Source: Bacteroidia bacterium
GTDB taxonomy: Bacteria > Bacteroidota > Bacteroidia > CAIKAF01
Length of the DNA: 64,000 nucleotides
Assembly (NCBI GenBank): GCA_016742095.1
Contig: JACVCJ010000014.1
Span: forward strand, 17,777-81,776
Direction of reading: 5' to 3'
The notes under the pieces were generated by a model. It saw only the letters and a program-made list of their open reading frames with translations, made no database searches and was not told the DNA's origin. The translations under genes were made by a program, and so were the position numbers. This document shows, in pieces, positions 1-64,000 of this stretch. Positions within the stretch are counted from its first letter, which is position 1. Each line of letters opens with the position of its first letter.

Positions 1-1157
1 AGCGTGGTATTTACTTCGTGCTCATAAAAGGTCCAGAGCCGTTCGCGCTGACTGAAATCGTTGTTAAAGTAGGGCAGATCGCCTCGGTCTACATGGGCTT
101 CGCGGCCATACAGCATCGAAAGGGTAACGGTATTGTTATCGTTGATAAACCAGTCCACACCGGCTTTTACCGTTGTAGCCAGCTGGGTGCGGTTCTCCTG
201 GTACTGTTGGTGAATGATGCTCCCGTTGTCGTAATAGCGGTCGGTAAATTCGTTCTTGTTCAGTATTTTCTGCCAGAGCAGGTCGCCCTGTAAGAAAAGG
301 TTGAATTTGCGGCGGCGGTAATTGAGGGAAAGTGTCGGGTTTATTTTGGGCGTAAACCGGTACTGCGGGCGAATGTCGGGCAGGTTCTCCCGCTTGCGCC
401 ACAGGGCCCCGATACCCGCGGTAAGTCCGGCCTTGCCGTTGAATCCGTCCTGTTTGTTCTTTTTCAGGATGATGTTGATGATACCCGCATTGCCGTTGGC
501 ATCGTACTTAGCTGAGGGATTGTGAATGATCTCTATACGTTCTATGGCAGAGGCCGGAATGTTATCGAGCCCGGCCTGGTTGCCGAATCCGGAGAGGGCT
601 GTCTGCCGGCCGTCGACCAGTATGGTTACCTTGTCGCTGCCCCGGATGAGTATACGATTTTCAGGGTCGATGGTCACCCCGGGCAGGTTCCGCATTACCT
701 GCAGGGCCGATCCGCCGCTCTGGCTGATGTTCTCATCGCTATGGTACGTTTTTTTATCCATGCTTTCGTTCAGCTCATCCTGTTTTCCGCTGATGGTAAC
801 CCCGCTCAGCGAAGCACTCTGTGCCGTCATCTGTATATTGCCCAGGTCCAGGAACGGACTCAGTTGTCCTGTCCGCAGGGGAAGTACCTGTGTACGGTAG
901 CCCAGGTAGGAGAACGTGAGATAATATTCGCCATAGGCGATGCCAGGGATACTGAAGAGTCCCTGTTCATCGCTTATGGTCCCTGAAACGAACGTACTGT
1001 CTGTTTCATTACGCAATACAACATTTACATACGGCATGGCCGTACCGGAAGTCTGGTCACGCAATGTGCCCGAAACGGTAACCCCCGTGGTTTGTGCCTG
1101 TAAGGTAATGCTGAACAGCCAGAGCAGAAAAAAGCCGGAAAGAACAGAAGATCGCAT
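1..1157 (-). CDS. TonB-dependent outer-membrane receptor, N-terminal part (partial; C-terminus lies beyond the left edge)
   Basis: The reverse strand reads in one open frame from an ATG at 1157 to the window edge. The translation begins MRSSVLSGFFLLWLFSITLQAQTTGVTVSGTLRDQTSGTAMPYVNVVL.., a signal peptide followed by a carboxypeptidase-regulatory-like beta-sandwich and then plug-domain-like sequence (..GSALQVMRNLPGVTIDPENRILIRGSDKVTILVDGRQ..), the typical TonB-dependent receptor start in Bacteroidota. It is absent from the ORF track because it has no stop codon inside the window. Confidence 0.75.
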   Translation of the reverse strand, partial: MRSSVLSGFFLLWLFSITLQAQTTGVTVSGTLRDQTSGTAMPYVNVVLRNETDSTFVSGTISDEQGLFSIPGIAYGEYYLTFSYLGYRTQVLPLRTGQLSPFLDLGNIQMTAQSASLSGVTISGKQDELNESMDKKTYHSDENISQSGGSALQVMRNLPGVTIDPENRILIRGSDKVTILVDGRQTALSGFGNQAGLDNIPASAIERIEIIHNPSAKYDANGNAGIINIILKKNKQDGFNGKAGLTAGIGALWRKRENLPDIRPQYRFTPKINPTLSLNYRRRKFNLFLQGDLLWQKILNKNEFTDRYYDNGSIIHQQYQENRTQLATTVKAGVDWFINDNNTVTLSMLYGREAHVDRGDLPYFNNDFSQRERLWTFYEHEVNTT

Positions 1158-1158
1158 A

Positions 1159-1575
1159 TTAATGAGCTACCGTTTTTACATATGTACCGTTTTCATCGAA
1201 AATAAGGTCTTTGTCGCCGGTTTCGGCTTCATAACTCACGTGTCCGGAGGCGTCACGGATGTGCGCGGCTTCAGTGATCTTTGTCCCGGAAAGGTTCTGT
1301 GAAATATAGGCGTGTACGGCAGCGGGCAGCGAGTCAGCCGGAATTTCATACTCGGTTTCCAGGAGTTGCCCGGAAGCGTCGAACAGGGCCGAGTATTCCT
1401 TACTGTCCATGGTAAATTCCGCTTCGAAATTTGCATCCTCTTTTTCCCATTCCGTATCGGCAGCCGCCGGAAATTGCTGACGGAATGCCGATCTTACAGC
1501 TTCGGGAACGGAATCCCCGGAGCAGGAACAGAACAGAGCCAGAAGGCTTACGGAAAGGAGCGTTTTTGTTTTCAT
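1159..1575 (-). CDS. PepSY-like / putative beta-lactamase-inhibitor-like lipoprotein
   Basis: The ORF (track 1159..1605) uses the internal ATG at 1575 (MKTKTLLSVSLLALFCSCSGD) and has a lipoprotein signal with a Cys lipobox. It is small (~138 aa), acidic and repeat-like, as PepSY-like proteins are, and such proteins are commonly encoded next to TonB receptors and two-component systems in Bacteroidota. Confidence 0.55.
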   Translation of the reverse strand: MKTKTLLSVSLLALFCSCSGDSVPEAVRSAFRQQFPAAADTEWEKEDANFEAEFTMDSKEYSALFDASGQLLETEYEIPADSLPAAVHAYISQNLSGTKITEAAHIRDASGHVSYEAETGDKDLIFDENGTYVKTVAH

Positions 1576-1637
1576 AACCTTGTATTGTATTAAATTACAA
1601 GACAAAGTTCAGGGGCAATTTCGAAGAAATCCTGAAT

Positions 1638-2927
1638 TCAGAACCTCACGCTGAAAATATGTTCTCGGGCGGCGAATGTATAGTTCAGCTGCCAGTCATA
1701 GCGCAGGGCGATCTGTTGTACAATGGCCAGTCCGAGCCCGGTACCGGGTGTTTCTGTGGAAGCACGCCCGAAGCGCCGGAACAGAGCGTCCGGGTCCAGG
1801 GCGCTGCTGCCGGAATTCCGCACCCGCAGCAGACCTTTGTGCAGGGTTATATGCAGGTTGCCGCCGTTCTTCGTGTGTCGTATGGCATTCAGAAGCAGGT
1901 TGCTGCTCAGTATCTCGGCCAGTACACGGTTCCCCCGGATATACACACCGTCTTCTATATCCGTAGATACCTGCAGCTGTTTTTCAGCAATGTGTTCCTG
2001 CAGCAGCTCAAGGCATTCCCGGGTAAGCAGGCTCAGGTCTATCGTTTCCCGCTCGCTGAACTGCCTGTTCTCGATACGGGCCAGCAGCAGCAGGTTTTTA
2101 TTGATGCGGTAGGCCCTGGTGAGTGTGCGGTTTATGGCTTCCACGGTCTCGTACTGCTCTTTGCTCAGCGCACTGCTTTGCAGCAGTATGTCCAGTTTGG
2201 AGCGGATAATGGCCAGCGGGGTCTGTAATTCGTGGGCAGCGTTCTCCGTAAATTCTTTCTGCTGGCGGAACACCGAAATGTTTTTGCCGATCAGTTCTTC
2301 CAGCTGCCGGTTCAGTTCATTAAATTCCAGCACATCGCTCTGCGGCAGACTGATGTTCTGTTCGCCCTCCAGGTTGAAGCTGCGCAGGCGCTGCAGGGTA
2401 TCGTAAAAAGGATGCCAGAAACGGAGCGAAAGCCGGCGGTTCAGCAGGATAAACCCGCCGGAAAGCAACAGGAAAAACAGCAGGGTAACGCCGGCAATGG
2501 CCAGTATGGTCTCATCGGTCTCTTCCATATTGGTTTCCAGCAACAGTCGGTAGGTACGGCCGTGAATGCGTATATAGGTACGCAGTCCGCGGAACTGTTC
2601 ACGGTCCTGCTGAAAATCATCAAAACGGATCTGGGTATAGGTACTGTCCGGCCGTACCTGTGATGCATCGGTTTCCCGGAACGAAGAACCCGGGTTTACG
2701 GCATTCCATACCAGTAGCGTGTGTTGCAGGGCCGAGTCGGACAGGGGCAATGCATTCATTTCCTGTTCGATCTTTGCCTTAATGTTCAGGTGGTGTTTAT
2801 CCAGTTCGTTCACCCAGATATAATCGACCAGGAAATAGTACACGGGTATGCTCAGCACCAGCACCAGCAGGGCGTACAGGGTAAGCGGACGTATGGTCTT
2901 GTTCAGCAGTCTGTTCATTCTTCCCAT
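1638..2927 (-). CDS. two-component sensor histidine kinase
   Basis: Two transmembrane segments are followed by an H-box (AHELQTPLAIIRS), an N-box (LLNAIRHTKNGGNLHITL) and a G-box (GTGLGLAIVQQIA). It overlaps the upstream response-regulator gene. An alternative ATG at 2918 gives the classic ATGA 4-bp overlap with the regulator's stop codon. Confidence 0.85.
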   Translation of the reverse strand: MGRMNRLLNKTIRPLTLYALLVLVLSIPVYYFLVDYIWVNELDKHHLNIKAKIEQEMNALPLSDSALQHTLLVWNAVNPGSSFRETDASQVRPDSTYTQIRFDDFQQDREQFRGLRTYIRIHGRTYRLLLETNMEETDETILAIAGVTLLFFLLLSGGFILLNRRLSLRFWHPFYDTLQRLRSFNLEGEQNISLPQSDVLEFNELNRQLEELIGKNISVFRQQKEFTENAAHELQTPLAIIRSKLDILLQSSALSKEQYETVEAINRTLTRAYRINKNLLLLARIENRQFSERETIDLSLLTRECLELLQEHIAEKQLQVSTDIEDGVYIRGNRVLAEILSSNLLLNAIRHTKNGGNLHITLHKGLLRVRNSGSSALDPDALFRRFGRASTETPGTGLGLAIVQQIALRYDWQLNYTFAAREHIFSVRF

Positions 2928-3589
2928 TTATAGCCGCTGCCGTATACGGTTTTGAGATAGGGGGCACAGCCGGCAGCGCTGAGTTTACGTTTCAGGTTTT
3001 TGATGTGTGCGTATATGAAATCGTGACTATCGAGCATATCGGCAAAATCGCCGGAAAGATGTTCGGCCAGTATACTTTTGGAAAGAACGCGGTTGCGGTT
3101 CCCGATGAAATACAGCAGCAGATCGAACTCCTTTTTGGTGAGCGGCACTTCGGTTCCGTTTACAAAAGCGTTCCTCGACAGCAGGTCGATAAACAGTTCT
3201 CCGTGTTGTATGTGATTGCTGTTGGCAAACTGTTTGCGGCGGATCAGGGAATAGATGCGGGCGGCCAGTTCGGGCAGGTGAAAGGGTTTGGCCAGGTAAT
3301 CGTCGGCCCCGGTCTGCAGGCCCTGTATTTTATCGTCGAGGGAGTCCCGGGCCGAAATAATGATCACGCCATCCTGTTTTCCCAGGCGCCGCAGTTCGTG
3401 CAGGAGGCTCATCCCTTCGCCGCCGGGCAGCATCAGGTCCAGCAGGATACAGTCGTAATCATAGGCGCTCAGCTTGTCCATGGCGGCAGAGAAAGTGGCC
3501 GCCGTTTCACAGCGGTACTGCTGGCCGGAAAGATAATCGGCCATACTGCGTGCCAGCTCGGGCTCGTCCTCTATGATCAGGATCTTCAT
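2915..3589 (-). CDS. OmpR/PhoB-family response regulator (receiver domain plus winged-helix DNA-binding domain)
   Basis: It starts MKILIIEDEPELARSMADYL with the phospho-acceptor Asp in a CILLDLMLPGGEG context, and ends in a winged-helix domain (..RVLSKSILAEHLSG...YLKTVYGSGYKWEE). Confidence 0.9.
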   Translation of the reverse strand: MKILIIEDEPELARSMADYLSGQQYRCETAATFSAAMDKLSAYDYDCILLDLMLPGGEGMSLLHELRRLGKQDGVIIISARDSLDDKIQGLQTGADDYLAKPFHLPELAARIYSLIRRKQFANSNHIQHGELFIDLLSRNAFVNGTEVPLTKKEFDLLLYFIGNRNRVLSKSILAEHLSGDFADMLDSHDFIYAHIKNLKRKLSAAGCAPYLKTVYGSGYKWEE

Positions 3590-3610
3590 ACAACGAATGT
3601 ACCGGATGAA

Positions 3611-3631
3611 TTCTGAATTTTTTCTGAATTT
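3611..3631 (-). promoter_or_regulatory. perfect tandem direct repeat TTCTGAATTT (x2, 11-bp register) 22-42 bp upstream of the response-regulator start codon; candidate OmpR-family binding site
   Basis: The copies at 3611-3620 and 3622-3631 are read directly from the sequence. The one-helical-turn spacing is typical of OmpR/PhoB direct-repeat boxes, which suggests autoregulation. Confidence 0.3.
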
Positions 3632-3762
3632 CTAAAAAATAACCCTACACTATAGGTCGCGTCGGCCCTCTTACCTCCGGACCCCGGACTTCCGGACTGG
3701 GGACTTCCGCGCCAGCCTCTTTTACCTCCGGACTTTCGGACTTCAGACTCCGGACTTTCTGA

Positions 3763-4791
3763 CTAAACCACATTCACTTCCCGTTCCAGCTCCACGCCAA
3801 AACGTTGCTGTACATCGTGCAGGATGCGTTCGCTGAGTTGCCAGATCTGGTCTCCGGAAGCCTGGCCGTAGTTTACGAGTACCAGGGCCTGTAGCTTGTG
3901 TACACCGGCATCGCCTTCGCGGAAGCCTTTCCAGCCGCTTTTTTCAATAAGCCAGCCGGCCGGTATTTTTATCGTGCCCGGTTCGGTACCCGGGAAAGAA
4001 GGCATATCCGGATGTTCGTTTTTGATGCGTTCGTATTCCGATACAGCCACGGAAGGATTCTTGAAAAAACTCCCCGCATTCCCGATCTGTGCCGGGTCGG
4101 GCAGTTTAGAGCTGCGTATATTGATCACGGCCTTGCTGATGCTCTGTACACCGGGTTCGGCCTGCATTTTTTCGAGTTCCTGTGCAATGGCGCCGTAGGC
4201 GGTATGAAAAACGGAAGGCTCTTTCTGCAGGCGCAGCGTTACACTGCCGATCACGTATTCGCCTTTATGTACGTTTTTGAATACAGAGTTGCGGTAACCG
4301 AATTTACAATCGTCCGCTGAAAAAGTATGCCATTCGCCGGTCGGGATATGACAGGCTTCCAGTTCGTGGAAAATGTCTTTCAGTTCCACGCCGTAGGCCC
4401 CGATGTTCTGCATAGGGCCGGCACCGGCCGTTCCGGGGATCAGCGACAGGTTTTCCATGCCGCCCAGGTTGCGTTCCACGGCCCAGAGCACCCACTGATG
4501 CCAGATAACGCCGGCTCCGGCACGCACCCACACCTGTTGCGCATCTTCGCGTACGATCTCAATGCCGCTCATGGTATTATGTGCGGTAAGTCCTTCCCAG
4601 TCACGCGTGAACAGGATATTGCTGCCGCCGCCCAGTATGAGCAGGGGCAGTTTTTTTTCGCGCACATAGGCCAGGGTCTCCGCCAGTTCGTCTGCCGTGG
4701 AAAAACGGCAGAATTCCCGGCTCCGGGCTTCGATCCCGAAGGTATTTAGCCTGCGCAGTGAATGATTTTTTTCCGTGATCATTGTTGGCAA
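3763..4791 (-). CDS. murB: UDP-N-acetylenolpyruvoylglucosamine reductase (MurB)
   Basis: The 342-aa product has a FAD-binding PCMH-type N-terminus (LPLLILGGGSNILF) and a MurB C-terminal domain. Confidence 0.9.
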   Translation of the reverse strand: MPTMITEKNHSLRRLNTFGIEARSREFCRFSTADELAETLAYVREKKLPLLILGGGSNILFTRDWEGLTAHNTMSGIEIVREDAQQVWVRAGAGVIWHQWVLWAVERNLGGMENLSLIPGTAGAGPMQNIGAYGVELKDIFHELEACHIPTGEWHTFSADDCKFGYRNSVFKNVHKGEYVIGSVTLRLQKEPSVFHTAYGAIAQELEKMQAEPGVQSISKAVINIRSSKLPDPAQIGNAGSFFKNPSVAVSEYERIKNEHPDMPSFPGTEPGTIKIPAGWLIEKSGWKGFREGDAGVHKLQALVLVNYGQASGDQIWQLSERILHDVQQRFGVELEREVNVV

Positions 4792-4815
4792 AATTCCTCA
4801 AAAAAATCGGCTTAC

Positions 4816-5973
4816 ATGACAAACAACTCTATTTTTGTACACAGAACTATGTCAACAGGAAGCAAAAGCATCATCGTGCCCGTGATCAACGATCTCTGTA
4901 CCGATCAGCGGGTATTGCGGCTCTGTGCCTGGTGGCACGCCCGCGGGTATGCCGTTACGCTGTACGGCCGTCTGCTGCCCGGCAGCCTGCCCATGAACGA
5001 TCTGCCCTACCGCATTGTTCGTAAAAAGCACTTTTTTAATACGGGTATGTTGTTTTACGCAGAATACTCCATTCGTTTAAGTATCTTTTTGTTACAGAAC
5101 AAAAGCGCCTGGATATGGAGCAACGACCTGGACACCCTGCCGGCCTCGGCCCTGGCCAAACGCCTTTCGCCCGGACGAAAACTCGTGTACGACTCACACG
5201 AACTCTTTACCGAAGTGCCCGAACTGCAGCACAATGCCTTCGCACGGAACGTCTGGCTTTTTTTTGAACAGTGGTGTATACCTGCTGTGGATCATGCATT
5301 CACCGTAAATAAAAGCATTGCAGATATCTATACGAAAAAATACGGCAAACCCTTCCGTATCCTGCGTAATATGCCTTACCGCCTGAAGCAGAAACCGGCT
5401 GCGACCCGTGCGGACCTCGGCTTACCTGCGGAAAAAAAGATCATCCTGCTGCAGGGGAGCGGCATCAATGTGCAACGGGGGGCTGAAGAGGCCGTGGAAG
5501 CCATGAAATACCTGCAGACAGACGCTTTGTTGCTCATCATTGGCAGCGGCGATGTGATCCCGCAGCTGAAAAGCTATGTTACGAAAAACGAACTACAGGA
5601 TAAAGTATGGTTCCTGCCCCGCAAACCCTTTTCCGAACTGCTGAAATACACCGTAAATGCCGATATCGGTCTCAGCCTCGACAAGGATACCAATCTCAAC
5701 TACCGCTATTCCCTGCCCAATAAGATATTCGATTATATACAGGCGGGCATTCCCGTACTGGTATCCGATCTGCCGGAACTGCGGCGTATCGTAACGGAAT
5801 ACAACGTGGGAGAGGTCTTACAGGAACACAGTTCCCGGCAGCTGGCCGCGCAGCTCGACACCATGCTGGCTTCCCCCGGCAGGCTGAACGAATGGCGCAC
5901 GAACGCGGAATCCGCTGCCCGCATACTCTGCCGCGAAGAAGAAGAAAAAGTACTGGAATCATTACCTTTGTAA
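4816..5973 (+). CDS. glycosyltransferase, GT-B fold (family 1/4 like)
   Basis: The ORF track starts it at 4762, but the ATGs at 4816 or 4849 avoid overlap with murB. The C-terminal half has a GT1-type motif (..ILLQGSGINVQRGAEEAVEAM... E..IPVLVSDLPELRRIV). Confidence 0.75.
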   Translation: MTNNSIFVHRTMSTGSKSIIVPVINDLCTDQRVLRLCAWWHARGYAVTLYGRLLPGSLPMNDLPYRIVRKKHFFNTGMLFYAEYSIRLSIFLLQNKSAWIWSNDLDTLPASALAKRLSPGRKLVYDSHELFTEVPELQHNAFARNVWLFFEQWCIPAVDHAFTVNKSIADIYTKKYGKPFRILRNMPYRLKQKPAATRADLGLPAEKKIILLQGSGINVQRGAEEAVEAMKYLQTDALLLIIGSGDVIPQLKSYVTKNELQDKVWFLPRKPFSELLKYTVNADIGLSLDKDTNLNYRYSLPNKIFDYIQAGIPVLVSDLPELRRIVTEYNVGEVLQEHSSRQLAAQLDTMLASPGRLNEWRTNAESAARILCREEEEKVLESLPL

Positions 5974-7152
5974 ATGAAAGAACGCATGACACAGACGATC
6001 GTATTATTTGATGACCCCGAAACCCGTGCACAGCTGCTGCCGCTCACGTTTACACGTCCGGTGGGCGATATACGCACGGGCATATATACCCAGGCCCAGC
6101 GCTGGAAACGCTTTTCCGGATGTGAGGTGTACTTTGAGACCCAGGAATATTTACGCAACAAGTTTAAACCTTTCGGGGGCAGCGATGTCTTATCTATAGA
6201 CGGAGCCATTGTGGCCACGCAGGCGTTGTGGGAACGGATCAGCAAGCTGCAGCAGGGAGAGGCCCTGTATCACGGGGATAAACGCATCGCTTTGTGTGGT
6301 GTTACGGAAAACGTACGTGTGGAGTATACCGGAGAACTGCTGGATATCCGCCGCCCCTGGGATATTTTTTCCAAAGCGGCCGAAGTGCTCGATATCGACT
6401 ATGACCTGGCCGTGAATGGCCGCCGTTCCGGTCCGCTGCCGGAAAGCAACACGCTGATCGGTCCGCCCGAGAACCTCTTTATCGAGGACGGGGCCGTTAT
6501 CGAAGGGGCCATCATCAATGTGAGCAAAGGTCCCGTTTTTATTGACCGGGATGCCGAGATCATGGAAGGCAGTATGGTACGCGGCCCATTTTACCTCGGC
6601 GAACACAGTCAGCTGAAGATGGGCGCCAAAATTTACGGGGCCTGCGTATTCGGTCCGCACGTAAAAGTGGGCGGTGAAGTGAACAACTCCGTCATCTTCG
6701 GCTACAGCAGCAAAGCCCACGACGGTTTCCTCGGAAACAGCGTACTGGGCGAATGGTGTAACCTGGGCGCCGATACCAACAACAGCAACCTCAAGAACAA
6801 CTACGCACAGGTAAAACTGTGGAGTTATGTAAAAGAGGGCTTTGTAAATACGGGTCTGCAGTTTTGCGGGCTCATCATGGCCGACCACAGCAAATGCGGT
6901 ATCAATACCATGTTCAATACAGGTACCGTGGTTGGGGTGAGCGCAAATATTTTTGGGGCGGGATTCCCCAGAAACTTCTTACCTTCGTTCTCGTGGGGCG
7001 GTCCCCAGGGAATGCAGGAATACCAGGTAAAACAGGCCGTACAGACGGCAGAGCTGGTATTTGCGCGCAGGGGCATGGTTTTTGATGATACAGAAAAAGA
7101 GCTGTTCGCCGAAATTTTTGCGCAGACAGCCCGATACAGAACCGGATTATAA
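5974..7152 (+). CDS. GlmU-like left-handed beta-helix protein (putative sugar nucleotidyltransferase / acyltransferase, DUF4954-type)
   Basis: The ATG directly follows the glycosyltransferase stop. The product has hexapeptide-repeat-rich segments (IGPPENLFIEDGAVIEGAIINVSKGPVFIDRDAEIMEGSMVRGPFYLGEHSQLKMGAKIYGACVFGPHVKVGGEVNNSVIFGY...), and its N-terminus (TIVLFDDPETRAQLLPLTFTRPV) is typical of the Bacteroidota GlmU-like family. Confidence 0.65.
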   Translation: MKERMTQTIVLFDDPETRAQLLPLTFTRPVGDIRTGIYTQAQRWKRFSGCEVYFETQEYLRNKFKPFGGSDVLSIDGAIVATQALWERISKLQQGEALYHGDKRIALCGVTENVRVEYTGELLDIRRPWDIFSKAAEVLDIDYDLAVNGRRSGPLPESNTLIGPPENLFIEDGAVIEGAIINVSKGPVFIDRDAEIMEGSMVRGPFYLGEHSQLKMGAKIYGACVFGPHVKVGGEVNNSVIFGYSSKAHDGFLGNSVLGEWCNLGADTNNSNLKNNYAQVKLWSYVKEGFVNTGLQFCGLIMADHSKCGINTMFNTGTVVGVSANIFGAGFPRNFLPSFSWGGPQGMQEYQVKQAVQTAELVFARRGMVFDDTEKELFAEIFAQTARYRTGL

Positions 7153-7168
7153 AAAACAGATGATTAAT

Positions 7169-7672
7169 ATGAAAAAGTGGATCATTATCTGGAGCCTGGC
7201 CCTGCTGGGAGTGCAACAGGCAAACGCACAACACACGGAATCGATTCCGTTCGAGTCCATCCTGCAGAAGATCTCTGCCGAAAAAGGGATCGTAGTACTG
7301 AACCTCTGGGCTACCTGGTGCAAGCCCTGTGTAACCGAACTTCCGCATTTTCAGAAATTACAGGACAGCCTTGCCGGGGCCAATTTCCAGGTGTGGCTGG
7401 GCAGCGCCGACCTTTCGGCACAGGTAAAGAACGTAGCGCCCTTCCTGGCGGCTAAGGAGCTTACCATGAGATCGTTCCATATTTCCGATGCGGGCGACTC
7501 CAACTGGATCAACAAGGCCGATCCTTCCTTCAGCGGAGCCATACCGGCCACACTGGTGTTCAGGGACGGCGTAAAAGTGGGCTTTCATGAAGGCGCCTTC
7601 AACGAAGAAGAACTGTTCACCTTTATTGCCCAGTACCGCAGCGAACGCCACGACCATAAAGATCACAAATAA
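7169..7672 (+). CDS. TlpA/ResA-like thiol-disulfide oxidoreductase (thioredoxin fold)
   Basis: There is a signal peptide (MKKWIIIWSLALLGVQQANAQ) and a WCKPC CxxC active site. The start is taken at the internal ATG at 7169 of track ORF 7061..7672. Confidence 0.75.
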   Translation: MKKWIIIWSLALLGVQQANAQHTESIPFESILQKISAEKGIVVLNLWATWCKPCVTELPHFQKLQDSLAGANFQVWLGSADLSAQVKNVAPFLAAKELTMRSFHISDAGDSNWINKADPSFSGAIPATLVFRDGVKVGFHEGAFNEEELFTFIAQYRSERHDHKDHK

Positions 7673-7698
7673 ACGTCACTAATTACAAAATAAAATAA

Positions 7699-8298
7699 AT
7701 GAAAACTGTATTCACCGTACTGATGATGAGCCTGGGACTGAGCGCCCTGGCACAGGGTTACAAAATAGGCGACAAGGTTAAGGACTTTACCCTGAAGAAC
7801 GTGGACGGCAACATGATCAGCCTGGAAACAGGCCGTGAGGCCAAGGGCGCTATCGTGGTATTTACCTGCAACCACTGTCCCTTTGCACAGGCGTACGAAC
7901 AACGTATTATCGAACTGAACGCCAGATATGCGCCGCTCGGGTATCCCGTTATCGCTATCAATCCCAACGACCCGGTAAGCGTTCCGGAAGACAGCTATGG
8001 CGAAATGCAGAAACGCGCCGCCGAAAAAGGCTACGAGTTCCCTTACCTGATCGACGAAACGCAGGAAGTGGCCAAAGCCTTCGGCGCCACACGCACGCCG
8101 CATACCTTTGTACTGCAGCTCGATAAAGGAAAATACGTGGTAAAATACATCGGCGCCATCGATAACAATACCGAAAGTGCCGAAAAAGCCACGGAGAAAT
8201 ACGTAGAAAAAGCCGTAGATGCCCTGCTGAACGGTAAAAAAGTGGAAACGACCGAGGTAAAGGCCATCGGCTGTACCATCAAATGGAAAAAAAGTTAG
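7699..8298 (+). CDS. thioredoxin-fold redoxin-family protein (CxxC = CNHC)
   Basis: It has a signal peptide and an FTCNHCPFA active-site motif in a redoxin-like ~200-aa periplasmic protein. Confidence 0.7.
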   Translation: MKTVFTVLMMSLGLSALAQGYKIGDKVKDFTLKNVDGNMISLETGREAKGAIVVFTCNHCPFAQAYEQRIIELNARYAPLGYPVIAINPNDPVSVPEDSYGEMQKRAAEKGYEFPYLIDETQEVAKAFGATRTPHTFVLQLDKGKYVVKYIGAIDNNTESAEKATEKYVEKAVDALLNGKKVETTEVKAIGCTIKWKKS

Positions 8299-8351
8299 TT
8301 AAACGATGCTAAAAGATCGATACTAACAGAAAAGCGTTGAAATATTCAGAG

Positions 8352-8384
8352 AAAGAGCTCCGTTACACAACGGAGCTTTTTTCA
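8352..8384 (+). terminator. rho-independent terminator after the thioredoxin gene
   Basis: AAAGAGCTCCGTTacacAACGGAGCTTTTTT forms an 11-12 bp stem with a 4-nt loop and a T-run. Confidence 0.6.
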
Positions 8385-8395
8385 TTTTTACACTG

Positions 8396-9757
8396 ATGAA
8401 GTCTGTAAAAAAACATATTCTACCCGTATTTGTACTCCTGCTTTTGTTTGTGGGACTGAGTTTCCTGGCGCTGATCGGTGTGGCGCAGAAAAGTACCAGT
8501 TCGCTCAAAAAAGAAAAAACATCGCTGGAGAGCAAAAAGAAATACCTGGCCAAAGAGATCGAAAAGGCCGGCAAGGAACTGAATGCCACCGCACAGAAAC
8601 AGAAAAAGACCTTAAAATACATCGACCAGCTTTCTACCAAGATCCAGTTCCGCGAAGAACTGGTGGAGACCTACCGCAGCGAGGTCTCTATACTGGAACA
8701 GGAGATCAGCGGCAACATGAAACGCAAAAAAACGCTGGAAGAACAGGAGGCCGAACTGATGAAACTGTACGGCCGTATGGTGTATTTTGCCTATAAGAAC
8801 CGCAATTCCGACGATAAATTCCTCTACGTACTGGCCTCCGACGACATGAACGAAGCTTTTTCACGGGCTTCGTACTTTAAGCGTCTGGCTTCCTTCCGCA
8901 GGGCCCAGCTCGCACAGATCAAAGGCACGCAACTGGCGCTCAGCACGGTGATCCATACCCTGGATTCGAACAAACAACAGAAAGTGAACGTGCTGCAGGC
9001 CGAAGAACAGCAGAAGACCAAACTGGAGAATGAAAAGCAGGACCAGCAGAAACTGGCCCAACAGCTCAAAGGCAAGGAAAGTGAGATCCGTAAAAAGATC
9101 AGCCGTAAGGAAACGGAACGCCAGCAGCTCGAAAATAAGATACAGGATATTGTACGTAAACTGATCGAAGAAGAGCGCAAAAAAGCAGAGGCTGCCGCGA
9201 AGAAAAAAGCTGCCGCCGCCGCTGCAAAACCGGCTGGTACGGGTTCTTCCTCATCGGGTACGGGCAGCAAACCGGCCGCATCATCATCTTCTTCGAAGCC
9301 TGCCGCAGAGGTGAACATGACCGTAACGCCCGAAACGCGTATGAAAAGCGCCTCTTTCGAAGGCAATAAGGGCAATATGCCCTGGCCGGTAGAAAAAGGA
9401 GCCATCACCGGACGTTTCGGCGTGCAGCCGCATCCGTACCTGAAAAACGTGACGGTAAAGAACGACGGTGTGGACATTACGGCGCCCGCCGGCGCTTCGG
9501 CCCGTGCCATATTCGACGGCGAAGTGAGCGGTATTTTTGCGGTGGACGGTTACGGCAAGGTCGTGATCCTGCGCCACGGCGAGTACTACACCGTATACTC
9601 CAACCTGAGTGAAGTTAACGTTAAGAAAGATACCAAAGTGAGCGCCAAACAGAAAATAGGCGCCATTATGACCGCCGAAAACGGCAAAAGTGTAATAAAT
9701 TTCCAGATACGGAAAGGCAGTGTTACACTCAATCCATCGCTCTGGCTGGCTTACTGA
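8396..9757 (+). CDS. EnvC-like murein hydrolase activator / M23 family peptidase with N-terminal coiled coil
   Basis: A signal/TM segment is followed by a long Lys/Glu/Gln-rich coiled coil and an Ala/Ser-rich linker. The C-terminal M23 (LytM) domain reads GVDITAPAGASARAIFDGEVSGIFAVDGYGKVVILRHGEYYTVYSNL. Confidence 0.8.
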   Translation: MKSVKKHILPVFVLLLLFVGLSFLALIGVAQKSTSSLKKEKTSLESKKKYLAKEIEKAGKELNATAQKQKKTLKYIDQLSTKIQFREELVETYRSEVSILEQEISGNMKRKKTLEEQEAELMKLYGRMVYFAYKNRNSDDKFLYVLASDDMNEAFSRASYFKRLASFRRAQLAQIKGTQLALSTVIHTLDSNKQQKVNVLQAEEQQKTKLENEKQDQQKLAQQLKGKESEIRKKISRKETERQQLENKIQDIVRKLIEEERKKAEAAAKKKAAAAAAKPAGTGSSSSGTGSKPAASSSSSKPAAEVNMTVTPETRMKSASFEGNKGNMPWPVEKGAITGRFGVQPHPYLKNVTVKNDGVDITAPAGASARAIFDGEVSGIFAVDGYGKVVILRHGEYYTVYSNLSEVNVKKDTKVSAKQKIGAIMTAENGKSVINFQIRKGSVTLNPSLWLAY

Positions 9758-9868
9758 TAAGGGCTTTGAGCAGTTTCTCCATGATCCTTTCCCGCAGGAA
9801 AGAAATGTACTTTTGATGGCAGAAGGATACAATGCGTGTACATTTTTCACGTTTGTACTTTCATTTTA

Positions 9869-9876
9869 TACCTTTG
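9869..9876 (+). promoter_or_regulatory. Bacteroidota sigma-A -7 element TAccTTTG (TAnnTTTG) with an upstream TTG (9852-9854) ahead of the DUF349 gene
   Basis: The motif is read directly, 25 nt upstream of the ATG at 9901. Confidence 0.4.
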
Positions 9877-9900
9877 CAATAACAGGACTCACAGAATACA

Positions 9901-11823
9901 ATGATCATGTCAGAAAACGTAAACAACGAAGCGCTGGAACCCAGGGAGCCCGTTCTGCCTGCCACCGTGCAGAAAGAGAGCGAAGAGGATAGCATTGAAG
10001 TATCTTTCGGTCACGAAGACGAACATGCTCTGATCCAGTCGCCGGTAGCCGGTCACGAAGAGGAAGAAGAGCATGCCGATGAGGAATTTCATGCCGAAAA
10101 ACTGGATCTCCGGGAACTTTTCGAGGCGTTCAAACGCATGATCTCCGATGGTTCTATCCTGAGATCCCGCAAGAATTTCAAGAATATCCGCAGCCGTTTC
10201 CAGGAACTCATCCACGACCGTGAACACGCCGCGCTGGAACAATTCCTGGCCGAAGGCGGTGAAAAAGACGATTTCGGCTTCCAGCTTTCCCGCGAGGAAA
10301 AAGAATTTAAAGAAAAACTCCGCGATACCGAAGAGCACTTCAGCGATGTAAAACGCCGCCGTGAGCAGGAACAGACGGAGAACTACCTCAAAAAGCAGGA
10401 CGTGATCCAGGAACTGAAGAACCTGATCAGCAATGAGCAGAACATCGGCCTGGTGCAGGATAAATTCCGCGAACTGCAGGACCGCTGGAACCACATCGGT
10501 CCGGTACCGCAGAGCAAGGCCGACGATATCTGGAAGACCTACCGTTTTCATGTAGATAACTATTACCAGGCGCTGAGCATACACCGCGACCTGTTCAAGG
10601 TGGAACTGCAGAAGAACCTGGCCGAAAAAGAACGTATTGTAAAAGGCGTGGAAAGCCTGCTGAAACTGGAGTCGATCAAAAAATCGCTCGAGTTCCTGCA
10701 ATCGTACCATAAACAATGGCGCGAGATCGGGCCTATTCCCAAAGCCAAGAGCGAAGACCTGTGGCAGCGTTTCAAACAGGCTACCGAGGCCGTGTACAAA
10801 CGCCGCGACGAGTTTTTTGATAAGCTGAACGAACAGCGCAAACAGAACCTCGAGTCTAAAACACAGCTGGTACACGAACTGGAAGAATGGGCCGCAAAGG
10901 AATTCCCGTCCATGAAAGATTTTAACGAGGCACAGAAAGCCCTGGACAAGATCGAGCAGCAGTGGAAAGCCATCGGCCGTGTGCCCGAAAATGTGAGTGA
11001 CGCCATCTGGGAACGTTTCCGGGAGGCCCGCCGCCGCCTGGTGGGTAAACGTCAGTCGCTCTGGAGCGAACTCAAGAACAACTGGAACGCCAACCTCGAA
11101 AAGAAAATGAAACTGGTGGAAAAGGCCGAGGAACTGGCTCAGAGCACCGACTGGAAAAATACCCCGGCCCGCTTTAAATCCTTACAGGAAGACTGGAAAA
11201 AGATCGGCGCCGTACAGCGTGAGAAAAGCGACGAGGTATGGAACCGTTTCCGTGCCGCTGCCGACGCTTTCTTCCATGCCAGGGAAGAACACCAGAAAAA
11301 TGTGCCGAACCAGGAACTGGAGAACCTGGAGAAGAAAAAGGCCGTTCTGGAACAGATAAAGGCTTACGAGCATACCGAAGACCTGCAGGAAAGTTTCCGT
11401 GCCATGGAAGAGTTCCGCAGTGCCTATAAAGCTATCGGTTTTGTGCCTTTCAAGGAGAAACAGCATATCGAAAAAGCGTTCGAGGACGCTTCTAACGAGT
11501 TCTTTGCGAAGATCAACGTAGACCCGGCCGAAAAGGAAAAGATCATCTACAAGGGAATGATCGATACCATGCTGGCCTCGGCAAACCCGTACGATGCCCT
11601 GAAGAACGAACGTACCCAGCTGCGTACCCGCATTGAAAAACTGCGGCAGGAAGTATCCCAGCTCGAAAGCAATCTTACCTTCTTTGGCAATAGCAAAAAT
11701 GCCGATGCCCTTAAAAAACCGTACGAAGAAAAGATCGAAAGGAACAAGCAGATGCTCAGCGACCTGGACATGAGACTGATCCAGGTACGTGTCGCGATCC
11801 GGCCGTTCGAAGAGAAAAAATAA
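9901..11823 (+). CDS. DUF349 repeat protein
   Basis: The 640-aa product has an acidic N-terminus and about 8 repeats of ~75 aa, each containing W(K/R/N)xIG(P/R/A)(V/I)P (WNHIGPVP, WREIGPIP, WKAIGRVP, WKKIGAVQ, YKAIGFVP), which is diagnostic for DUF349. Confidence 0.75.
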   Translation: MIMSENVNNEALEPREPVLPATVQKESEEDSIEVSFGHEDEHALIQSPVAGHEEEEEHADEEFHAEKLDLRELFEAFKRMISDGSILRSRKNFKNIRSRFQELIHDREHAALEQFLAEGGEKDDFGFQLSREEKEFKEKLRDTEEHFSDVKRRREQEQTENYLKKQDVIQELKNLISNEQNIGLVQDKFRELQDRWNHIGPVPQSKADDIWKTYRFHVDNYYQALSIHRDLFKVELQKNLAEKERIVKGVESLLKLESIKKSLEFLQSYHKQWREIGPIPKAKSEDLWQRFKQATEAVYKRRDEFFDKLNEQRKQNLESKTQLVHELEEWAAKEFPSMKDFNEAQKALDKIEQQWKAIGRVPENVSDAIWERFREARRRLVGKRQSLWSELKNNWNANLEKKMKLVEKAEELAQSTDWKNTPARFKSLQEDWKKIGAVQREKSDEVWNRFRAAADAFFHAREEHQKNVPNQELENLEKKKAVLEQIKAYEHTEDLQESFRAMEEFRSAYKAIGFVPFKEKQHIEKAFEDASNEFFAKINVDPAEKEKIIYKGMIDTMLASANPYDALKNERTQLRTRIEKLRQEVSQLESNLTFFGNSKNADALKKPYEEKIERNKQMLSDLDMRLIQVRVAIRPFEEKK

Positions 11824-11828
11824 AAGGA

Positions 11829-11855
11829 AGCCTCGCAGAAGCGGGGCTTTTTTTA
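11829..11855 (+). terminator. rho-independent terminator after the DUF349 gene
   Basis: GCCTCGCagaaGCGGGGC forms a 7-bp stem with one G-U pair, followed by TTTTTTT. Confidence 0.6.
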
Positions 11856-11861
11856 TGACTT

Positions 11862-12458
11862 TCAGGAGCGGGCAAAGCGGAGCAGGGGTACGATATCGCC
11901 GGCATCAGCAGCCCTCAGGGCATGCAGGTACGCACTGCGGGCAAGACCCTGCCGGGCCAGGTTTCCGCGACCCCAGCTGAACACCGGCTGTCCCCGGAGT
12001 TTGCTGGTGATAATATCGGCCAGCAGGCGGCTATGCCTGCCGTTCCCGTTGCAGAAACAATGTATGCTCACCAGGCGGTGCTTAAAACGCAGTGCAGCCT
12101 CGTCCGGACTGTATACCTGCATCTGCTGCCAGTACAGCGCATCGTCGAGCAGGCATTTCAGTGCGCCGGGTATCTGCCAGCGGTTTATGCCCAGGTTCTT
12201 TTCGCTCTGCCTGAATTCCCCGGCCCAGTTCCACACGTTGCCGAACATCTGCTGATGCACACGGCGTATAAAGGCTTCACTGAATACCTCTGCCGGCCGG
12301 AAAGAACGTCTCAGGGACCAGAGCATGGCCTCTTCGATATTCTGTTGTTCAAACTCGTCCAGTTCGGCATGCGTTTGTATGCCCGGGATCCGTAAACCCT
12401 CTGCCTCGCTTTCGTCCAGCGGCGTTTGTCCCGGAAGATATACAAAGCTTAATCCCAC
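11862..12458 (-). CDS. Fic/Doc-family protein of the 'mobile mystery protein B' type
   Basis: The Fic motif HxFx(D/E)GNGRxxR is present as HCFCNGNGRHSRLL. At ~198 aa, and with an HTH partner gene immediately upstream overlapping by 10 bp, it matches the mobile-mystery A/B pair architecture. Confidence 0.8.
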   Translation of the reverse strand: MGLSFVYLPGQTPLDESEAEGLRIPGIQTHAELDEFEQQNIEEAMLWSLRRSFRPAEVFSEAFIRRVHQQMFGNVWNWAGEFRQSEKNLGINRWQIPGALKCLLDDALYWQQMQVYSPDEAALRFKHRLVSIHCFCNGNGRHSRLLADIITSKLRGQPVFSWGRGNLARQGLARSAYLHALRAADAGDIVPLLRFARS

Positions 12459-12922
12459 AGTATTTTAGGCATTTCGTTCTTGAGCAGGACCGTACGTTCT
12501 TCAATGGCTTTGCGGATGCGTTGTTCGGAGTTTTCCTGGCCTTCGAGCAGCATGGTATGGGAGCTGCGGAGTACAATTTCAGTGGCCAGCTCACGGGCCT
12601 TTTGTTCAATGAGGGCATCGAGGGAGCCGCCGTTAGGTACAAAACCATACACCAGCTGCATATCCAGGGCCCGGGCCGTTTCGCGCAGGGAACGCAGGGT
12701 AATGCTGCCTTCCTGTTCGCGTTTTTCAATGTCCTGCACGCTCTGTTTACTGATGGAGAGTTTGCGCCCCAGTTGTTGCATAGACATGCCCAGGGCCGAA
12801 CGTATGGTACGTACCCAGCCCGAAGCCGGTACCGCCTGCTGCTGTACGGAGGCGAAGGACACCATTTTGTTGTTTAACTGCTGTATCTGTAAGTTTTTGC
12901 GCGACATAATTCCTGTATTCAC
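12449..12922 (-). CDS. HTH (XRE-like) DNA-binding protein of the 'mobile mystery protein A' type
   Basis: The start is a GTG at 12922 (MNTGIMS..), with an alternative ATG at 12907. The HTH segment is SALGMSMQQLGRKLSISKQSVQDIEKRE. At 157 aa it overlaps the Fic gene in an operon-like way. Confidence 0.7.
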   Translation of the reverse strand: MNTGIMSRKNLQIQQLNNKMVSFASVQQQAVPASGWVRTIRSALGMSMQQLGRKLSISKQSVQDIEKREQEGSITLRSLRETARALDMQLVYGFVPNGGSLDALIEQKARELATEIVLRSSHTMLLEGQENSEQRIRKAIEERTVLLKNEMPKILWD

Positions 12923-12943
12923 TCCTCAAAAGTACAACTATTC

Positions 12944-12970
12944 TATGACATTTGAAAATAATTTGTCATA
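12944..12970. promoter_or_regulatory. inverted repeat TATGACA-N13-TGTCATA upstream of the HTH gene; candidate operator
   Basis: It is read directly. The same GTCATA/TATGAC half-site also forms the arms of the hairpin at 12992-13019. Confidence 0.35.
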
Positions 12971-12980
12971 TAATAACTTT

Positions 12981-13019
12981 ACTTTTAATATAAAAAGTCA
13001 TACTATACTATGACTTTTT
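12981..13019 (-). terminator. hairpin downstream of the PorU-like gene, a probable terminator on the minus strand
   Basis: AAAAAGTCATActatacTATGACTTTTT forms an 11-bp stem and is followed on the minus strand by a U/A-rich tract. Confidence 0.4.
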
Positions 13020-13075
13020 GTTTCCGGGGAATAATTTTCCGGGCAGGTTCAGCCGTTCAGACATACGTTGGAAAC

Positions 13076-16000
13076 TTAGCGCATCAGGTACATTTTTCCG
13101 AATCCTTTCTTGAAGAAGGAGTCGGCCTCGGTAGCACGACGGTCGATATTTTCGCCGTTGATCTCTGTATAAGCGCGGTACAGGTAAACGCCGGAGGCCA
13201 GTTTGTTGCCGAACTCGTCGGTGCCGTCCCAGGCGTAATCGGTAATGTTGTTGCCGATGTGAATGTTGCCGAGCTCTTCCATCATGATCTCGCGTACGAT
13301 CACCCCGTTGATATTAAAGATCTGTATCTTGAAGAAAGTGGGCAGTTCGCTGCCGGTGAGTGTAAATACAAAGCGGGTAGAGGTGCTGAAGGGGTTGGGG
13401 TAATTGAGGATCTGGGTAATACTCGATTTGTTCACAATGTTGAAGCGGATCCTGTAATCGAAGGTGCCGTCGCCGTTGCCGCTGGCATTATTGGTCTTAT
13501 CGCGGGCGCGCAGCATCAGTTCGTACTGGCCGTCGGCCATGGAGAAATCCGGGCGGAATTCGAGCCGGGCATTGTTCTTGGAATTGGTGGCCGGGTAAAA
13601 ACTCACGTCGGAACCGCTCAGCGGAACGGGCACGATATTCGAACTGCCCGGGTAACGCAGGAAAACCTCGAAGCTCGACGTATCGTTCAGCAGCAGTATG
13701 GGGTTTTCGTCCTTCAGCTGGATCAGGATCACCGGTTTGGCCGATACAATGTCGCCGTCCATGATCCGTACTCCGTCAAAGGTAACGTCCAGCAGGGGAT
13801 TGATCTTGTCTTTATCAGTATAGAAAGGCCGGTCGGCCAGGTTATTGAAATGGTACTGCTCCGTAAAACGGTCGGGCCGGTCCAGCGGGTTGGCCTCGGT
13901 CCAGAGGACGTTCAGGCCCGGGTAATTCATGTTTTCGATCGTAAAAGTGTCCAGCAGGAACTGTCCCACAGTAAGGCCGTTGTACTTTTTGTAGAAATTG
14001 GTAACGGCATTGTTGCTGTTCACGATAAAGTGTTTCACAATAACGGAATCGGTATTGTAATCGCCGATGTTCTCCACGGGCATCACCAGTCGCAGCGTCT
14101 GGCCCTGTGGCAGGGTATCGGCCGCAAAGGAAAAGCCGGAACGTGCCGGGTTCAGCGATATTTCGGGCACGCCTTCGTACAGCACGTGCCAGCGCCGCAG
14201 TTGTGCCGGTGTGCGGATGCTGTCGTCCCGGGTAAAGAAACGCAGTTTCAGGTAAGGGTACTGGCTGGCATTGATGGTGTTGCCCAGGTTGAACACTTCG
14301 CCCGGAACAGGTTGCAGCGCACTGATGAGCGTGGTTTCCACGCCGCCGTTCACCCCGATGATGTCTACGGAAACGCTGTCGAAACTGGGAATTTCGGTAC
14401 TCTGCTGAAAATAGCTCATGTAATCCCAGTTTTTGGCCGGACCGATCAGCGGACTTTCGATATTCCCGAAGATCCAGTCATTTTCCAGGTCCTGGGTAAG
14501 CGTAATGGTAGCGGAAGGACTGTTCCCCACCACTTCGGCGGTAGTGGCCGGGTATCCCTTGCGGGTAAAGAAAATATAGGGCAGGTTTTGTCCGCCGGCG
14601 GCCAGCAGTTGTATGGAATCGGCGCCGAGATTGATAAAAGCATTGAGCTGATCGGGCGTAAACTGGCTGAAGTTGGTGCTCCACATGGTATAGGCCAGTA
14701 TGTAATGCCCGTTGGGAACGGTGTTGTTCAGCAGGTTCTTGAGTTGTTCACGGGAGTTATTATCGCCCTGCAGGTAGATGAAATAAGCTTCCTGGCGGTC
14801 GCGGCAGGGTAGCTGGCACTGGTTGTACTGTCCCAGGTTATAACCGCCGGTACCGGTACAGTTCGTTTTCCAGGGTTCCAGTGTAAGAGGATCGATAATG
14901 GCCACATAGATACCCGGAATGGTATTACAGGCACCATATTCCATCAGTATGCCGTCCATATCGTATTTACACTGTTCGCTCTGTGCCACGCTTACATTAC
15001 CTATGGTAACGCAGCGCAGCTGTTTGCGGTTCTCATTGAATTCGAACAGGCGCTGCGGTTCATTGTAATCGATATACGTATATTTATCGTTCCTGAACTG
15101 CGGAAAATCGGCCTGGCCCCAGCCTCGCTTGTTCACAATGTACTGGAACGAAGAATAGCGCCATTTTCCAAACGTAAGGTTCCCGGTGGTATCCACGCCT
15201 ACGCGCCAGTAAAACACGGTACTGTCGGGCATGTTCAGCTGCGGGTTCCATTGCATTACCCCGCCGGTCTGACTGATGAGCGTGTCTTTTTTCCAGCTGC
15301 TGGTAAAATAGGCATTGGTGTCTATTTCCATGCGGTAATTACGCAGGGGTGCAAAAAGATTCCCCGTTACGGCCTTTATTTTTGTGTTGGGCAGGGGCAC
15401 CACGGCAAATTCCTGCGGGTAAACGGGTATCACTTCGGCAGAGGCGATATTTACCGTTTTTACCACTTTGTTGTTGAACTCGTTCAGTTCTTCCACGAAG
15501 TTGTTCGGGTCCAGCGTAATGGTAAAGATATTGCTGCCCTGGCCGTTCACCGGATCGGTGGCGAACGTAAGCCGGAGCGTATCCGAAAACATCAGGGGCG
15601 GCAGTTTGTAGGCATAAATATCGTTGGGTTTGCCCTGTTTGGGATAATCGCGTATTACCTCGATACGCAGGGAGTCGTTCATGGCGCGGCCGTAGTTGGT
15701 TATGGCTATGGTGATATGAAAAGAATCCTGGTCGGTCGTGATCACCGCCGGACTTACCACCACGCTCTGGTCCGTGATCATGGGGTCGGGCCTGGTATAG
15801 GACATGATCTTCAGCGCCGGGTCGCCGTGGATGGAGAACTCCAGGTAGTTCAGTATGTCGAAAAAGCCGCCGTTCTGTATATACAGCTCATTTACGGACG
15901 CAGTAAGACATTCCCCGATACTTTTGGTATACATATCGCGGGAAACGTTTCGGTACCAGGTACGCGTAATGTTGAATACGGGGTTCTGCAGGCTGTATCC

Positions 16001-18100
16001 CACGGCAGAAAGGAAGGCCACGGAACCTTTTTCGGGTTCCAGCACGAAGCGTTCGCTGATGGTGGGCGTAGCCTGGAACAGGTCGCCCGAGAGGCAGGAG
16101 TTGGCCACGATCACCGGGTAACGCCCGCTGTTGTTGTAATCGGCTGGTTCTTCAATATTGATATCGAAGCCGCTGCCCGAGGCATGTCCGAAGAAGGTCA
16201 TCAGCGCTACGCCGTTATTGATGATCCCCTTGAGGCTGTCGGCCACGGTCTGTGATACCGGAGCATTGGACGATTTTCCGAAGAACAGCGCACGGCCGGC
16301 CATCGCCGAATCCTGCCAGTGCGATTTATAGGTGTCCAGGTACGATTTGAACAGGTTCTGTTCTGCCTGGCTCGATCCGCCCGCAAAATGCAGGGCCTTT
16401 TTCATCCATTCGGCAGGGTGGTTCTGTTCGTTCTGCTGTACCTTCAGCAGGTAATTGCTTACATCGGCCGGGGTACGTGCCGCCAGGCGCCCGATGGGGG
16501 TGTGATGCCTGGGCGGACTGGTATTTTCGTATACATAGTTATTGTCCGTAGGCGGATAGCCCATGGCCGGTATATAGTTCTGCGCGGCTACGGCGGGATT
16601 CAGCCGCACCTGATCGGGGAAATACGATTTGCCGATAATGAATATGGCTTTCGGTTTTATGTTCCACTGCTGCCGGGCATAGTTCAGGAAGCGGTAAATA
16701 CCCAGTGGGTGTCCGTTCATGCCGAACCCGAACTGGTCGTACAGCTCGCGCACGTCCAGAACCAGCGGATTGTAACCGCTCAGGTTGCGGTATGCGGCGT
16801 ATTGCAGGGCCTCGTTCCAGAAAAAGGATGAGGTGATCACCAGGTAATCGCGGTTGGAATACATGGCGCTGAGATCCCGGAATTTGCCCGGCAGCGCCCC
16901 GGCCGAATTCACCGGCTGTATATTGCTCACCTTGATGGTGGCGCTGTCCGACGTAAGAATACATTGCTTGTTGCCGCTGCCGCCGTTGGGTACCACCACC
17001 TGCCAGTTGCCGGAAACGTTCTGCACCTGTATACGTTTTCCGTTGCTTACATCGTACAGGTACACCTGGGAACCGAGGGCGTTAAAATTGCTGATGGACA
17101 GCGTGTATTTGGCCTGCGCCGCATTATTGGGAACATACAGTATGTGCGAACTGCGGTTGCTCAGGTTATAGGTCTGCGGAAGCAGCGCGCGCACATAGCT
17201 GAGGGCATTGCGTGTGGACGGACTGGAAGGTGCCGGGGCAAAACCTACCGAATATACATTGGCGGCGGCCGCTACCGAAGAAGCAGAGGCGTTGAGGTTG
17301 TAGCGGTTAAAGCTGAAATTGTACAGGTTGGAATCGATCTGGGCCGAACCGAACGTAACCTTGTGGTTATGGTCAAAGTTCATCAGGTTGGACGAAGGGT
17401 TCGACGCGCCTGCGGCCCACACGCTCAGGCTGGCCTGGGGCCCCGCAGTGTACATGGTGTTCTTCAGGTTGGCAAAATCGCCTGTCCAGCCCTGGTTAAT
17501 GGTTTGTGCATTGGTGTAGATGGTGGCATAGCCTTCGCCGCTCTGGTAGCGGGCGTCTTTCTGAAAACTGCTGTAAAAAGCGCCCTCGTTGTATGTGGAA
17601 CGGTAGCCCTGTTCCACCAGCGCCCAGTAAAAAGGAGAGGTGTTCCAGGCGCTGAAATTATTATCGAGCTCCGTTACGAAACGCAGCCCGAAACTGGTGC
17701 CGGTCGTAAGAAAATAAGAGGCCGTATCGGTGTACAGGTTCACTTTTTTGTTGCCCTGCCATCCCGGCTGAAAATACAGTACGGAGTCGGGCGTACCGTC
17801 GTTGCTGATGCCGAAAAAGTCGATATGATCGCCGGGATCGAACTGTCCGTCGCCCTGTCCGGCTATGTAAACGGTCTGTTGCTGTCCGCGGAAATACAGC
17901 TGAAAATACCTCGGGTCCGAACTGTTCACCGGGAAACCCGAAGCCGCGAGGGCCGCGTAGGTAATGCGGTGCATGCCTGTTTCGGTCACCTGGATCTTGT
18001 AGTAGCTCTGGTCGTACCGGATCCATTCGTTACCATATACCTGGCTGCGTGCCGCAAGAGGAAGCAGAAAAAAAAGTATATAGATCAGGTGCTTTTTCAT
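13076..18100 (-). CDS. porU: PorU-like T9SS C25-family (gingipain-like) peptidase / sortase carrying a C-terminal T9SS sorting domain
   Basis: The 1674-aa product has a signal peptide, then GNEWIRYDQSYYKIQV.., the characteristic PorU N-terminal region. A C25-peptidase-like region follows (..YLVITSSFFWNEALQYAAYRNLSGYNPLVLDVRELYDQFG..IFIIGKSY..). The last ~80 aa (..ILNYPNPFSTSTRFVFTL..GVYLYRAYTEING..) look like a T9SS C-terminal domain. A PorV-like gene is immediately adjacent. Confidence 0.6.
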   Translation of the reverse strand: MKKHLIYILFFLLPLAARSQVYGNEWIRYDQSYYKIQVTETGMHRITYAALAASGFPVNSSDPRYFQLYFRGQQQTVYIAGQGDGQFDPGDHIDFFGISNDGTPDSVLYFQPGWQGNKKVNLYTDTASYFLTTGTSFGLRFVTELDNNFSAWNTSPFYWALVEQGYRSTYNEGAFYSSFQKDARYQSGEGYATIYTNAQTINQGWTGDFANLKNTMYTAGPQASLSVWAAGASNPSSNLMNFDHNHKVTFGSAQIDSNLYNFSFNRYNLNASASSVAAAANVYSVGFAPAPSSPSTRNALSYVRALLPQTYNLSNRSSHILYVPNNAAQAKYTLSISNFNALGSQVYLYDVSNGKRIQVQNVSGNWQVVVPNGGSGNKQCILTSDSATIKVSNIQPVNSAGALPGKFRDLSAMYSNRDYLVITSSFFWNEALQYAAYRNLSGYNPLVLDVRELYDQFGFGMNGHPLGIYRFLNYARQQWNIKPKAIFIIGKSYFPDQVRLNPAVAAQNYIPAMGYPPTDNNYVYENTSPPRHHTPIGRLAARTPADVSNYLLKVQQNEQNHPAEWMKKALHFAGGSSQAEQNLFKSYLDTYKSHWQDSAMAGRALFFGKSSNAPVSQTVADSLKGIINNGVALMTFFGHASGSGFDINIEEPADYNNSGRYPVIVANSCLSGDLFQATPTISERFVLEPEKGSVAFLSAVGYSLQNPVFNITRTWYRNVSRDMYTKSIGECLTASVNELYIQNGGFFDILNYLEFSIHGDPALKIMSYTRPDPMITDQSVVVSPAVITTDQDSFHITIAITNYGRAMNDSLRIEVIRDYPKQGKPNDIYAYKLPPLMFSDTLRLTFATDPVNGQGSNIFTITLDPNNFVEELNEFNNKVVKTVNIASAEVIPVYPQEFAVVPLPNTKIKAVTGNLFAPLRNYRMEIDTNAYFTSSWKKDTLISQTGGVMQWNPQLNMPDSTVFYWRVGVDTTGNLTFGKWRYSSFQYIVNKRGWGQADFPQFRNDKYTYIDYNEPQRLFEFNENRKQLRCVTIGNVSVAQSEQCKYDMDGILMEYGACNTIPGIYVAIIDPLTLEPWKTNCTGTGGYNLGQYNQCQLPCRDRQEAYFIYLQGDNNSREQLKNLLNNTVPNGHYILAYTMWSTNFSQFTPDQLNAFINLGADSIQLLAAGGQNLPYIFFTRKGYPATTAEVVGNSPSATITLTQDLENDWIFGNIESPLIGPAKNWDYMSYFQQSTEIPSFDSVSVDIIGVNGGVETTLISALQPVPGEVFNLGNTINASQYPYLKLRFFTRDDSIRTPAQLRRWHVLYEGVPEISLNPARSGFSFAADTLPQGQTLRLVMPVENIGDYNTDSVIVKHFIVNSNNAVTNFYKKYNGLTVGQFLLDTFTIENMNYPGLNVLWTEANPLDRPDRFTEQYHFNNLADRPFYTDKDKINPLLDVTFDGVRIMDGDIVSAKPVILIQLKDENPILLLNDTSSFEVFLRYPGSSNIVPVPLSGSDVSFYPATNSKNNARLEFRPDFSMADGQYELMLRARDKTNNASGNGDGTFDYRIRFNIVNKSSITQILNYPNPFSTSTRFVFTLTGSELPTFFKIQIFNINGVIVREIMMEELGNIHIGNNITDYAWDGTDEFGNKLASGVYLYRAYTEINGENIDRRATEADSFFKKGFGKMYLMR

Positions 18101-19200
18101 TCGCTTTTCTTTTTGCCGGATTTAAGATTGAGTCCCACGCGCAACGAGAATACGTGCGAAAACAAAAAGGTACTCTGGTTGCCGAGGGAGGCCAGGGCGT
18201 AATCCACGTAAATGGTCTTTACCCGGAAACCGGCCCCGATATTGGGCTTCACCAGCCATATATCCTTGCTGCCGTCGCCTTTGCTGCGCTGGAACTGGCC
18301 TACGCCGCCCCGGATGAACACAATGTCTTTGTACCCGAATTCCACGGCGATACGCGGGTCCATACTGAGCGGTTTCCCCGCTACCAGTACGTTACGCTTG
18401 CCGTCGGTGGTAATGATCCAGTCGAGCGAGGGTCGTACAAAATACCGCTGTTTTTTATCGATCCACTGCTGGTACGAAGCTCCCAGCACGATCTGCGGCA
18501 GCGCCAGTTCCGAGGATTTACGCAGTATCTCGTTGCCGGTAAGGGCAAAGGTCTTTTCAAACGTTTCGGTGTTGTAGCTGAAGTTGGTTATCGTAGTGGT
18601 AATATCGCGCAGCAGCAGTCCTGCCCGCAGGTTCCGGTACTGGTACTGTACGCCCAGGTCCACGCCAAAGCCCCAGCCTTTACCAAATTCCCCGATGTTG
18701 CGGTGCAGCACCTTCATACTGCCGCCCACGCTGAGGCCTTTTACAGGCATCTGCCGGGCAAAGGATACAAAGAATGCATAATCGGCCACGGAAAACGCGG
18801 TGATACGGTCGTAACGGATACGTCCGTCGCTGTCGATCAGTTCCAGGGTGTTCGGGATATTGTCCACCCCGCTGCGGATCACCCCGAAACCCAGTCCGTT
18901 CTTTTCTCCGGCCTTGATGCCGATGGCCCCGAAGTCATATTTTACGATGCCGCCGAAGTGTTCATTGTGCATCAGGGAAACGTCCAGCGTACTTTTGAGC
19001 CGGGTAAGGCCCGCCGGGTTCCAGTAAATGGAAGAAGCGTCCTCGGATATGGACGTATAGGCATTGCTCATGCCCAGTGCGCGTGCATTCACCCCAATAT
19101 CGAGATAGGCATTGGTGTAGGTGTAGGTCTGGGCGCGACAAGCCGCCGCCATAAAAAAAGCGGCAAGCACAGGGTATATGTTAATGCAGATGAATTTCAC
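18097..19200 (-). CDS. porV: PorV-like (LptO) T9SS outer-membrane beta-barrel protein, FadL-like family
   Basis: The 367-aa product has a signal peptide and a conserved ..NARALGMSNAYTSISEDASSIYWNPAGL.. segment, and ends in aromatic-rich beta-strands. It overlaps the start of the PorU-like gene by 4 bp. Confidence 0.55.
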   Translation of the reverse strand: MKFICINIYPVLAAFFMAAACRAQTYTYTNAYLDIGVNARALGMSNAYTSISEDASSIYWNPAGLTRLKSTLDVSLMHNEHFGGIVKYDFGAIGIKAGEKNGLGFGVIRSGVDNIPNTLELIDSDGRIRYDRITAFSVADYAFFVSFARQMPVKGLSVGGSMKVLHRNIGEFGKGWGFGVDLGVQYQYRNLRAGLLLRDITTTITNFSYNTETFEKTFALTGNEILRKSSELALPQIVLGASYQQWIDKKQRYFVRPSLDWIITTDGKRNVLVAGKPLSMDPRIAVEFGYKDIVFIRGGVGQFQRSKGDGSKDIWLVKPNIGAGFRVKTIYVDYALASLGNQSTFLFSHVFSLRVGLNLKSGKKKSE

Positions 19201-19272
19201 AAAAATTAACCTATTGCAAATGTAGATAATGTTTTGATATGCAGCAGGCTTTTTGCGTAGGGAGGGTACAAA

Positions 19273-19668
19273 TTAACTTTTGTATGCCGGGGAACGGGGG
19301 ATCTTCCGGACGGAATGCCGGTACAGGTAACTGAAGAACAGGATGAGCCCGGCCTGCAGCACCAGGCGCAGGAAGGCGGCCCAGAGGGGCATAACATCGC
19401 TCCACAGGTGCCATATGTGCAGAGGCAGGAAGGCCAGCATCAGGCACAGGGTAAAGAACGCAGCCCGGTGGCGGGTGGCCGGCAGCAGGAAAAGGATACC
19501 CGTAAGTATCTCTGCCACACCGGAAATATAGATCCAGCAGAGCATTCCGGATAGAAAACCCTCGGAGATCTGCAGGTAAAAACCCGGTTTCAGAAAGTGC
19601 ATAGCTCCGCCCGCGATAAAAAACAGGCCGCAGACAAGACAGAGTACACGGTAAACGGAAGCGCGCAT
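19273..19668 (-). CDS. small integral membrane protein (4 TM, DoxX-like)
   Basis: The internal ATG at 19668 of track ORF 19273..19950 gives a ~131-aa protein with four hydrophobic helices. The long N-terminal extension in the track is not convincing. Confidence 0.4.
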   Translation of the reverse strand: MRASVYRVLCLVCGLFFIAGGAMHFLKPGFYLQISEGFLSGMLCWIYISGVAEILTGILFLLPATRHRAAFFTLCLMLAFLPLHIWHLWSDVMPLWAAFLRLVLQAGLILFFSYLYRHSVRKIPRSPAYKS

Positions 19669-19737
19669 CACTGGATACAGGTATTTATCCTGTAGTATAC
19701 GTAAAAAACGACCCGCAGGTTCCGGGAATACGGGAAC

Positions 19738-20892
19738 ATGTGTATCTTCGTCCCTATGCCGCGCCTTCATCTTGTATCGTTCAATATTCCGTATCCGCCG
19801 GACCAGGGCGGACTGGTGGACGTATATGCCAAAATATGTGCGCTGAAGGAGGCCGGGGCCGAAGTGGTGCTGCACTGCTACGAGTACAACCGGGCACACG
19901 CACCGGAACTGGAAAAATACTGTGCGGAAGTGCATTATTACCCGCGGCATAAGAACCTGTTCTCCCTGTTTTCCCTGCTGCCTTTCATCGTTTTCAGCCG
20001 CCGTTCGGCCACGCTGGAAAAATACCTGTCAGAAGCTAAAAATGATGAGCCGGTATTGCTCGAAGGGTTGCATACGGCCTATTACCTGGGCAAGAAAGCT
20101 CTGCAGGGTAAAAAAGTGTGGCTGCGTACGCACAATGTAGAGCACCGCTATTATGCCGGACTGGCCGATGCAGAACCCGGACTGCTGAAAAAGTGGTTCT
20201 TCCGTCTCGAAGCCTTTAAGCTGAAACGTTTCGAACCGATACTTTCGGCCGCGGACGGACTTTTCTGTATCTCGGCCGCCGATGAACAGCATTTTCGTAT
20301 ACATAACAAAAACACCAGCCTGGTTTCTGCATTCCACCTGGAGAACGAGGTGCGCTCTCAGCCCGGGCTGGGCAATTTTGCCATGTACCACGGCAGCCTC
20401 GACGTTCCCGAAAATTACCGGGCGGCGCTCTGGCTGGTGAACGAGGTCTTTGCTGAAAGTACCGTACCCCTGCACATTGTGGGCAATCGTGCTCCCGCGG
20501 CTCTGCGGGCGGCCATCGATAAACATCCGCATATACGGCTTATGGAGAACGCCGGTCCGCAGCAGATACAGGAAATGATGACGGAAGCCCAGGTGCATGT
20601 GCTGCCCACTTTCCAGGCTACGGGTATTAAACTGAAGTTGTTGCACGCACTGTTCGCGGGGCGCTTCTGCATTGTAAATCCGCCTATGGTGCTGGGCACC
20701 GGGCTGGAAGAATATTGCACCCTTGCCGGCGATGCGGCGGAAATGCGTTACCAGGTTGAAAAATACATGCAACTGCCGTTTACGGAAAGCGATCTGCAGG
20801 CACGTAAAAAACTCAATGAAAGTATATTTGCCAACCGCGTCGGCGCGCGTACGGTCTTAGCGGGTCTGGGCCTCGCTCAGGATGCCGTTTGA
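19738..20892 (+). CDS. glycosyltransferase (GT-B fold, family 1/4-like)
   Basis: The 384-aa product has a GT-B architecture. An alternative start at 19756 is possible. Confidence 0.65.
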   Translation: MCIFVPMPRLHLVSFNIPYPPDQGGLVDVYAKICALKEAGAEVVLHCYEYNRAHAPELEKYCAEVHYYPRHKNLFSLFSLLPFIVFSRRSATLEKYLSEAKNDEPVLLEGLHTAYYLGKKALQGKKVWLRTHNVEHRYYAGLADAEPGLLKKWFFRLEAFKLKRFEPILSAADGLFCISAADEQHFRIHNKNTSLVSAFHLENEVRSQPGLGNFAMYHGSLDVPENYRAALWLVNEVFAESTVPLHIVGNRAPAALRAAIDKHPHIRLMENAGPQQIQEMMTEAQVHVLPTFQATGIKLKLLHALFAGRFCIVNPPMVLGTGLEEYCTLAGDAAEMRYQVEKYMQLPFTESDLQARKKLNESIFANRVGARTVLAGLGLAQDAV

Positions 20893-21537
20893 GCAGATGA
20901 GCGTGCGCGAAGGGTAGGCCCGCAGCAGGTCATAATCGTGCGTGGCCAGCAGTACCGATGTGCCTTTGGCCGCGATGTTCACCAATAGCCGGAGTATTTC
21001 GTTCGATGTTTCGGGGTCCAGGTTACCGGTAGGTTCATCGGCCAGGATCACTTCGGGGTTGTTGAGCAGGGCACGGGCCACCACCACGCGCTGTTGTTCA
21101 CCGCCCGAAAGTTCGTGCGGGTATTTGTGCAGCTTGGTCTTCAGGTTCACGCTTTCCAGCACTTCGGCTATGCGCTTATTGATCTCCTCTTTCTGTGTAG
21201 TACCGGTGGCGCGGAGCACAAAGGCCAGGTTATCGCCCACGGTACGGTCGGTAAGCAGCTGAAAATCCTGGAAAATAATGCCGATCTTGCGGCGCAGCAT
21301 GGGCACCTGTTTTGTTTTCAGTCCGTTCAGTTCAAAGCCGGCCACGTGTGCGGTACCTTCTTCCAGGGGCAGTTCACCGTACAGGGTCTTCAGCAGTGAA
21401 CTTTTACCACTGCCGGTTTTACCTACCATATATACGAATTCTCCGTCGCTGATCTCAAATCCCACGTTTTTCAGCACCAGGTTCTTGTCCTGGTAGATCT
21501 GAACATTTTCCATTTTTATTTTGGCTGTTTCCGGCAT
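20857..21537 (-). CDS. FtsE-like ABC transporter ATP-binding protein
   Basis: It has a Walker A motif (GKTGSGKSS), an ABC signature ([15 protein letters not shown]) and a Walker B motif ([11 protein letters not shown]). At ~220 aa it is FtsE-sized, and no permease gene is adjacent. Confidence 0.8.
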
Positions 21538-21753
21538 GCTTAATGTTTTTTAACGAGGGCTTTTATATCATTCAGCCCGGTATTGAACGTTACAAAGATG
21601 AGCTTTTGCCCGGGCGGAATACAGCAGGTCCTTAAATAATTATTAAATGCAGGCCGTTGAAAAATATGCCCTTGTACAAAAGAACGCCTGAGACAGCCTG
21701 TGTACTTTTACCCCGTGAACGTGTAATCAATCAAGAAATAAACTCGATCCAGA

Positions 21754-24700
21754 ATGCGTATGAATGTTCGTAAGGTGTGGTTCTCCCTGTTGCTCATCAC
21801 TCTCTCTGCCGCCGTACAGCCTTTGCTGGCACAGCGGAGCCGTATACATACCGAGCCCGATAAATTGTATAAGGATGCCGTGGAATTGTACCAGAAAGAG
21901 AAATATGCGGCCGCCTATACCATGTTCGGCGATTTTATGGAGAACGGACGTTACGGGCAGCGCCAGAGCCTGGTAGATGCCGAGTATTTCCGTGCGGTCT
22001 GTGCTACCGAACTTTTTTACAACAATGCCGAGGGACTGCTTACGGATTTTATCCGCAGTCACCCGGAGAGCCCGCTTTCTTCCAATGCGTATTTTCACCT
22101 GGGTAAAGTGGCTTTCCGTGCCCGGGATTATAAAAAGGCCTCGCAGTATTTCGACCAGGCCGATCCCAATACGCTGAGCCGCGCCGAATGGTACGAATAC
22201 TACTACAAATCGGGCTACAGCGCCTTCGAAAATAAAGATTACAAAAAGGCCCTGAACTATTTTGTAAAGATCAAGGATGCCGAAAGCGTGTACCGCGTGC
22301 CTGCCACGTATTACTATGCGCATATCCGTTACGTGGAGCAGAACTGGAACGAAGCGCTGAAAGCCTTTAAGTCCATCGAGAACGAGAAGGCCTTCCGCGG
22401 ACTGGTGCCCTATTACATTGCCCAGATCTACTATATGCAGAAAAAGTACGAGGACGTGATCAGCTATGCACGTCCCCTGGCCGATACCGTAAAGGGCAAG
22501 AACAGCGCCAATGTGTACCGCATCCTGGCCGAAAGCTATTACAATACCGGACGTTTTAAGGAAAGCCTGGAGTTTTATGATAAATACGCCGCGCTCGATG
22601 AGCTGGACCGCCTGGGCAATTACCGCTACGGTACCGCCCTGTATAAAAGCGGTTCCTACGAGGCCGCCTATGAACGCCTGAAACTGACCGTGGCCGAGGA
22701 AGACAGTATTTCACAGACGGCCTATTACCTGCTGGCCGACTGCGCCTACCGTACCGGGGACAAACGGAAGGCCGCCGATGCCTTTAAAATGGCGTACAAG
22801 CTCAATTTCGACAAAAATATGGCCGAAGATGCCCTCTTCAACTTTGCCAAACTGAGCTACGAGACCGACTACGATCCGTACAACGAGGCCATCCGCGCGT
22901 TGAAGGACTACCTGGACAAATACCCGGAGAGCAAACGGGCCGATGAGGCCTATTCCTTCCTGGCCGAAGTATTCATGACCGTGAAAAGTTATAAGGACGC
23001 CCTGGAGACCCTGGACAAGATCAAACGCAAGGACCCGCGCCTGAAGCAGGCCCGCCAGCGTGTGGCCTTCCTGTATGGCACGCAGTTCTTCGAAGAAGGG
23101 AATTACCCCGAGGCCATCAATTATTTTAACCAGGCTTCCGCTTCGGGACTTAATGACGTGGTAACGGCCCAGAGTATCTTCTGGACGGCAGAATCGTACT
23201 ACCGTACCGGCCGCATGCGCGATGCCGAGGAAGGTTTTTCCGAGTTCCTGAATACCCCGGGCGCCATGAGCAGCGGTCTGCGCGACGACGCCTACTACAA
23301 CCTGGGCTACATCTATTTCAAGGATAAAAAGTACCCGGCTGCCGGTGTGGAATTCCGCAAGTATGCCGATAACCGCAAGGCAAGCAACCCACAGCTGGCC
23401 GCCGACGCCTATAACCGGGCGGGCGACTGCTACTATGCCCAGCGTGAATGGAGCAAGGCCCTGGAATACTACGATAAGGCCTATGCCATTAAAAAGGCCG
23501 ATCCGGATTATTCCCTGCTGCAGAAAGCCACCATACTGGGCCTGCAGAAGAAACACGGCGAAAAGATGACCCTGCTTACCAAACTGCGTACCGATTATCC
23601 CAATTCGGTGTATACCGCCGAAGCCATGTACGAAAGCGGGGTAGCGCTGCAATCCCAGGGTAAAAAGAACGAGGCTGTTACGTATTTCGAACAGGTGATA
23701 CAAAAATACCCGAACGGCCCCTTTGCCAAAAAGGCCTACCTGAAACTGGGCCTGCACTACTACAACCAGGACCAGGACGAAAAAGCCCTGAGCTACTACA
23801 AACCCGTGCTGGAGCGCTTCCCGGGTACGCCCGAAGCCGACGAGGCCATTAAATACGTAAAGTTCATTTACATAGACGAAGGCCGCATCGACGAATTCAC
23901 CGACTTTATGCGCAGCGTAAGCGGGGTGAATTATACCGAATCTTCACTCGATTCCGTGGCCTTCCGGGCCGGGGAGAACAAATACCTGGCAGGCGACTGC
24001 GCCGGTTCCATCGTGAACTTTAACCAGTACATCACCAAATTCCCGGCCGGTACTTTCATTAAAAATGCCCATTACTACCGTGCCGAATGCCTGCGCGAAC
24101 AGAAAAAGGAAAAAGAGGCCCTGGCCGATTATGAGTACCTGATCGAAAACACACCGAACGATTACCTGCTGCTGTCGCTGGAACGCGCTTCAGACATCGC
24201 CTTTAAAGAAAAGGACTGGGAACGGGTACGTAAATATGCCTACGAGAACGAACGCCTGTCCGAAAAGGCGAATGTACGCCAGACCAGCATAGAACGTATA
24301 CTGCTGGCCGAATACGAACTGGCCAACTATCCTGCGGCCGCCATCTATGCAGGCAAAGTGTACGAGAGCGATAAATCGGCCAAAGAAGTAAAAGAATACG
24401 CAGCCCTGCTGGCCGCCCGCAGTGAAACAAAGGCAGGTAATGCCACCGCCGCCGAGATCTGGTGGAAAAAACTACAGGGACAGTCGAGCGCCATCGGTGC
24501 CGAAGCCAAATACAATATCTACACGGCCATGTTTTCCCGGGGCGAATACAAACAAACGGAGAAAAAGATCCTGGCCGATGTGAACAGCCTTTCCAACTAC
24601 GGCCTGTGGATGGGTAAATCCTTTATTATCCTGGGTGATGTATATGCTAAACTCGAGAATTTTGACCAGAGCATAGCCACCCTGCAATCGGTGATCGACA

Positions 24701-24822
24701 ATGCCGAAGACGCCGCCGTAGTGGACGAAGCCCGCCTGAAACTGGAAGAAGTGAAAACGGCACAGCGGATCAGGAACCAGCCGGCCAACAATAATTTTGA
24801 ATTTGACTTAAACGGAAATTAA
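21754..24822 (+). CDS. large secreted tetratricopeptide-repeat (TPR) protein
   Basis: The 1022-aa product has a signal peptide (..LSAAVQPLLAQ) and TPR-like A/Y/L periodicity throughout (AYYNLGYIYFKDKKYPAAGVEFRKY.., EAMYESGVALQSQGKKNEAVTYFEQVIQKYP..). Confidence 0.8.
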   Translation: MRMNVRKVWFSLLLITLSAAVQPLLAQRSRIHTEPDKLYKDAVELYQKEKYAAAYTMFGDFMENGRYGQRQSLVDAEYFRAVCATELFYNNAEGLLTDFIRSHPESPLSSNAYFHLGKVAFRARDYKKASQYFDQADPNTLSRAEWYEYYYKSGYSAFENKDYKKALNYFVKIKDAESVYRVPATYYYAHIRYVEQNWNEALKAFKSIENEKAFRGLVPYYIAQIYYMQKKYEDVISYARPLADTVKGKNSANVYRILAESYYNTGRFKESLEFYDKYAALDELDRLGNYRYGTALYKSGSYEAAYERLKLTVAEEDSISQTAYYLLADCAYRTGDKRKAADAFKMAYKLNFDKNMAEDALFNFAKLSYETDYDPYNEAIRALKDYLDKYPESKRADEAYSFLAEVFMTVKSYKDALETLDKIKRKDPRLKQARQRVAFLYGTQFFEEGNYPEAINYFNQASASGLNDVVTAQSIFWTAESYYRTGRMRDAEEGFSEFLNTPGAMSSGLRDDAYYNLGYIYFKDKKYPAAGVEFRKYADNRKASNPQLAADAYNRAGDCYYAQREWSKALEYYDKAYAIKKADPDYSLLQKATILGLQKKHGEKMTLLTKLRTDYPNSVYTAEAMYESGVALQSQGKKNEAVTYFEQVIQKYPNGPFAKKAYLKLGLHYYNQDQDEKALSYYKPVLERFPGTPEADEAIKYVKFIYIDEGRIDEFTDFMRSVSGVNYTESSLDSVAFRAGENKYLAGDCAGSIVNFNQYITKFPAGTFIKNAHYYRAECLREQKKEKEALADYEYLIENTPNDYLLLSLERASDIAFKEKDWERVRKYAYENERLSEKANVRQTSIERILLAEYELANYPAAAIYAGKVYESDKSAKEVKEYAALLAARSETKAGNATAAEIWWKKLQGQSSAIGAEAKYNIYTAMFSRGEYKQTEKKILADVNSLSNYGLWMGKSFIILGDVYAKLENFDQSIATLQSVIDNAEDAAVVDEARLKLEEVKTAQRIRNQPANNNFEFDLNGN

Positions 24823-24825
24823 GCC

Positions 24826-26526
24826 ATGAAGATGTCAGCACGCATATATACAGCCGCTTTTACCTTACTGTTCCTTGCCGCAAACGCCTTTTCGCAGACT
24901 CCGTCAGACAGTGTGACCATTACCGGGGGCTATGTGCCCGAACTGCGCGCCGTGGAAAAAATCGCCACACGTCCCGAAGTGGTGGACACTTTCAGCAAAA
25001 AACTGAAACCGACCTACGATATACGGCCCCGCATCGTGGATTTTTATTACATTCCCGATACGCTGAGCGCCGCCCGTATGAAGACCGAACCGCTGAAAAA
25101 ACTGCGTCGTTTCTATGTGAAGCTCGGCTTCGGCAACTACCTTTCGCCCCTGGCCGAAGTGCGTATGAACAGTCTGCGTAGCAAGCAGTTCCAGTACGAC
25201 GTATACTATAAGTACTTTGCCAGCTACGGTAAAAAACTGTTCTTCGGCAAGAACAAACCGCAGTACGGTTACCCGGGTATCCAGGACCACGGCGGAGGCG
25301 CCAATTTTTCGTATATGCTTAAAACGCATACCCTGGGCGTGCATGCCGGTTACCAGAGCAACCAGACCCATTTTTACGGCTACGACGCTTCACAGCCCGG
25401 CCTGGACACCATCGATAAAAAGGATATCCGCCAGAACTACCAGAAGATCGACATAGCCCTCAGCTTTAAGAACAACCGCCTCTGGGACAGCACCAGACTG
25501 ATCACCGAGAACTATATACGCTATTATTATCTTTTCGACCGCTACAAGGCCTCGGAGCACGGACTGGATATCCGCAGCGACTGGCGTAAAATGGTGGCCG
25601 GTTTCTTTGTGGGCGGAGCCCTGGGCGTGGAATACTATTCCTACAGGGCCGATACCGCCACGGGACGCTCTTTCCGGGGCGGACTGGTACACATAGACCC
25701 GTACATACGCGCCGGCAAGCGCATCTGGGACGTACAGGCCGGTCTGAATATCGCCTTTGGCTATGATACGCTCACCAAATTTTACATTGCACCCAATATA
25801 CGGGCCCGGGTAAATGCCTGGAAAGAACACGTGGTGGTATATGCCGACCTTACCGGGGGCGCCTACCGCAATACCTTTGACGCCCTGCGCCGTGGCAACC
25901 CGTTCATCGTGAGCCATGTGCCCGTACGCAATGCCTATAAGCCCATTGATCTGCTGGCCGGTATCCGCGGTAAATTCGCCAAAAACTTTTACTACAACCT
26001 GGGCGGCGGTTACGAAAAGGTCTTCAACAAGGCCTTTTATATGACCGATACCACCCGTGCCCTGGGCAATTACTTTACCGTGGCCTATGACGACCTGGGT
26101 ACCGGCAAGTTGTTTGCCGAACTGGGCTACGAACGCGGCGAAGTGCTGCGCGTGGGCATGCGTGTGAACGCCTACTTCCTGGACCCGGGCAATTTTGCAA
26201 AAGCCTGGTATATGCCCCAGTACGATGCTACCCTGAGTGCCATGTACAACCTGCGCGACAAGTTTATCTTTAAGGTGGACCTGTTTTACCTCGGCGATCA
26301 GTTTGCTCCGAAGTATACGCTCGATCCCAATACCATGGTGCGCAACCTGGAAGTGGTGCGCCTGCGTAACGCCATCGACCTGAACATTGGTGCGGAATAC
26401 CGTTACAATAAACTGCTCAGTTTCTTTATACAGGGGAACAACCTGGCCGGTTTCCGCTACAACCGCTGGCTGCAGTACCCCACACAGGGCGTAAGTGTAC
26501 AGGGCGGCATAACGCTCAGCTTTTAA
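24826..26526 (+). CDS. predicted outer-membrane beta-barrel protein, co-transcribed with the TPR protein
   Basis: The start lies 3 nt after the TPR stop. The 566-aa product has a signal peptide, alternating aromatic/hydrophilic beta-strand patterns, and a C-terminal ..GGITLSF ending in Phe, as outer-membrane-protein signatures do. Confidence 0.55.
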   Translation: MKMSARIYTAAFTLLFLAANAFSQTPSDSVTITGGYVPELRAVEKIATRPEVVDTFSKKLKPTYDIRPRIVDFYYIPDTLSAARMKTEPLKKLRRFYVKLGFGNYLSPLAEVRMNSLRSKQFQYDVYYKYFASYGKKLFFGKNKPQYGYPGIQDHGGGANFSYMLKTHTLGVHAGYQSNQTHFYGYDASQPGLDTIDKKDIRQNYQKIDIALSFKNNRLWDSTRLITENYIRYYYLFDRYKASEHGLDIRSDWRKMVAGFFVGGALGVEYYSYRADTATGRSFRGGLVHIDPYIRAGKRIWDVQAGLNIAFGYDTLTKFYIAPNIRARVNAWKEHVVVYADLTGGAYRNTFDALRRGNPFIVSHVPVRNAYKPIDLLAGIRGKFAKNFYYNLGGGYEKVFNKAFYMTDTTRALGNYFTVAYDDLGTGKLFAELGYERGEVLRVGMRVNAYFLDPGNFAKAWYMPQYDATLSAMYNLRDKFIFKVDLFYLGDQFAPKYTLDPNTMVRNLEVVRLRNAIDLNIGAEYRYNKLLSFFIQGNNLAGFRYNRWLQYPTQGVSVQGGITLSF

Positions 26527-26591
26527 CAAAAAAGTAGGAAAGCTGTGTGTAACCCGTGAAAAAAATAATTCGTTAACTTAGAGTGAATCTG

Positions 26592-26599
26592 TACTTTTG
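26592..26599 (+). promoter_or_regulatory. TAnnTTTG -7 element (TActTTTG) upstream of guaA
   Basis: It is read directly, 22 nt upstream of the ATG at 26622. Confidence 0.4.
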
Positions 26600-26621
26600 C
26601 AGCCTGATTTAAACACATACC

Positions 26622-28151
26622 ATGCACCAGAAAATTCTGATTCTCGATTTCGGTTCCCAGTATACACAGTTGATAGCCCGCAGAGTACGTGAATTGAACG
26701 TATACTGCGAAATTCATCCTTTCAACCATTTCCCGGAACCCGATAAATCGGTAAAAGGGATCATTCTGAGCGGAAGTCCGCATTCGGTGCGTGAAAAAGA
26801 TTCGCCCCGTGTACCGCTGGAATCCTTTTATGCCCATGCGCCTGTGCTGGGTGTATGCTACGGGGCCCAGCTCATTGCACACGAATACGGCGGCAAGGTA
26901 GAAAAAAGCAAGGTGCGCGAGTACGGCCGTGCCAACCTGGCCAAAGTAGAAGGCAAAAGCGAACTGATGAAAGGCGTTAAAAAAGGTTCGCAGGTATGGA
27001 TGAGTCACGCCGATACCATTATGGAACTGCCCGAAGGTTTCCGGATCATTGCCGGCACTGCCGATGTTCCGGTGGCCGCCTATAAAATAAAACAACAGGA
27101 AATATACGGACTGCAGTTTCACCCGGAAGTGTATCACTCGACCGACGGACTGAAGATCCTGGGTAATTTCGTATACGATATCTGCGGCTGCAAAGGCGAC
27201 TGGACGCCGGGCTCCTTTGTGGACGAAACCGTAGAAGGTCTTAAAAAACAGCTGGGCAAAGACAAGGTGATCATGGCCCTGAGCGGCGGGGTAGACAGTA
27301 CCGTGGCCGCCCGCCTCATTCACAACGCCATCGGCAAGAACCTGTATTGCATCTTCGTGGACAACGGCCTGCTGCGCAAGAACGAATACGAGAACGTACT
27401 GCATTCCTACAAGGATTTCGGGCTGAACGTGATCGGCGTGGATGCCCGCGAGCGTTTTTACAGCAAGCTGAAAGGCGTGAGCGACCCGGAGAAGAAACGC
27501 AAGATCATCGGCGGACTGTTCATCGAGATATTCGAGGAAGAATCCAAAAAGATAAAAGGCGCCAAATGGCTGGGGCAGGGCACTATTTACCCGGACGTGA
27601 TCGAATCCGTTTCGGTAAAAGGTCCTTCGGCCACCATTAAATCGCACCACAACGTAGGCGGACTGCCCGAAAAAATGGACCTGAAGATCGTGGAACCCCT
27701 GCGTACCCTGTTCAAGGACGAAGTACGCCGCGTGGGCCGCGCCCTTAAAATATCGTCTGAATTCATCGACCGCCATCCTTTCCCCGGACCGGGACTGGCC
27801 ATACGTATCCTCGGCGATATCACGCCGGAGAAAGTACAGATCGTACAGGATGCCGACGATATTTTCATCAGCCGTCTCAAAAAAGACAAACTGTACAAGA
27901 AAGTATGGCAGGCCGGTGCTATTTTCCTGCCGGTACAGTCGGTGGGCGTAATGGGCGATGAACGTACCTACGAAAACGTGATCTGCCTGCGTGCCGTGAC
28001 CTCTACCGACGGTATGACGGCCGACTGGAGCCACCTGCCGTACGAGTTCCTGGCTGCCGTTTCCAACGAAATTATCAATAAAGTAAAAGGTGTGAACCGC
28101 GTGGTATTCGACATCAGCTCGAAGCCGCCCGCAACCATCGAATGGGAATAA
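26622..28151 (+). CDS. guaA: GMP synthase (glutamine-hydrolysing)
   Basis: The 509-aa product has a class-I glutamine amidotransferase N-terminus ([21 protein letters not shown]..), a PP-loop SGGVDSTV, and the C-terminal dimerisation domain ending ..PPATIEWE. Confidence 0.95.
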
Positions 28152-28166
28152 AACCTTTATAACCGG

Positions 28167-29810
28167 ATGAGAGTATTCTTTTTTATATTTTTCTCTATCG
28201 CCTTCGGTCTGCAGGCCCTGGCCCAGCAGGTATCGAACGTGACCGAAGTACGGAACGGCAAAAAATACTATGTGCACACTGTACAGAAAGGAGAGACCGT
28301 GTACGGCCTTACCCGCCTGTACAAAACTACGGAAGAGGCTGTTTATAAAGAGAATCCCGGTTCCCGCCAGGGCATAAAGGCCGGCGAGAAGCTGTACATC
28401 CTGTTCCCGGGTCAGCCGGAAAACAACAACAATACCCGGCTGCCGGTAGATCCGCCGCAGAAAAGTGTAAAACATACCGTACAGAAAGGGGAGACGCTCT
28501 ACGGCATCGGCAAACGCTACGGGGTTAGCGTAGACGCGCTGGTTGCGGCCAATCCGCAGGTAGAAAGCGGCCTGAAAGTGGGCGAGGTGCTTACCATCCC
28601 GGGCAGTTCACAGATCGTACTGAAAGAAGATACGCCGCCCGAAAAGGACGAAGAGCCGGAGACGCCCGTGGTGATACAGACCCCGGTGAAAGATGCCGGC
28701 AGCACCCGTATGCTGACCCGTGCGGAATGCGCCGCTTCGCCCGCCCGTAAAGACGAATACAACATTGCCGTGCTGCTGCCCCTGGGCATGGAAGCCGGTC
28801 CGCAGAACAAACAGGCGCGCATCGCTTTCCAGTTCTATGCAGGGATACGCCTGGCCATACAGAAATACGAGCCGCAGAAAGCCCGCATCAACTGGCGCTT
28901 TTTCTCCACCGGTTCCAAAATGGACGAGGCCTCGGTAAATGCCATCATTCAGAAACCCGATTTCCGCAAGTCAGACCTGATCATCGGCCCCCTCTACACC
29001 TCGGAAATGGGCCCGGTGCTCGAATATGCCGCACAGAACAAAACCCCGCTTATCAGTCCTTTTTCCCGCGGGAACGATATCCTGGAGAACAATCCCTATG
29101 TACTGAAGGCTTCACTTTCCGAAGAGACCTATACCTCGGCCGTGGCGCGTTTCCTGAACACCCGCTACAAAGCCGGCAAGGTGATCCTGCTGAATACCGG
29201 CCTCAAAAAAGACTCGGTGTTCTACCAGATGCTGCGCGATACCCTGGTGCTGAAATACCGCTTCGACAGCGTAAGCGCCAACCGCAACCTGGTGTACCTG
29301 CCCAAGGGCGGTAACGTGGCGGCTTTCGTGAAAAAAGGCGTGCCCAATATCTGTGTATATCCTACCAATAAAGAAATTACGGTCAATTCCTTCTTCTCCG
29401 GCATCAATAAAATAGGCAAAACGAACGACTTTGCCGTGCTGGGCGAGGAGTCCTGGTTCGGTTTCCGCAATTTCGACGTGGAGCATTTCAATAACTGCCG
29501 TATTCACATTCCGGTGATATATAAGACCTTCGACTGGGATTCCACGCATGCGTCCTTTATCCGGAACTTTAAAGAAGAATACAGCAGCGAACCGGAGTTT
29601 TACGCTTTTAGGGCCTACGAAACGGCCTGCCTGGCCATCGACCTGCTGGAACAGTACGGAAATGCCGCTGTGCCCTGTGTACAGTACGACGAGCGCAAGT
29701 ACCTGGTTACGCCTTTCCGCTGGCGTAAGCTGCCCAACGGCGGATTCGAAAATACGGGTATGGGCATGATGATCCTCGAAGACTATGAAATACGCTACGA
29801 GGCGTATTAA
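28167..29810 (+). CDS. LysM-domain protein with a periplasmic-binding-protein (type I) like C-terminal domain
   Basis: A signal peptide is followed by two LysM repeats (HTVQKGETVYGLTRLYKTTEEAV.., HTVQKGETLYGIGKRYGVSVDALVAANP..), a Pro/Glu linker and a ~350-aa PBP-like domain. Confidence 0.7.
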   Translation: MRVFFFIFFSIAFGLQALAQQVSNVTEVRNGKKYYVHTVQKGETVYGLTRLYKTTEEAVYKENPGSRQGIKAGEKLYILFPGQPENNNNTRLPVDPPQKSVKHTVQKGETLYGIGKRYGVSVDALVAANPQVESGLKVGEVLTIPGSSQIVLKEDTPPEKDEEPETPVVIQTPVKDAGSTRMLTRAECAASPARKDEYNIAVLLPLGMEAGPQNKQARIAFQFYAGIRLAIQKYEPQKARINWRFFSTGSKMDEASVNAIIQKPDFRKSDLIIGPLYTSEMGPVLEYAAQNKTPLISPFSRGNDILENNPYVLKASLSEETYTSAVARFLNTRYKAGKVILLNTGLKKDSVFYQMLRDTLVLKYRFDSVSANRNLVYLPKGGNVAAFVKKGVPNICVYPTNKEITVNSFFSGINKIGKTNDFAVLGEESWFGFRNFDVEHFNNCRIHIPVIYKTFDWDSTHASFIRNFKEEYSSEPEFYAFRAYETACLAIDLLEQYGNAAVPCVQYDERKYLVTPFRWRKLPNGGFENTGMGMMILEDYEIRYEAY

Positions 29811-29948
29811 GATTTCAACGTCCGGAATTCCCGCTTTTACTACACATTTTATCGGTTATTAACATATTCCTGATATAGGTTTCATGTTAAGAATTACGTA
29901 CATTTGGTATGCACGCAGATTAAGTCTTAATTTTCGTTAAATTATTCT

Positions 29949-29956
29949 TATATTTG
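29949..29956 (+). promoter_or_regulatory. TAnnTTTG -7 element (TAtaTTTG) in the AT-rich leader of the PKD/T9SS cargo gene
   Basis: It is read directly, 24 nt upstream of the GTG start at 29980. Confidence 0.4.
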
Positions 29957-29979
29957 TGTAAAGTAAAAAAGCTGAAGGC

Positions 29980-32652
29980 GTGAAAAAAAGCATAACCATT
30001 ACCGTGGCGTGCCTTGTTGTTTTATTTACAAAGCTGGATACTCAGGCACAATGTCTGAGCGGGAACTGCTTTGTGAATATTACACCGAGTGCCACTACGA
30101 TTTGTGAAGGACAGTCCGTTTCCCTGTCCGTAGATACCGGATCTGCCCTTTTGTTCAACAATTTTAATTCGCAGACACTGGGTGCGGGCTGGACCGTGAA
30201 CCCGGGTACGGTTGTTAATTACAACAATCCCTGCGGCCCCGGCATGGACGGTTCCCCACACGTATGGTTCGGTGCGCAGGCCCCGCAGGGAACGCGTTTC
30301 CTGGCAACGGTGGATTTTAACACGACCGCCGGCGGATTCATCCAGTTCGATTTTAAAATGGCCACCCAGGGCAATGGTTCGCCCTGCGAAGGCCCCGACG
30401 AAGTAGACGAAGGCGTATCGCTGCAGTATTCAAACGACTACGGCGCCACCTGGATCGATATTACCTATTTTTCTCCGGACGGTACCTTTTACCCGTCAAA
30501 TCCCTGTCCGAACTGCAGCGGGGGCGCATTTGTAGCGGGTAATCCGTTTCTGAGCTGGGCAACGTACACGTTCAATTTCCCGGCAGCCGCACAGACGCCC
30601 TGTACACGTTTTCGCTGGACACAGCCCTACAATACCTCGGCCACCAATGACCACTGGGGTATCGACAACGTACTTATTTATGCCAATATTCCGCCGGTAC
30701 CCGGTTTTGTAAACACTGCCACCTGGCTCGATACAGGCGATACCATTACCGGCCCGCGTGTGGTTTCCCCGACCGTTACCACTTCGTATATTGCTAAATT
30801 TGAGACCGGTGCCGGTACCTGCTACGATACGGTGACCATCAACGTAAATCCCAAGCCGGTGGCCAGCCTTACCGGTCCCAGCAATCTCTGCGTAAATACC
30901 CCTTATGTCTTTTCCGGGGCGGGTTCTACGGTATCTTCCGGTACCATTAATAATTACCGTTTTATTATGAATCCCAACGGTGCGACCAACCAGGTGGGGC
31001 CCAACAGTAATCTCAGTTTCACCTATCCCGTGAACGTACCTACTTTCCAGGCTTCCCTGGTGGTGACCACGGCGGCCGGCTGTTCAGATACGGCCTACCT
31101 GCCCATTACCGTTTCGCCTAAACCAGTGCCGCTGTTTACCATGCAGCCCGCCGTGTGCGAGGGTACCCTGGTGAACCTCGACGCTTCGGCGACCAATATT
31201 GCCGCTCCCGGTGTGCTCGGCTATTTTGTATGGGATACCGATGGCGATAATATCAGCGATGACTCGCTGGCCGCTAACCAGAATAGTTTCCTGGCTACAG
31301 GCCCTGGCACACACAATGTGAAACTTACGGTATACAACAGCGTGGGTTGTGCCACTTCGGTAACGCATCCCATTACCATACATCCGCAGCCGGTGGCCGA
31401 TTTTACCGCTGTACCGGGCTGTATAGGCGCTGCTGCCCAGATCACCAATAACAACTTGCAGACCGGAGTGAACTATAACTGGGATTTCGGCGACGGTACC
31501 ACACTGCTATATAACGGTGCTGCCACCGGCCATATCTACACGGCCGCAGGCTCGTACACCATCGAACTTGTGGCCGATCAGCAGGGCCTCTGTTCCGATA
31601 CCATGACGCAGACCATCAGCGTGCAGAACACCGTGGATGCGGCTTTCAGCTTTAACGACCCCTGTGACCTGAACGGTATTTTTACCGATCTTTCTACCGT
31701 GCCGCCTACTTCGGCAGGTACTATAAACAGCTGGTACTGGGACTTTGCCGACGGAAATTCGTCTGCTGTTCAGAACCCGGTGAACCTGTATACCGATAAC
31801 GGCGATTACAATGTAGTACTGATCGTGGGGACCACGGAAGGCTGCTTTGACACACTGATACAGACCGTACCACGCTATGCGAAACCGGTAGCTGACTTTG
31901 CCTTTTCGGAAGTATGCCTGGGACAGGTGTCCAAACTGGCCAATACTTCTACGGTGGCCAGCGGAACCCTGGCGCAGTACAGCTGGGACCTGGGTAACGG
32001 AGTTACGCTCAGCACACCCGACGGCGATCATTCCTACGATAATGCCGGCGCGTACCAGGTAACCCTGATCGTGGTAAGCGACAGAGGCTGCAGCGATACC
32101 GTAAGCCACAGTGTGAACGTATGGCCGGTGCCGACGGCCGATTTTACCACGTTGCCCCTGGGACAGACCACCATGCTGGAACCTACGGTTGAACTCATCG
32201 ACCAGTCTTCCGGAGCCACCGCCTGGGAGTGGTACATAAACAACGTGGGTACCTTCAACGGCCCGAACCCGGTATTCGAGTTCCCGGCCAGCGGTTCCTA
32301 TTCTATTGTACTCACCGTATCCAACCAGTACGGCTGCGAAGACCAGAAACAATCCGATTATATTGTGCTGCCTTCCTATACGTTCTACGTGCCCAACAGC
32401 TTTACGCCGAATGAAGGCGACCTGTTCAATCCCGTATTCCAGGTATACAGCAGAGGCTTGTCTACCATCGATTTCAGAGTGTTCAGCCGCTGGGGCGACC
32501 AGGTTTTCCAGAGCAGTGATCCCGAATTTATCTGGGACGGCACTTTCAAAGGGAAGGACCTGCCCCCGGATGCCTATGCCTACCGTTGCGTAACACGGGA
32601 TGTAGAAGGAAATGAGTACATTTATTACGGACATATTAATCTTATTCGCTGA
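29980..32652 (+). CDS. PKD-repeat cell-surface protein with a T9SS type-B (gliding-motility-associated) C-terminal sorting domain
   Basis: The 890-aa product starts at a GTG and has a signal peptide, several PKD-like ~85-aa repeats (..WDFGDGT.., ..WDFADGNSS.., ..WDLGNGVTLSTPDGDHSY..), and a C-terminus YTFYVPNSFTPNEGDLFNPVF...YRCVTRDVEGNEYIYYGHINLIR that matches the type-B sorting-domain pattern. Confidence 0.8.
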   Translation: MKKSITITVACLVVLFTKLDTQAQCLSGNCFVNITPSATTICEGQSVSLSVDTGSALLFNNFNSQTLGAGWTVNPGTVVNYNNPCGPGMDGSPHVWFGAQAPQGTRFLATVDFNTTAGGFIQFDFKMATQGNGSPCEGPDEVDEGVSLQYSNDYGATWIDITYFSPDGTFYPSNPCPNCSGGAFVAGNPFLSWATYTFNFPAAAQTPCTRFRWTQPYNTSATNDHWGIDNVLIYANIPPVPGFVNTATWLDTGDTITGPRVVSPTVTTSYIAKFETGAGTCYDTVTINVNPKPVASLTGPSNLCVNTPYVFSGAGSTVSSGTINNYRFIMNPNGATNQVGPNSNLSFTYPVNVPTFQASLVVTTAAGCSDTAYLPITVSPKPVPLFTMQPAVCEGTLVNLDASATNIAAPGVLGYFVWDTDGDNISDDSLAANQNSFLATGPGTHNVKLTVYNSVGCATSVTHPITIHPQPVADFTAVPGCIGAAAQITNNNLQTGVNYNWDFGDGTTLLYNGAATGHIYTAAGSYTIELVADQQGLCSDTMTQTISVQNTVDAAFSFNDPCDLNGIFTDLSTVPPTSAGTINSWYWDFADGNSSAVQNPVNLYTDNGDYNVVLIVGTTEGCFDTLIQTVPRYAKPVADFAFSEVCLGQVSKLANTSTVASGTLAQYSWDLGNGVTLSTPDGDHSYDNAGAYQVTLIVVSDRGCSDTVSHSVNVWPVPTADFTTLPLGQTTMLEPTVELIDQSSGATAWEWYINNVGTFNGPNPVFEFPASGSYSIVLTVSNQYGCEDQKQSDYIVLPSYTFYVPNSFTPNEGDLFNPVFQVYSRGLSTIDFRVFSRWGDQVFQSSDPEFIWDGTFKGKDLPPDAYAYRCVTRDVEGNEYIYYGHINLIR

Positions 32653-32667
32653 TCAGCTAAATTTCCT

Positions 32668-32675
32668 TAGATTTG
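32668..32675 (+). promoter_or_regulatory. TAnnTTTG -7 element (TAgaTTTG) upstream of the fused E1 gene
   Basis: It is read directly, 20 nt upstream of the ATG at 32696. Confidence 0.35.
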
Positions 32676-32695
32676 CTGCGTAAAATCAGCATAGG

Positions 32696-34693
32696 ATGAA
32701 CATTGACCTGCCAGAATTGGCTTTCGACAGAAAAGGCATCAGTCTCAAAGAATTAAAAAAACTGTATAAGCATCTTCTTGCACCCCGTCTTATCGAGGAG
32801 AAGATGCTTATTCTGTTACGTCAGGGCCGTATTTCCAAATGGTTCAGCGGGATCGGCCAGGAAGCCATTTCTGTAGGTACCACACTGGCGCTCGATCCCG
32901 ATGAATACATTCTGCCTATGCACCGCAACCTGGGCATGTTCACTTCGCGCGGGATCCCGTACGAAGATCTTTTTAAACAGTTCCAGGGCAAGGAAGGCGG
33001 TTTTACCAAGGGCCGTGACCGTAGTTTTCACTTCGGTACCAATGATTACCACCTGGTGGGGATGATCTCGCACCTGGGCCCGCAGCTGGGCGTAGCCGAC
33101 GGTATTGCCCTGGCCACCAGACTGAAAAAAGAAAACAAAGTTACCCTTGTGGTTACCGGTGACGGGGGTACCAGTGAAGGCGATTTTCACGAAAGCCTGA
33201 ACGTGGCTGCCGTGTGGGACCTGCCCGTGATCTTCGTGATCGAGAACAACGGCTATGGACTCAGCACCCCGAGCAACGAACAGTTCCGTTGCGACCTGCT
33301 GGCCGACCGGGCCATCGGTTACGGAATGGAAGCGGTGACCATCGACGGTAACAATATCCTGGAAGTATACAACACGACGCGCCGCCTGGCCGAAGATCTG
33401 CGCCAGAATCCGCGTCCGGTGATCCTGGAATGCATCACGTTCCGTATGCGCGGCCACGAAGAAGCCAGCGGTACCAGGTACGTACCCCAGTATCTTTTTG
33501 ATGCCTGGGCCGCTAAAGACCCGATCACGAATTACGAACAATACCTGCTTGCAGAAGGCATACTCACGGCCGATGAGGTTATGGAGATCCGGGCCGAGAT
33601 CAAAAAAGAGATCAGCGACTCGGTAGAAAAAGCCTTTGCCGTGCCTGCCGTTACCGCCAGCGACGAGACCGAACTGAACGATGTGTACGCTGCGTATACA
33701 CAACAGATAACCCCGCCCATTGCACGTACACGTGAAATGCGCTTTGTGGACGCCGTTTCCGACGGACTCCGTCAGGCCATGTACAAACACGACAACCTGG
33801 TGCTGATGGGGCAGGATATTGCCGAATACGGCGGTGTATTTAAAGTAACGGAAGGTTTCGTGGAAGAATTCGGGAAGGACCGTGTACGCAATACACCGCT
33901 CTGCGAAAGCGCCATTGTGGGTACCGCACTGGGCCTTTCCATCAGGAAAATGAAAGCCATGGTAGAGATGCAGTTCGCCGATTTTGTGACCTGCGGTTTC
34001 AACCAGATCGTGAATAACCTGGCAAAATCGCACTACCGCTGGGGACAGAACGCCGATGTGGTGGTACGCATGCCGGCCGGTGCCGGTGTGGCTGCGGGCC
34101 CCTTCCACAGCCAGAGCAACGAAGCCTGGTTTTTCCACACACCGGGCCTCAAAGTGTTCTATCCTTCTACGGCTGAAGATGCCAAAGGTATGCTGATCGC
34201 GGCTTTTGAAGATCCGAACCCCGTTGTGTTCTTCGAACATAAGGCCCTGTACCGCAGCGTGAGCGGCCAGGTGCCCGAGGGCTATTACACCGTGGAGATC
34301 GGTAAGGCCCGCCGGGTAACGGAAGGCAGCCGCGCCACCATTGTAACCTATGGTTTCGGAGTACACTGGGCCCAGGAAGAACTGGAAAAGAACGGCATCG
34401 GGGACGTAGAGATCATCGACCTGCGCACCCTGCTGCCCTGGGACAAGGAAACCGTTGCCGAAAGCGTACGCAGGACCGGCCGTGTGCTGGTACTGCACGA
34501 AGATACCGTTACAGGCGGTATCGGCGGCGAAATTGCGGCATGGATAGCCGAAAATTGTTTTGAATACCTGGATGCCCCGGTAAAACGACTGGCATCACTG
34601 GATACGCCTGTGCCCTTTGCACCGAACCTGGAATGGAATTTCCTGCCCCGGAACCGAATTGTGCATGTATTGAACGAACTATTAAATTACTAA
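32696..34693 (+). CDS. thiamine-diphosphate-dependent 2-oxoacid (branched-chain/pyruvate-type) dehydrogenase E1 component, fused alpha-beta subunits
   Basis: The 665-aa product has an E1-alpha ThDP-binding fold (..[38 protein letters not shown]..) followed by an E1-beta transketolase-like Pyr domain and C-terminal domain. Confidence 0.85.
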
Positions 34694-34703
34694 ACAAAAA
34701 CGT

Positions 34704-35684
34704 ATGGTAAGAACGGACTGGACACGTGAAGAAGTAGCTCAGATTTACAACAAACCCTTAATAGATCTGGTTTTTGAAGCGGGAAGAATTCACCGCGAAA
34801 ATTTTAACGGCAACGAGGTACAGATGAGTACGCTCCTGTCGATCAAAACGGGCGGATGTCCCGAAGATTGCGCTTACTGCCCGCAGGCGGCCCGCTATAA
34901 CACCGGTGTAAAAGGAACACCCCTGCTCAACGAAGAAGAGATACTGATGTCGGCCCTGGCGGCTAAGGCGAACGGCAGCAGCCGCTTCTGCATGGGTGCG
35001 GCCTGGCGCGAGGTAAAGGACAACCGCCATTTCGACCAGGTGGTAAGCCTCGTAAAGACCATTACCGATATGGACATGGAAGTGTGCTGCACCCTGGGCA
35101 TGCTCAACGAACACCAGGCACAGCGCCTCAAGGAAGCCGGCCTGTACGCCTACAACCACAACCTGGACACATCGCCTGAATATTACGAACACATCATTAC
35201 CACACGTACCTACGACGATCGTCTGAAAACGCTCGAGAACGTACGCAACGCCGGTATTTCGGTATGCTGCGGCGGTATCGTGGGCATGGGCGAGCAGGAG
35301 ACCGACCGTATCGGCCTGCTGCAGACCCTGGCAACCCTGCCGCGTCACCCCGAAAGTGTGCCCATTAATGCGCTGGTGTCCGTAAAAGGTACCCCGCTGG
35401 GCGAGCAGGAAAAACTGCCCTTCTGGGATATGCTCCGCTGCATTGCCACGGCCCGTATCATTATGCCGCGCAGTATGGTACGCCTCAGTGCCGGCCGTGC
35501 CGAAATGAGCCTCAGCGAGCAGTTCCTGTGCTTCCTGGCAGGCGCCAACAGCATTTTTGCCGGCGAAAAACTGCTTACCACGCCCAACCCCGAGTTCAAC
35601 AGCGATAAAGCGATGTTCGAGCTCTTTGGACTGAAAAACATGCCTGCGTTCGCGTCCTGCGAAAAAGAACAGGTAGAAGCATAA
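34704..35684 (+). CDS. bioB: biotin synthase
   Basis: A radical-SAM CPEDCAYC cluster motif sits in the BioB context (..[25 protein letters not shown]..). The product is 326 aa. Confidence 0.95.
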
Positions 35685-35688
35685 ACGT

Positions 35689-36783
35689 ATGATCCCCCGG
35701 AACCTGGAGGAAAAATTAGCGGAACGGGAGCGTGCGGGAAACGTACGCTCTCTGCCCGTTTTATACCCCGGCCTCAGCGATTTTTCGGGCAACGATTACC
35801 TGGGTTTTTCCGGTGCCCTTACAATGGACGGACATTTACCCGCCGGTTCTACCGGCAGCCGCCTCATTTCGGGCAATCACCCCGTATTTTATAAACTGGA
35901 AAACGAGATACTGCCTGACTTTCACGGTTTTGAAGCCGCCCTGTTCTTCGGTTCGGGCTACACGGCCAATACCGGGCTTTTTTCCTGCATCGCCGGACGT
36001 ACGGACACCATACTGTACGACGAAAAAGTGCATGCCAGTATCCGCGACGGCATCCGCACGGGGCTGTCGAAGGCACACGCTTTCCGCCATAATTCCCCGA
36101 AAGACCTCGAAACGCGCCTGCAACGGGCAGAAGGACAGGTGTTCGTTGCCGTGGAAAGCGTATACAGTATGGACGGTGACCTGGCTCCCCTGCGCGAAAT
36201 AGCGGCCCTGTGCGGCAGGTACAAGGCTTTCCTGATCGTAGATGAGGCCCATGCCCTGGGGGTATTCGGAAAGGGCCTGATCGATGCATACCAGCTGCAG
36301 AAAGCGGTATTTGCGGCCGTTTTTACCTACGGGAAAGCCTTTGGTGTACATGGCGCTGCGGTTTGCGGTCCGGAGATACTGAAACGTTTCCTGCTGAATT
36401 TCTCAAGACCTTTTATATACACTACGGCGCCCGCCCCGGAATCAGTACAGCGGGTGATAGATGCCTATACGCTTTTTTCTTCAGAAGAAGGACAACGCCG
36501 CTGTGCCAGGCTGAACGAACGGATCGCTTACTGGAACACAGGACCCGTTTTTAGCTATTTTTCACGAAACCCCTCGGCCATTCAATGCGTATATATAAAA
36601 GGAAACGAAGCTGCCCGTTCCCTGGAAAAAGAACTTCAGCGGGCCGGGTTCTCTGTGAAGGCCATCCTGCATCCCACCGTTGCCGAAGGGGAGGAGCGTA
36701 TACGTATTTCGCTGGGCGCTGCCCGTTCGGAAGCAGAAATTGACCGGCTGAAACAGGTAATTCATAACTTTTTTGCCTTATGA
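35689..36783 (+). CDS. bioF: 8-amino-7-oxononanoate synthase
   Basis: A 364-aa class-II PLP aminotransferase (..VESVYSMDGDLAPL.., ..TYGKAFGVHGAAVCG..) located between bioB and bioD. Confidence 0.85.
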   Translation: MIPRNLEEKLAERERAGNVRSLPVLYPGLSDFSGNDYLGFSGALTMDGHLPAGSTGSRLISGNHPVFYKLENEILPDFHGFEAALFFGSGYTANTGLFSCIAGRTDTILYDEKVHASIRDGIRTGLSKAHAFRHNSPKDLETRLQRAEGQVFVAVESVYSMDGDLAPLREIAALCGRYKAFLIVDEAHALGVFGKGLIDAYQLQKAVFAAVFTYGKAFGVHGAAVCGPEILKRFLLNFSRPFIYTTAPAPESVQRVIDAYTLFSSEEGQRRCARLNERIAYWNTGPVFSYFSRNPSAIQCVYIKGNEAARSLEKELQRAGFSVKAILHPTVAEGEERIRISLGAARSEAEIDRLKQVIHNFFAL

Positions 36784-37391
36784 ACAAACGCGGGTATTTT
36801 ATAACGGGAATCGGTACCGAGGTGGGTAAGACCATCGTAAGCGCCGTATTGTGCAAAGCCCTGGAGGCCGATTATTTCAAGCCGGTGCAATGCGGCGACC
36901 TCGACATGCCCGAAGGTGGCAAAATAAGCAGCCTGGTGCCGGGTACGTATATTCATCCCACGGTATACAGCCTGCGTGAACCGGTATCGCCACACCGCGC
37001 AGCCCGCATGGAAGGGATCGAGATCAGCCTGGACGCCATACAACTGCCGCAAAGCGATCGTATACTCATCGTGGAAGGCGCCGGCGGACTGATGGTGCCC
37101 CTGAACGACAGCCAGACCATGACCGACCTGGTCCGCAGCCTGGAACTGCCGCTCATCCTCGTGGTGAACCATTACCTGGGCAGCATCAATCACACCCTGC
37201 TTTCCCTGGGGCTTATCCGTATGCACGACCTGCCTTTTGCCGGCATTGTTTTCAACGGGAATCCCGACCCCGAAAGCGAACGCATTATTCACACCCTGAG
37301 CGGAGCAGAGATACTCGGGCATGTTTCGTATATGGATGAACTGAGCCCGGAACAGGTGACACGCGCTGCCGCGAATATTAAAATAGTATAG
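36780..37391 (+). CDS. bioD: dethiobiotin synthetase
   Basis: It has a P-loop (GYFITGIGTEVGKT) and is 203 aa. It overlaps the bioF stop by 4 bp. Confidence 0.9.
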   Translation: MNKRGYFITGIGTEVGKTIVSAVLCKALEADYFKPVQCGDLDMPEGGKISSLVPGTYIHPTVYSLREPVSPHRAARMEGIEISLDAIQLPQSDRILIVEGAGGLMVPLNDSQTMTDLVRSLELPLILVVNHYLGSINHTLLSLGLIRMHDLPFAGIVFNGNPDPESERIIHTLSGAEILGHVSYMDELSPEQVTRAAANIKIV

Positions 37392-37393
37392 TA

Positions 37394-38668
37394 ATGATCA
37401 AAGAGAACGATCACCGTTATATCTGGCATCCCTTCAGCAGCTGGTCGGCAGAACCCGATCAGGTGCCCGTAGTAAAGGGAAAGGCCGAGTTCCTGTACGA
37501 TGCAGAAGGAAAAACGTATATAGATGCTATATCGTCCTGGTGGGTAAATATCCATGGACACAGTCATCCGTACATCAACCAGAAAATAGCCGAACAGCTG
37601 GCCGAACTCGAGCATGTTATTTTTTCAGGTTTTACGCATGCACCGGCCGTGACCCTGGCCGAACGCCTGGTACAGAAAGCCGGCGGGGGCAGCGGTAAGA
37701 TATTCTTTTCCGACAATGGAAGTACTTCGGTAGAAGTAGCGCTGAAACTGGCCATCCAGTTCTGGAAGAACCGGGGCGAGCAGCGTACGGTGTTCCTTGC
37801 CTTCGAAGGCGCTTACCACGGCGATACCTTTGGCAGTATGAGCGTAAGTGAGCGCGACGTGTTCACACAGGCCTTCGAAAAACTGCTTTTTAACGTAGAA
37901 TACATTCCCCTGCCCACGGAAGAAAATATACAGGATATCCGCCGGAAACTGGCCGGTATACTGGAAGAACAGCGGGTGGCCGCTTTTATTTACGAACCCC
38001 TGGTGCAGGGCGCGGGCGGTATGCGTATGTATGCGGCGGAACACCTGCAGCAGCTGGTAACACTGGTCCGTCAGCAGGGCGTGCTGTGTATTGCTGACGA
38101 AGTGATGACCGGTTTCGGACGTACGGGTACGTTTTTTGCTTCCGACCGTCTTCCGGAACGTCCGGATATGCTGTGCATGAGCAAAGCCCTTACCGGTGGG
38201 TACCTGCCCATGGGCGCCACCTGGGTGAACGAACAGGTACTGTCGGAATTCAGGCAGGCCACGCCCGAACGTACCTTTTACCACGGACATTCCTTTACCG
38301 GTAATCCCATTGCCTGTGCGGCCGCCAACGCCTCGCTCGATCTGCTGGGCAATGCCGCCGTACAACAGGGGATAGAAGAACTGGAATTCCGCATGGTGGC
38401 CCTGGCCGATGAGTTCTCTGCACACCCGCGCCTGCAGGACGTACGCGTGTGCGGCACCATACTGGCCATGGACGTGCGCGTACCCGATGAAGGCTATTTT
38501 TATACACACCCGGTAAAGAAAATACTGTACGATACCGCCCTGGAGAACGGCGTGCTGCTGCGGCCCATGGGCAATGTACTGTACGTACTGCCCCCGTACT
38601 GCATCCGGGAAGAAAGCCTGGAACAGGTACGACAAACCCTTTATAAATGCCTCGAAAAAACTGCATAG
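37394..38668 (+). CDS. bioA: adenosylmethionine-8-amino-7-oxononanoate aminotransferase
   Basis: A 424-aa class-III aminotransferase (..IWHPFSSWS.., ..FFSDNGSTSVEVALKLA.., ..CMSKALTGGYLPMGATW..). Confidence 0.9.
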   Translation: MIKENDHRYIWHPFSSWSAEPDQVPVVKGKAEFLYDAEGKTYIDAISSWWVNIHGHSHPYINQKIAEQLAELEHVIFSGFTHAPAVTLAERLVQKAGGGSGKIFFSDNGSTSVEVALKLAIQFWKNRGEQRTVFLAFEGAYHGDTFGSMSVSERDVFTQAFEKLLFNVEYIPLPTEENIQDIRRKLAGILEEQRVAAFIYEPLVQGAGGMRMYAAEHLQQLVTLVRQQGVLCIADEVMTGFGRTGTFFASDRLPERPDMLCMSKALTGGYLPMGATWVNEQVLSEFRQATPERTFYHGHSFTGNPIACAAANASLDLLGNAAVQQGIEELEFRMVALADEFSAHPRLQDVRVCGTILAMDVRVPDEGYFYTHPVKKILYDTALENGVLLRPMGNVLYVLPPYCIREESLEQVRQTLYKCLEKTA

Positions 38669-38669
38669 C

Positions 38670-39257
38670 ATGAGAAAACACCTCCGCCGCAGCCTGCGTA
38701 TATCGCGCTATGTGGTATACCGCGAAACTCTTGTGGACTTTAAGGAACATCTCTGGGCTTTCCTGGGCTCCTTTGCGGGTATTGCGCTCATCGCCTTCCT
38801 GCAGAGCCGCTTCCTCAGCCTGGAAGATAACCTCTTCCTCATCGGTTCTTTCGGCGCCTCGGCCGTGCTGGTCTACGGCGTTATCAACAGTCCGCTGGCC
38901 CAGCCCCGCAACCTCATCGGCGGACACCTGGTATCGGCCCTGATCGGGGTCTGTGTACAGAAAACCGGGCTGGACATTCTCTGGATATCAGCCCCACTGG
39001 CGGTTTCGCTCTCTATTGTGGCCATGCAGCTTACCAAAACCCTGCATCCGCCCGGTGGCGCTACGGCGCTTATTGCCGTGATCGGTTCTGAAAAAGTAAA
39101 GGCCCTGGGCTTTTTGTATGTACTGTCCCCGGTGCTCAGCGGTTGCCTCATCCTGCTGCTGATCGCCCTGGTGGTGAACAATATTCCCCATGGCCGCCGT
39201 TACCCGACCCGCAGCCGCGTCCTCATCCGCAGAAGGCGTAAACAGCGCGTTTCCTGA
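38670..39257 (+). CDS. HPP-family integral membrane protein
   Basis: The ATG lies 1 nt after the bioA stop. The product has four TM helices and an HPPGGA motif (..LTKTLHPPGGATALIAV..). Track ORF 38574..39257 is trimmed to the ATG at 38670. Confidence 0.7.
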   Translation: MRKHLRRSLRISRYVVYRETLVDFKEHLWAFLGSFAGIALIAFLQSRFLSLEDNLFLIGSFGASAVLVYGVINSPLAQPRNLIGGHLVSALIGVCVQKTGLDILWISAPLAVSLSIVAMQLTKTLHPPGGATALIAVIGSEKVKALGFLYVLSPVLSGCLILLLIALVVNNIPHGRRYPTRSRVLIRRRRKQRVS

Positions 39258-39729
39258 ATTCCGGTTAATTAAAAAAAGCCGCGTTCCTTCCTCATAGTTT
39301 TGCCGGAGTGAAACCGTCTGTCCGCTTTATAATCGCCTGATTTTTCGTATATATATCCGTATCCGGCCCGGCATTGTATTCGATACCAAAGCCCGGGAGC
39401 AGGGACTGCTTCCGCAGGAGAATAGGGTATCCACGGAGTTGCTGACGGATCAACGCCTGAACGAAAACGGACAGGACTGCCGGCTGTATGAAGTGAAAAG
39501 CTTTTACCCGGCCGGAGGGCTGAGATCGTCCCGTAAGGAATGGCGGGGTAACTGAGTCCTGCGGCGTACCGGAACAGTGGCCCATTATGATGAGAACGGC
39601 CGCCTGGCGCATGAATAAGTGCATGTTAATATTGGGCGAAGCGTTTGAACCTACCTGTTTTTTTGCTATATTGAACGCACATCTCCAATTTCCTGGACCT
39701 GTATTGATTAATATACTAAAAATACGGTT

Positions 39730-41238
39730 ATGAAAAAAGACACCAATCGCAGACTCACTACCGCATCCGGTATTCCCTATGTTGAAAATGAGAACAGTAT
39801 GACCGCCGGGCCGCGTGGTCCCGTGCTGTTACAGGATTTTATCCTGCACGAAAAAATGGCCCACTTTAACCGGGAACGTATCCCCGAACGCGTGGTGCAT
39901 GCCAAGGGTTCCGGGGCTTTCGGAACCTTTACCGTAACAAACGATATTACAAAGTATACAAAAGCGAAAGTATTCAGTAAAATAGGGAAGGAGACGAAGG
40001 TCTTCGTACGTTTTTCCACCGTGGGCGGCGAAAAGGGCAGCGCCGATACGGAACGCGACCCGCGCGGCTTTGCCGTAAAATTCTACACGGAAGACGGCAA
40101 CTGGGACCTGGTAGGCAATAACACGCCTGTGTTTTTTATCAAGGACGCCAAGAAATTCAGCGATTTTATACATACCCAGAAGCGTGACCCGCGCACAAAC
40201 TGTAAAAGTCCTACCATGATGTGGGATTTCTGGAGCCTCAACCCCGAAAGCCTGCACCAGGTCATGATCCTGATGAGCGACCGTGGTACGCCCTATGGTT
40301 ACCGGCACATGCACGGTTTCGGCAGTCATACCTTCAGCATGATCAATAAAGAGAATGAACGGGTATGGGTAAAGTTTCACTTTAAGACCGAACAGGGTAT
40401 CAAGAATTTTACCGATAGCGAAGCCGCCGATATGAAGAGCCGGGACATGGACTTTGCACAGCGCGATCTGGTAGAGGCTATCGACAGTAAAGATTTTCCG
40501 AGATGGATGCTCAAAATACAGGTGATGACGGAAGAACAGGCAAAGGCGTTCCGCTTTAATCCCTTTGATCTGACCAAGATATGGCCGCATGCCGATTTCC
40601 CGCTCATCGACGTAGGAGTGATGGAACTGAACCAGATCCCGAAGAATTACTTTGCAGACGTGGAGCAGTCGGCTTTTGCGCCTGCACATGTAGTGGACGG
40701 AATCAGTTATTCGCCGGATAAAATGCTGCAGGGACGCATTCTTTCCTATCCGGATGCGCACCGGTACCGCCTGGGCGGCAATTACGAGCAGATACCCGTG
40801 AACCGTTGTCCGTACATGACGGCCAATTATGAGCGGGACGGCTTTATGGCCGTGAACGGCAACGGGGAAGACGATCCCAATTACTATCCGAACAGTTTCG
40901 ACGATATCTATGCCGATGAAAATTACAAACAGGCCCCCATGGAACTGGACGGAGTCATTGCCGACTGGTACGACCGGAACGCTCCCGGTGAGGATGATCA
41001 CTATACGCAACCGGGCTGGCTGTTCAACAAGGCCATGAACGATTACGACCGGCATAACCTGGTATCGAATATCGTGGGCGCCATGAGCGGTATTGACGGA
41101 CCTAAAAAAGACCTGATCGTCCACCGTCAGCTCTGTCATTTCTTCCGCGCCGATGTAGCCCTGGGAACGGCCATCGCAAAAGGACTGGGCGTAGATGTGG
41201 AAAAAGTAATGGAAGAATTGAGACACAAACCGCAATAA
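39730..41238 (+). CDS. monofunctional haem catalase (small-subunit, clade-3-like)
   Basis: The 502-aa product has RERIPERVVHAKGSGAFGTFTVT (distal His/Asn region) and ..RLFSYPDAHRYRLG.. (proximal Tyr ligand region). Confidence 0.95.
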   Translation: MKKDTNRRLTTASGIPYVENENSMTAGPRGPVLLQDFILHEKMAHFNRERIPERVVHAKGSGAFGTFTVTNDITKYTKAKVFSKIGKETKVFVRFSTVGGEKGSADTERDPRGFAVKFYTEDGNWDLVGNNTPVFFIKDAKKFSDFIHTQKRDPRTNCKSPTMMWDFWSLNPESLHQVMILMSDRGTPYGYRHMHGFGSHTFSMINKENERVWVKFHFKTEQGIKNFTDSEAADMKSRDMDFAQRDLVEAIDSKDFPRWMLKIQVMTEEQAKAFRFNPFDLTKIWPHADFPLIDVGVMELNQIPKNYFADVEQSAFAPAHVVDGISYSPDKMLQGRILSYPDAHRYRLGGNYEQIPVNRCPYMTANYERDGFMAVNGNGEDDPNYYPNSFDDIYADENYKQAPMELDGVIADWYDRNAPGEDDHYTQPGWLFNKAMNDYDRHNLVSNIVGAMSGIDGPKKDLIVHRQLCHFFRADVALGTAIAKGLGVDVEKVMEELRHKPQ

Positions 41239-41255
41239 TTCCCTTTTTCGTATAC

Positions 41256-42353
41256 ATGTTTTTATCACACTATCACTTCAGCCGCTCTGCTTATGCATAT
41301 ACTAAAATTTGCCTGCTGTTGCTGCTTCTGCCTTTGGGAAGTTCGCATGCACAGACATTAATAAGGGACGCGCTGTATTATTCGCCCACTGCCGGCCAGC
41401 TCGTTAAAATGGAACGGGAATATGCCGGAGTTACCGGCGTTCCTGAGCTGCTGTTGCTGATAGAACCCGGAAAGGATATCCGGTATCGCACGGAAAGAAC
41501 GTCTACTCATGGAGATACTGCGGTTACAGAATGGGCATACGGTCGTATACGCAGAACGCCTACCCGTGCGGAACAATTCTTGGCAGCGGATAAACAGGAG
41601 TATGGACCCGATATACGTGCGGGTTTTACAAAATTCAGTTATTACAGCGGGGACGTATTCATAGGCGATACCAGCGTACGTATCGACCCGCGTGGCGCCG
41701 GCAATTACAAAACCGTACTGGCAGGTTCCTTTATCCGGAAACTGCAGAAAAGACGCCTGGCCATCGATATTTCGCCGCAATACCGTGAATTGCAGACCAC
41801 GGAACGTTTTTACCGGCTGAACGGCCGCCTGCTGAGGGCCGAATGGCTCGATCCGGCAGGTGAACCGTATTACAGGGTACGGATGGTCTGGAAGGAACAA
41901 TCGTTGTTACGTATATACGAAACAAAGCAAAATGGGCGATTCGAAGAAGAAAGAAGCGAACTGTTGAGCTGGAATGAAGACCGCTCGGAGATCCGTGTGC
42001 AGATATTTACGGGTTCCGATGTTCCAGCGGAGGATTTCCGGCTGAAGCTCCGCAAGAACCGCGTGCGCCGCTACGATGCCGGAAACAAAAAATGGTCAGA
42101 GGAAACGCTGTATTATAAAGGCCCCGATCTGTTTACCTGGATAACGGGTACGCTGAGCGGAAAAGCGCACTATGTGCGGTACGATCTGCAGAACCCGGCC
42201 ATACCACTGATGAAACGCCGTTTTCTTGTAAAAGGCACGGTTTACATAGATAGTTATAAGTTCTACCCTTTTTCTCATACTTTGCATTCCGCTGTAAGCA
42301 GAAAGAACGGATTTTTTCAGAGTGAGGTACGGTATTATTATTATTACCAGTAG
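41256..42353 (+). CDS. hypothetical secreted protein with a Tyr-rich C-terminal tail (..VRYYYYYQ)
   Basis: The 365-aa product has a signal peptide and no recognisable catalytic motifs. YD-like short repeats (NGRLLRAEW, RRYDAGNKKW) suggest a paralog relationship with 45542..46489. Confidence 0.5.
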   Translation: MFLSHYHFSRSAYAYTKICLLLLLLPLGSSHAQTLIRDALYYSPTAGQLVKMEREYAGVTGVPELLLLIEPGKDIRYRTERTSTHGDTAVTEWAYGRIRRTPTRAEQFLAADKQEYGPDIRAGFTKFSYYSGDVFIGDTSVRIDPRGAGNYKTVLAGSFIRKLQKRRLAIDISPQYRELQTTERFYRLNGRLLRAEWLDPAGEPYYRVRMVWKEQSLLRIYETKQNGRFEEERSELLSWNEDRSEIRVQIFTGSDVPAEDFRLKLRKNRVRRYDAGNKKWSEETLYYKGPDLFTWITGTLSGKAHYVRYDLQNPAIPLMKRRFLVKGTVYIDSYKFYPFSHTLHSAVSRKNGFFQSEVRYYYYYQ

Positions 42354-42428
42354 GGGCCAGGCACATTTTACGGGATAATATATTAAGGAACCCGGATTAT
42401 TCAACAAGAGCGAAATGTTTTTACCACC

Positions 42429-42944
42429 ATGGACAAAATACCAGCCATTCAAAGTAAAATACGGGAGATCCGTAACCAGAAAGTAATACTCGATGCCGAT
42501 CTGGCAGCACTCTACGGAGTGGAAACCAAGCGCCTCAAGGAAGCCGTGCGCAGGAATATCGCGCGTTTCCCGGAGGACTTTATGTTCGAGCTCAGTGAAG
42601 AAGAGTCGGAAAGTTTGAGGACGCAATTTGCGTCCTCAAAAAAAAGAGGAGGCAGCCGCTACCATTCTTTTGCTTTTACGGAGCAGGGTGTGGCCATGCT
42701 TTCGGGTGTACTGAACACGCCCCGGGCCATAGAAGTTAACATCGGCATTATGCGGGCTTTTGTATTGATGAGGCAGTATGCACTTTCGCACAAAGATCTT
42801 ACCCATAAGCTGAAAGAGCTGGAGAAGCAGTACGATCAGCAATTCAGCGATGTGTACGAGGCTATTAATTACCTGCTGGCCAAAGACCGCGAAGAAATCG
42901 AATTCAGGGAGCGAAAAAAGATCGGATATATCAAGAACGGGTAG
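42429..42944 (+). CDS. ORF6N-domain (KilA-N-related) DNA-binding protein
   Basis: The N-terminus IQSKIREIRNQKVILDADLAALYGVETKRLKEAVRRNIARFPEDFMFELS...GGSRYHSFAFTEQGVAMLSGVLNT..AIEVNIGIMRAFV is a very good match to the ORF6N consensus. Confidence 0.8.
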   Translation: MDKIPAIQSKIREIRNQKVILDADLAALYGVETKRLKEAVRRNIARFPEDFMFELSEEESESLRTQFASSKKRGGSRYHSFAFTEQGVAMLSGVLNTPRAIEVNIGIMRAFVLMRQYALSHKDLTHKLKELEKQYDQQFSDVYEAINYLLAKDREEIEFRERKKIGYIKNG

Positions 42945-42960
42945 GCTGCATTCCGGCCAC

Positions 42961-42996
42961 AAAAAAAAGGATGCCCGTTCAGAACATCCTTTTGTA
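42961..42996. terminator. bidirectional rho-independent terminator between the convergent ORF6N gene and the long fused E1 gene
   Basis: AAAAAAAAGGATGcccgttcagaaCATCCTTTTGT has a 7-bp stem flanked by an A-run on one side and a T-run on the other. Confidence 0.5.
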
Positions 42997-43021
42997 TTGA
43001 GGTTATTGAAAATTCAACGGA

Positions 43022-45457
43022 TCATTCGAACAGAGAAGGATATACGTCCGGTTTGCATTCGTGCATCAGCTGGTAAATACCTTCACAGATATCTTCGCAG
43101 CTGGGTTTGCTGAAGTAATCGCCGTCGCTGGCATAGGCCGGGCGGTGGTCCTGGGCGCTGATGCTGCGGGCCGGGGCATCCAGGTATACAAATGCATTCT
43201 GGTCTTCCACGATCTGCTGCAGCAGGTAAGCGCTGGCGCCACCGCGTACGTCTTCGTCCACCACGACCAGGCGGTTCGTTTTCTTCACGCTCTGTGCGCA
43301 GATGCCTTCCAGGTCGAAGGGCAGCAGGGTCTGAGCGTCGATCAGTTCCACGCTGATGCCCATTTTTTCCAGTTCCGTAGCGGCCTCTTCGCATACGCGC
43401 AACGTACTTCCGTAAGAAACAACGGTAACGTCCGTGCCTTCCTTCAGAATTTCGGCCTTGCCCAGGGGCACGGTGAACTTACCGATGTTCGAAGGCATAT
43501 TTTCTTTCAGGCGGTAGCCGTTCAGAGGTTCAATTACAATGGCCGGATCGTCGGATTGCAGCAGGGTATTGTACATACCGGCCGCCTGCGTCATGTTGCG
43601 GGGTACGCAAACGTATACACCGCGTACGCTGTGCAGGATCATGCCTATGGGAGAGCCGCTGTGCCAGATACCTTCCAGGCGGTGCCCGCGGGTACTGATG
43701 ATCAGTGGTGCGCTTTGCCCGTTCTTGGTTCGGTAGCGCAGGGTTGCCAGGTCGTCACTGATGGTCTGCAGACCGTACAGCAGGTAGTCGAGGTACTGGA
43801 TCTCCGCCACGGGACGCAGTCCGCGCATGGCCATACCGATTCCCTGACCCACGATGGTCATTTCACGGATACCGGTATCGAACACGCGCATATCGCCGTG
43901 TTTTTTCTGCATGCCTTCCAGGGTCTGGTTCACGCCGCCGATACCGCCCACATCTTCGCCGAAGATGCATACTTCCGGGTGATTTTCGAGGATGTGGTCC
44001 CAGTTCTCGCGCAGTACGATGCGACCGTCGGTCTGGTTGTCGCCGTCGTATTGCGGTTTTATTTCCTTTACGCGCAGTGCCGAAAGTTTGTTCTCGGCAT
44101 AGAGGTACGCGTTGTATCTTTCTTTGTTGATCTCTTTCTGTTCGCTGAGCCAGAGGCTGAGTGCCTGGCGCTGTACGTTTTTCTCGAAACGGGTAATTTG
44201 CAGGGCTTTGCGCACGGTGCTGATCACATGGCTGCGGCCCGGATCTACCGTTTTTTCGAGCGTGGTGGCCATATCGTTCAGGCGCTCGGTCTGTGCAGAA
44301 ACCACGGCCAGGGAACGGATGGCCTGTACGGCTTCGTCCAGTTCGGCTTTGATGGCACTCTGGAACTCGGCCCAGGCTTCCTGTTTGGACGTACGTACGT
44401 GTTTTTTAGCCTCCTCTTCAATGGCGGCAACCTCTTCTTCGGTAGCCAGTCCGTGTTCGGTAAGCCAGAGCCGCATCTGGCGCAGGCAGTCGTATTCCGA
44501 TTCCCAGTCGAGGCGGTCCTTGCTTTTATAACGTTCGTGTGAGCCAGACGTGGAGTGTCCCTGTGGCTGTGTACATTCTTCTACGTGGATCAGCACGGGA
44601 ATGTGCTCCAGGCGGCAGGTGGCCACGGCTTTCTGGTAGGTTTCCACCAGTTCGCTGTAATTCCAGGCGCGGGCGTTGAAAATAAGCATGCCCGGGCCGT
44701 TCTCATCTTTCTGAAAACCACGCAGGGCTTCCGAAATACTGCCTTTGGCCGTCTGGTATTTTTTAGGTACCGAAATTCCGTACCCGTCGTCCCATACACT
44801 CATGCACAGCGGCACCTGCAATACGGTGGCGGCATTCAGGGTTTCCCAGAAATGTCCTTCGGAGGTACTGGCATCGCCGATGGTACCGAAAGCCACTTCG
44901 TTACCGTTCACGGAAAATTCCTTCAGGTCCTTCAGCTCTTTATTCTGGCGGAAATGCTTGGAGGCCAGGGCCAGACCCAGCAGACGGGGCATTTGTCCCG
45001 CAGTGGGCGAAATATCGGCCGAGGAGTTTTTATGCTGGGCGGTAGCGATACGGTTCCCGTTCTTATCCAGGAAACGTGTGGCATAGTGTCCGTTCATCTG
45101 GCGGCCGCCGGTCATGGGTTCTTTTTCGATGCTGGGATCGGCATACAACTGCGCAAAGAATTGTTTTACGGTCATCAGTCCCGCAGCCATCATAAAGGTC
45201 TGGTCGCGGTAATAGCCGCTGCGCCAGTCTCCCTTGCGGAAAACCTTGGCCAGGGCGATCTGGGCCACTTCCTTGCCGTCGCCGAAGATCCCGAATTTGG
45301 CCTTGCCGGTAAGTACTTCGCGGCGCCCCAGCAGGGAGGCCTCACGACTTTCGCAGGCAATGCGGTAGTCGTTCAGTACTTCAGACTTAAAATCCTCAAA
45401 CGTGATCTTCTCGTTATCAAGTACGTTCGTTTCTCTATATGTGTTTGATTGACTCAT
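43022..45457 (-). CDS. 2-oxoacid dehydrogenase E1 component, fused alpha/beta subunits (long ~810-aa form)
   Basis: The track begins at 45508 with a TTG start, but the ATG at 45457 (MSQSNTYRE..) is preferred. It has an E1 ThDP-binding region (..GDASTSEGHFWETLNAATVLQVPLCMSVWDDGYGISVP..) and a C-terminal transketolase-like Pyr/C domain. Confidence 0.8.
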   Translation of the reverse strand: MSQSNTYRETNVLDNEKITFEDFKSEVLNDYRIACESREASLLGRREVLTGKAKFGIFGDGKEVAQIALAKVFRKGDWRSGYYRDQTFMMAAGLMTVKQFFAQLYADPSIEKEPMTGGRQMNGHYATRFLDKNGNRIATAQHKNSSADISPTAGQMPRLLGLALASKHFRQNKELKDLKEFSVNGNEVAFGTIGDASTSEGHFWETLNAATVLQVPLCMSVWDDGYGISVPKKYQTAKGSISEALRGFQKDENGPGMLIFNARAWNYSELVETYQKAVATCRLEHIPVLIHVEECTQPQGHSTSGSHERYKSKDRLDWESEYDCLRQMRLWLTEHGLATEEEVAAIEEEAKKHVRTSKQEAWAEFQSAIKAELDEAVQAIRSLAVVSAQTERLNDMATTLEKTVDPGRSHVISTVRKALQITRFEKNVQRQALSLWLSEQKEINKERYNAYLYAENKLSALRVKEIKPQYDGDNQTDGRIVLRENWDHILENHPEVCIFGEDVGGIGGVNQTLEGMQKKHGDMRVFDTGIREMTIVGQGIGMAMRGLRPVAEIQYLDYLLYGLQTISDDLATLRYRTKNGQSAPLIISTRGHRLEGIWHSGSPIGMILHSVRGVYVCVPRNMTQAAGMYNTLLQSDDPAIVIEPLNGYRLKENMPSNIGKFTVPLGKAEILKEGTDVTVVSYGSTLRVCEEAATELEKMGISVELIDAQTLLPFDLEGICAQSVKKTNRLVVVDEDVRGGASAYLLQQIVEDQNAFVYLDAPARSISAQDHRPAYASDGDYFSKPSCEDICEGIYQLMHECKPDVYPSLFE

Positions 45458-45541
45458 AAGCGATATGTAACTGGAAACAAAAATAACTTTTTTGGCGGGT
45501 TTTGCCAACCGGAAGGCGAAAAGCTGCCTTTCGGCGGCAGA

Positions 45542-46489
45542 TCAGTATTTGTAGTAGCGGTAGCTGCTCACTTTTGCTTCCCGGTTCAGAACTCTGGTCT
45601 CACTGCTTACCCAACCGTCTGAATTATAGGTGTAAAGCAGGGGCGGCGAACACTGGTAATAGCTGAATGCTTCCACGGCGACCAGTTTTCGGTATTGCCG
45701 ATCGTATATATAGCGGCGTTCGCAGTAGGGTGATACGGCCGGGGATCCTGCCATATATGTGTTTTCCCGTATGAGGAGCCCGTCTTCATAGATCTCTTCT
45801 TTGCCTTTGCACATAACGCTGTCCCGGCCATGGTTGTTGTGCCAGTAGGTATAGGTGCGGGTATTTCCCGATGCCTGTACCGACAGGGAATCCAGCGCCG
45901 GCTCTTCCCGTATCTTTACATTCCGGTTCCGGTTGTCGAAGCTGTATTCCGTGTCTGTATCGTAGCGGTTCGAATCGAGCAGTACGGTGCCTGAATCCGA
46001 GGAAGAAAGCAGGCGGAGCCGGTGAATAAGCACCATTTCGTTCCTGGGATACAGCAGGCCTTTCAGATCGTACAATTCAGAATGGTAGTAGATGAGACGG
46101 CCCTGTACATCGTAGGTCATGCTGTCCTGTACAAACAGGTTATCGTTCCAGCGGCGCACGGCAACCAGCACCCCGGAACTGTTATAACTGAACAGAGTAG
46201 AGTCTTTTAGTGTGCGGTTTTTATGTTTCGGGTCCGGGTATACCCGGTACGTTTTCAGGATATAGCCGGCCTTGTTCAGCAGGTGTTCGGTATACTCCGT
46301 CCGGCTGTATTCAATGCGCATGCGTTGTATGCCGCTCCCGGGCAGTGCCTGCAGTATATGATGGGGAAGATCGTATACTTCGTTCAGGTCGATCCCCTCA
46401 AAACGATAGGTGGCCGGGGCAAAACGTTGCGCAAAACTCTCTGCAAATGGCAATAATGCAAGGATGAAGGCTAAAAAGTTACGGAACAT
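45542..46489 (-). CDS. hypothetical secreted protein with a Tyr-rich tail (..SSYRYYKY); a paralog-like partner of 41256..42353
   Basis: The 315-aa product has a signal peptide (MFRNFLAFILALLPFAESFAQ) and YD-repeat-like motifs (TYDVQGRLIYYHSELYD, NSDGWVSSETRV). Confidence 0.5.
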   Translation of the reverse strand: MFRNFLAFILALLPFAESFAQRFAPATYRFEGIDLNEVYDLPHHILQALPGSGIQRMRIEYSRTEYTEHLLNKAGYILKTYRVYPDPKHKNRTLKDSTLFSYNSSGVLVAVRRWNDNLFVQDSMTYDVQGRLIYYHSELYDLKGLLYPRNEMVLIHRLRLLSSSDSGTVLLDSNRYDTDTEYSFDNRNRNVKIREEPALDSLSVQASGNTRTYTYWHNNHGRDSVMCKGKEEIYEDGLLIRENTYMAGSPAVSPYCERRYIYDRQYRKLVAVEAFSYYQCSPPLLYTYNSDGWVSSETRVLNREAKVSSYRYYKY

Positions 46490-46625
46490 TGTATCGGGTG
46501 TTGTGTTCTTTCAAAGATAAGAAAACGCTGTATAGTCGCAAAACGCCCCTTGTATTGACGCAAATGCCCCCGTTTAAAAGTTCTGAGCGTACTAACTTTG
46601 TTTACGAACGTAAAAACAAAAAACG

Positions 46626-47132
46626 ATGACTAATTATCCAGACAGTATCGCCGGACTGGAACTGGCCCAGATCGGCTGGGTGGTATCCGATATCCACAAG
46701 ACAGTAAGATTTCTTTCAAACACGCTGGGTATTCGCTTCCCGGTGCCGGAGCATGTGCGGGCACAGGACCTGGGCATGACCTATTATGGCAGGGTAGTGG
46801 ACGCGGAATGGCTTACTACGCAGGCATACAACGGCGGAACGTTCATTGAACTGGTGCAGCCTGTGTCCGGCCGGAGCATGTTTCAGGATTACCTGGAACG
46901 CTATCCTGCAGGTGGCACTCAACACCTGGCCTTCCGTTTGGCGGAAGAAGGTTTTGAACGCATCACAGCGGAACTGCGGGCGCAGGGTTTTGCCGTGATC
47001 AGCGAAGTAAACCACCCGATCGCGCGTATGGCTTTTTTCGATACGTATGAAACGATGGGCGTAGCTACAGAGATCATGGGCATTACACCGGCCGGCTGGA
47101 AGGCGGTGGAGCAGATGGAAAAGAAGGGGTAG
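46626..47132 (+). CDS. VOC-family (glyoxalase/bleomycin-resistance/dioxygenase fold) protein
   Basis: The 168-aa product shows the paired beta-alpha-beta-beta-beta module pattern (..IGWVVSDIHKTVRFL.., ..GTQHLAFRLAEEGFE..). Confidence 0.7.
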   Translation: MTNYPDSIAGLELAQIGWVVSDIHKTVRFLSNTLGIRFPVPEHVRAQDLGMTYYGRVVDAEWLTTQAYNGGTFIELVQPVSGRSMFQDYLERYPAGGTQHLAFRLAEEGFERITAELRAQGFAVISEVNHPIARMAFFDTYETMGVATEIMGITPAGWKAVEQMEKKG

Positions 47133-47140
47133 GACAAAAA

Positions 47141-47179
47141 GCAAAAAAAAAGACAAGCCTTTTATCTGACCTGTCTTTC
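47141..47179 (-). terminator. rho-independent terminator immediately downstream of tRNA-Leu on the minus strand
   Basis: On the minus strand AAAGACAggtcagataaaaggcTTGTCTTT is followed by TTTTTTTTT (the + strand A-run at 47143-47151). Confidence 0.5.
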
Positions 47180-47184
47180 TGTTG

Positions 47185-47266
47185 TGACCGAGGCGGGACT
47201 TGAACCCGCACAGCTTGCGCCATACGCCCCTCAAACGTACGTGTATACCAATTTCACCACTCGGCC
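47185..47266 (-). tRNA. tRNA-Leu (anticodon GAG), type II with a long variable arm
   Basis: The minus-strand sequence folds by hand as GGCCGAG / D-arm GTG..CAC / anticodon stem TACGT:ACGTA with loop TTGAGGG / a 13-nt variable arm / T-arm GCGGG-TTCAAGT-CCCGC / CTCGGTC-A. It has a 7-bp acceptor stem, U33, GAG anticodon and purine 37. CCA is not encoded (the next bases are CA). Confidence 0.8.
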
Positions 47267-47273
47267 TTTTGCA

Positions 47274-47846
47274 TTACTCGCCTGCAACGGCGGTGCAAAT
47301 ATCGGAAAAAATTTGTTCAATTGTACCAATTCCGTTCACAACTTTTACAATTCCGCGTCGTGTGTAGTAATCTTTCAACGGAAATGTCTCATCCTTATAT
47401 ACCTGGATGCGGTTCTTAATGATGTTCTCGTCGGCATCGTCCGTGCGGCCGGAGGTGAGCGCGCGGTTCTTCAGGCGTGCGATCAGCTCTTCTTCGGTCA
47501 CTTCGAGGCTTACCACCACGTCTACCGCGCTGTTGTAATCCTTCAGCAGCAGGTCCAGCGCTTCGGCCTGGGGAATGGTACGGGGAAATCCGTCGAAAAT
47601 AAAACCTTTGGCCGTTTTATTCTTTTCCACTTCGCCGCGCAGCATGTTAATGGTTACTTCGTCGGGGACCAGCTGCCCCTTGTCGATGTAACTCTTGGCC
47701 AGTACGCCCAGTTCGGTCTCGCCTTTGATATTGGCGCGGAATATATCGCCTGTGGACAGGTGAACGAGTTCGAATTTCTCAGCCACTTTTACGGCCTGAG
47801 TGCCTTTGCCTGCGCCCGGAGGGCCGAATAGGATCACATTTAGCAT
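47274..47846 (-). CDS. adk: adenylate kinase
   Basis: It has a P-loop (GPPGAGKGTQA) with the NMP-binding and LID regions. The product is 190 aa. Confidence 0.95.
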   Translation of the reverse strand: MLNVILFGPPGAGKGTQAVKVAEKFELVHLSTGDIFRANIKGETELGVLAKSYIDKGQLVPDEVTINMLRGEVEKNKTAKGFIFDGFPRTIPQAEALDLLLKDYNSAVDVVVSLEVTEEELIARLKNRALTSGRTDDADENIIKNRIQVYKDETFPLKDYYTRRGIVKVVNGIGTIEQIFSDICTAVAGE

Positions 47847-47851
47847 GGTGT

Positions 47852-48388
47852 TCAGGAGTCTTTTAATTTATAGATGTCTTTAAGGTTTCTGCCCAATTCC
47901 TTGTAGTCGAGCCCATAGCCCACCACAAAGTCGTTTGGAATGCTGAAGCCGGGGTAATCTACGGGCAAAGAGCCCTTATAGGCGTTGGGTTTGAACAGAA
48001 GTGCAGCTATTTTAACGCTTGCTGCCTGCTTTTTCATGAGGTATTCGTGCAGAAAACCTGCCGTGAGGCCGGTGTCGATAATATCTTCCGAGATCAGTAC
48101 GTGCTTGCCTGCCAGATCGGCCTTCAGTTCGGCATCCAGGGTAATGGAGCCGGTAGATTGTGTGCTGCCGTGATACGAGCTTACCTTGATAAAGTGCAGG
48201 TAGCAGGGCATGTGCAGGTGACGTACCAGGTCGGAAGTGAACATAAAGGAACCTGTAAGCGCAGATACGATATGCAGTTCGGTATTTCCGTAATCGGCAT
48301 TGATACGGGCAGCCAGTCCGCTTACTTTCTCCCGGATGTCTGTATCATGTATATACGGTTCAAATGTCAGATCGTGTAACTGTACCAA
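47852..48388 (-). CDS. hpt: hypoxanthine(-guanine) phosphoribosyltransferase
   Basis: It has a PRPP-binding motif (VLISEDIIDTGLT). The product is 178 aa. Confidence 0.9.
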   Translation of the reverse strand: MVQLHDLTFEPYIHDTDIREKVSGLAARINADYGNTELHIVSALTGSFMFTSDLVRHLHMPCYLHFIKVSSYHGSTQSTGSITLDAELKADLAGKHVLISEDIIDTGLTAGFLHEYLMKKQAASVKIAALLFKPNAYKGSLPVDYPGFSIPNDFVVGYGLDYKELGRNLKDIYKLKDS

Positions 48389-48519
48389 AAGCGCTTAGTT
48401 TTGGCGCAAATATAACCATTTCGTAAAATTTCGGAAACGGAACAAAAAAATGTGTGTCGTTTTTGTAAAAAGAAAAATCAGAGTAGTTTTACCCCCTGAA
48501 CTAAATTTTGTTTGTACTT

Positions 48520-50262
48520 ATGGAAGAAGTAAAAAGTAAAGGACACCCCAAAGGACTCTGGTTTCTGTTCGGGACCGAGATGTGGGAACGTTTCGGATAC
48601 TACCTTATGCTGGGTATCTTTTCTCTTTATATGCTCGACGGCTGGAACAACGGCGGTATGGGCTTCGACGCTACTAAAAAATCGGATATTTACGGTACTT
48701 ACCTCGGGCTGGTATACCTTACGCCGTTCATCGGCGGACTGCTGGCCGACCGCGTACTGGGTTACCGCCGTTCCATTGTGATCGGCGGACTTATGATGTC
48801 GGCCGGGTATTTCCTCTTATCCATCCACAGCACCACTACTTTTTACCTGGCGCTGCTGTTCATTATCCTGGGTAACGGTTTCTTTAAACCGAACATCTCT
48901 ACCCTGGTGGGTAACCTGTACAGCAACGACGAGCTGAAAGACAAGAAAGACGCCGGGTACAACATCTTTTATATGGGTATCAATATCGGTGCCTTCATCT
49001 GTAACTTCGTGGCCGCTTACATGCGCATCAACTACGGCTGGGGCTATGCCTTTGCCGCTGCCGGCGTGGGTATGCTCATCGGCGTGGTGATCTTCCTTGT
49101 GGGTACTAAACACATTAAACACGTAGACCAGATCAAGCCCCTGCAGCCGGGCGATATGTCCACCGTAAAAATTCTCGGTTTTACCGTTTTCCCCATGCTT
49201 ATTTTCGGTACCCTCGGGTACTTTATCAATGGTATCACCAGCGAAACAAACCCGAACGGGAACATCCTGGGTACGGACACCAACGACGCCTTTATCTTCG
49301 GCTGTCTGCCCGTTGCCGGTTTCTTTGTATACCTGTGGCTTAAATCGAAAGACCTGGAAAAAAGATCGATCGGGGCCCTGCTGGCCGTATTTACCTGCGT
49401 GATCCTGTTCTTTGCCATCTTCCACCAGAACGGTGATGCCCTTACCGTATGGGCCGAAGATTATACCGACCGCGAAATGCCGGCTGCGGTAGATAAGGCT
49501 TTCTCGGCGGTAGACATGGTGCAGATCGTGGAAAACAACCCGATCGTACAGCAGAACGACGAGGAGTTCGCCAAGACCATCGGTGCCCTGCGTGCCGAAG
49601 AAGAGGCCATCGTGGCGGATACGCCCGACCACATCGAAGCTAAAAAAGCACTGTCGAAGAGAATCGCCCTGCTTACTTCTTCCCGTAAATATTTTAGCAA
49701 CCTGGACAAATCGAAGATCCCTGCCGAAGGCCAGAACCTGAAACTGTTCTCCACGGAACTGTACCAGTCCATCAATCCCTTCTGGGTGGTGTTCCTGACG
49801 CCGGTACTGGTGGGTGTATGGAGCTTTTTCAGAAGAAGAAAAATGGAACCGAGCACGCCCACGAAGATCGCACTGGGTCTGCTGATCACGGCCCTTTCGG
49901 CCCTGGTGATGGTAGGTGCGGTATACGCTACCAATGACCTTAGCAACAAAGCCGGCAGCTGGTGGCTGATCGCTTCCTATGGGGTAATTACCCTGGGTGA
50001 GCTCTGCCTGTCGCCGATGGGACTGTCGCTGGTCTCCAAACTGAGTCCGCCGCGTATCACGGCCCTGCTCATGGGCGGTTTCTTCCTGGCCATTTCCGTA
50101 GGTAACAAACTGGCCGGTATGCTGGGCGGTCTGTGGGAAGACATCGAACAGAAACAGAACTATTTCTACCTGAACTTCGGTCTGGTACTGGGTGCGGCCA
50201 TCATGCTGTTCATCATGCTGCCATGGCTCAACCGCGTAATGAAAGAGAAAAACGTACGTTAA
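48520..50262 (+). CDS. POT/PTR2-family proton-dependent oligopeptide transporter (MFS)
   Basis: It has a PTR2 signature (FGTEMWERFGYYLMLGIF) and ~14 TM helices with a long central loop. The ATG at 48520 is preferred over the TTG at 48508. Confidence 0.85.
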   Translation: MEEVKSKGHPKGLWFLFGTEMWERFGYYLMLGIFSLYMLDGWNNGGMGFDATKKSDIYGTYLGLVYLTPFIGGLLADRVLGYRRSIVIGGLMMSAGYFLLSIHSTTTFYLALLFIILGNGFFKPNISTLVGNLYSNDELKDKKDAGYNIFYMGINIGAFICNFVAAYMRINYGWGYAFAAAGVGMLIGVVIFLVGTKHIKHVDQIKPLQPGDMSTVKILGFTVFPMLIFGTLGYFINGITSETNPNGNILGTDTNDAFIFGCLPVAGFFVYLWLKSKDLEKRSIGALLAVFTCVILFFAIFHQNGDALTVWAEDYTDREMPAAVDKAFSAVDMVQIVENNPIVQQNDEEFAKTIGALRAEEEAIVADTPDHIEAKKALSKRIALLTSSRKYFSNLDKSKIPAEGQNLKLFSTELYQSINPFWVVFLTPVLVGVWSFFRRRKMEPSTPTKIALGLLITALSALVMVGAVYATNDLSNKAGSWWLIASYGVITLGELCLSPMGLSLVSKLSPPRITALLMGGFFLAISVGNKLAGMLGGLWEDIEQKQNYFYLNFGLVLGAAIMLFIMLPWLNRVMKEKNVR

Positions 50263-50268
50263 CATCGA

Positions 50269-51975
50269 TTGCAGATGCAGAACGAGATCACCTTAGAACA
50301 GATACAGGACTTTAAGGGAAAGTACCCCAAACAGCTGTGGTACCTTTTCCTGGTAGAAATGTGGGAGCGTTTTACCTTTTACGGTATGCGCGCCCTGCTG
50401 GCCCTGTATATCTCGCACCTGATCCTTACGGCGGATTACAAACCCGTAGCTCCGGCCGAACTGGAAAAAGTAAAGACGGAGTTCCTGAAGGAGCAGAAAG
50501 AAGAACTGAATGAAGACCATCCGCTGTATTACATCGAAACGTCTGAAATTAAGGCGCAGAGCGATGCAGAGGGGACTTCCAACAAACAGTACGGACTGAT
50601 ACAGGCCTTTATTTATGCCATGGCCTTTGTGGGCGGTATGTTTGCCGACCGAATCTTCGGTTTCCGCCGTTCGGTGTTCTGGGGCGGTGTACTGATGGCC
50701 ATCGGTACCTTTATCATGGCCGTACCGGGCGCATTTGCCTTTTACCTGGGTATTAGTATACTTATTGTGGGGAACGGTTTCTTTAAGCCCAATATTTCCA
50801 CTATGGTGGGTGGCCTATATAAAAAGGACGATCCGCGGCGAAATGCCGGTTTTTCGCTGTTCTATTCCGGTATCAATATCGGGGCGGTACTCAGCGGACT
50901 CACCATTGCGTATATAGGTACTTCGGTAAGCTGGTCGCTGGGTTTCGCGCTTTCAGGCGTGTGTATGCTCTTTGGCCTGGGACTGTTCATCTTTACGCAG
51001 AAAAAGCTGGGCCCGATCGGTCTGCCGCCGCTGAAACTACAGCGTGACGGAAGCATGAAGCCGAGCAACCGCCAGTGGCTGGTATACGTAGTGTCCCTGC
51101 TGCTGATCCCCTTCTTTTTTGTAATGGTGTATTTCCCCTTCGATATCGACTTTACCTGGCTTTTCGGGCATATCGTAAAGGAGGACGGCACACAGGAACC
51201 TTACCTGGTGCAGTTCAGCGATGTATTTATGCTGTCCATTGCCCTGCTGATCCTGGTGTACCTGGTAATTACCCTGTTCTCGGTAACGAAGGAAGAATTC
51301 GGAAAAATGGCCGTGGCCATCGTACTGATCCTGTTCTCCGTACTGTTCTGGTCCTTCTTTGAACAGGGCGGCGGTTCGCTCAACTACTTTGCCAAAGGGA
51401 ACGTGGTAAGTCACGGCCTCAATATGACCCAGGTGAACAACTCCATCAACGGGCTGTGGGTAGTACTGCTGGCACCTTTTATAGGTATGCTCTGGGTGGC
51501 GCTCAACAAACGGAGGTCAGAACCCAATACCGTGGTCAAGTTCGGCTTTGGTTTCGTATTCCTCGGCCTGGGCTTCCTGGTGTTTTACCTGAGCCGCTTT
51601 ATGGCTACCGATACCGGACTTACACCGCTGTGGACCTTCCTGGGCGCATACCTGGTGATCACCATCGGGGAGCTGTGTCTTTCACCCATCGGGCTTTCTA
51701 TGGTTACCACGCTTACGCCTTCGCGCCTGCACGGGGTAATGATGGGCACCTGGTTCCTGGCCAGCGCGTACGGACAATACGGCGCCGGTCTCATCGGTTC
51801 GGCACTTTCCAAAGTGGACGATTCCATCAAAGATCCTACCAATATGGACAAACTGATGCAGTACACCGACGGTTACCGCAGTATTGCCTATATATCCATC
51901 GCGGCGGGTATCCTGCTGGTGATCATTTCGCCGCTGCTGATCCGCCTGATGCGCGATGTGAAAAATAAAATTTAG
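50269..51975 (+). CDS. POT/PTR2-family peptide transporter, tandem paralog
   Basis: It has the same motif family (FLVEMWERFTFYGMRALL) in a 568-aa product. Confidence 0.85.
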   Translation: MQMQNEITLEQIQDFKGKYPKQLWYLFLVEMWERFTFYGMRALLALYISHLILTADYKPVAPAELEKVKTEFLKEQKEELNEDHPLYYIETSEIKAQSDAEGTSNKQYGLIQAFIYAMAFVGGMFADRIFGFRRSVFWGGVLMAIGTFIMAVPGAFAFYLGISILIVGNGFFKPNISTMVGGLYKKDDPRRNAGFSLFYSGINIGAVLSGLTIAYIGTSVSWSLGFALSGVCMLFGLGLFIFTQKKLGPIGLPPLKLQRDGSMKPSNRQWLVYVVSLLLIPFFFVMVYFPFDIDFTWLFGHIVKEDGTQEPYLVQFSDVFMLSIALLILVYLVITLFSVTKEEFGKMAVAIVLILFSVLFWSFFEQGGGSLNYFAKGNVVSHGLNMTQVNNSINGLWVVLLAPFIGMLWVALNKRRSEPNTVVKFGFGFVFLGLGFLVFYLSRFMATDTGLTPLWTFLGAYLVITIGELCLSPIGLSMVTTLTPSRLHGVMMGTWFLASAYGQYGAGLIGSALSKVDDSIKDPTNMDKLMQYTDGYRSIAYISIAAGILLVIISPLLIRLMRDVKNKI

Positions 51976-51995
51976 TATATAACTTACGTATAGAG

Positions 51996-52037
51996 AAAAA
52001 GGCCATTCCGCTACAAACGGGAGGCCTTTTCTTTTTG
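51996..52037 (+). terminator. candidate rho-independent terminator after the second POT gene
   Basis: AAAAAGGCC...GGCCTTTTCTTTTTG pairs a GGCC/GGCC stem with a T-rich tail. Confidence 0.4.
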
Positions 52038-52063
52038 TCGCTATTTACCGCTACTTTTACGCT

Positions 52064-53200
52064 ATGTTTTCTTACTGGCAAAAGAATTATTTCGCGGCTC
52101 CCTTCGATGTTACGGTGATCGGCGCGGGCATCAACGGACTGCTGGCCGCATCTTTCCTCAAAAAAAAGCATCCCGCGCTGCGTGTGGCCGTTTTCGAAAA
52201 GGGCATACTTCCCGATGGCGCTACACTGCGGAATGCCGGTTTTGCCTGTTTCGGCTCCATGACCGAACTGATGGAGGACGCCGAATTGAACGGCCGGGAG
52301 GCGGTGCTGAAGCTGCTGAAAAGTCGTTACGACGGCCTGCGTATGCTGCGCGACTGGTGCGGGGATGCAGCCATCGGGTATGAAGCCTGCGGCGGGTTTG
52401 AATTCTTTGCCCGGGACGAAAAAGAGACCCTCGAAAAGGTAAAAGAGGCCCTGCCCGGATGGAACCGCGATATCGAAGACTTCTGCGGATTGCGTAATAC
52501 TTTTGCCGACAGCAGCGCCAGGGCAGCAGAAATGGAGCTGAATGCCTGCCTGGGGCTGATCGGCAATCCATACGAAGGAGCGGTGAATTCAGCCATGCTT
52601 ATACGCACGTTGTGGCAGAAGGCCGTATCTGTTGGTGTTGAGGTATATACGAATTTTGAACTCGATCAGTACGAAACCACCGGTACCGGTTTTACACTGC
52701 GTTTCGGTAATGCTCATAAAGTGCAGACCCGCCGCCTGCTGTTCTGTACCAACGGGTACCTGCGCCACCTGCCCGGACTGAGTGACCTGGCTCCCGCACG
52801 CGGACAGGTACTGGTTACCGAACCCATACCCGGACTAAAACTGAAAGGCACTTTTCATCATCATTTCGGGTATAATTATTTCCGGGAGATCGACGGGCGT
52901 ATCCTGCTGGGTGGTGGCCGTTTCCTGGACAGGGAAGGAGAGACGGACGCAGGGCATGTACTGAACGAAAAGATACAGGATTACCTGGAAGGCCTGCTGG
53001 GCAGCATGATACTGCCGGGCCGCGACGTGCGCATCGAAACGCGCTGGGCGGGCATCATGGCTGTGGGAGAGACCAAGAGACCGATCGTAAAAAAACTGGA
53101 AGAAAATCTCTATTTCGCCGGACGCATGGGCGGTATGGGCGTAGCGTTGGGCGCACACAGCGCCAGGGAAGTCGCAGAGCTTATCGCTGAAAGCTTATAG
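52064..53200 (+). CDS. FAD-dependent oxidoreductase (DAO family)
   Basis: It has an N-terminal Rossmann dinucleotide-binding motif (VTVIGAGINGLLAASFL) and is 378 aa. Confidence 0.75.
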   Translation: MFSYWQKNYFAAPFDVTVIGAGINGLLAASFLKKKHPALRVAVFEKGILPDGATLRNAGFACFGSMTELMEDAELNGREAVLKLLKSRYDGLRMLRDWCGDAAIGYEACGGFEFFARDEKETLEKVKEALPGWNRDIEDFCGLRNTFADSSARAAEMELNACLGLIGNPYEGAVNSAMLIRTLWQKAVSVGVEVYTNFELDQYETTGTGFTLRFGNAHKVQTRRLLFCTNGYLRHLPGLSDLAPARGQVLVTEPIPGLKLKGTFHHHFGYNYFREIDGRILLGGGRFLDREGETDAGHVLNEKIQDYLEGLLGSMILPGRDVRIETRWAGIMAVGETKRPIVKKLEENLYFAGRMGGMGVALGAHSAREVAELIAESL

Positions 53201-53242
53201 CTGGCAGCTCATTTCTCTTTACTCATTCCTCCGGACTCTTCA

Positions 53243-53788
53243 CTAATTTAAATGAGGCATATCCGTAAAATTGCTCCAGATGGCGTATTCCTTGTCTTTG
53301 CGCAGCATTTTTTTCCAGTGCTGTTCGTAGCCTTCGGTATGCAGTACCTCGTTGGCGCTGGTGGTACCGGCCACCCAGGATTTATTGGCAAATTCGGCAG
53401 ACAGCTGATCGGGGTCCCAGCCCGAATAGCCGGCAAAGAACTTCACCTTATCGGGTTGGGCTTCCTTATTGTTGAGCAGTTCCTTCAGTACATCAAATTC
53501 GCCGCCCCAGTAAAGTCCGGGCAGTATTTCCACGCTGTTGGGCAGCAGATCGCCCAGGCTGTGTACATAGAACAGGTTTTCATTGCCTACCGGTCCGCCG
53601 TAATAGATACTGGCTTCAAACAGCACGTCCTTGATCAGCTCGTGCAGTTTCAGGTCGGTTTCGCGGTTGATGATAAACCCGAAGGAACCTTTATCGTTGT
53701 GTTCGGTAAGCAGTACCACGGCCTGCCTGAAGTAGGGATCATCCAAAAAAGGTGTGGCCGATATGATGTTTCCTTTCGCAATTTCCAT
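53243..53788 (-). CDS. YqgE/AlgH-family protein (UPF0301)
   Basis: It is taken as the C-terminal 181 codons of the long antisense ORF 53243..56140, starting at the ATG at 53788: MEIAKGNIISATPFLDDPYFRQAVVLLTEHNDKGSFGFIINR.. matches the AlgH family. The upstream 780 codons are rejected as antisense to the MORN-repeat gene. Confidence 0.8.
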   Translation of the reverse strand: MEIAKGNIISATPFLDDPYFRQAVVLLTEHNDKGSFGFIINRETDLKLHELIKDVLFEASIYYGGPVGNENLFYVHSLGDLLPNSVEILPGLYWGGEFDVLKELLNNKEAQPDKVKFFAGYSGWDPDQLSAEFANKSWVAGTTSANEVLHTEGYEQHWKKMLRKDKEYAIWSNFTDMPHLN

Positions 53789-53890
53789 AAATTCGCAATT
53801 TTTAACAGGGTCGCTATACAATTTTAACGATTTTGCCCGTACAAGCTTATGTGTATGCACAGAAAATTTGAACTTTTTTTCCGCAATAGT

Positions 53891-56239
53891 ATGAAACGCC
53901 TTATCCTGTTCCTTTTTACCATCATCAGCCTCTCTGTATCTGCCCAGAACGTGCAGCAGTTTTACGACTCGGGCCGCCTCCGTGCCGAAGGACCGCTTAC
54001 GGCCAACGAACGCACGGGTTTCTGGCGCGAGTTCTACGAAGAAGGCCCCCTGCGCGAGGCCGGCAATTATGAGGCCGGCAAAAAAACGGGCCTCTGGAAA
54101 GAATATTACAAAAACGGCATCCTGAAAAGCGAGATCGACCACAGCAAGGGCCTGGTGAAGATCTACAGTGAAAAAAACACGATAGAGACCATCGGTAAGC
54201 TCAAAAACGGTAAACCCGAAGGCCGCTGGACCGAGTATTACGATAACGGAAACATCCGTGAGAAAAAAAGCTACAAGGCCGGCGTACTGAACGGTACCGT
54301 GATCTCTTACCACAAGAACGGCGCCAAACAGAGCCAGTACAGCCTTAAGAACGGTCTTAAACAGGGCAGCTGGAAAATGTGGTACGAAACCGGCATGCCC
54401 ATGAACACCGGAACCTTCAAAGACAATAAAAAAACGGGGGAATGGGTGTCTTACTACCAGGACGGCAGCATTCTTACCTACGAGAATTACAGCACCGGCT
54501 ATTATACCTATTACCATGCCAACGGCGCCCTGCGCAGCGAAGGCGAAATGGATGCCGAAGGTAATAAGAACGGCAAGTTCAGCGAATTTTACCCCAACAG
54601 CCGCAAAAAAGCGACCGGCAATTATACCGATGGTGTGGAGACCGGCAAGTGGCAGACCTTCCACGAAAACGGCAAAAAGCATAAGGTGTATGAGAATGAT
54701 GAAAGCGGCAAACCCATCGACGATTACTACGAGTACGGCGAAGACGGTAAACTGCTGGAAGAACGGCATTATACCCGTACCGGAACACCCACCGGCACCT
54801 GGAAAAGCTGGTGGCCCGAAGGTGGCAAACCCCGCAGCATACACAATACCGGCAGCGGCGAAAAACAGACCTTCTGGCCCGATGGCACTCCGCAGAGCAC
54901 CGGTAACGAGCTCAACGGACAGAAACAGGGGCTCTGGATCACCTACACCCCGGAACAGAACGTGGCCGAGCGCGGAAGTTTTGTAAATAATGAAAAAGAC
55001 GGCAAATGGGAAACTTTTTACAAAGACGGCACGCCCGAAATGCAGATCGAATTCAACAAAGGCCTGCGCACCGGCACCTGGAAGAAATACTACGAGACCG
55101 GAGCGCTGCACAGCATCGAGAAATACGACAATGGCAAACCTGCCGGCAGCTGGGAATACTGGTACGAATCCGGTAAAAAACGCAGTATCGTAAATAACAA
55201 CAACGACAGTACCTGGGTCTGGTATGAAGACGGGGCCCTGAAGCTGAAAGGCAAACGCCGCGAAGGTAAAAAAGAAGGCAACTGGACCAGTTACCACCCC
55301 AACGGAAAGGTGCTGGAGATCGCCGCCTACAGGAACGATAAGCCGGACGGCACCTGGAAGACCTTTTACCAGGACGGTACGCCCGAAGGTATCTACGAAT
55401 ACCGCGATTCGCTGAGGAACGGCTTCTGGCAGTGGTTCTTCCCCTCCGGGGAGCCGGACATGAGCGGCCATTTTGAGAACGATAAACGTAACGGTCTCTG
55501 GACGCAGTACTATCCCGGCAAAATAAAACAGTTCGAAGGCAATTACAAAGACGATCTGAAGGACGGGGAGTGGACCTACTGGGACAGCACCGGCACGCTC
55601 TGGAAAAAGGGAAATTTCCTTGCGGACCTGAAACACGGTCCCTGGGAATACTGGTACGAGAACGGACAGACGGAACACAAGGGGAATTTTGTATCCGGCC
55701 GTGAAGACGGATACTTTGTATCGTATTACCCTACGGGGCAGATCGAAGACGAAGGTCATTTTTCCAACGGACTGATGCAGGGCGAATGGCGCGGATTCTT
55801 TGAGACCGGCAAACTGCGTTATGTGGCGTCCTATGCCAACGGACTGCAGAACGGCGTGTGGAAACACTGGTACGATAACGGCAAGCCCCGCGACATCATC
55901 ACCTACAAGAACGGCGTTATGGACGGTTCCTATACCACTTTTTACGAAAGCGGCTCCATACAGGAACTGGGCGAATACCGCAACGGCGCCAAATACGGCC
56001 GCTGGGAGAGCTTTTTCGGGCACGGGCCCACCGCAGGGGTCTTCAATATGAAGAACAATGTATACGACGGGGAGTTCATACGCTATTATCCCAATAAGGT
56101 GCCCCAGGTGAAAGGCAGCTACAAAATGGGCCTCAAGCACGGTAGCTGGACCTTCTATTCCAAAGACGGCAAGGAACTGAAGACCATTACCTACAACAAC
56201 GGCGAAGAGCTGCGTGTAAAAGGCAGGGGACCTTATTAG
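53891..56239 (+). CDS. secreted MORN-repeat (YwqK-like) protein, ~30 tandem repeats
   Basis: A signal peptide (MKRLILFLFTIISLSVSAQ) is followed by tandem ~23-aa repeats of the form G.W..YY.NG.L..EG.Y.(N/D)G.K.G.W (for example GLWKEYYKNGILKSE, GRWTEYYDNGNIREK, GTWKKYYETGALHSIE). Track ORF 53849..56239 is trimmed to the ATG at 53891. Confidence 0.75.
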   Translation: MKRLILFLFTIISLSVSAQNVQQFYDSGRLRAEGPLTANERTGFWREFYEEGPLREAGNYEAGKKTGLWKEYYKNGILKSEIDHSKGLVKIYSEKNTIETIGKLKNGKPEGRWTEYYDNGNIREKKSYKAGVLNGTVISYHKNGAKQSQYSLKNGLKQGSWKMWYETGMPMNTGTFKDNKKTGEWVSYYQDGSILTYENYSTGYYTYYHANGALRSEGEMDAEGNKNGKFSEFYPNSRKKATGNYTDGVETGKWQTFHENGKKHKVYENDESGKPIDDYYEYGEDGKLLEERHYTRTGTPTGTWKSWWPEGGKPRSIHNTGSGEKQTFWPDGTPQSTGNELNGQKQGLWITYTPEQNVAERGSFVNNEKDGKWETFYKDGTPEMQIEFNKGLRTGTWKKYYETGALHSIEKYDNGKPAGSWEYWYESGKKRSIVNNNNDSTWVWYEDGALKLKGKRREGKKEGNWTSYHPNGKVLEIAAYRNDKPDGTWKTFYQDGTPEGIYEYRDSLRNGFWQWFFPSGEPDMSGHFENDKRNGLWTQYYPGKIKQFEGNYKDDLKDGEWTYWDSTGTLWKKGNFLADLKHGPWEYWYENGQTEHKGNFVSGREDGYFVSYYPTGQIEDEGHFSNGLMQGEWRGFFETGKLRYVASYANGLQNGVWKHWYDNGKPRDIITYKNGVMDGSYTTFYESGSIQELGEYRNGAKYGRWESFFGHGPTAGVFNMKNNVYDGEFIRYYPNKVPQVKGSYKMGLKHGSWTFYSKDGKELKTITYNNGEELRVKGRGPY

Positions 56240-56282
56240 TTTTAGTTATATCTAAAAATATTTTTGGTTTGCCTAAAAACTA

Positions 56283-56290
56283 TACCTTTG
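56283..56290 (+). promoter_or_regulatory. TAnnTTTG motif (TAccTTTG) only 4 nt upstream of the znuA-like ATG
   Basis: It is read directly. If functional it would produce a near-leaderless transcript. Confidence 0.3.
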
Positions 56291-56294
56291 TGGT

Positions 56295-57209
56295 ATGAAG
56301 TGCGGGCGCGTTTTAACTTTTTTACTGCTTCTGACATGCCTGGCATGCAGGCCTGAGAAACGTGTACACGAGCGTTTACAGGTGGTTTGTACCACTTCGG
56401 TGATCGCCGAACCCCTTTCTGAAATTTTCGGTACCCATGCCGATGTGCGTGCCCTGATGCGTAACGGGGTGGACCCGCATTCCTACAAAGCCGGTATCCG
56501 CGACCTGGACGTACTCTCGGATGCGGATGTGGTGGTGTACAACGGTCTGCACCTCGAAGGTAAAATGGCCGAAGTGCTGGAAAGCTACGGCCGCGAAAAA
56601 CCCGTGCTGGCCATGAGTGACGGAACGGACAGGAAACACTTTCTGCAGGCAGAAGAGAACCCGGGAACCTATGATCCGCATTTCTGGTTCGATATGCAAT
56701 TGTGGAAGAACGGACTGCGTTACGTAACGCAGAACATCTGCCGCAAACAGGCCCTGGCCGATTCACAGGCCGTGTACCGGGGCATGGCGCGTTATTTTCA
56801 GCGGCTCGACAGTACCGACCGCGTGCTGCGTTCCCTGCTGGATGCCGTGCCGCAGGACCGCCGTGTGATCGTGACCAACCACGATGCCTTCCGCTATTTC
56901 GGACGTGCCTACGGCTGGGAGGTACGTGGTCTGCAGGGTATTTCCACCGTGGCTGAACCCGGCCTGAAAGATATGAACGAACTGGTCGACTTTGTCTGTG
57001 CCCGCCATATCCCGGCGGTGTTCGTGGAAAGCAACCTGAGCGATAAATCCCTGAGAGCGTTGCGTGCCGGTGCCGCCGCCCGGGGTCACCGGATCGGGCA
57101 GGGGGGCAGTCTGTATGCCGATTCCCCCGGCCCGGAAGGCAGTTACGAAGGCACCTATATCGGCATGTTATACAGTAATGTTAAAACCCTGAACCAGAGT
57201 CTGAAATGA
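56295..57209 (+). CDS. metal (Zn/Mn/Fe) ABC transporter substrate-binding lipoprotein, TroA/ZnuA-like
   Basis: It has a lipoprotein signal (LLLTCLAC) and the cluster A-I solute-binding fold with metal-ligand His in HSYKAGIRD and ..DPHFWFD.. contexts. Confidence 0.8.
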   Translation: MKCGRVLTFLLLLTCLACRPEKRVHERLQVVCTTSVIAEPLSEIFGTHADVRALMRNGVDPHSYKAGIRDLDVLSDADVVVYNGLHLEGKMAEVLESYGREKPVLAMSDGTDRKHFLQAEENPGTYDPHFWFDMQLWKNGLRYVTQNICRKQALADSQAVYRGMARYFQRLDSTDRVLRSLLDAVPQDRRVIVTNHDAFRYFGRAYGWEVRGLQGISTVAEPGLKDMNELVDFVCARHIPAVFVESNLSDKSLRALRAGAAARGHRIGQGGSLYADSPGPEGSYEGTYIGMLYSNVKTLNQSLK

Positions 57210-57967
57210 ACGCGATCGAAGTACAACAGCTCCATGTGAGCTACCAGGATAAACCGGTACTGTGGAATATTCACTTCCAGGTGCCGGCCGGCGTAAACTA
57301 TGCCATTATCGGGCCCAACGGGGCGGGTAAGACCACCCTGCTGAAGGCCCTGCTGGGCGAAGTGAAACCCGCGCTGGGCGCCGTACGTTTCTTCGGGCAT
57401 CCGCTGGACGAGGTGCGCAGCCGCGTGTCGTACGTACCGCAGCGGCAGCTGGTGGACTGGGATTTTCCGGTGAATGTGCTCGATGTGGTGCTGATGGGAC
57501 GCTATGCCTCCCGCGGACTGCTGGCCCGCATACACCGCAGCGACCGCGAACGTGCCATGGAAGCCCTGGCCTCCCTGGGTATGGTAGACCTGGCCTCGCG
57601 GCAGATATCCAAACTGAGCGGCGGACAGCAGCAGCGCGTGTTCATTGCCCGTGCCCTGGCTGCCGATGCCGACCTGTACATTATGGACGAACCTTTTGCC
57701 GGGGTTGATCTGCAAACCGAAAAGATCATCGTGGAGATACTGCACCGGCTGAAAAAAGAGGGCAAGACCACCCTTACGGTGCACCACGACCTTACCACCG
57801 TAAACGAATATTTCGACGGGGTAATTATGATCAACGGGCGCCTGGTGGCCTGCGGGCCCGTGGCCGAAACCTTCCGGCACGACAATCTTTCCGAGACCTT
57901 CGGCGGTAAACTGCCCATCCTGGAAAGCGTTATTCAGCAATCGCACAAGAACCCGGTACAAAAATGA
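57206..57967 (+). CDS. metal ABC transporter ATP-binding protein (ZnuC/YtgB-like)
   Basis: It has Walker A (GPNGAGKTT), signature (LSGGQQQRVFIARAL) and Walker B (LYIMDEPFAGVD) motifs, and overlaps the previous gene by 4 bp. Confidence 0.85.
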   Translation: MNAIEVQQLHVSYQDKPVLWNIHFQVPAGVNYAIIGPNGAGKTTLLKALLGEVKPALGAVRFFGHPLDEVRSRVSYVPQRQLVDWDFPVNVLDVVLMGRYASRGLLARIHRSDRERAMEALASLGMVDLASRQISKLSGGQQQRVFIARALAADADLYIMDEPFAGVDLQTEKIIVEILHRLKKEGKTTLTVHHDLTTVNEYFDGVIMINGRLVACGPVAETFRHDNLSETFGGKLPILESVIQQSHKNPVQK

Positions 57968-59229
57968 TATTTGCCGAAGACTATAATACACTCATCGTAG
58001 CGCTCGGCGCGGTACTGCTCAGTTCGGTATCGGCCGTTACGGGCGTGTTCGCCTACCTGCGCAAAAAGGCGCTCAGCGGCGATGTGGTGGCCCACAGCGT
58101 ATTGCCCGGCATTATACTGGCCTATATGGCCACGGGTATACGAAATCCGTTCGTGTTGTTACTGGGAGCGCTGTTTACGGGCGGACTCAGCATGCGTGTG
58201 TCTGAATGGCTCACGACAAAAGCCCGCCTGAAGGAAGATGCGGCCCTGGCCTTTACCATGTCGGTATTTTTTGCCGCCGGTATCTTCCTGATGCACTTTT
58301 TGCAGACCAGCGGCGCCCTGGCCCAGGCCGGTATACAGGATTTCCTGTTCGGTAAGGCGGCGGCGCTCTCCCTCGAAGATCTGCTCTGGCTGGGCTCGGC
58401 AGCCCTGGTGGTATTGTTGAGCGTAGTCCTGTTCTACAAACCGGTCCTCGTATTTGCCTTTTCCCCTTCTTTTGCGGCTTCGGCCGGTTTACCGGTGCGT
58501 TTTCTTTCCGTACTGCTTTCAGGTGTGCTGGTGTGGAATATTTCCATCAGTCTGCAAACCACGGGCGTGGTCATGTCGGCCGCACTGATGATCACACCGG
58601 CTGCTGCGGCCCGCTTCTGGACGGATTCTCTGAAAAAGATGTTCCTGCTTTCCGCCGTTTTTGGCGCCACGGCCGGACTTGCCGGGGCCGCCGTTTCCTA
58701 CCTGGCCGCCGATATGCCTACCGGTCCCTGGATCGTGGTGGTACTTACGCTGATCGCTTTTACGTCGTTCCTTTTTTCGCCCAAAGGGCGCGTGCGCAAA
58801 TGGTGGCAGGCCTGGTCGCACCGCCGCACCCTGGCTTTAGAGAACGTACTCAAGAACATTTACAAATACCTCGAAAGTGAGGCCGATCCCACTTATTTTA
58901 TGCCCCGGGCTGTTTCCGGTAAATACGGCATTTCCGGCGAAGAGTGGAAAAAAGGCTGGCGGCAGGCCCTGGCCCGTAACCTGGTTGTAAAAGGCAGCAA
59001 CGGGTATTTTTTTACAGAAAAAGGCCGTTCCCTGGCCGCCCGCGTGGTACGCCTGCACCGCCTCTGGGAACTCTATATCCTTAAGTACGCACGCATCCCC
59101 GAAGAATGGGTACATGCCGATGCCGAACATTTTGAACACTTTATCTCCGAAAAGATCGAAAAAGACCTGTTGCAGCTGCTCGATAACCCGGAGACCGATC
59201 CGCACCAAAAACCTATTCCCGGCTTATGA
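57964..59229 (+). CDS. metal ABC transporter permease fused to a C-terminal DtxR/MntR-like metal-dependent repressor domain (YtgC-YtgR-like fusion)
   Basis: Residues 1-~270 form an ABC-3 family permease with 8-9 TM helices. Residues ~280-421 are soluble (..TLALENVLKNIYKYLESE..GWRQALARNLVVKGSNGYFFTEKGRSLAARVVRLHRLWELYILKYARIPEEWVHADAEHFEHFIS..) and resemble the DtxR-type winged-helix plus dimerisation region. Confidence 0.75.
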   Translation: MIFAEDYNTLIVALGAVLLSSVSAVTGVFAYLRKKALSGDVVAHSVLPGIILAYMATGIRNPFVLLLGALFTGGLSMRVSEWLTTKARLKEDAALAFTMSVFFAAGIFLMHFLQTSGALAQAGIQDFLFGKAAALSLEDLLWLGSAALVVLLSVVLFYKPVLVFAFSPSFAASAGLPVRFLSVLLSGVLVWNISISLQTTGVVMSAALMITPAAAARFWTDSLKKMFLLSAVFGATAGLAGAAVSYLAADMPTGPWIVVVLTLIAFTSFLFSPKGRVRKWWQAWSHRRTLALENVLKNIYKYLESEADPTYFMPRAVSGKYGISGEEWKKGWRQALARNLVVKGSNGYFFTEKGRSLAARVVRLHRLWELYILKYARIPEEWVHADAEHFEHFISEKIEKDLLQLLDNPETDPHQKPIPGL

Positions 59230-60116
59230 ACGCATTCTGGATGATATGTACCGGTATACTGGTGGCTGTGTCCTGCAGCTCGCTGGGCAGTTTCCTGATC
59301 TTACAGCGTAAAACCATGCTGGCCGATGCCATTTCGCATGCGGTGCTGCCGGGTATTGCCCTGGCCTACCTGCTTTCGGGCAGCCGTTCGCCCTTTTTTA
59401 TGATGTTCGGAGCCTCAGTTTCAGGCGTGTTCACCGCCTTCCTGGTAGAATGGCTCGAAAAAAAGGCCGGCGTACAGACCGATTCTTCCATCGGGGTTAC
59501 CTATACCTGGCTGTTTGCCGTGGGCATTATTCTTATTTCGGCTTTTGCAGGCCAGACCGACCTGGACCAGGACTGCGTGCTCTTTGGCGAACTGGTGTAT
59601 GTCCCGCTGAACAAAGTAGAATTCGCCGGCTTCCGTATCCCGCTGCAAACCTTGCAGTTAGTGCCGGTTACGGGCCTGGTGTTTGCATTTATATGGCTGT
59701 TCTATCCCGCGCTCAAGGTATATTCCTTCGACCCTTCCTTTGCGCGTATGCGCGGCCTGCGCGGGTTGCTGCTGCATTACCTGTTCATGACGCTGGTATC
59801 GCTTACCACGGTATTTTCTTTCGAGAGTGTAGGGGCCATACTGGTGGTGGCCTTGCTGGTGGTGCCGGCCGTTACGGCGCGCATGCTTACGGGCCGTCTT
59901 TCGCTCCTGCTGCTGTACGCGGCACTTTTTGCCGTGGCCTCGGTGCTGGGCGGATACGCGGCGGCCTATGCGCTCGATAATACGCTTTCGGCCTGCATTG
60001 CCTTATGCAGCGGCCTTTATTTTGCGCTTGTATTTGGCTTAAAGCAGCTTTTTCTTCAGCGCGTTCAGAAAAAACTCTTTACCACCGGCCCCGAAGGCTC
60101 CGAAGTGCGGGTTTAA
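59226..60116 (+). CDS. metal ABC transporter permease (second permease, YtgD/ZnuB-like)
   Basis: An ABC-3 family membrane protein of 296 aa. It overlaps the previous gene by 4 bp. Confidence 0.8.
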   Translation: MNAFWMICTGILVAVSCSSLGSFLILQRKTMLADAISHAVLPGIALAYLLSGSRSPFFMMFGASVSGVFTAFLVEWLEKKAGVQTDSSIGVTYTWLFAVGIILISAFAGQTDLDQDCVLFGELVYVPLNKVEFAGFRIPLQTLQLVPVTGLVFAFIWLFYPALKVYSFDPSFARMRGLRGLLLHYLFMTLVSLTTVFSFESVGAILVVALLVVPAVTARMLTGRLSLLLLYAALFAVASVLGGYAAAYALDNTLSACIALCSGLYFALVFGLKQLFLQRVQKKLFTTGPEGSEVRV

Positions 60117-60857
60117 GGTATTTTCGGCAGAATAGGTAAGGGGCTTGCGGGTCTCGAGGGAGTACAAATCTCCGCCTGAACAGAGCAGCAGTGCATGGCC
60201 CGCGGCCGTATCCCAGATATGGGTATTCCCGAAACGGATGTACAGATCGGCCTTGCCTTCGGAAATAGCGCCGAATTTAAGCGCACTGCCCATTTTTTCT
60301 ACCTGCAGCGGGGCGATCTTCTCTGCATTTTTAAGCCAGCGGTTCTGCATGGCATTGCCTTTGGAATCGAGCGTACCACTCAGCATTACCAGTTCGTGGC
60401 GGGTACTTTCGGGAGAACAGGGCGTTATCTTTTCCGTTTCGAAATGATATTTCCATACCTGTCCGTTCTCGGTATACCAGCAGCAGTTCTTTACGGGGGA
60501 GGCAACCAGTCCGAATACGGGCACCCCTTTGCGGACCAGGGCTATATTCACGGCAAACTGGCCGTTGCGCTTCACAAATTCGCGTGTGCCGTCCAGGGGG
60601 TCCACACACCAGAACAATACGGGCGGCGTGGCCGGCATGTACATCTGTTCTTCGCTGATCACGGGTATGGACGTGGTTTCGAGTACCATGCGTATAACCG
60701 CGTCGGAAGCGGTATCGGCATCGGTAATAGGGCTGGCATCATCTTTTTTGCGTACGGAAAACTCCAGGTGGTAAACCTGCATTATTTCCTGGCAGGCAAG
60801 CTGGGCGGCAAACCGGGCAACAAAGGCGATAAAACGGAAATTTTCTTCTGCTTTCAT
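60039..60857 (-). CDS. cysQ: 3'(2'),5'-bisphosphate nucleotidase / inositol-monophosphatase family (CysQ-like)
   Basis: It has IMPase motifs (..WCVDPLDGTREF.., ..ISEGKADLYIRFG..WDTAAGHALL). The product is 272 aa. Confidence 0.7.
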   Translation of the reverse strand: MKAEENFRFIAFVARFAAQLACQEIMQVYHLEFSVRKKDDASPITDADTASDAVIRMVLETTSIPVISEEQMYMPATPPVLFWCVDPLDGTREFVKRNGQFAVNIALVRKGVPVFGLVASPVKNCCWYTENGQVWKYHFETEKITPCSPESTRHELVMLSGTLDSKGNAMQNRWLKNAEKIAPLQVEKMGSALKFGAISEGKADLYIRFGNTHIWDTAAGHALLLCSGGDLYSLETRKPLTYSAENTLNPHFGAFGAGGKEFFLNALKKKLL

Positions 60858-61834
60858 TTATTCAGGGTTTCTTCGATCAGGTATGTGAGCACCTCCTTTT
60901 CTGAAAGGCCCGCTGCCCTGATCTGCTGCGGAAGAAGACTTTCCCTTGTGAACCCGGGAATAGTATTTGCTTCCAGGAAATAAGGCACCGAATCTTTCAC
61001 GATAAAATCGATACGGACCATCCCGTTGCAATGCAGCGCCGAATACAAAACCCGCGTATACTCATTCAGTTTCAGTGTCACTTCCTGCGGCAGGCGGGCC
61101 GGTGTAATCTCACTGCTTTGCCCCTTATATTTGGCCTCGTAATCGAAAAAATCGTTGAAAGGTACAATTTCCGTCACAGGCAGGCAAATCAAATCTGCAC
61201 CCCGGCGAAAAATTCCGCATGCCACCTCGGTCCCCTGTATAAATTCTTCGAAAATAGCCGTGTTGTCGTGCTCAAAAACATGCTTCAGCGCCGCCGGGAA
61301 TTCGCTTTTCTCCCGTATCTTGTAGGTAGCCACCGAACTGCCGCCGCTGTTGGGCTTCAGGAAGCAGGGATAGCCTGTCCACTCGGTAATTTTTTCATAA
61401 TCAACGGCTTCGTTCCTTTCTATTGTCACTGCACGGGCCACCGGTACGCCCTGGGCCGCCGCCAGGTGTTTGGACACCATTTTGTTCATCGTAAGTGCGC
61501 AGTTGAGCAGTCCCGGACCTACCAGGGGCAGGTTCAGCAGGGCAAAGTAGCCCTGTAAAATGCCGTCTTCGCCGGGGGTACCGTGAATAATATTGTACAC
61601 CACATCGAACGACACCGTTTCTCCGTTCCGTTCAAACGTAAAGAAAGACCGGTTCACCGGGCGCCGTGTACCTTCGTCCTCCACGTACCAGTCCAGCCCG
61701 CGCACAACCACCAGGTAAGGCTCGTACTTATCCTTGTCGAGGCTTTGGAGCACCATGGCCGCACTGTCCATGCTTACTTCGTATTCGCCTGAATTTCCGC
61801 CGGCTATGACCGCAATTTTCTTTTTCATGTTCAC
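60854..61834 (-). CDS. ddl: D-alanine--D-alanine ligase
   Basis: The 326-aa product has an ATP-grasp fold (..KIAVIAGGNSGEYEVSMDSA.., ..GYPCFLKPNSGGSSVATYKI.., ..EANTIPGFT..). Confidence 0.9.
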   Translation of the reverse strand: MNMKKKIAVIAGGNSGEYEVSMDSAAMVLQSLDKDKYEPYLVVVRGLDWYVEDEGTRRPVNRSFFTFERNGETVSFDVVYNIIHGTPGEDGILQGYFALLNLPLVGPGLLNCALTMNKMVSKHLAAAQGVPVARAVTIERNEAVDYEKITEWTGYPCFLKPNSGGSSVATYKIREKSEFPAALKHVFEHDNTAIFEEFIQGTEVACGIFRRGADLICLPVTEIVPFNDFFDYEAKYKGQSSEITPARLPQEVTLKLNEYTRVLYSALHCNGMVRIDFIVKDSVPYFLEANTIPGFTRESLLPQQIRAAGLSEKEVLTYLIEETLNK

Positions 61835-62036
61835 TTCGGTATTTCTTACTCAAATGTACAGGGCAGAAAGGCAGTCCTGCAAGGGGCCGGAGGCATTTTA
61901 TCGGCATTTCATTGTTAACATGTTGTAAAAGGAGTTTTTTGTCTTGTAATCAATAGGTTAAGTCCCTGGTCGGGGAGCCCCGGATAAAGAACTTCGTTTT
62001 TTTTATTAGGTTTGTGCGAATAACTGAAAGACAACT

Positions 62037-62600
62037 GTGTTTAAGAAAGAGAACCTGAAGACATTCCTTATTGCATTTGTGGCGATGGCAGCCGTTTCTG
62101 TACTGCTTTTTATGGGACTGAAACTGTATACCCGCCACAGTAACAAAATACTTGTACCCGACGTTACCGATATGCAGATCGAAGAGGCCAGCGGCAAACT
62201 GGATGCCGAAGGCCTGGAAGCCGTGGTAACGGATACGATGTACATGGCTGATAAAAAGGAGTTTACCGTGCTGGATCAGAACCCTAAGTTCAACAGTGAG
62301 GTAAAATCGGGCCGTAAGGTATACCTGGTTATTTCGAGCAATGATCCGCCCGAGGTGGAAGTGCCTGACATGAAGGACCTGAGCGAGCGGGAGGCCCGTG
62401 CCCAGCTCGAAGCCCGCGGTTTTAAAGTAGGTAAAGTGATCCAGGTGCCGCAATTCGGCGGTGTACTGGGGCTTGCACATAAAGGACAGCTGATACCACC
62501 CCGCACAAAAGTACCGAAGGGTACTACAATAGATATCCGGGTTGGACGTTATACAAGCGATGATGACACAACTACCGTTCATGAAAGCAGTGAGTACTAA
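62037..62600 (+). CDS. PASTA-domain membrane protein (single N-terminal TM plus PASTA repeats)
   Basis: It starts at a GTG. The TM helix is TFLIAFVAMAAVSVLLFMGL, and the PASTA-like modules are VPDVTDMQIEEASGKLDAEGLEAVV.. and VPDMKDLSEREARAQLEARGFKVGKV... Confidence 0.7.
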   Translation: MFKKENLKTFLIAFVAMAAVSVLLFMGLKLYTRHSNKILVPDVTDMQIEEASGKLDAEGLEAVVTDTMYMADKKEFTVLDQNPKFNSEVKSGRKVYLVISSNDPPEVEVPDMKDLSEREARAQLEARGFKVGKVIQVPQFGGVLGLAHKGQLIPPRTKVPKGTTIDIRVGRYTSDDDTTTVHESSEY

Positions 62601-64000
62601 AACAGGCATCGGTTTTCTGGCCGCACTTTTCTGCGGTCTGCTTCTTTCCGGCAGCCTGCAGGCCCAGATATTTGAGGAGCCCCTCAGCTCGAACCCCCTG
62701 CTGAGTCCGGCCAAAGCTACGCCCGGGCCCAAAGTGCTTTTCCAGCCGGGTTCACAGAACTATTTTGAGCTGGATACCCTGTCACTGCCCTTCTTCGACG
62801 ATTTCAGCACCAATAAGTTCAAGGATTTTCGTCCCTATATGTACACGGGCATCACGTCCCGCTTCCAGAATTTTTACGAGGTAGACGATGTTACGCCTTA
62901 CCCGGACAGCATTTACTGGGTCAATTCACAGCCTTACAGCTATTCGGTGAATGGCGGCGGCGGTATCGACTCTGTGCTCTCTACCCAAAAGGTAAAGATC
63001 TGGGTATACGATACCATCCTGAACCCCTTTATGCGTATCGACAGCATCGAGGCCTGGGCCTACCAGCCCAAACTGGTGCTGGTGAACGGTGTGGTTACGG
63101 TGGCCACAGGCGATTACGACGGCCGTTTCTACAAAAAGGACAAGGAGTACTTCATACACCCGGTACCGGCCTGGGACCGCAGTCTGTGGGCCGATTTCTA
63201 TGTGTACCGCAATATACACATGCCCGTCAACCCGCCTACCATCGGGGTGGCTACTTTCGATGGCATCGACGAGTACGGGGCGCCGTATAATTTCCAGGAA
63301 CCCAACAGTTACGGGGTTGCCGATTACCTGACCAGTAAACCCATCGACCTGTCGGCTTTTTCTGCCGGAGACTCCCTGTACCTGAGCTTTGCCTACCAGC
63401 CGCAGGGCCTGGGCTTTTTCCCCGGTCCGCAGGACAGCCTGGTGCTGGAATTCCGGGCGCCGGGACAGCCGCTGTGGGACTACGTGTGGAGTGTACCCGG
63501 AGACGAACTGCATCCTTTCAAAAAGGTAATGATCAAACTGACCCAGGCCAAATACTTTAAAAAGGGTTTCCAGTTCCGCTTTAAAAACTACGCCGGCCTC
63601 TCGGCCAATAAGGACCACTGGATGGTAGACTACGTGTACATGAATGCCAACCGTACGCATGCCGATACCATGTTCCGCGATATTGCGCTGGTCTCGCCCC
63701 CGCCTACGATCCTGGACGTATATACGCGTATGCCTTTCCAGCAGTTCACCAAACCCGACGTGAACGAAAAATGGGAAAATAACCAGATCAGTAACCTCTG
63801 GACCAACGATATAGGCGTATATTACGAACACAGTTTCATTGGCCCGGGGAACAATGTACTTTCGGTATATCCTTTCGATAACCTGCCGGGGCAGTACGAC
63901 ACCACCTGCGTACAACCCTATGCGACCAACGGGTACGATGCCAATGTGCGCCATACCACACCGTTCTTCAGTTACGACTTTGATGTACAATGGCCGGGCG
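62581..64000 (+). CDS. large secreted hypothetical protein, N-terminal 473 codons (continues beyond the right edge)
   Basis: Hand translation from the ATG at 62581, which overlaps the PASTA gene's 3' end by 20 nt in another frame, stays open to position 64000. The product starts MKAVSTKTGIGFLAALFCGLLLSGSLQAQ.. (signal peptide), and the mature sequence is Tyr/Trp/Pro/Asp-rich. It is absent from the ORF track because no stop lies within the window. Confidence 0.5.
   Translation, partial: MKAVSTKTGIGFLAALFCGLLLSGSLQAQIFEEPLSSNPLLSPAKATPGPKVLFQPGSQNYFELDTLSLPFFDDFSTNKFKDFRPYMYTGITSRFQNFYEVDDVTPYPDSIYWVNSQPYSYSVNGGGGIDSVLSTQKVKIWVYDTILNPFMRIDSIEAWAYQPKLVLVNGVVTVATGDYDGRFYKKDKEYFIHPVPAWDRSLWADFYVYRNIHMPVNPPTIGVATFDGIDEYGAPYNFQEPNSYGVADYLTSKPIDLSAFSAGDSLYLSFAYQPQGLGFFPGPQDSLVLEFRAPGQPLWDYVWSVPGDELHPFKKVMIKLTQAKYFKKGFQFRFKNYAGLSANKDHWMVDYVYMNANRTHADTMFRDIALVSPPPTILDVYTRMPFQQFTKPDVNEKWENNQISNLWTNDIGVYYEHSFIGPGNNVLSVYPFDNLPGQYDTTCVQPYATNGYDANVRHTTPFFSYDFDVQWPG

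Follow-up and report, generated by a model that had tools for sequence, protein, structure and literature searches.

A DtxR-like module fused to the first permease of a Bacteroidota TroABCD/YtgABCD-type importer may be a transporter-attached metal sensor rather than the repressor of its operon

Introduction

In Chlamydia, YtgR has been shown to bind DNA and is cleaved to a product of 28–30 kDa (PMC5599777, PMC7755916). In Treponema, control is exerted at a dyad operator in front of troA by TroR, a standalone repressor of the DtxR type (PMC2628430). The transporter itself can also be regulated, as in E. coli, where ZnuBC is locked by the zinc-sensing domain of ZnuC alongside control by Zur (PMC12236471).

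Here we analyse an operon in a 64-kb stretch of DNA, termed the window, in which an ABC-3 permease continues into a DtxR-like module. A sequence-only reading had likened it to Chlamydia ytgABCD, had considered a membrane-tethered, cleavage-released metalloregulator well described only in that genus and had taken the fused domain for a released repressor of the operon. The likeness in architecture withstands scrutiny. The arrangement is not confined to Chlamydia, since at least 588 species genomes carry the architecture (80 were inspected, all Bacteroidota) and fusions of permease and repressor were reported from 11 phyla in 2012, as relayed by a review (PMC5599777, citing Thompson 2012). The fusion architecture is already known and common, and the window adds one more member. 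Our literature search found no paper on the Bacteroidota fusions, whose cultured carriers include Chryseobacterium, Pontibacter and Ekhidna. The comparative evidence below suggests that, in contrast to the counterpart studied in Chlamydia, the fused module probably does not itself repress the operon.

Operon layout and transporter genes

Four plus-strand open reading frames (56295–57209, 57206–57967, 57964–59229 and 59226–60116 in the ORF list) encode, in order, a TroA-like binding protein, an ATPase, an ABC-3 permease with a DtxR-like module and a second permease. An ATGA start/stop overlap joins the genes at each of the three junctions, and together with the ORF positions and Pfam domains it bears out the proposed ytgA-B-C(R)-D-like order with 4-bp overlaps. 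The transporter parts are:

56295–57209, + strand: TroA/YtgA-like cluster A-I substrate-binding protein, 304 aa; PF01297 (ZnuA), E = 6.5e-62
57206–57967, + strand: ABC ATPase, 253 aa; PF00005 (ABC_tran), E = 3e-31
57964–58779, + strand: permease domain of the fusion protein, residues 1–272; PF00950 (ABC-3, residues 12–271), E = 2.4e-54
59226–60116, + strand: second ABC-3 permease, TroD/YtgD-like, 296 aa; PF00950, E = 3e-51

The binding protein, encoded by gene 1, begins with a signal or lipoprotein-like leader, and among solved structures it is closest to T. pallidum TroA (1toa, E = 5e-65). Alignment with TroA retains four motifs, DPH, DPH, NHDAF and YAD, in which the TroA ligand positions lie; the PF01297 match and this alignment agree with the His/His/His(or Glu)/Asp metal site of ZnuA/TroA-fold binding proteins. 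The ATPase contains Walker A (GPNGAGKT), signature (LSGGQQQR) and Walker B (LYIMDEP) motifs. Its best NCBIfam matches are manganese/iron ABC ATP-binding proteins, at scores under the equivalog cut-offs, and its translated C-terminus lacks a CxxxHxCC zinc-sensing domain. The fusion permease domain is TroC/YtgC/PsaC-like, with nine transmembrane helices in the AF2 model and a TM(target) of 0.85 to PsaC (7kyp, Foldseek). The second permease has no regulatory extension, and its place is kept across related loci. ATPase and ABC-3 permeases are encoded together (PF00005 and two PF00950 genes), as in cluster A-I importers, and the operon is best read as that of a predicted TroABCD/YtgABCD-type (cluster A-I) Mn/Fe/Zn ABC importer in an uncultured, Flavobacteriales-like member of the Bacteroidota.

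Fold and metal sites of the fused module

Gene 3 encodes the fusion protein of 421 aa in a single unbroken ORF, and the 120 best homologs (421–451 aa) have the same two domains. This rules out a frameshift, two separate genes or an error of assembly, and the fusion is real. Beyond the permease domain it comprises:

58780–58878, + strand: basic juxtamembrane segment and DtxR helix 1, residues 273–305; AF2 model, invariant columns
58879–59013, + strand: helix-turn-helix (HTH) and wing, residues 306–350; AF2 helices at 314–321 and 325–337, strands at 341–350, pLDDT >80
59014–59229, + strand: metal-binding/dimerisation domain, residues 351–421; PF02742 (Fe_dep_repr_C), residues 351–419, E = 6e-22 (6.4e-22)

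Residues 276–305 form one continuous helix in the AF2 model. The juxtamembrane segment has six K/R within residues 274–288, and N294 (the DtxR M10 position), K297 and E304 are invariant in the segment 273–305. A pLDDT of 82–91 over residues 300–370 and Foldseek TM scores of ~0.8 to DR2539, IdeR and DtxR, over 131–135 columns, uphold the earlier proposal of a complete winged-helix plus dimerisation module. The peptide on which that proposal drew, RLHRLWELYILKYARIPEEWVHADAEHFEHFISEKIEK, corresponds to residues 363–400 of gene 3, in the PF02742 domain. Notable residues of the dimerisation domain are H365, E369, H384, E388, E391, H392 and D412-P-H414; the first six align to IdeR H79, E83, H98, C102, E105 and H106 (alignment to IdeR 54–135). 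These metal-ligand equivalents, for which an alignment check had been suggested, are invariant or nearly so in 27 homologs. The predicted cytoplasmic placement of the C-terminus, likewise anticipated, follows from homology to PsaC (PMC8346216).

Across the module dN/dS is 0.08–0.12, with 0.12 for the HTH (against the related locus L081). Because this indicates purifying selection, the module is functional, and neutral decay of the HTH segment was ruled out. It is highly improbable that the module is vestigial, or that it serves structure only and plays no part in regulation: its HTH sequence diverges fast across lineages, but the metal ligands are invariant over at least 27 diverse homologs, dN/dS is low throughout, and the module has been kept in hundreds of species.

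The fused HTH and the canonical DNA-reading domain

While the winged-helix fold is present in the fused module, the conserved recognition-helix signature of the DtxR family is lacking. The fusion protein of the window has no match to PF01325 even at E ≤ 10, and among 27 fused homologs only two match, both below threshold. Mean identity to homologs is ~17% for the fused HTH against 51–55% for the flanking domains. Within the window's clade the fused HTH is 16–18% identical, although operator half-sites there are identical. HTH entropy is 2.43 bits in the fused form and 1.52 bits in the standalone regulators of the same genomes, and in the fused recognition helix the Pro-Ala-Ser of the family is replaced by Gly-Glu-Glu. 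Scores against the canonical N-domain HMM are 4.4 bits for the window, 11.5 on average for fused proteins and ~111 for standalone regulators. The fused HTH of the window's clade is the least canonical among those scored, and these scores ruled out the idea that a fused HTH comes closer to the canonical form in lineages that lack a linked standalone gene. The fused HTH is also the more positively charged (+4.2, against +2.4 in standalone regulators).

Operator, promoter and standalone regulator

The operon is preceded by a spacer of 55 nt, in which three features were recognized:

56240–56257, no strand: predicted primary operator, palindrome TTTTAGTTATATCTAAAA, DtxR/MntR-box type; core TTAG-N6-CTAA at 56242–56255
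56261–56278, no strand: second, weaker operator-like site TTTTTGGTTTGCCTAAAA; one mismatch to TTTAG-N6-CTAAA, inverted repeat I1
56283–56290, + strand: putative Bacteroidota-type −7 promoter box TACCTTTG (TAnnTTTG), invariant in the clade alignment

The primary operator lies in the interval 56240–56295, where a palindrome search had been proposed. Its exact form, TTTAG-N6-CTAAA, occurs once in the window, in the operon spacer, and 87 times in the 697 kb of the 80 related loci (17 expected), nearly always at operon 5′ ends. The half-sites are invariant across the window's clade. The weaker site lies 21 nt from the primary operator and overlaps a putative −33 element (TTTG, 56263–56266); its 3′ half-site, CCTAAAAA, is kept in the clade alignment, and tandem strong and weak sites are also found in L003, L005, L019 and L054. 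TAnnTTTG is the −7 promoter consensus of Bacteroidetes, and TACCTTTG is a putative box of this kind. It ends 4 nt before the ATG, so the leader would be very short or absent, and the same box precedes the start codon in many related loci. A sigma-70 promoter scan of the spacer, with a model that does not cover Bacteroidota promoters, returned no site.

A canonical standalone DtxR/MntR-type repressor, matching PF01325, PF02742 and FeoA and with a conserved HTH and recognition helix, adjoins the operon in 65 of the 80 related loci, among them 58 in which it immediately precedes the binding-protein gene. Its recognition helix changes from PASVTDM to MPTVNSM/TPTANNM exactly where the operator GTTAG..CTAAC replaces TTTAG..CTAAA, a covariation drawn from few, phylogenetically non-independent lineages. 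No standalone DtxR-type gene was detected by tblastn in the window (best E-value 0.025, apparently spurious), nor was a linked standalone regulator present within ±10 kb in three relatives of its clade (L081–L085).

These observations bear on whether the module could act as YtgR does, being cleaved off the permease, binding metal, dimerising and repressing its own operon via TTTAG-N6-CTAAA. The position of the fusion and the gene order are those of Chlamydia ytgABCD, the two-domain DtxR fold is complete with its ligands intact, a DtxR-type operator lies directly upstream, and there is experimental precedent in Chlamydia (PMC5599777, PMC7755916). The charge of the fused HTH, the purifying selection on it and the lack of another DtxR-family gene in the window or within ±10 kb of its clade relatives also fit. 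However, lineages that share the operator differ in the fused recognition helix, and the operator variant follows the helix of the standalone regulator. A second operator-reading repressor would also be redundant in most relatives, whose operon already includes a canonical one. An internal translation start yielding a free module was ruled out, as the linker has no conserved Met or start codon in 27 homologs, and beyond P273/G275 at the membrane boundary no conserved cleavage motif was seen. The earlier claim of a released repressor of the operon is thus unsupported by the comparative data, which link the operator to the standalone regulator, and we consider this mode of action rather unlikely here.

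The module might instead bind DNA without cleavage, in the manner of ToxR or CadC, with the full-length permease, inserted co-translationally, contacting the operator upstream of its own genes. According to a review, repression in E. coli was seen with full-length YtgC, and a repressor anchored in the membrane can work (PMC5599777); the positive charge of the fused HTH would suit such a role. The mismatch between HTH and operator applies equally, however, and a DNA-bound dimer would need two modules from two transporters, making tethered binding very doubtful.

A further alternative is that the fused module, by way of its conserved dimerisation domain, heterodimerises with the standalone repressor and tethers or titrates it at the membrane, so that repression would follow the abundance or state of the transporter. 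The fused and standalone dimerisation/metal domains share HRLWE, HxxAExxEH and DPH..IP motifs and are conserved to the same degree, both genes lie in one operon in most relatives, and each transporter has a single module with no homodimer partner. In the window's clade, however, the partner gene is not linked, and such partner capture seems improbable.

Discussion

With a probability of roughly 0.5, we favour a reading in which the importer is repressed via the conserved operator by an unlinked canonical repressor, while the fused module is a permease-attached cytoplasmic metal sensor. Transcription would start from the Bacteroidota-type promoter in the 55-nt spacer and, at high metal, would be shut off by one or two DtxR/MntR-family dimers on the tandem operator (56240–56278). 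The operator reader would most likely be a canonical standalone TroR/MntR-type repressor, which is the first operon gene in most relatives and would be unlinked in the window's clade. Because both metal sites are kept and the helix bearing a ligand position is continuous with the last transmembrane helix, the fused module would mainly be a transporter-attached sensor, not an operator-reading repressor. It may give fast post-translational feedback on import (trans-inhibition) atop transcriptional repression. The analysis shows the gene content, the fold, the conservation of ligands and operator, the co-occurrence and covariation with the standalone regulator and the divergence of the fused HTH, and from these we infer both the identity of the operator binder in this genome and the output of the module. 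More tentatively, the Bacteroidota TroC module could be a degenerate-HTH paralogue of the operon's repressor that was recruited as a metal sensor, metal between helix 1 and the dimerisation domain locking the importer.

The reading of a separate repressor and an attached sensor is favoured by an operator that is enriched, conserved in the clade and covariant with the standalone recognition helix, and by fused ligands that are invariant while the fused HTH has diverged and lacks PF01325. Within this class of transporters, the zinc-sensing domain of ZnuC sets a precedent for a cytoplasmic metal sensor that is part of the importer (PMC12236471). Against the favoured reading, neither the window nor the ±10 kb covered in the three clade relatives contains a standalone DtxR-type gene, and the proposed operator reader is therefore unobserved for this genome; the small number and shared ancestry of the covarying lineages also count against it. 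As to the sensor itself, the orthologous domain of Chlamydia undergoes cleavage and does bind the promoter of ytg (PMC5599777, PMC6504234, PMC7755916). A winged-helix fold in every homolog, with positive charge and purifying selection, is what would be expected of a nucleic-acid binder. Moreover, each heterodimer of permeases has a single DtxR module, while the trans-inhibition domains known so far work in pairs.

If the module was indeed recruited as a permease-borne sensor, it would give trans-inhibition in a Mn/Fe-type cluster A-I importer, a second, post-translational brake on this class that is built from a repressor fold. The cleaved-repressor paradigm of Chlamydia would then not extend to the hundreds of other species that bear the fusion.

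Comparison with known systems

The fused module resembles two-domain DtxR-family repressors (Deinococcus DR2539, the two-domain form of IdeR, B. subtilis MntR) in fold, with TM ~0.8 over ~133 residues. The module has Glu at the DtxR Cys102 position together with Glu105/His106 equivalents, the pattern of Mn-sensing members. The two-domain repressors are soluble proteins with a conserved P-[AS]-S-V-T recognition helix, and their free dimers bind DNA. The fused module, by contrast, is attached to the membrane protein, and Asn occupies its Met10/Asp8 position.

Its permease shares the nine-transmembrane fold, class and cytoplasmic C-terminus of the S. pneumoniae manganese importer PsaBCA (PMC8346216), but PsaC is a homodimer with no C-terminal regulatory module. 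By functional analogy with the ZnuC sensor, a transporter-attached domain would stop import at high cytoplasmic ligand beside a separate transcriptional repressor. The regulatory domains of ModC and MetN are further built-in cytoplasmic sensors of ABC importers. The ZnuC, ModC and MetN sensors form a symmetric pair on the ATPase and have an unrelated fold, whereas here a DtxR-like module sits on one permease only, and trans-inhibition is proposed by analogy.

As in troABCDR of Treponema pallidum and T. denticola, there are two permeases and a binding protein nearest TroA, and the standalone repressor of Treponema matches the arrangement in most Bacteroidota relatives. The repressor of Treponema is, however, a separate last gene beside an unfused TroC, while in Bacteroidota the standalone gene comes first and TroC carries the DtxR-like module.

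The operon is closest in layout to Chlamydia trachomatis YtgABCD (YtgC-YtgR, CT069), with a binding protein, an ATPase, a permease fused to a DtxR-like module and a second permease, the first ABC-3 permease being the one that bears the fusion. Both also keep the DtxR-type metal ligands and have a palindromic operator in front of the first gene. No further DtxR-family regulator exists in Chlamydia, whereas most Bacteroidota relatives also have a canonical standalone repressor. Set against Chlamydia as known from published description, the Bacteroidota module is ~17 kDa rather than 28–30 kDa, and its HTH, compared with YtgR by description only, is not conserved and lacks the DtxR N-domain signature. 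Because most carriers encode an operator-matching repressor and the fused module has retained the metal sites while its DNA-reading surface has not been kept, this comparison gives a concrete reason to doubt that Chlamydia YtgCR, the only studied example, explains the fusion family.

Operon organization and distribution

The locus encodes a four-gene metal-uptake operon in which the third gene product, a 421-residue protein (the fusion), joins an ABC-3 permease to a C-terminal DtxR-like module. Pfam assigns the genes as follows:

56295–57209, +, binding-protein gene (gene 1): ZnuA/PF01297, E 6.5e-62
57206–57967, +, ATPase gene (gene 2): ABC_tran
57964–59229, +, fusion gene (gene 3): ABC-3 at residues 12–271, E 2.4e-54; Fe_dep_repr_C/PF02742 at residues 351–419, E 6.4e-22
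59226–60116, +, second permease gene (gene 4): ABC-3

These coordinates are identical to those of the earlier sequence-only reading, and the 4-bp overlaps it described correspond to an ATGA start/stop overlap at every junction. The binding protein is most similar to Treponema pallidum TroA (E 5e-65) and, on comparison with TroA, retains four conserved motifs, DPH, DPH, NHDAF and YAD, located at the TroA His/His/His/Asp ligand positions. In the ATPase, the Walker A, signature and Walker B motifs are normal, and there is no additional domain.

At its 3′ end, the second permease gene shares 78 nt (60039–60116) with the 3′ end of a convergent inositol-monophosphatase/CysQ-like gene (60039–60857, −); the annotations of L081 and L083, two loci of the window's clade, show a convergent overlap of similar length (78–90 nt). 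On the other side, the gene for a 796-residue MORN_2-repeat protein (53849–56239, +; PF07661, E 1.7e-68) stops 55 nt 5′ of the operon, a position kept in the window's clade. A 965-residue ORF (53243–56140, −) is mostly a shadow of this gene, and only its 3′ end matches a DUF179 gene annotated in L081.

A sequencing artefact is ruled out as the origin of the fusion, because its 120 best database relatives span 421–451 residues and contain both domains; one of them, 99% identical, belongs to a MAG labelled 'Flavobacteriales bacterium'. With each species represented by a single genome, a scan returned at least 588 relatives. The best 80 are all Bacteroidota, including cultured Ekhidna, Pontibacter, Chryseobacterium, Roseivirga and Fulvivirga, and related loci keep the gene order of binding protein, ATPase, fusion and permease. 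The arrangement is not peculiar to Chlamydia: PMC5599777, citing Thompson et al. 2012, states that orthologous permease–repressor fusions are recorded in 11 phyla. The operon therefore adds one example to a kind that is already known and widespread.

Structure and metal sites of the fused module

An AlphaFold2 model of the fusion (27 aligned sequences, mean pLDDT 83) places transmembrane helices as far as residue 271, a single unbroken helix at residues 276–305, helices at 314–321 and 325–337, a two-stranded wing at 341–350 and then three more helices. In Foldseek comparisons, residues 1–275 align structurally with the Mn permease PsaC (TM 0.85), while the last ~133 residues superpose on the complete two-domain DtxR-family repressors DR2539, IdeR, DtxR and SloR (TM about 0.8), in agreement with the winged-helix plus dimerisation module first proposed. 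PsaC, which was made with GFP fused to its C-terminus, has nine transmembrane helices (PMC8346216), and the segment after the last transmembrane helix of the fusion contains six Lys/Arg in 15 residues; the module is thus placed in the cytoplasm. A Trp-rich juxtamembrane stretch, RKWWQAW (window 58795–58815; fusion residues 278–284), recalls the WWW tryptophan-sensing motif of Chlamydia YtgCR, although the latter sits in the permease domain; just one Trp position of the stretch is semi-conserved among homologs.

Alignment equates H365, E369, H384, E388, E391 and H392 with IdeR H79, E83, H98, C102, E105 and H106, and N294 occupies the Met10 position. Among 27 homologs, H365, E369, H384, E391, H392, N294, K297, E304 and D412-P-H414 are invariant and E388 is nearly so, which shows the DtxR-type metal ligands to be conserved. 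Mn-sensing members of the family have Glu at the Cys102 position.

Operator and standalone regulator

The 55-nt operon spacer contains TTTTAGTTATATCTAAAA at 56240–56257 and a one-mismatch copy, TTTTTGGTTTGCCTAAAA, at 56261–56278, so the DtxR-type palindrome anticipated near 56240–56295 is present, together with a weaker copy. The exact operator core is unique within the 64-kb window. The sole other one-mismatch match to TTTAG-N6-CTAAA, TTTAGGGCCTACGAAA at 29607–29622, is G+C-rich in its spacer, and matches of this kind are no more frequent than chance predicts. Invariant across the window's clade (86% to 58% protein identity) are the operator half-sites, the element CCTAAAAA and, immediately 5′ of the ATG, the box TACCTTTG; this box is a putative −7 element by comparison with the Bacteroidota promoter consensus. 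The 80 related loci contain 87 occurrences of TTAG-N6-CTAA where 17 would be expected, almost always at the operon 5′ end.

A separate regulator gene lies within 4 kb in 65 of these 80 loci, and in 58 of the 65 it immediately precedes the binding-protein gene in the same orientation. This standalone regulator is a canonical three-domain DtxR/MntR-type protein of about 220 residues (a representative matches PF01325, E 9e-16, PF02742 and FeoA) with a nearly fixed recognition helix, P-A-S-V-T-D-M. Most related operons start with it, about 1.5–2.3 kb into the locus (L001:1598–2260, L009:1551–2228), often with a 4-nt overlap with the binding-protein gene, and in most the operator precedes the regulator gene rather than the binding-protein gene. 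Ten loci (L013, L015, L021, L039, L041, L043, L045, L053, L073, L077), nine from Pontibacter and L041 from an uncultured Cytophagales MAG, have the palindrome more than 1 kb (1.06–1.3 kb) upstream of the regulator gene. A FabH-like C-terminus (..AAFGSGFTWASALIRW) closes the stretch between palindrome and regulator gene in Pontibacter L039, L043, L045 and L053, so at least one extra gene may share that operator.

Chryseobacterium and some Saprospiraceae/Flavobacteriales loci carry a variant operator, GTTAG-N6-CTAAC (L047:7744–7800, L065:7727–7783, L052:2200 and 6194, L069:1505); in Chryseobacterium the regulator gene is found downstream, is encoded on the opposite strand and has two operator sites in front of it. 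In the GTTAG..CTAAC lineages the standalone recognition helix reads MPTVNSM or TPTANNM rather than PASVTDM, whereas the helix-turn-helix plus wing segment of the fused module (HTH, residues 306–350) shows no partition matching GTTAG..CTAAC versus TTTAG..CTAAA lineages. Since the recognition helix changes with the operator and the fused HTH does not, the conserved operator appears, across these few related lineages, to match and covary with the standalone regulator and not with the fused module. The window's clade belongs to the minority without a linked regulator gene: no standalone DtxR-type gene was found in the 64-kb window or within ±10 kb in clade loci L081–L085.

Divergence of the fused HTH

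Metal/dimerisation regions are about equally conserved in fused and standalone proteins, whereas the HTH varies far more in the fused module.

Table. Mean column entropy (bits) in 58 genomes containing both proteins
Region: fused; standalone
Metal/dimerisation: 0.86; 0.75
Helix-turn-helix: 2.43; 1.52

Against 26 homologs, the window's fusion shares 51% identity in the permease segment, 55% in the metal/dimerisation domain and 17% in the HTH, with 16–18% in the HTH against clade members P0003 and P0006; the P0003 locus has operator half-sites identical to the window's. With a cut-off as loose as E ≤ 10, PF01325 still gives no match in the window's module; among 27 homologs, only 2 yield matches, both sub-threshold. 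The canonical DNA-binding-domain HMM scores 4.4 bits for the window's module, 11.5 on average for fused modules and about 111 for standalone regulators. In the window's module the recognition helix begins Gly-Glu-Glu, compared with Pro-Ala-Ser in the family, and the fused HTH is more positively charged than its standalone counterpart. Against an 86%-identical relative, dN/dS is 0.12 for the HTH and 0.08 for the flanking domains, which indicates that the segment is functional despite its divergence. That the module is a vestigial appendage is accordingly less likely, contradicted by this low ratio and by the invariant ligands. Had the module taken over repression in the window's clade, a more canonical or better conserved HTH would be expected there; the window's HTH scores below the fused mean and is neither, which disfavours this possibility.

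Proposed mechanism and relation to known systems

With high confidence, the operon can be regarded as a Tro/Ytg-type metal importer that high metal would repress by way of the tandem operator. The most likely reader of this operator is a predicted canonical TroR/MntR-type repressor encoded elsewhere in the genome, with moderate confidence because no such gene has been observed for this genome. The fused module itself is best read as a transporter-attached cytoplasmic metal sensor, in which metal would clamp helix 276–305 to the dimerisation domain and pass a signal to the permease. The helix leading straight from the last transmembrane helix carries the ligand position N294, together with E293, so clamping could reach the permease.

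Cleavage, dimerisation and autorepression by the module, as in Chlamydia, would fit its complete fold and metal ligands, the operator 5′ of the operon, the lack of another locally visible regulator and the retention of the winged helix under selection, and it has experimental precedent (PMC5599777, PMC6504234, PMC7755916). Operator covariation with the standalone regulator points the other way, and we consider this route less likely than the sensor role, though of appreciable probability. Heterodimerisation with the standalone regulator and uncleaved, membrane-tethered DNA binding are less likely still. The fused operon itself is confirmed, while its YtgCR-like interpretation is supported for fold, ligands, operator and gene order but is not backed by the comparative data on which regulator the operator follows.

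A literature search found no earlier report of the combined pattern of a co-resident canonical repressor, an operator tracking it, and a module with intact metal sites and a drifting DNA-reading surface. This pattern is a useful reason to test whether such fusions are sensors rather than repressors. The window's ATPase lacks the CxxxHxCC motif; the zinc-sensing domain at the C terminus of E. coli ZnuC, which shuts ZnuBC and operates alongside control by Zur (PMC12236471), offers a close functional precedent within the same transporter class.
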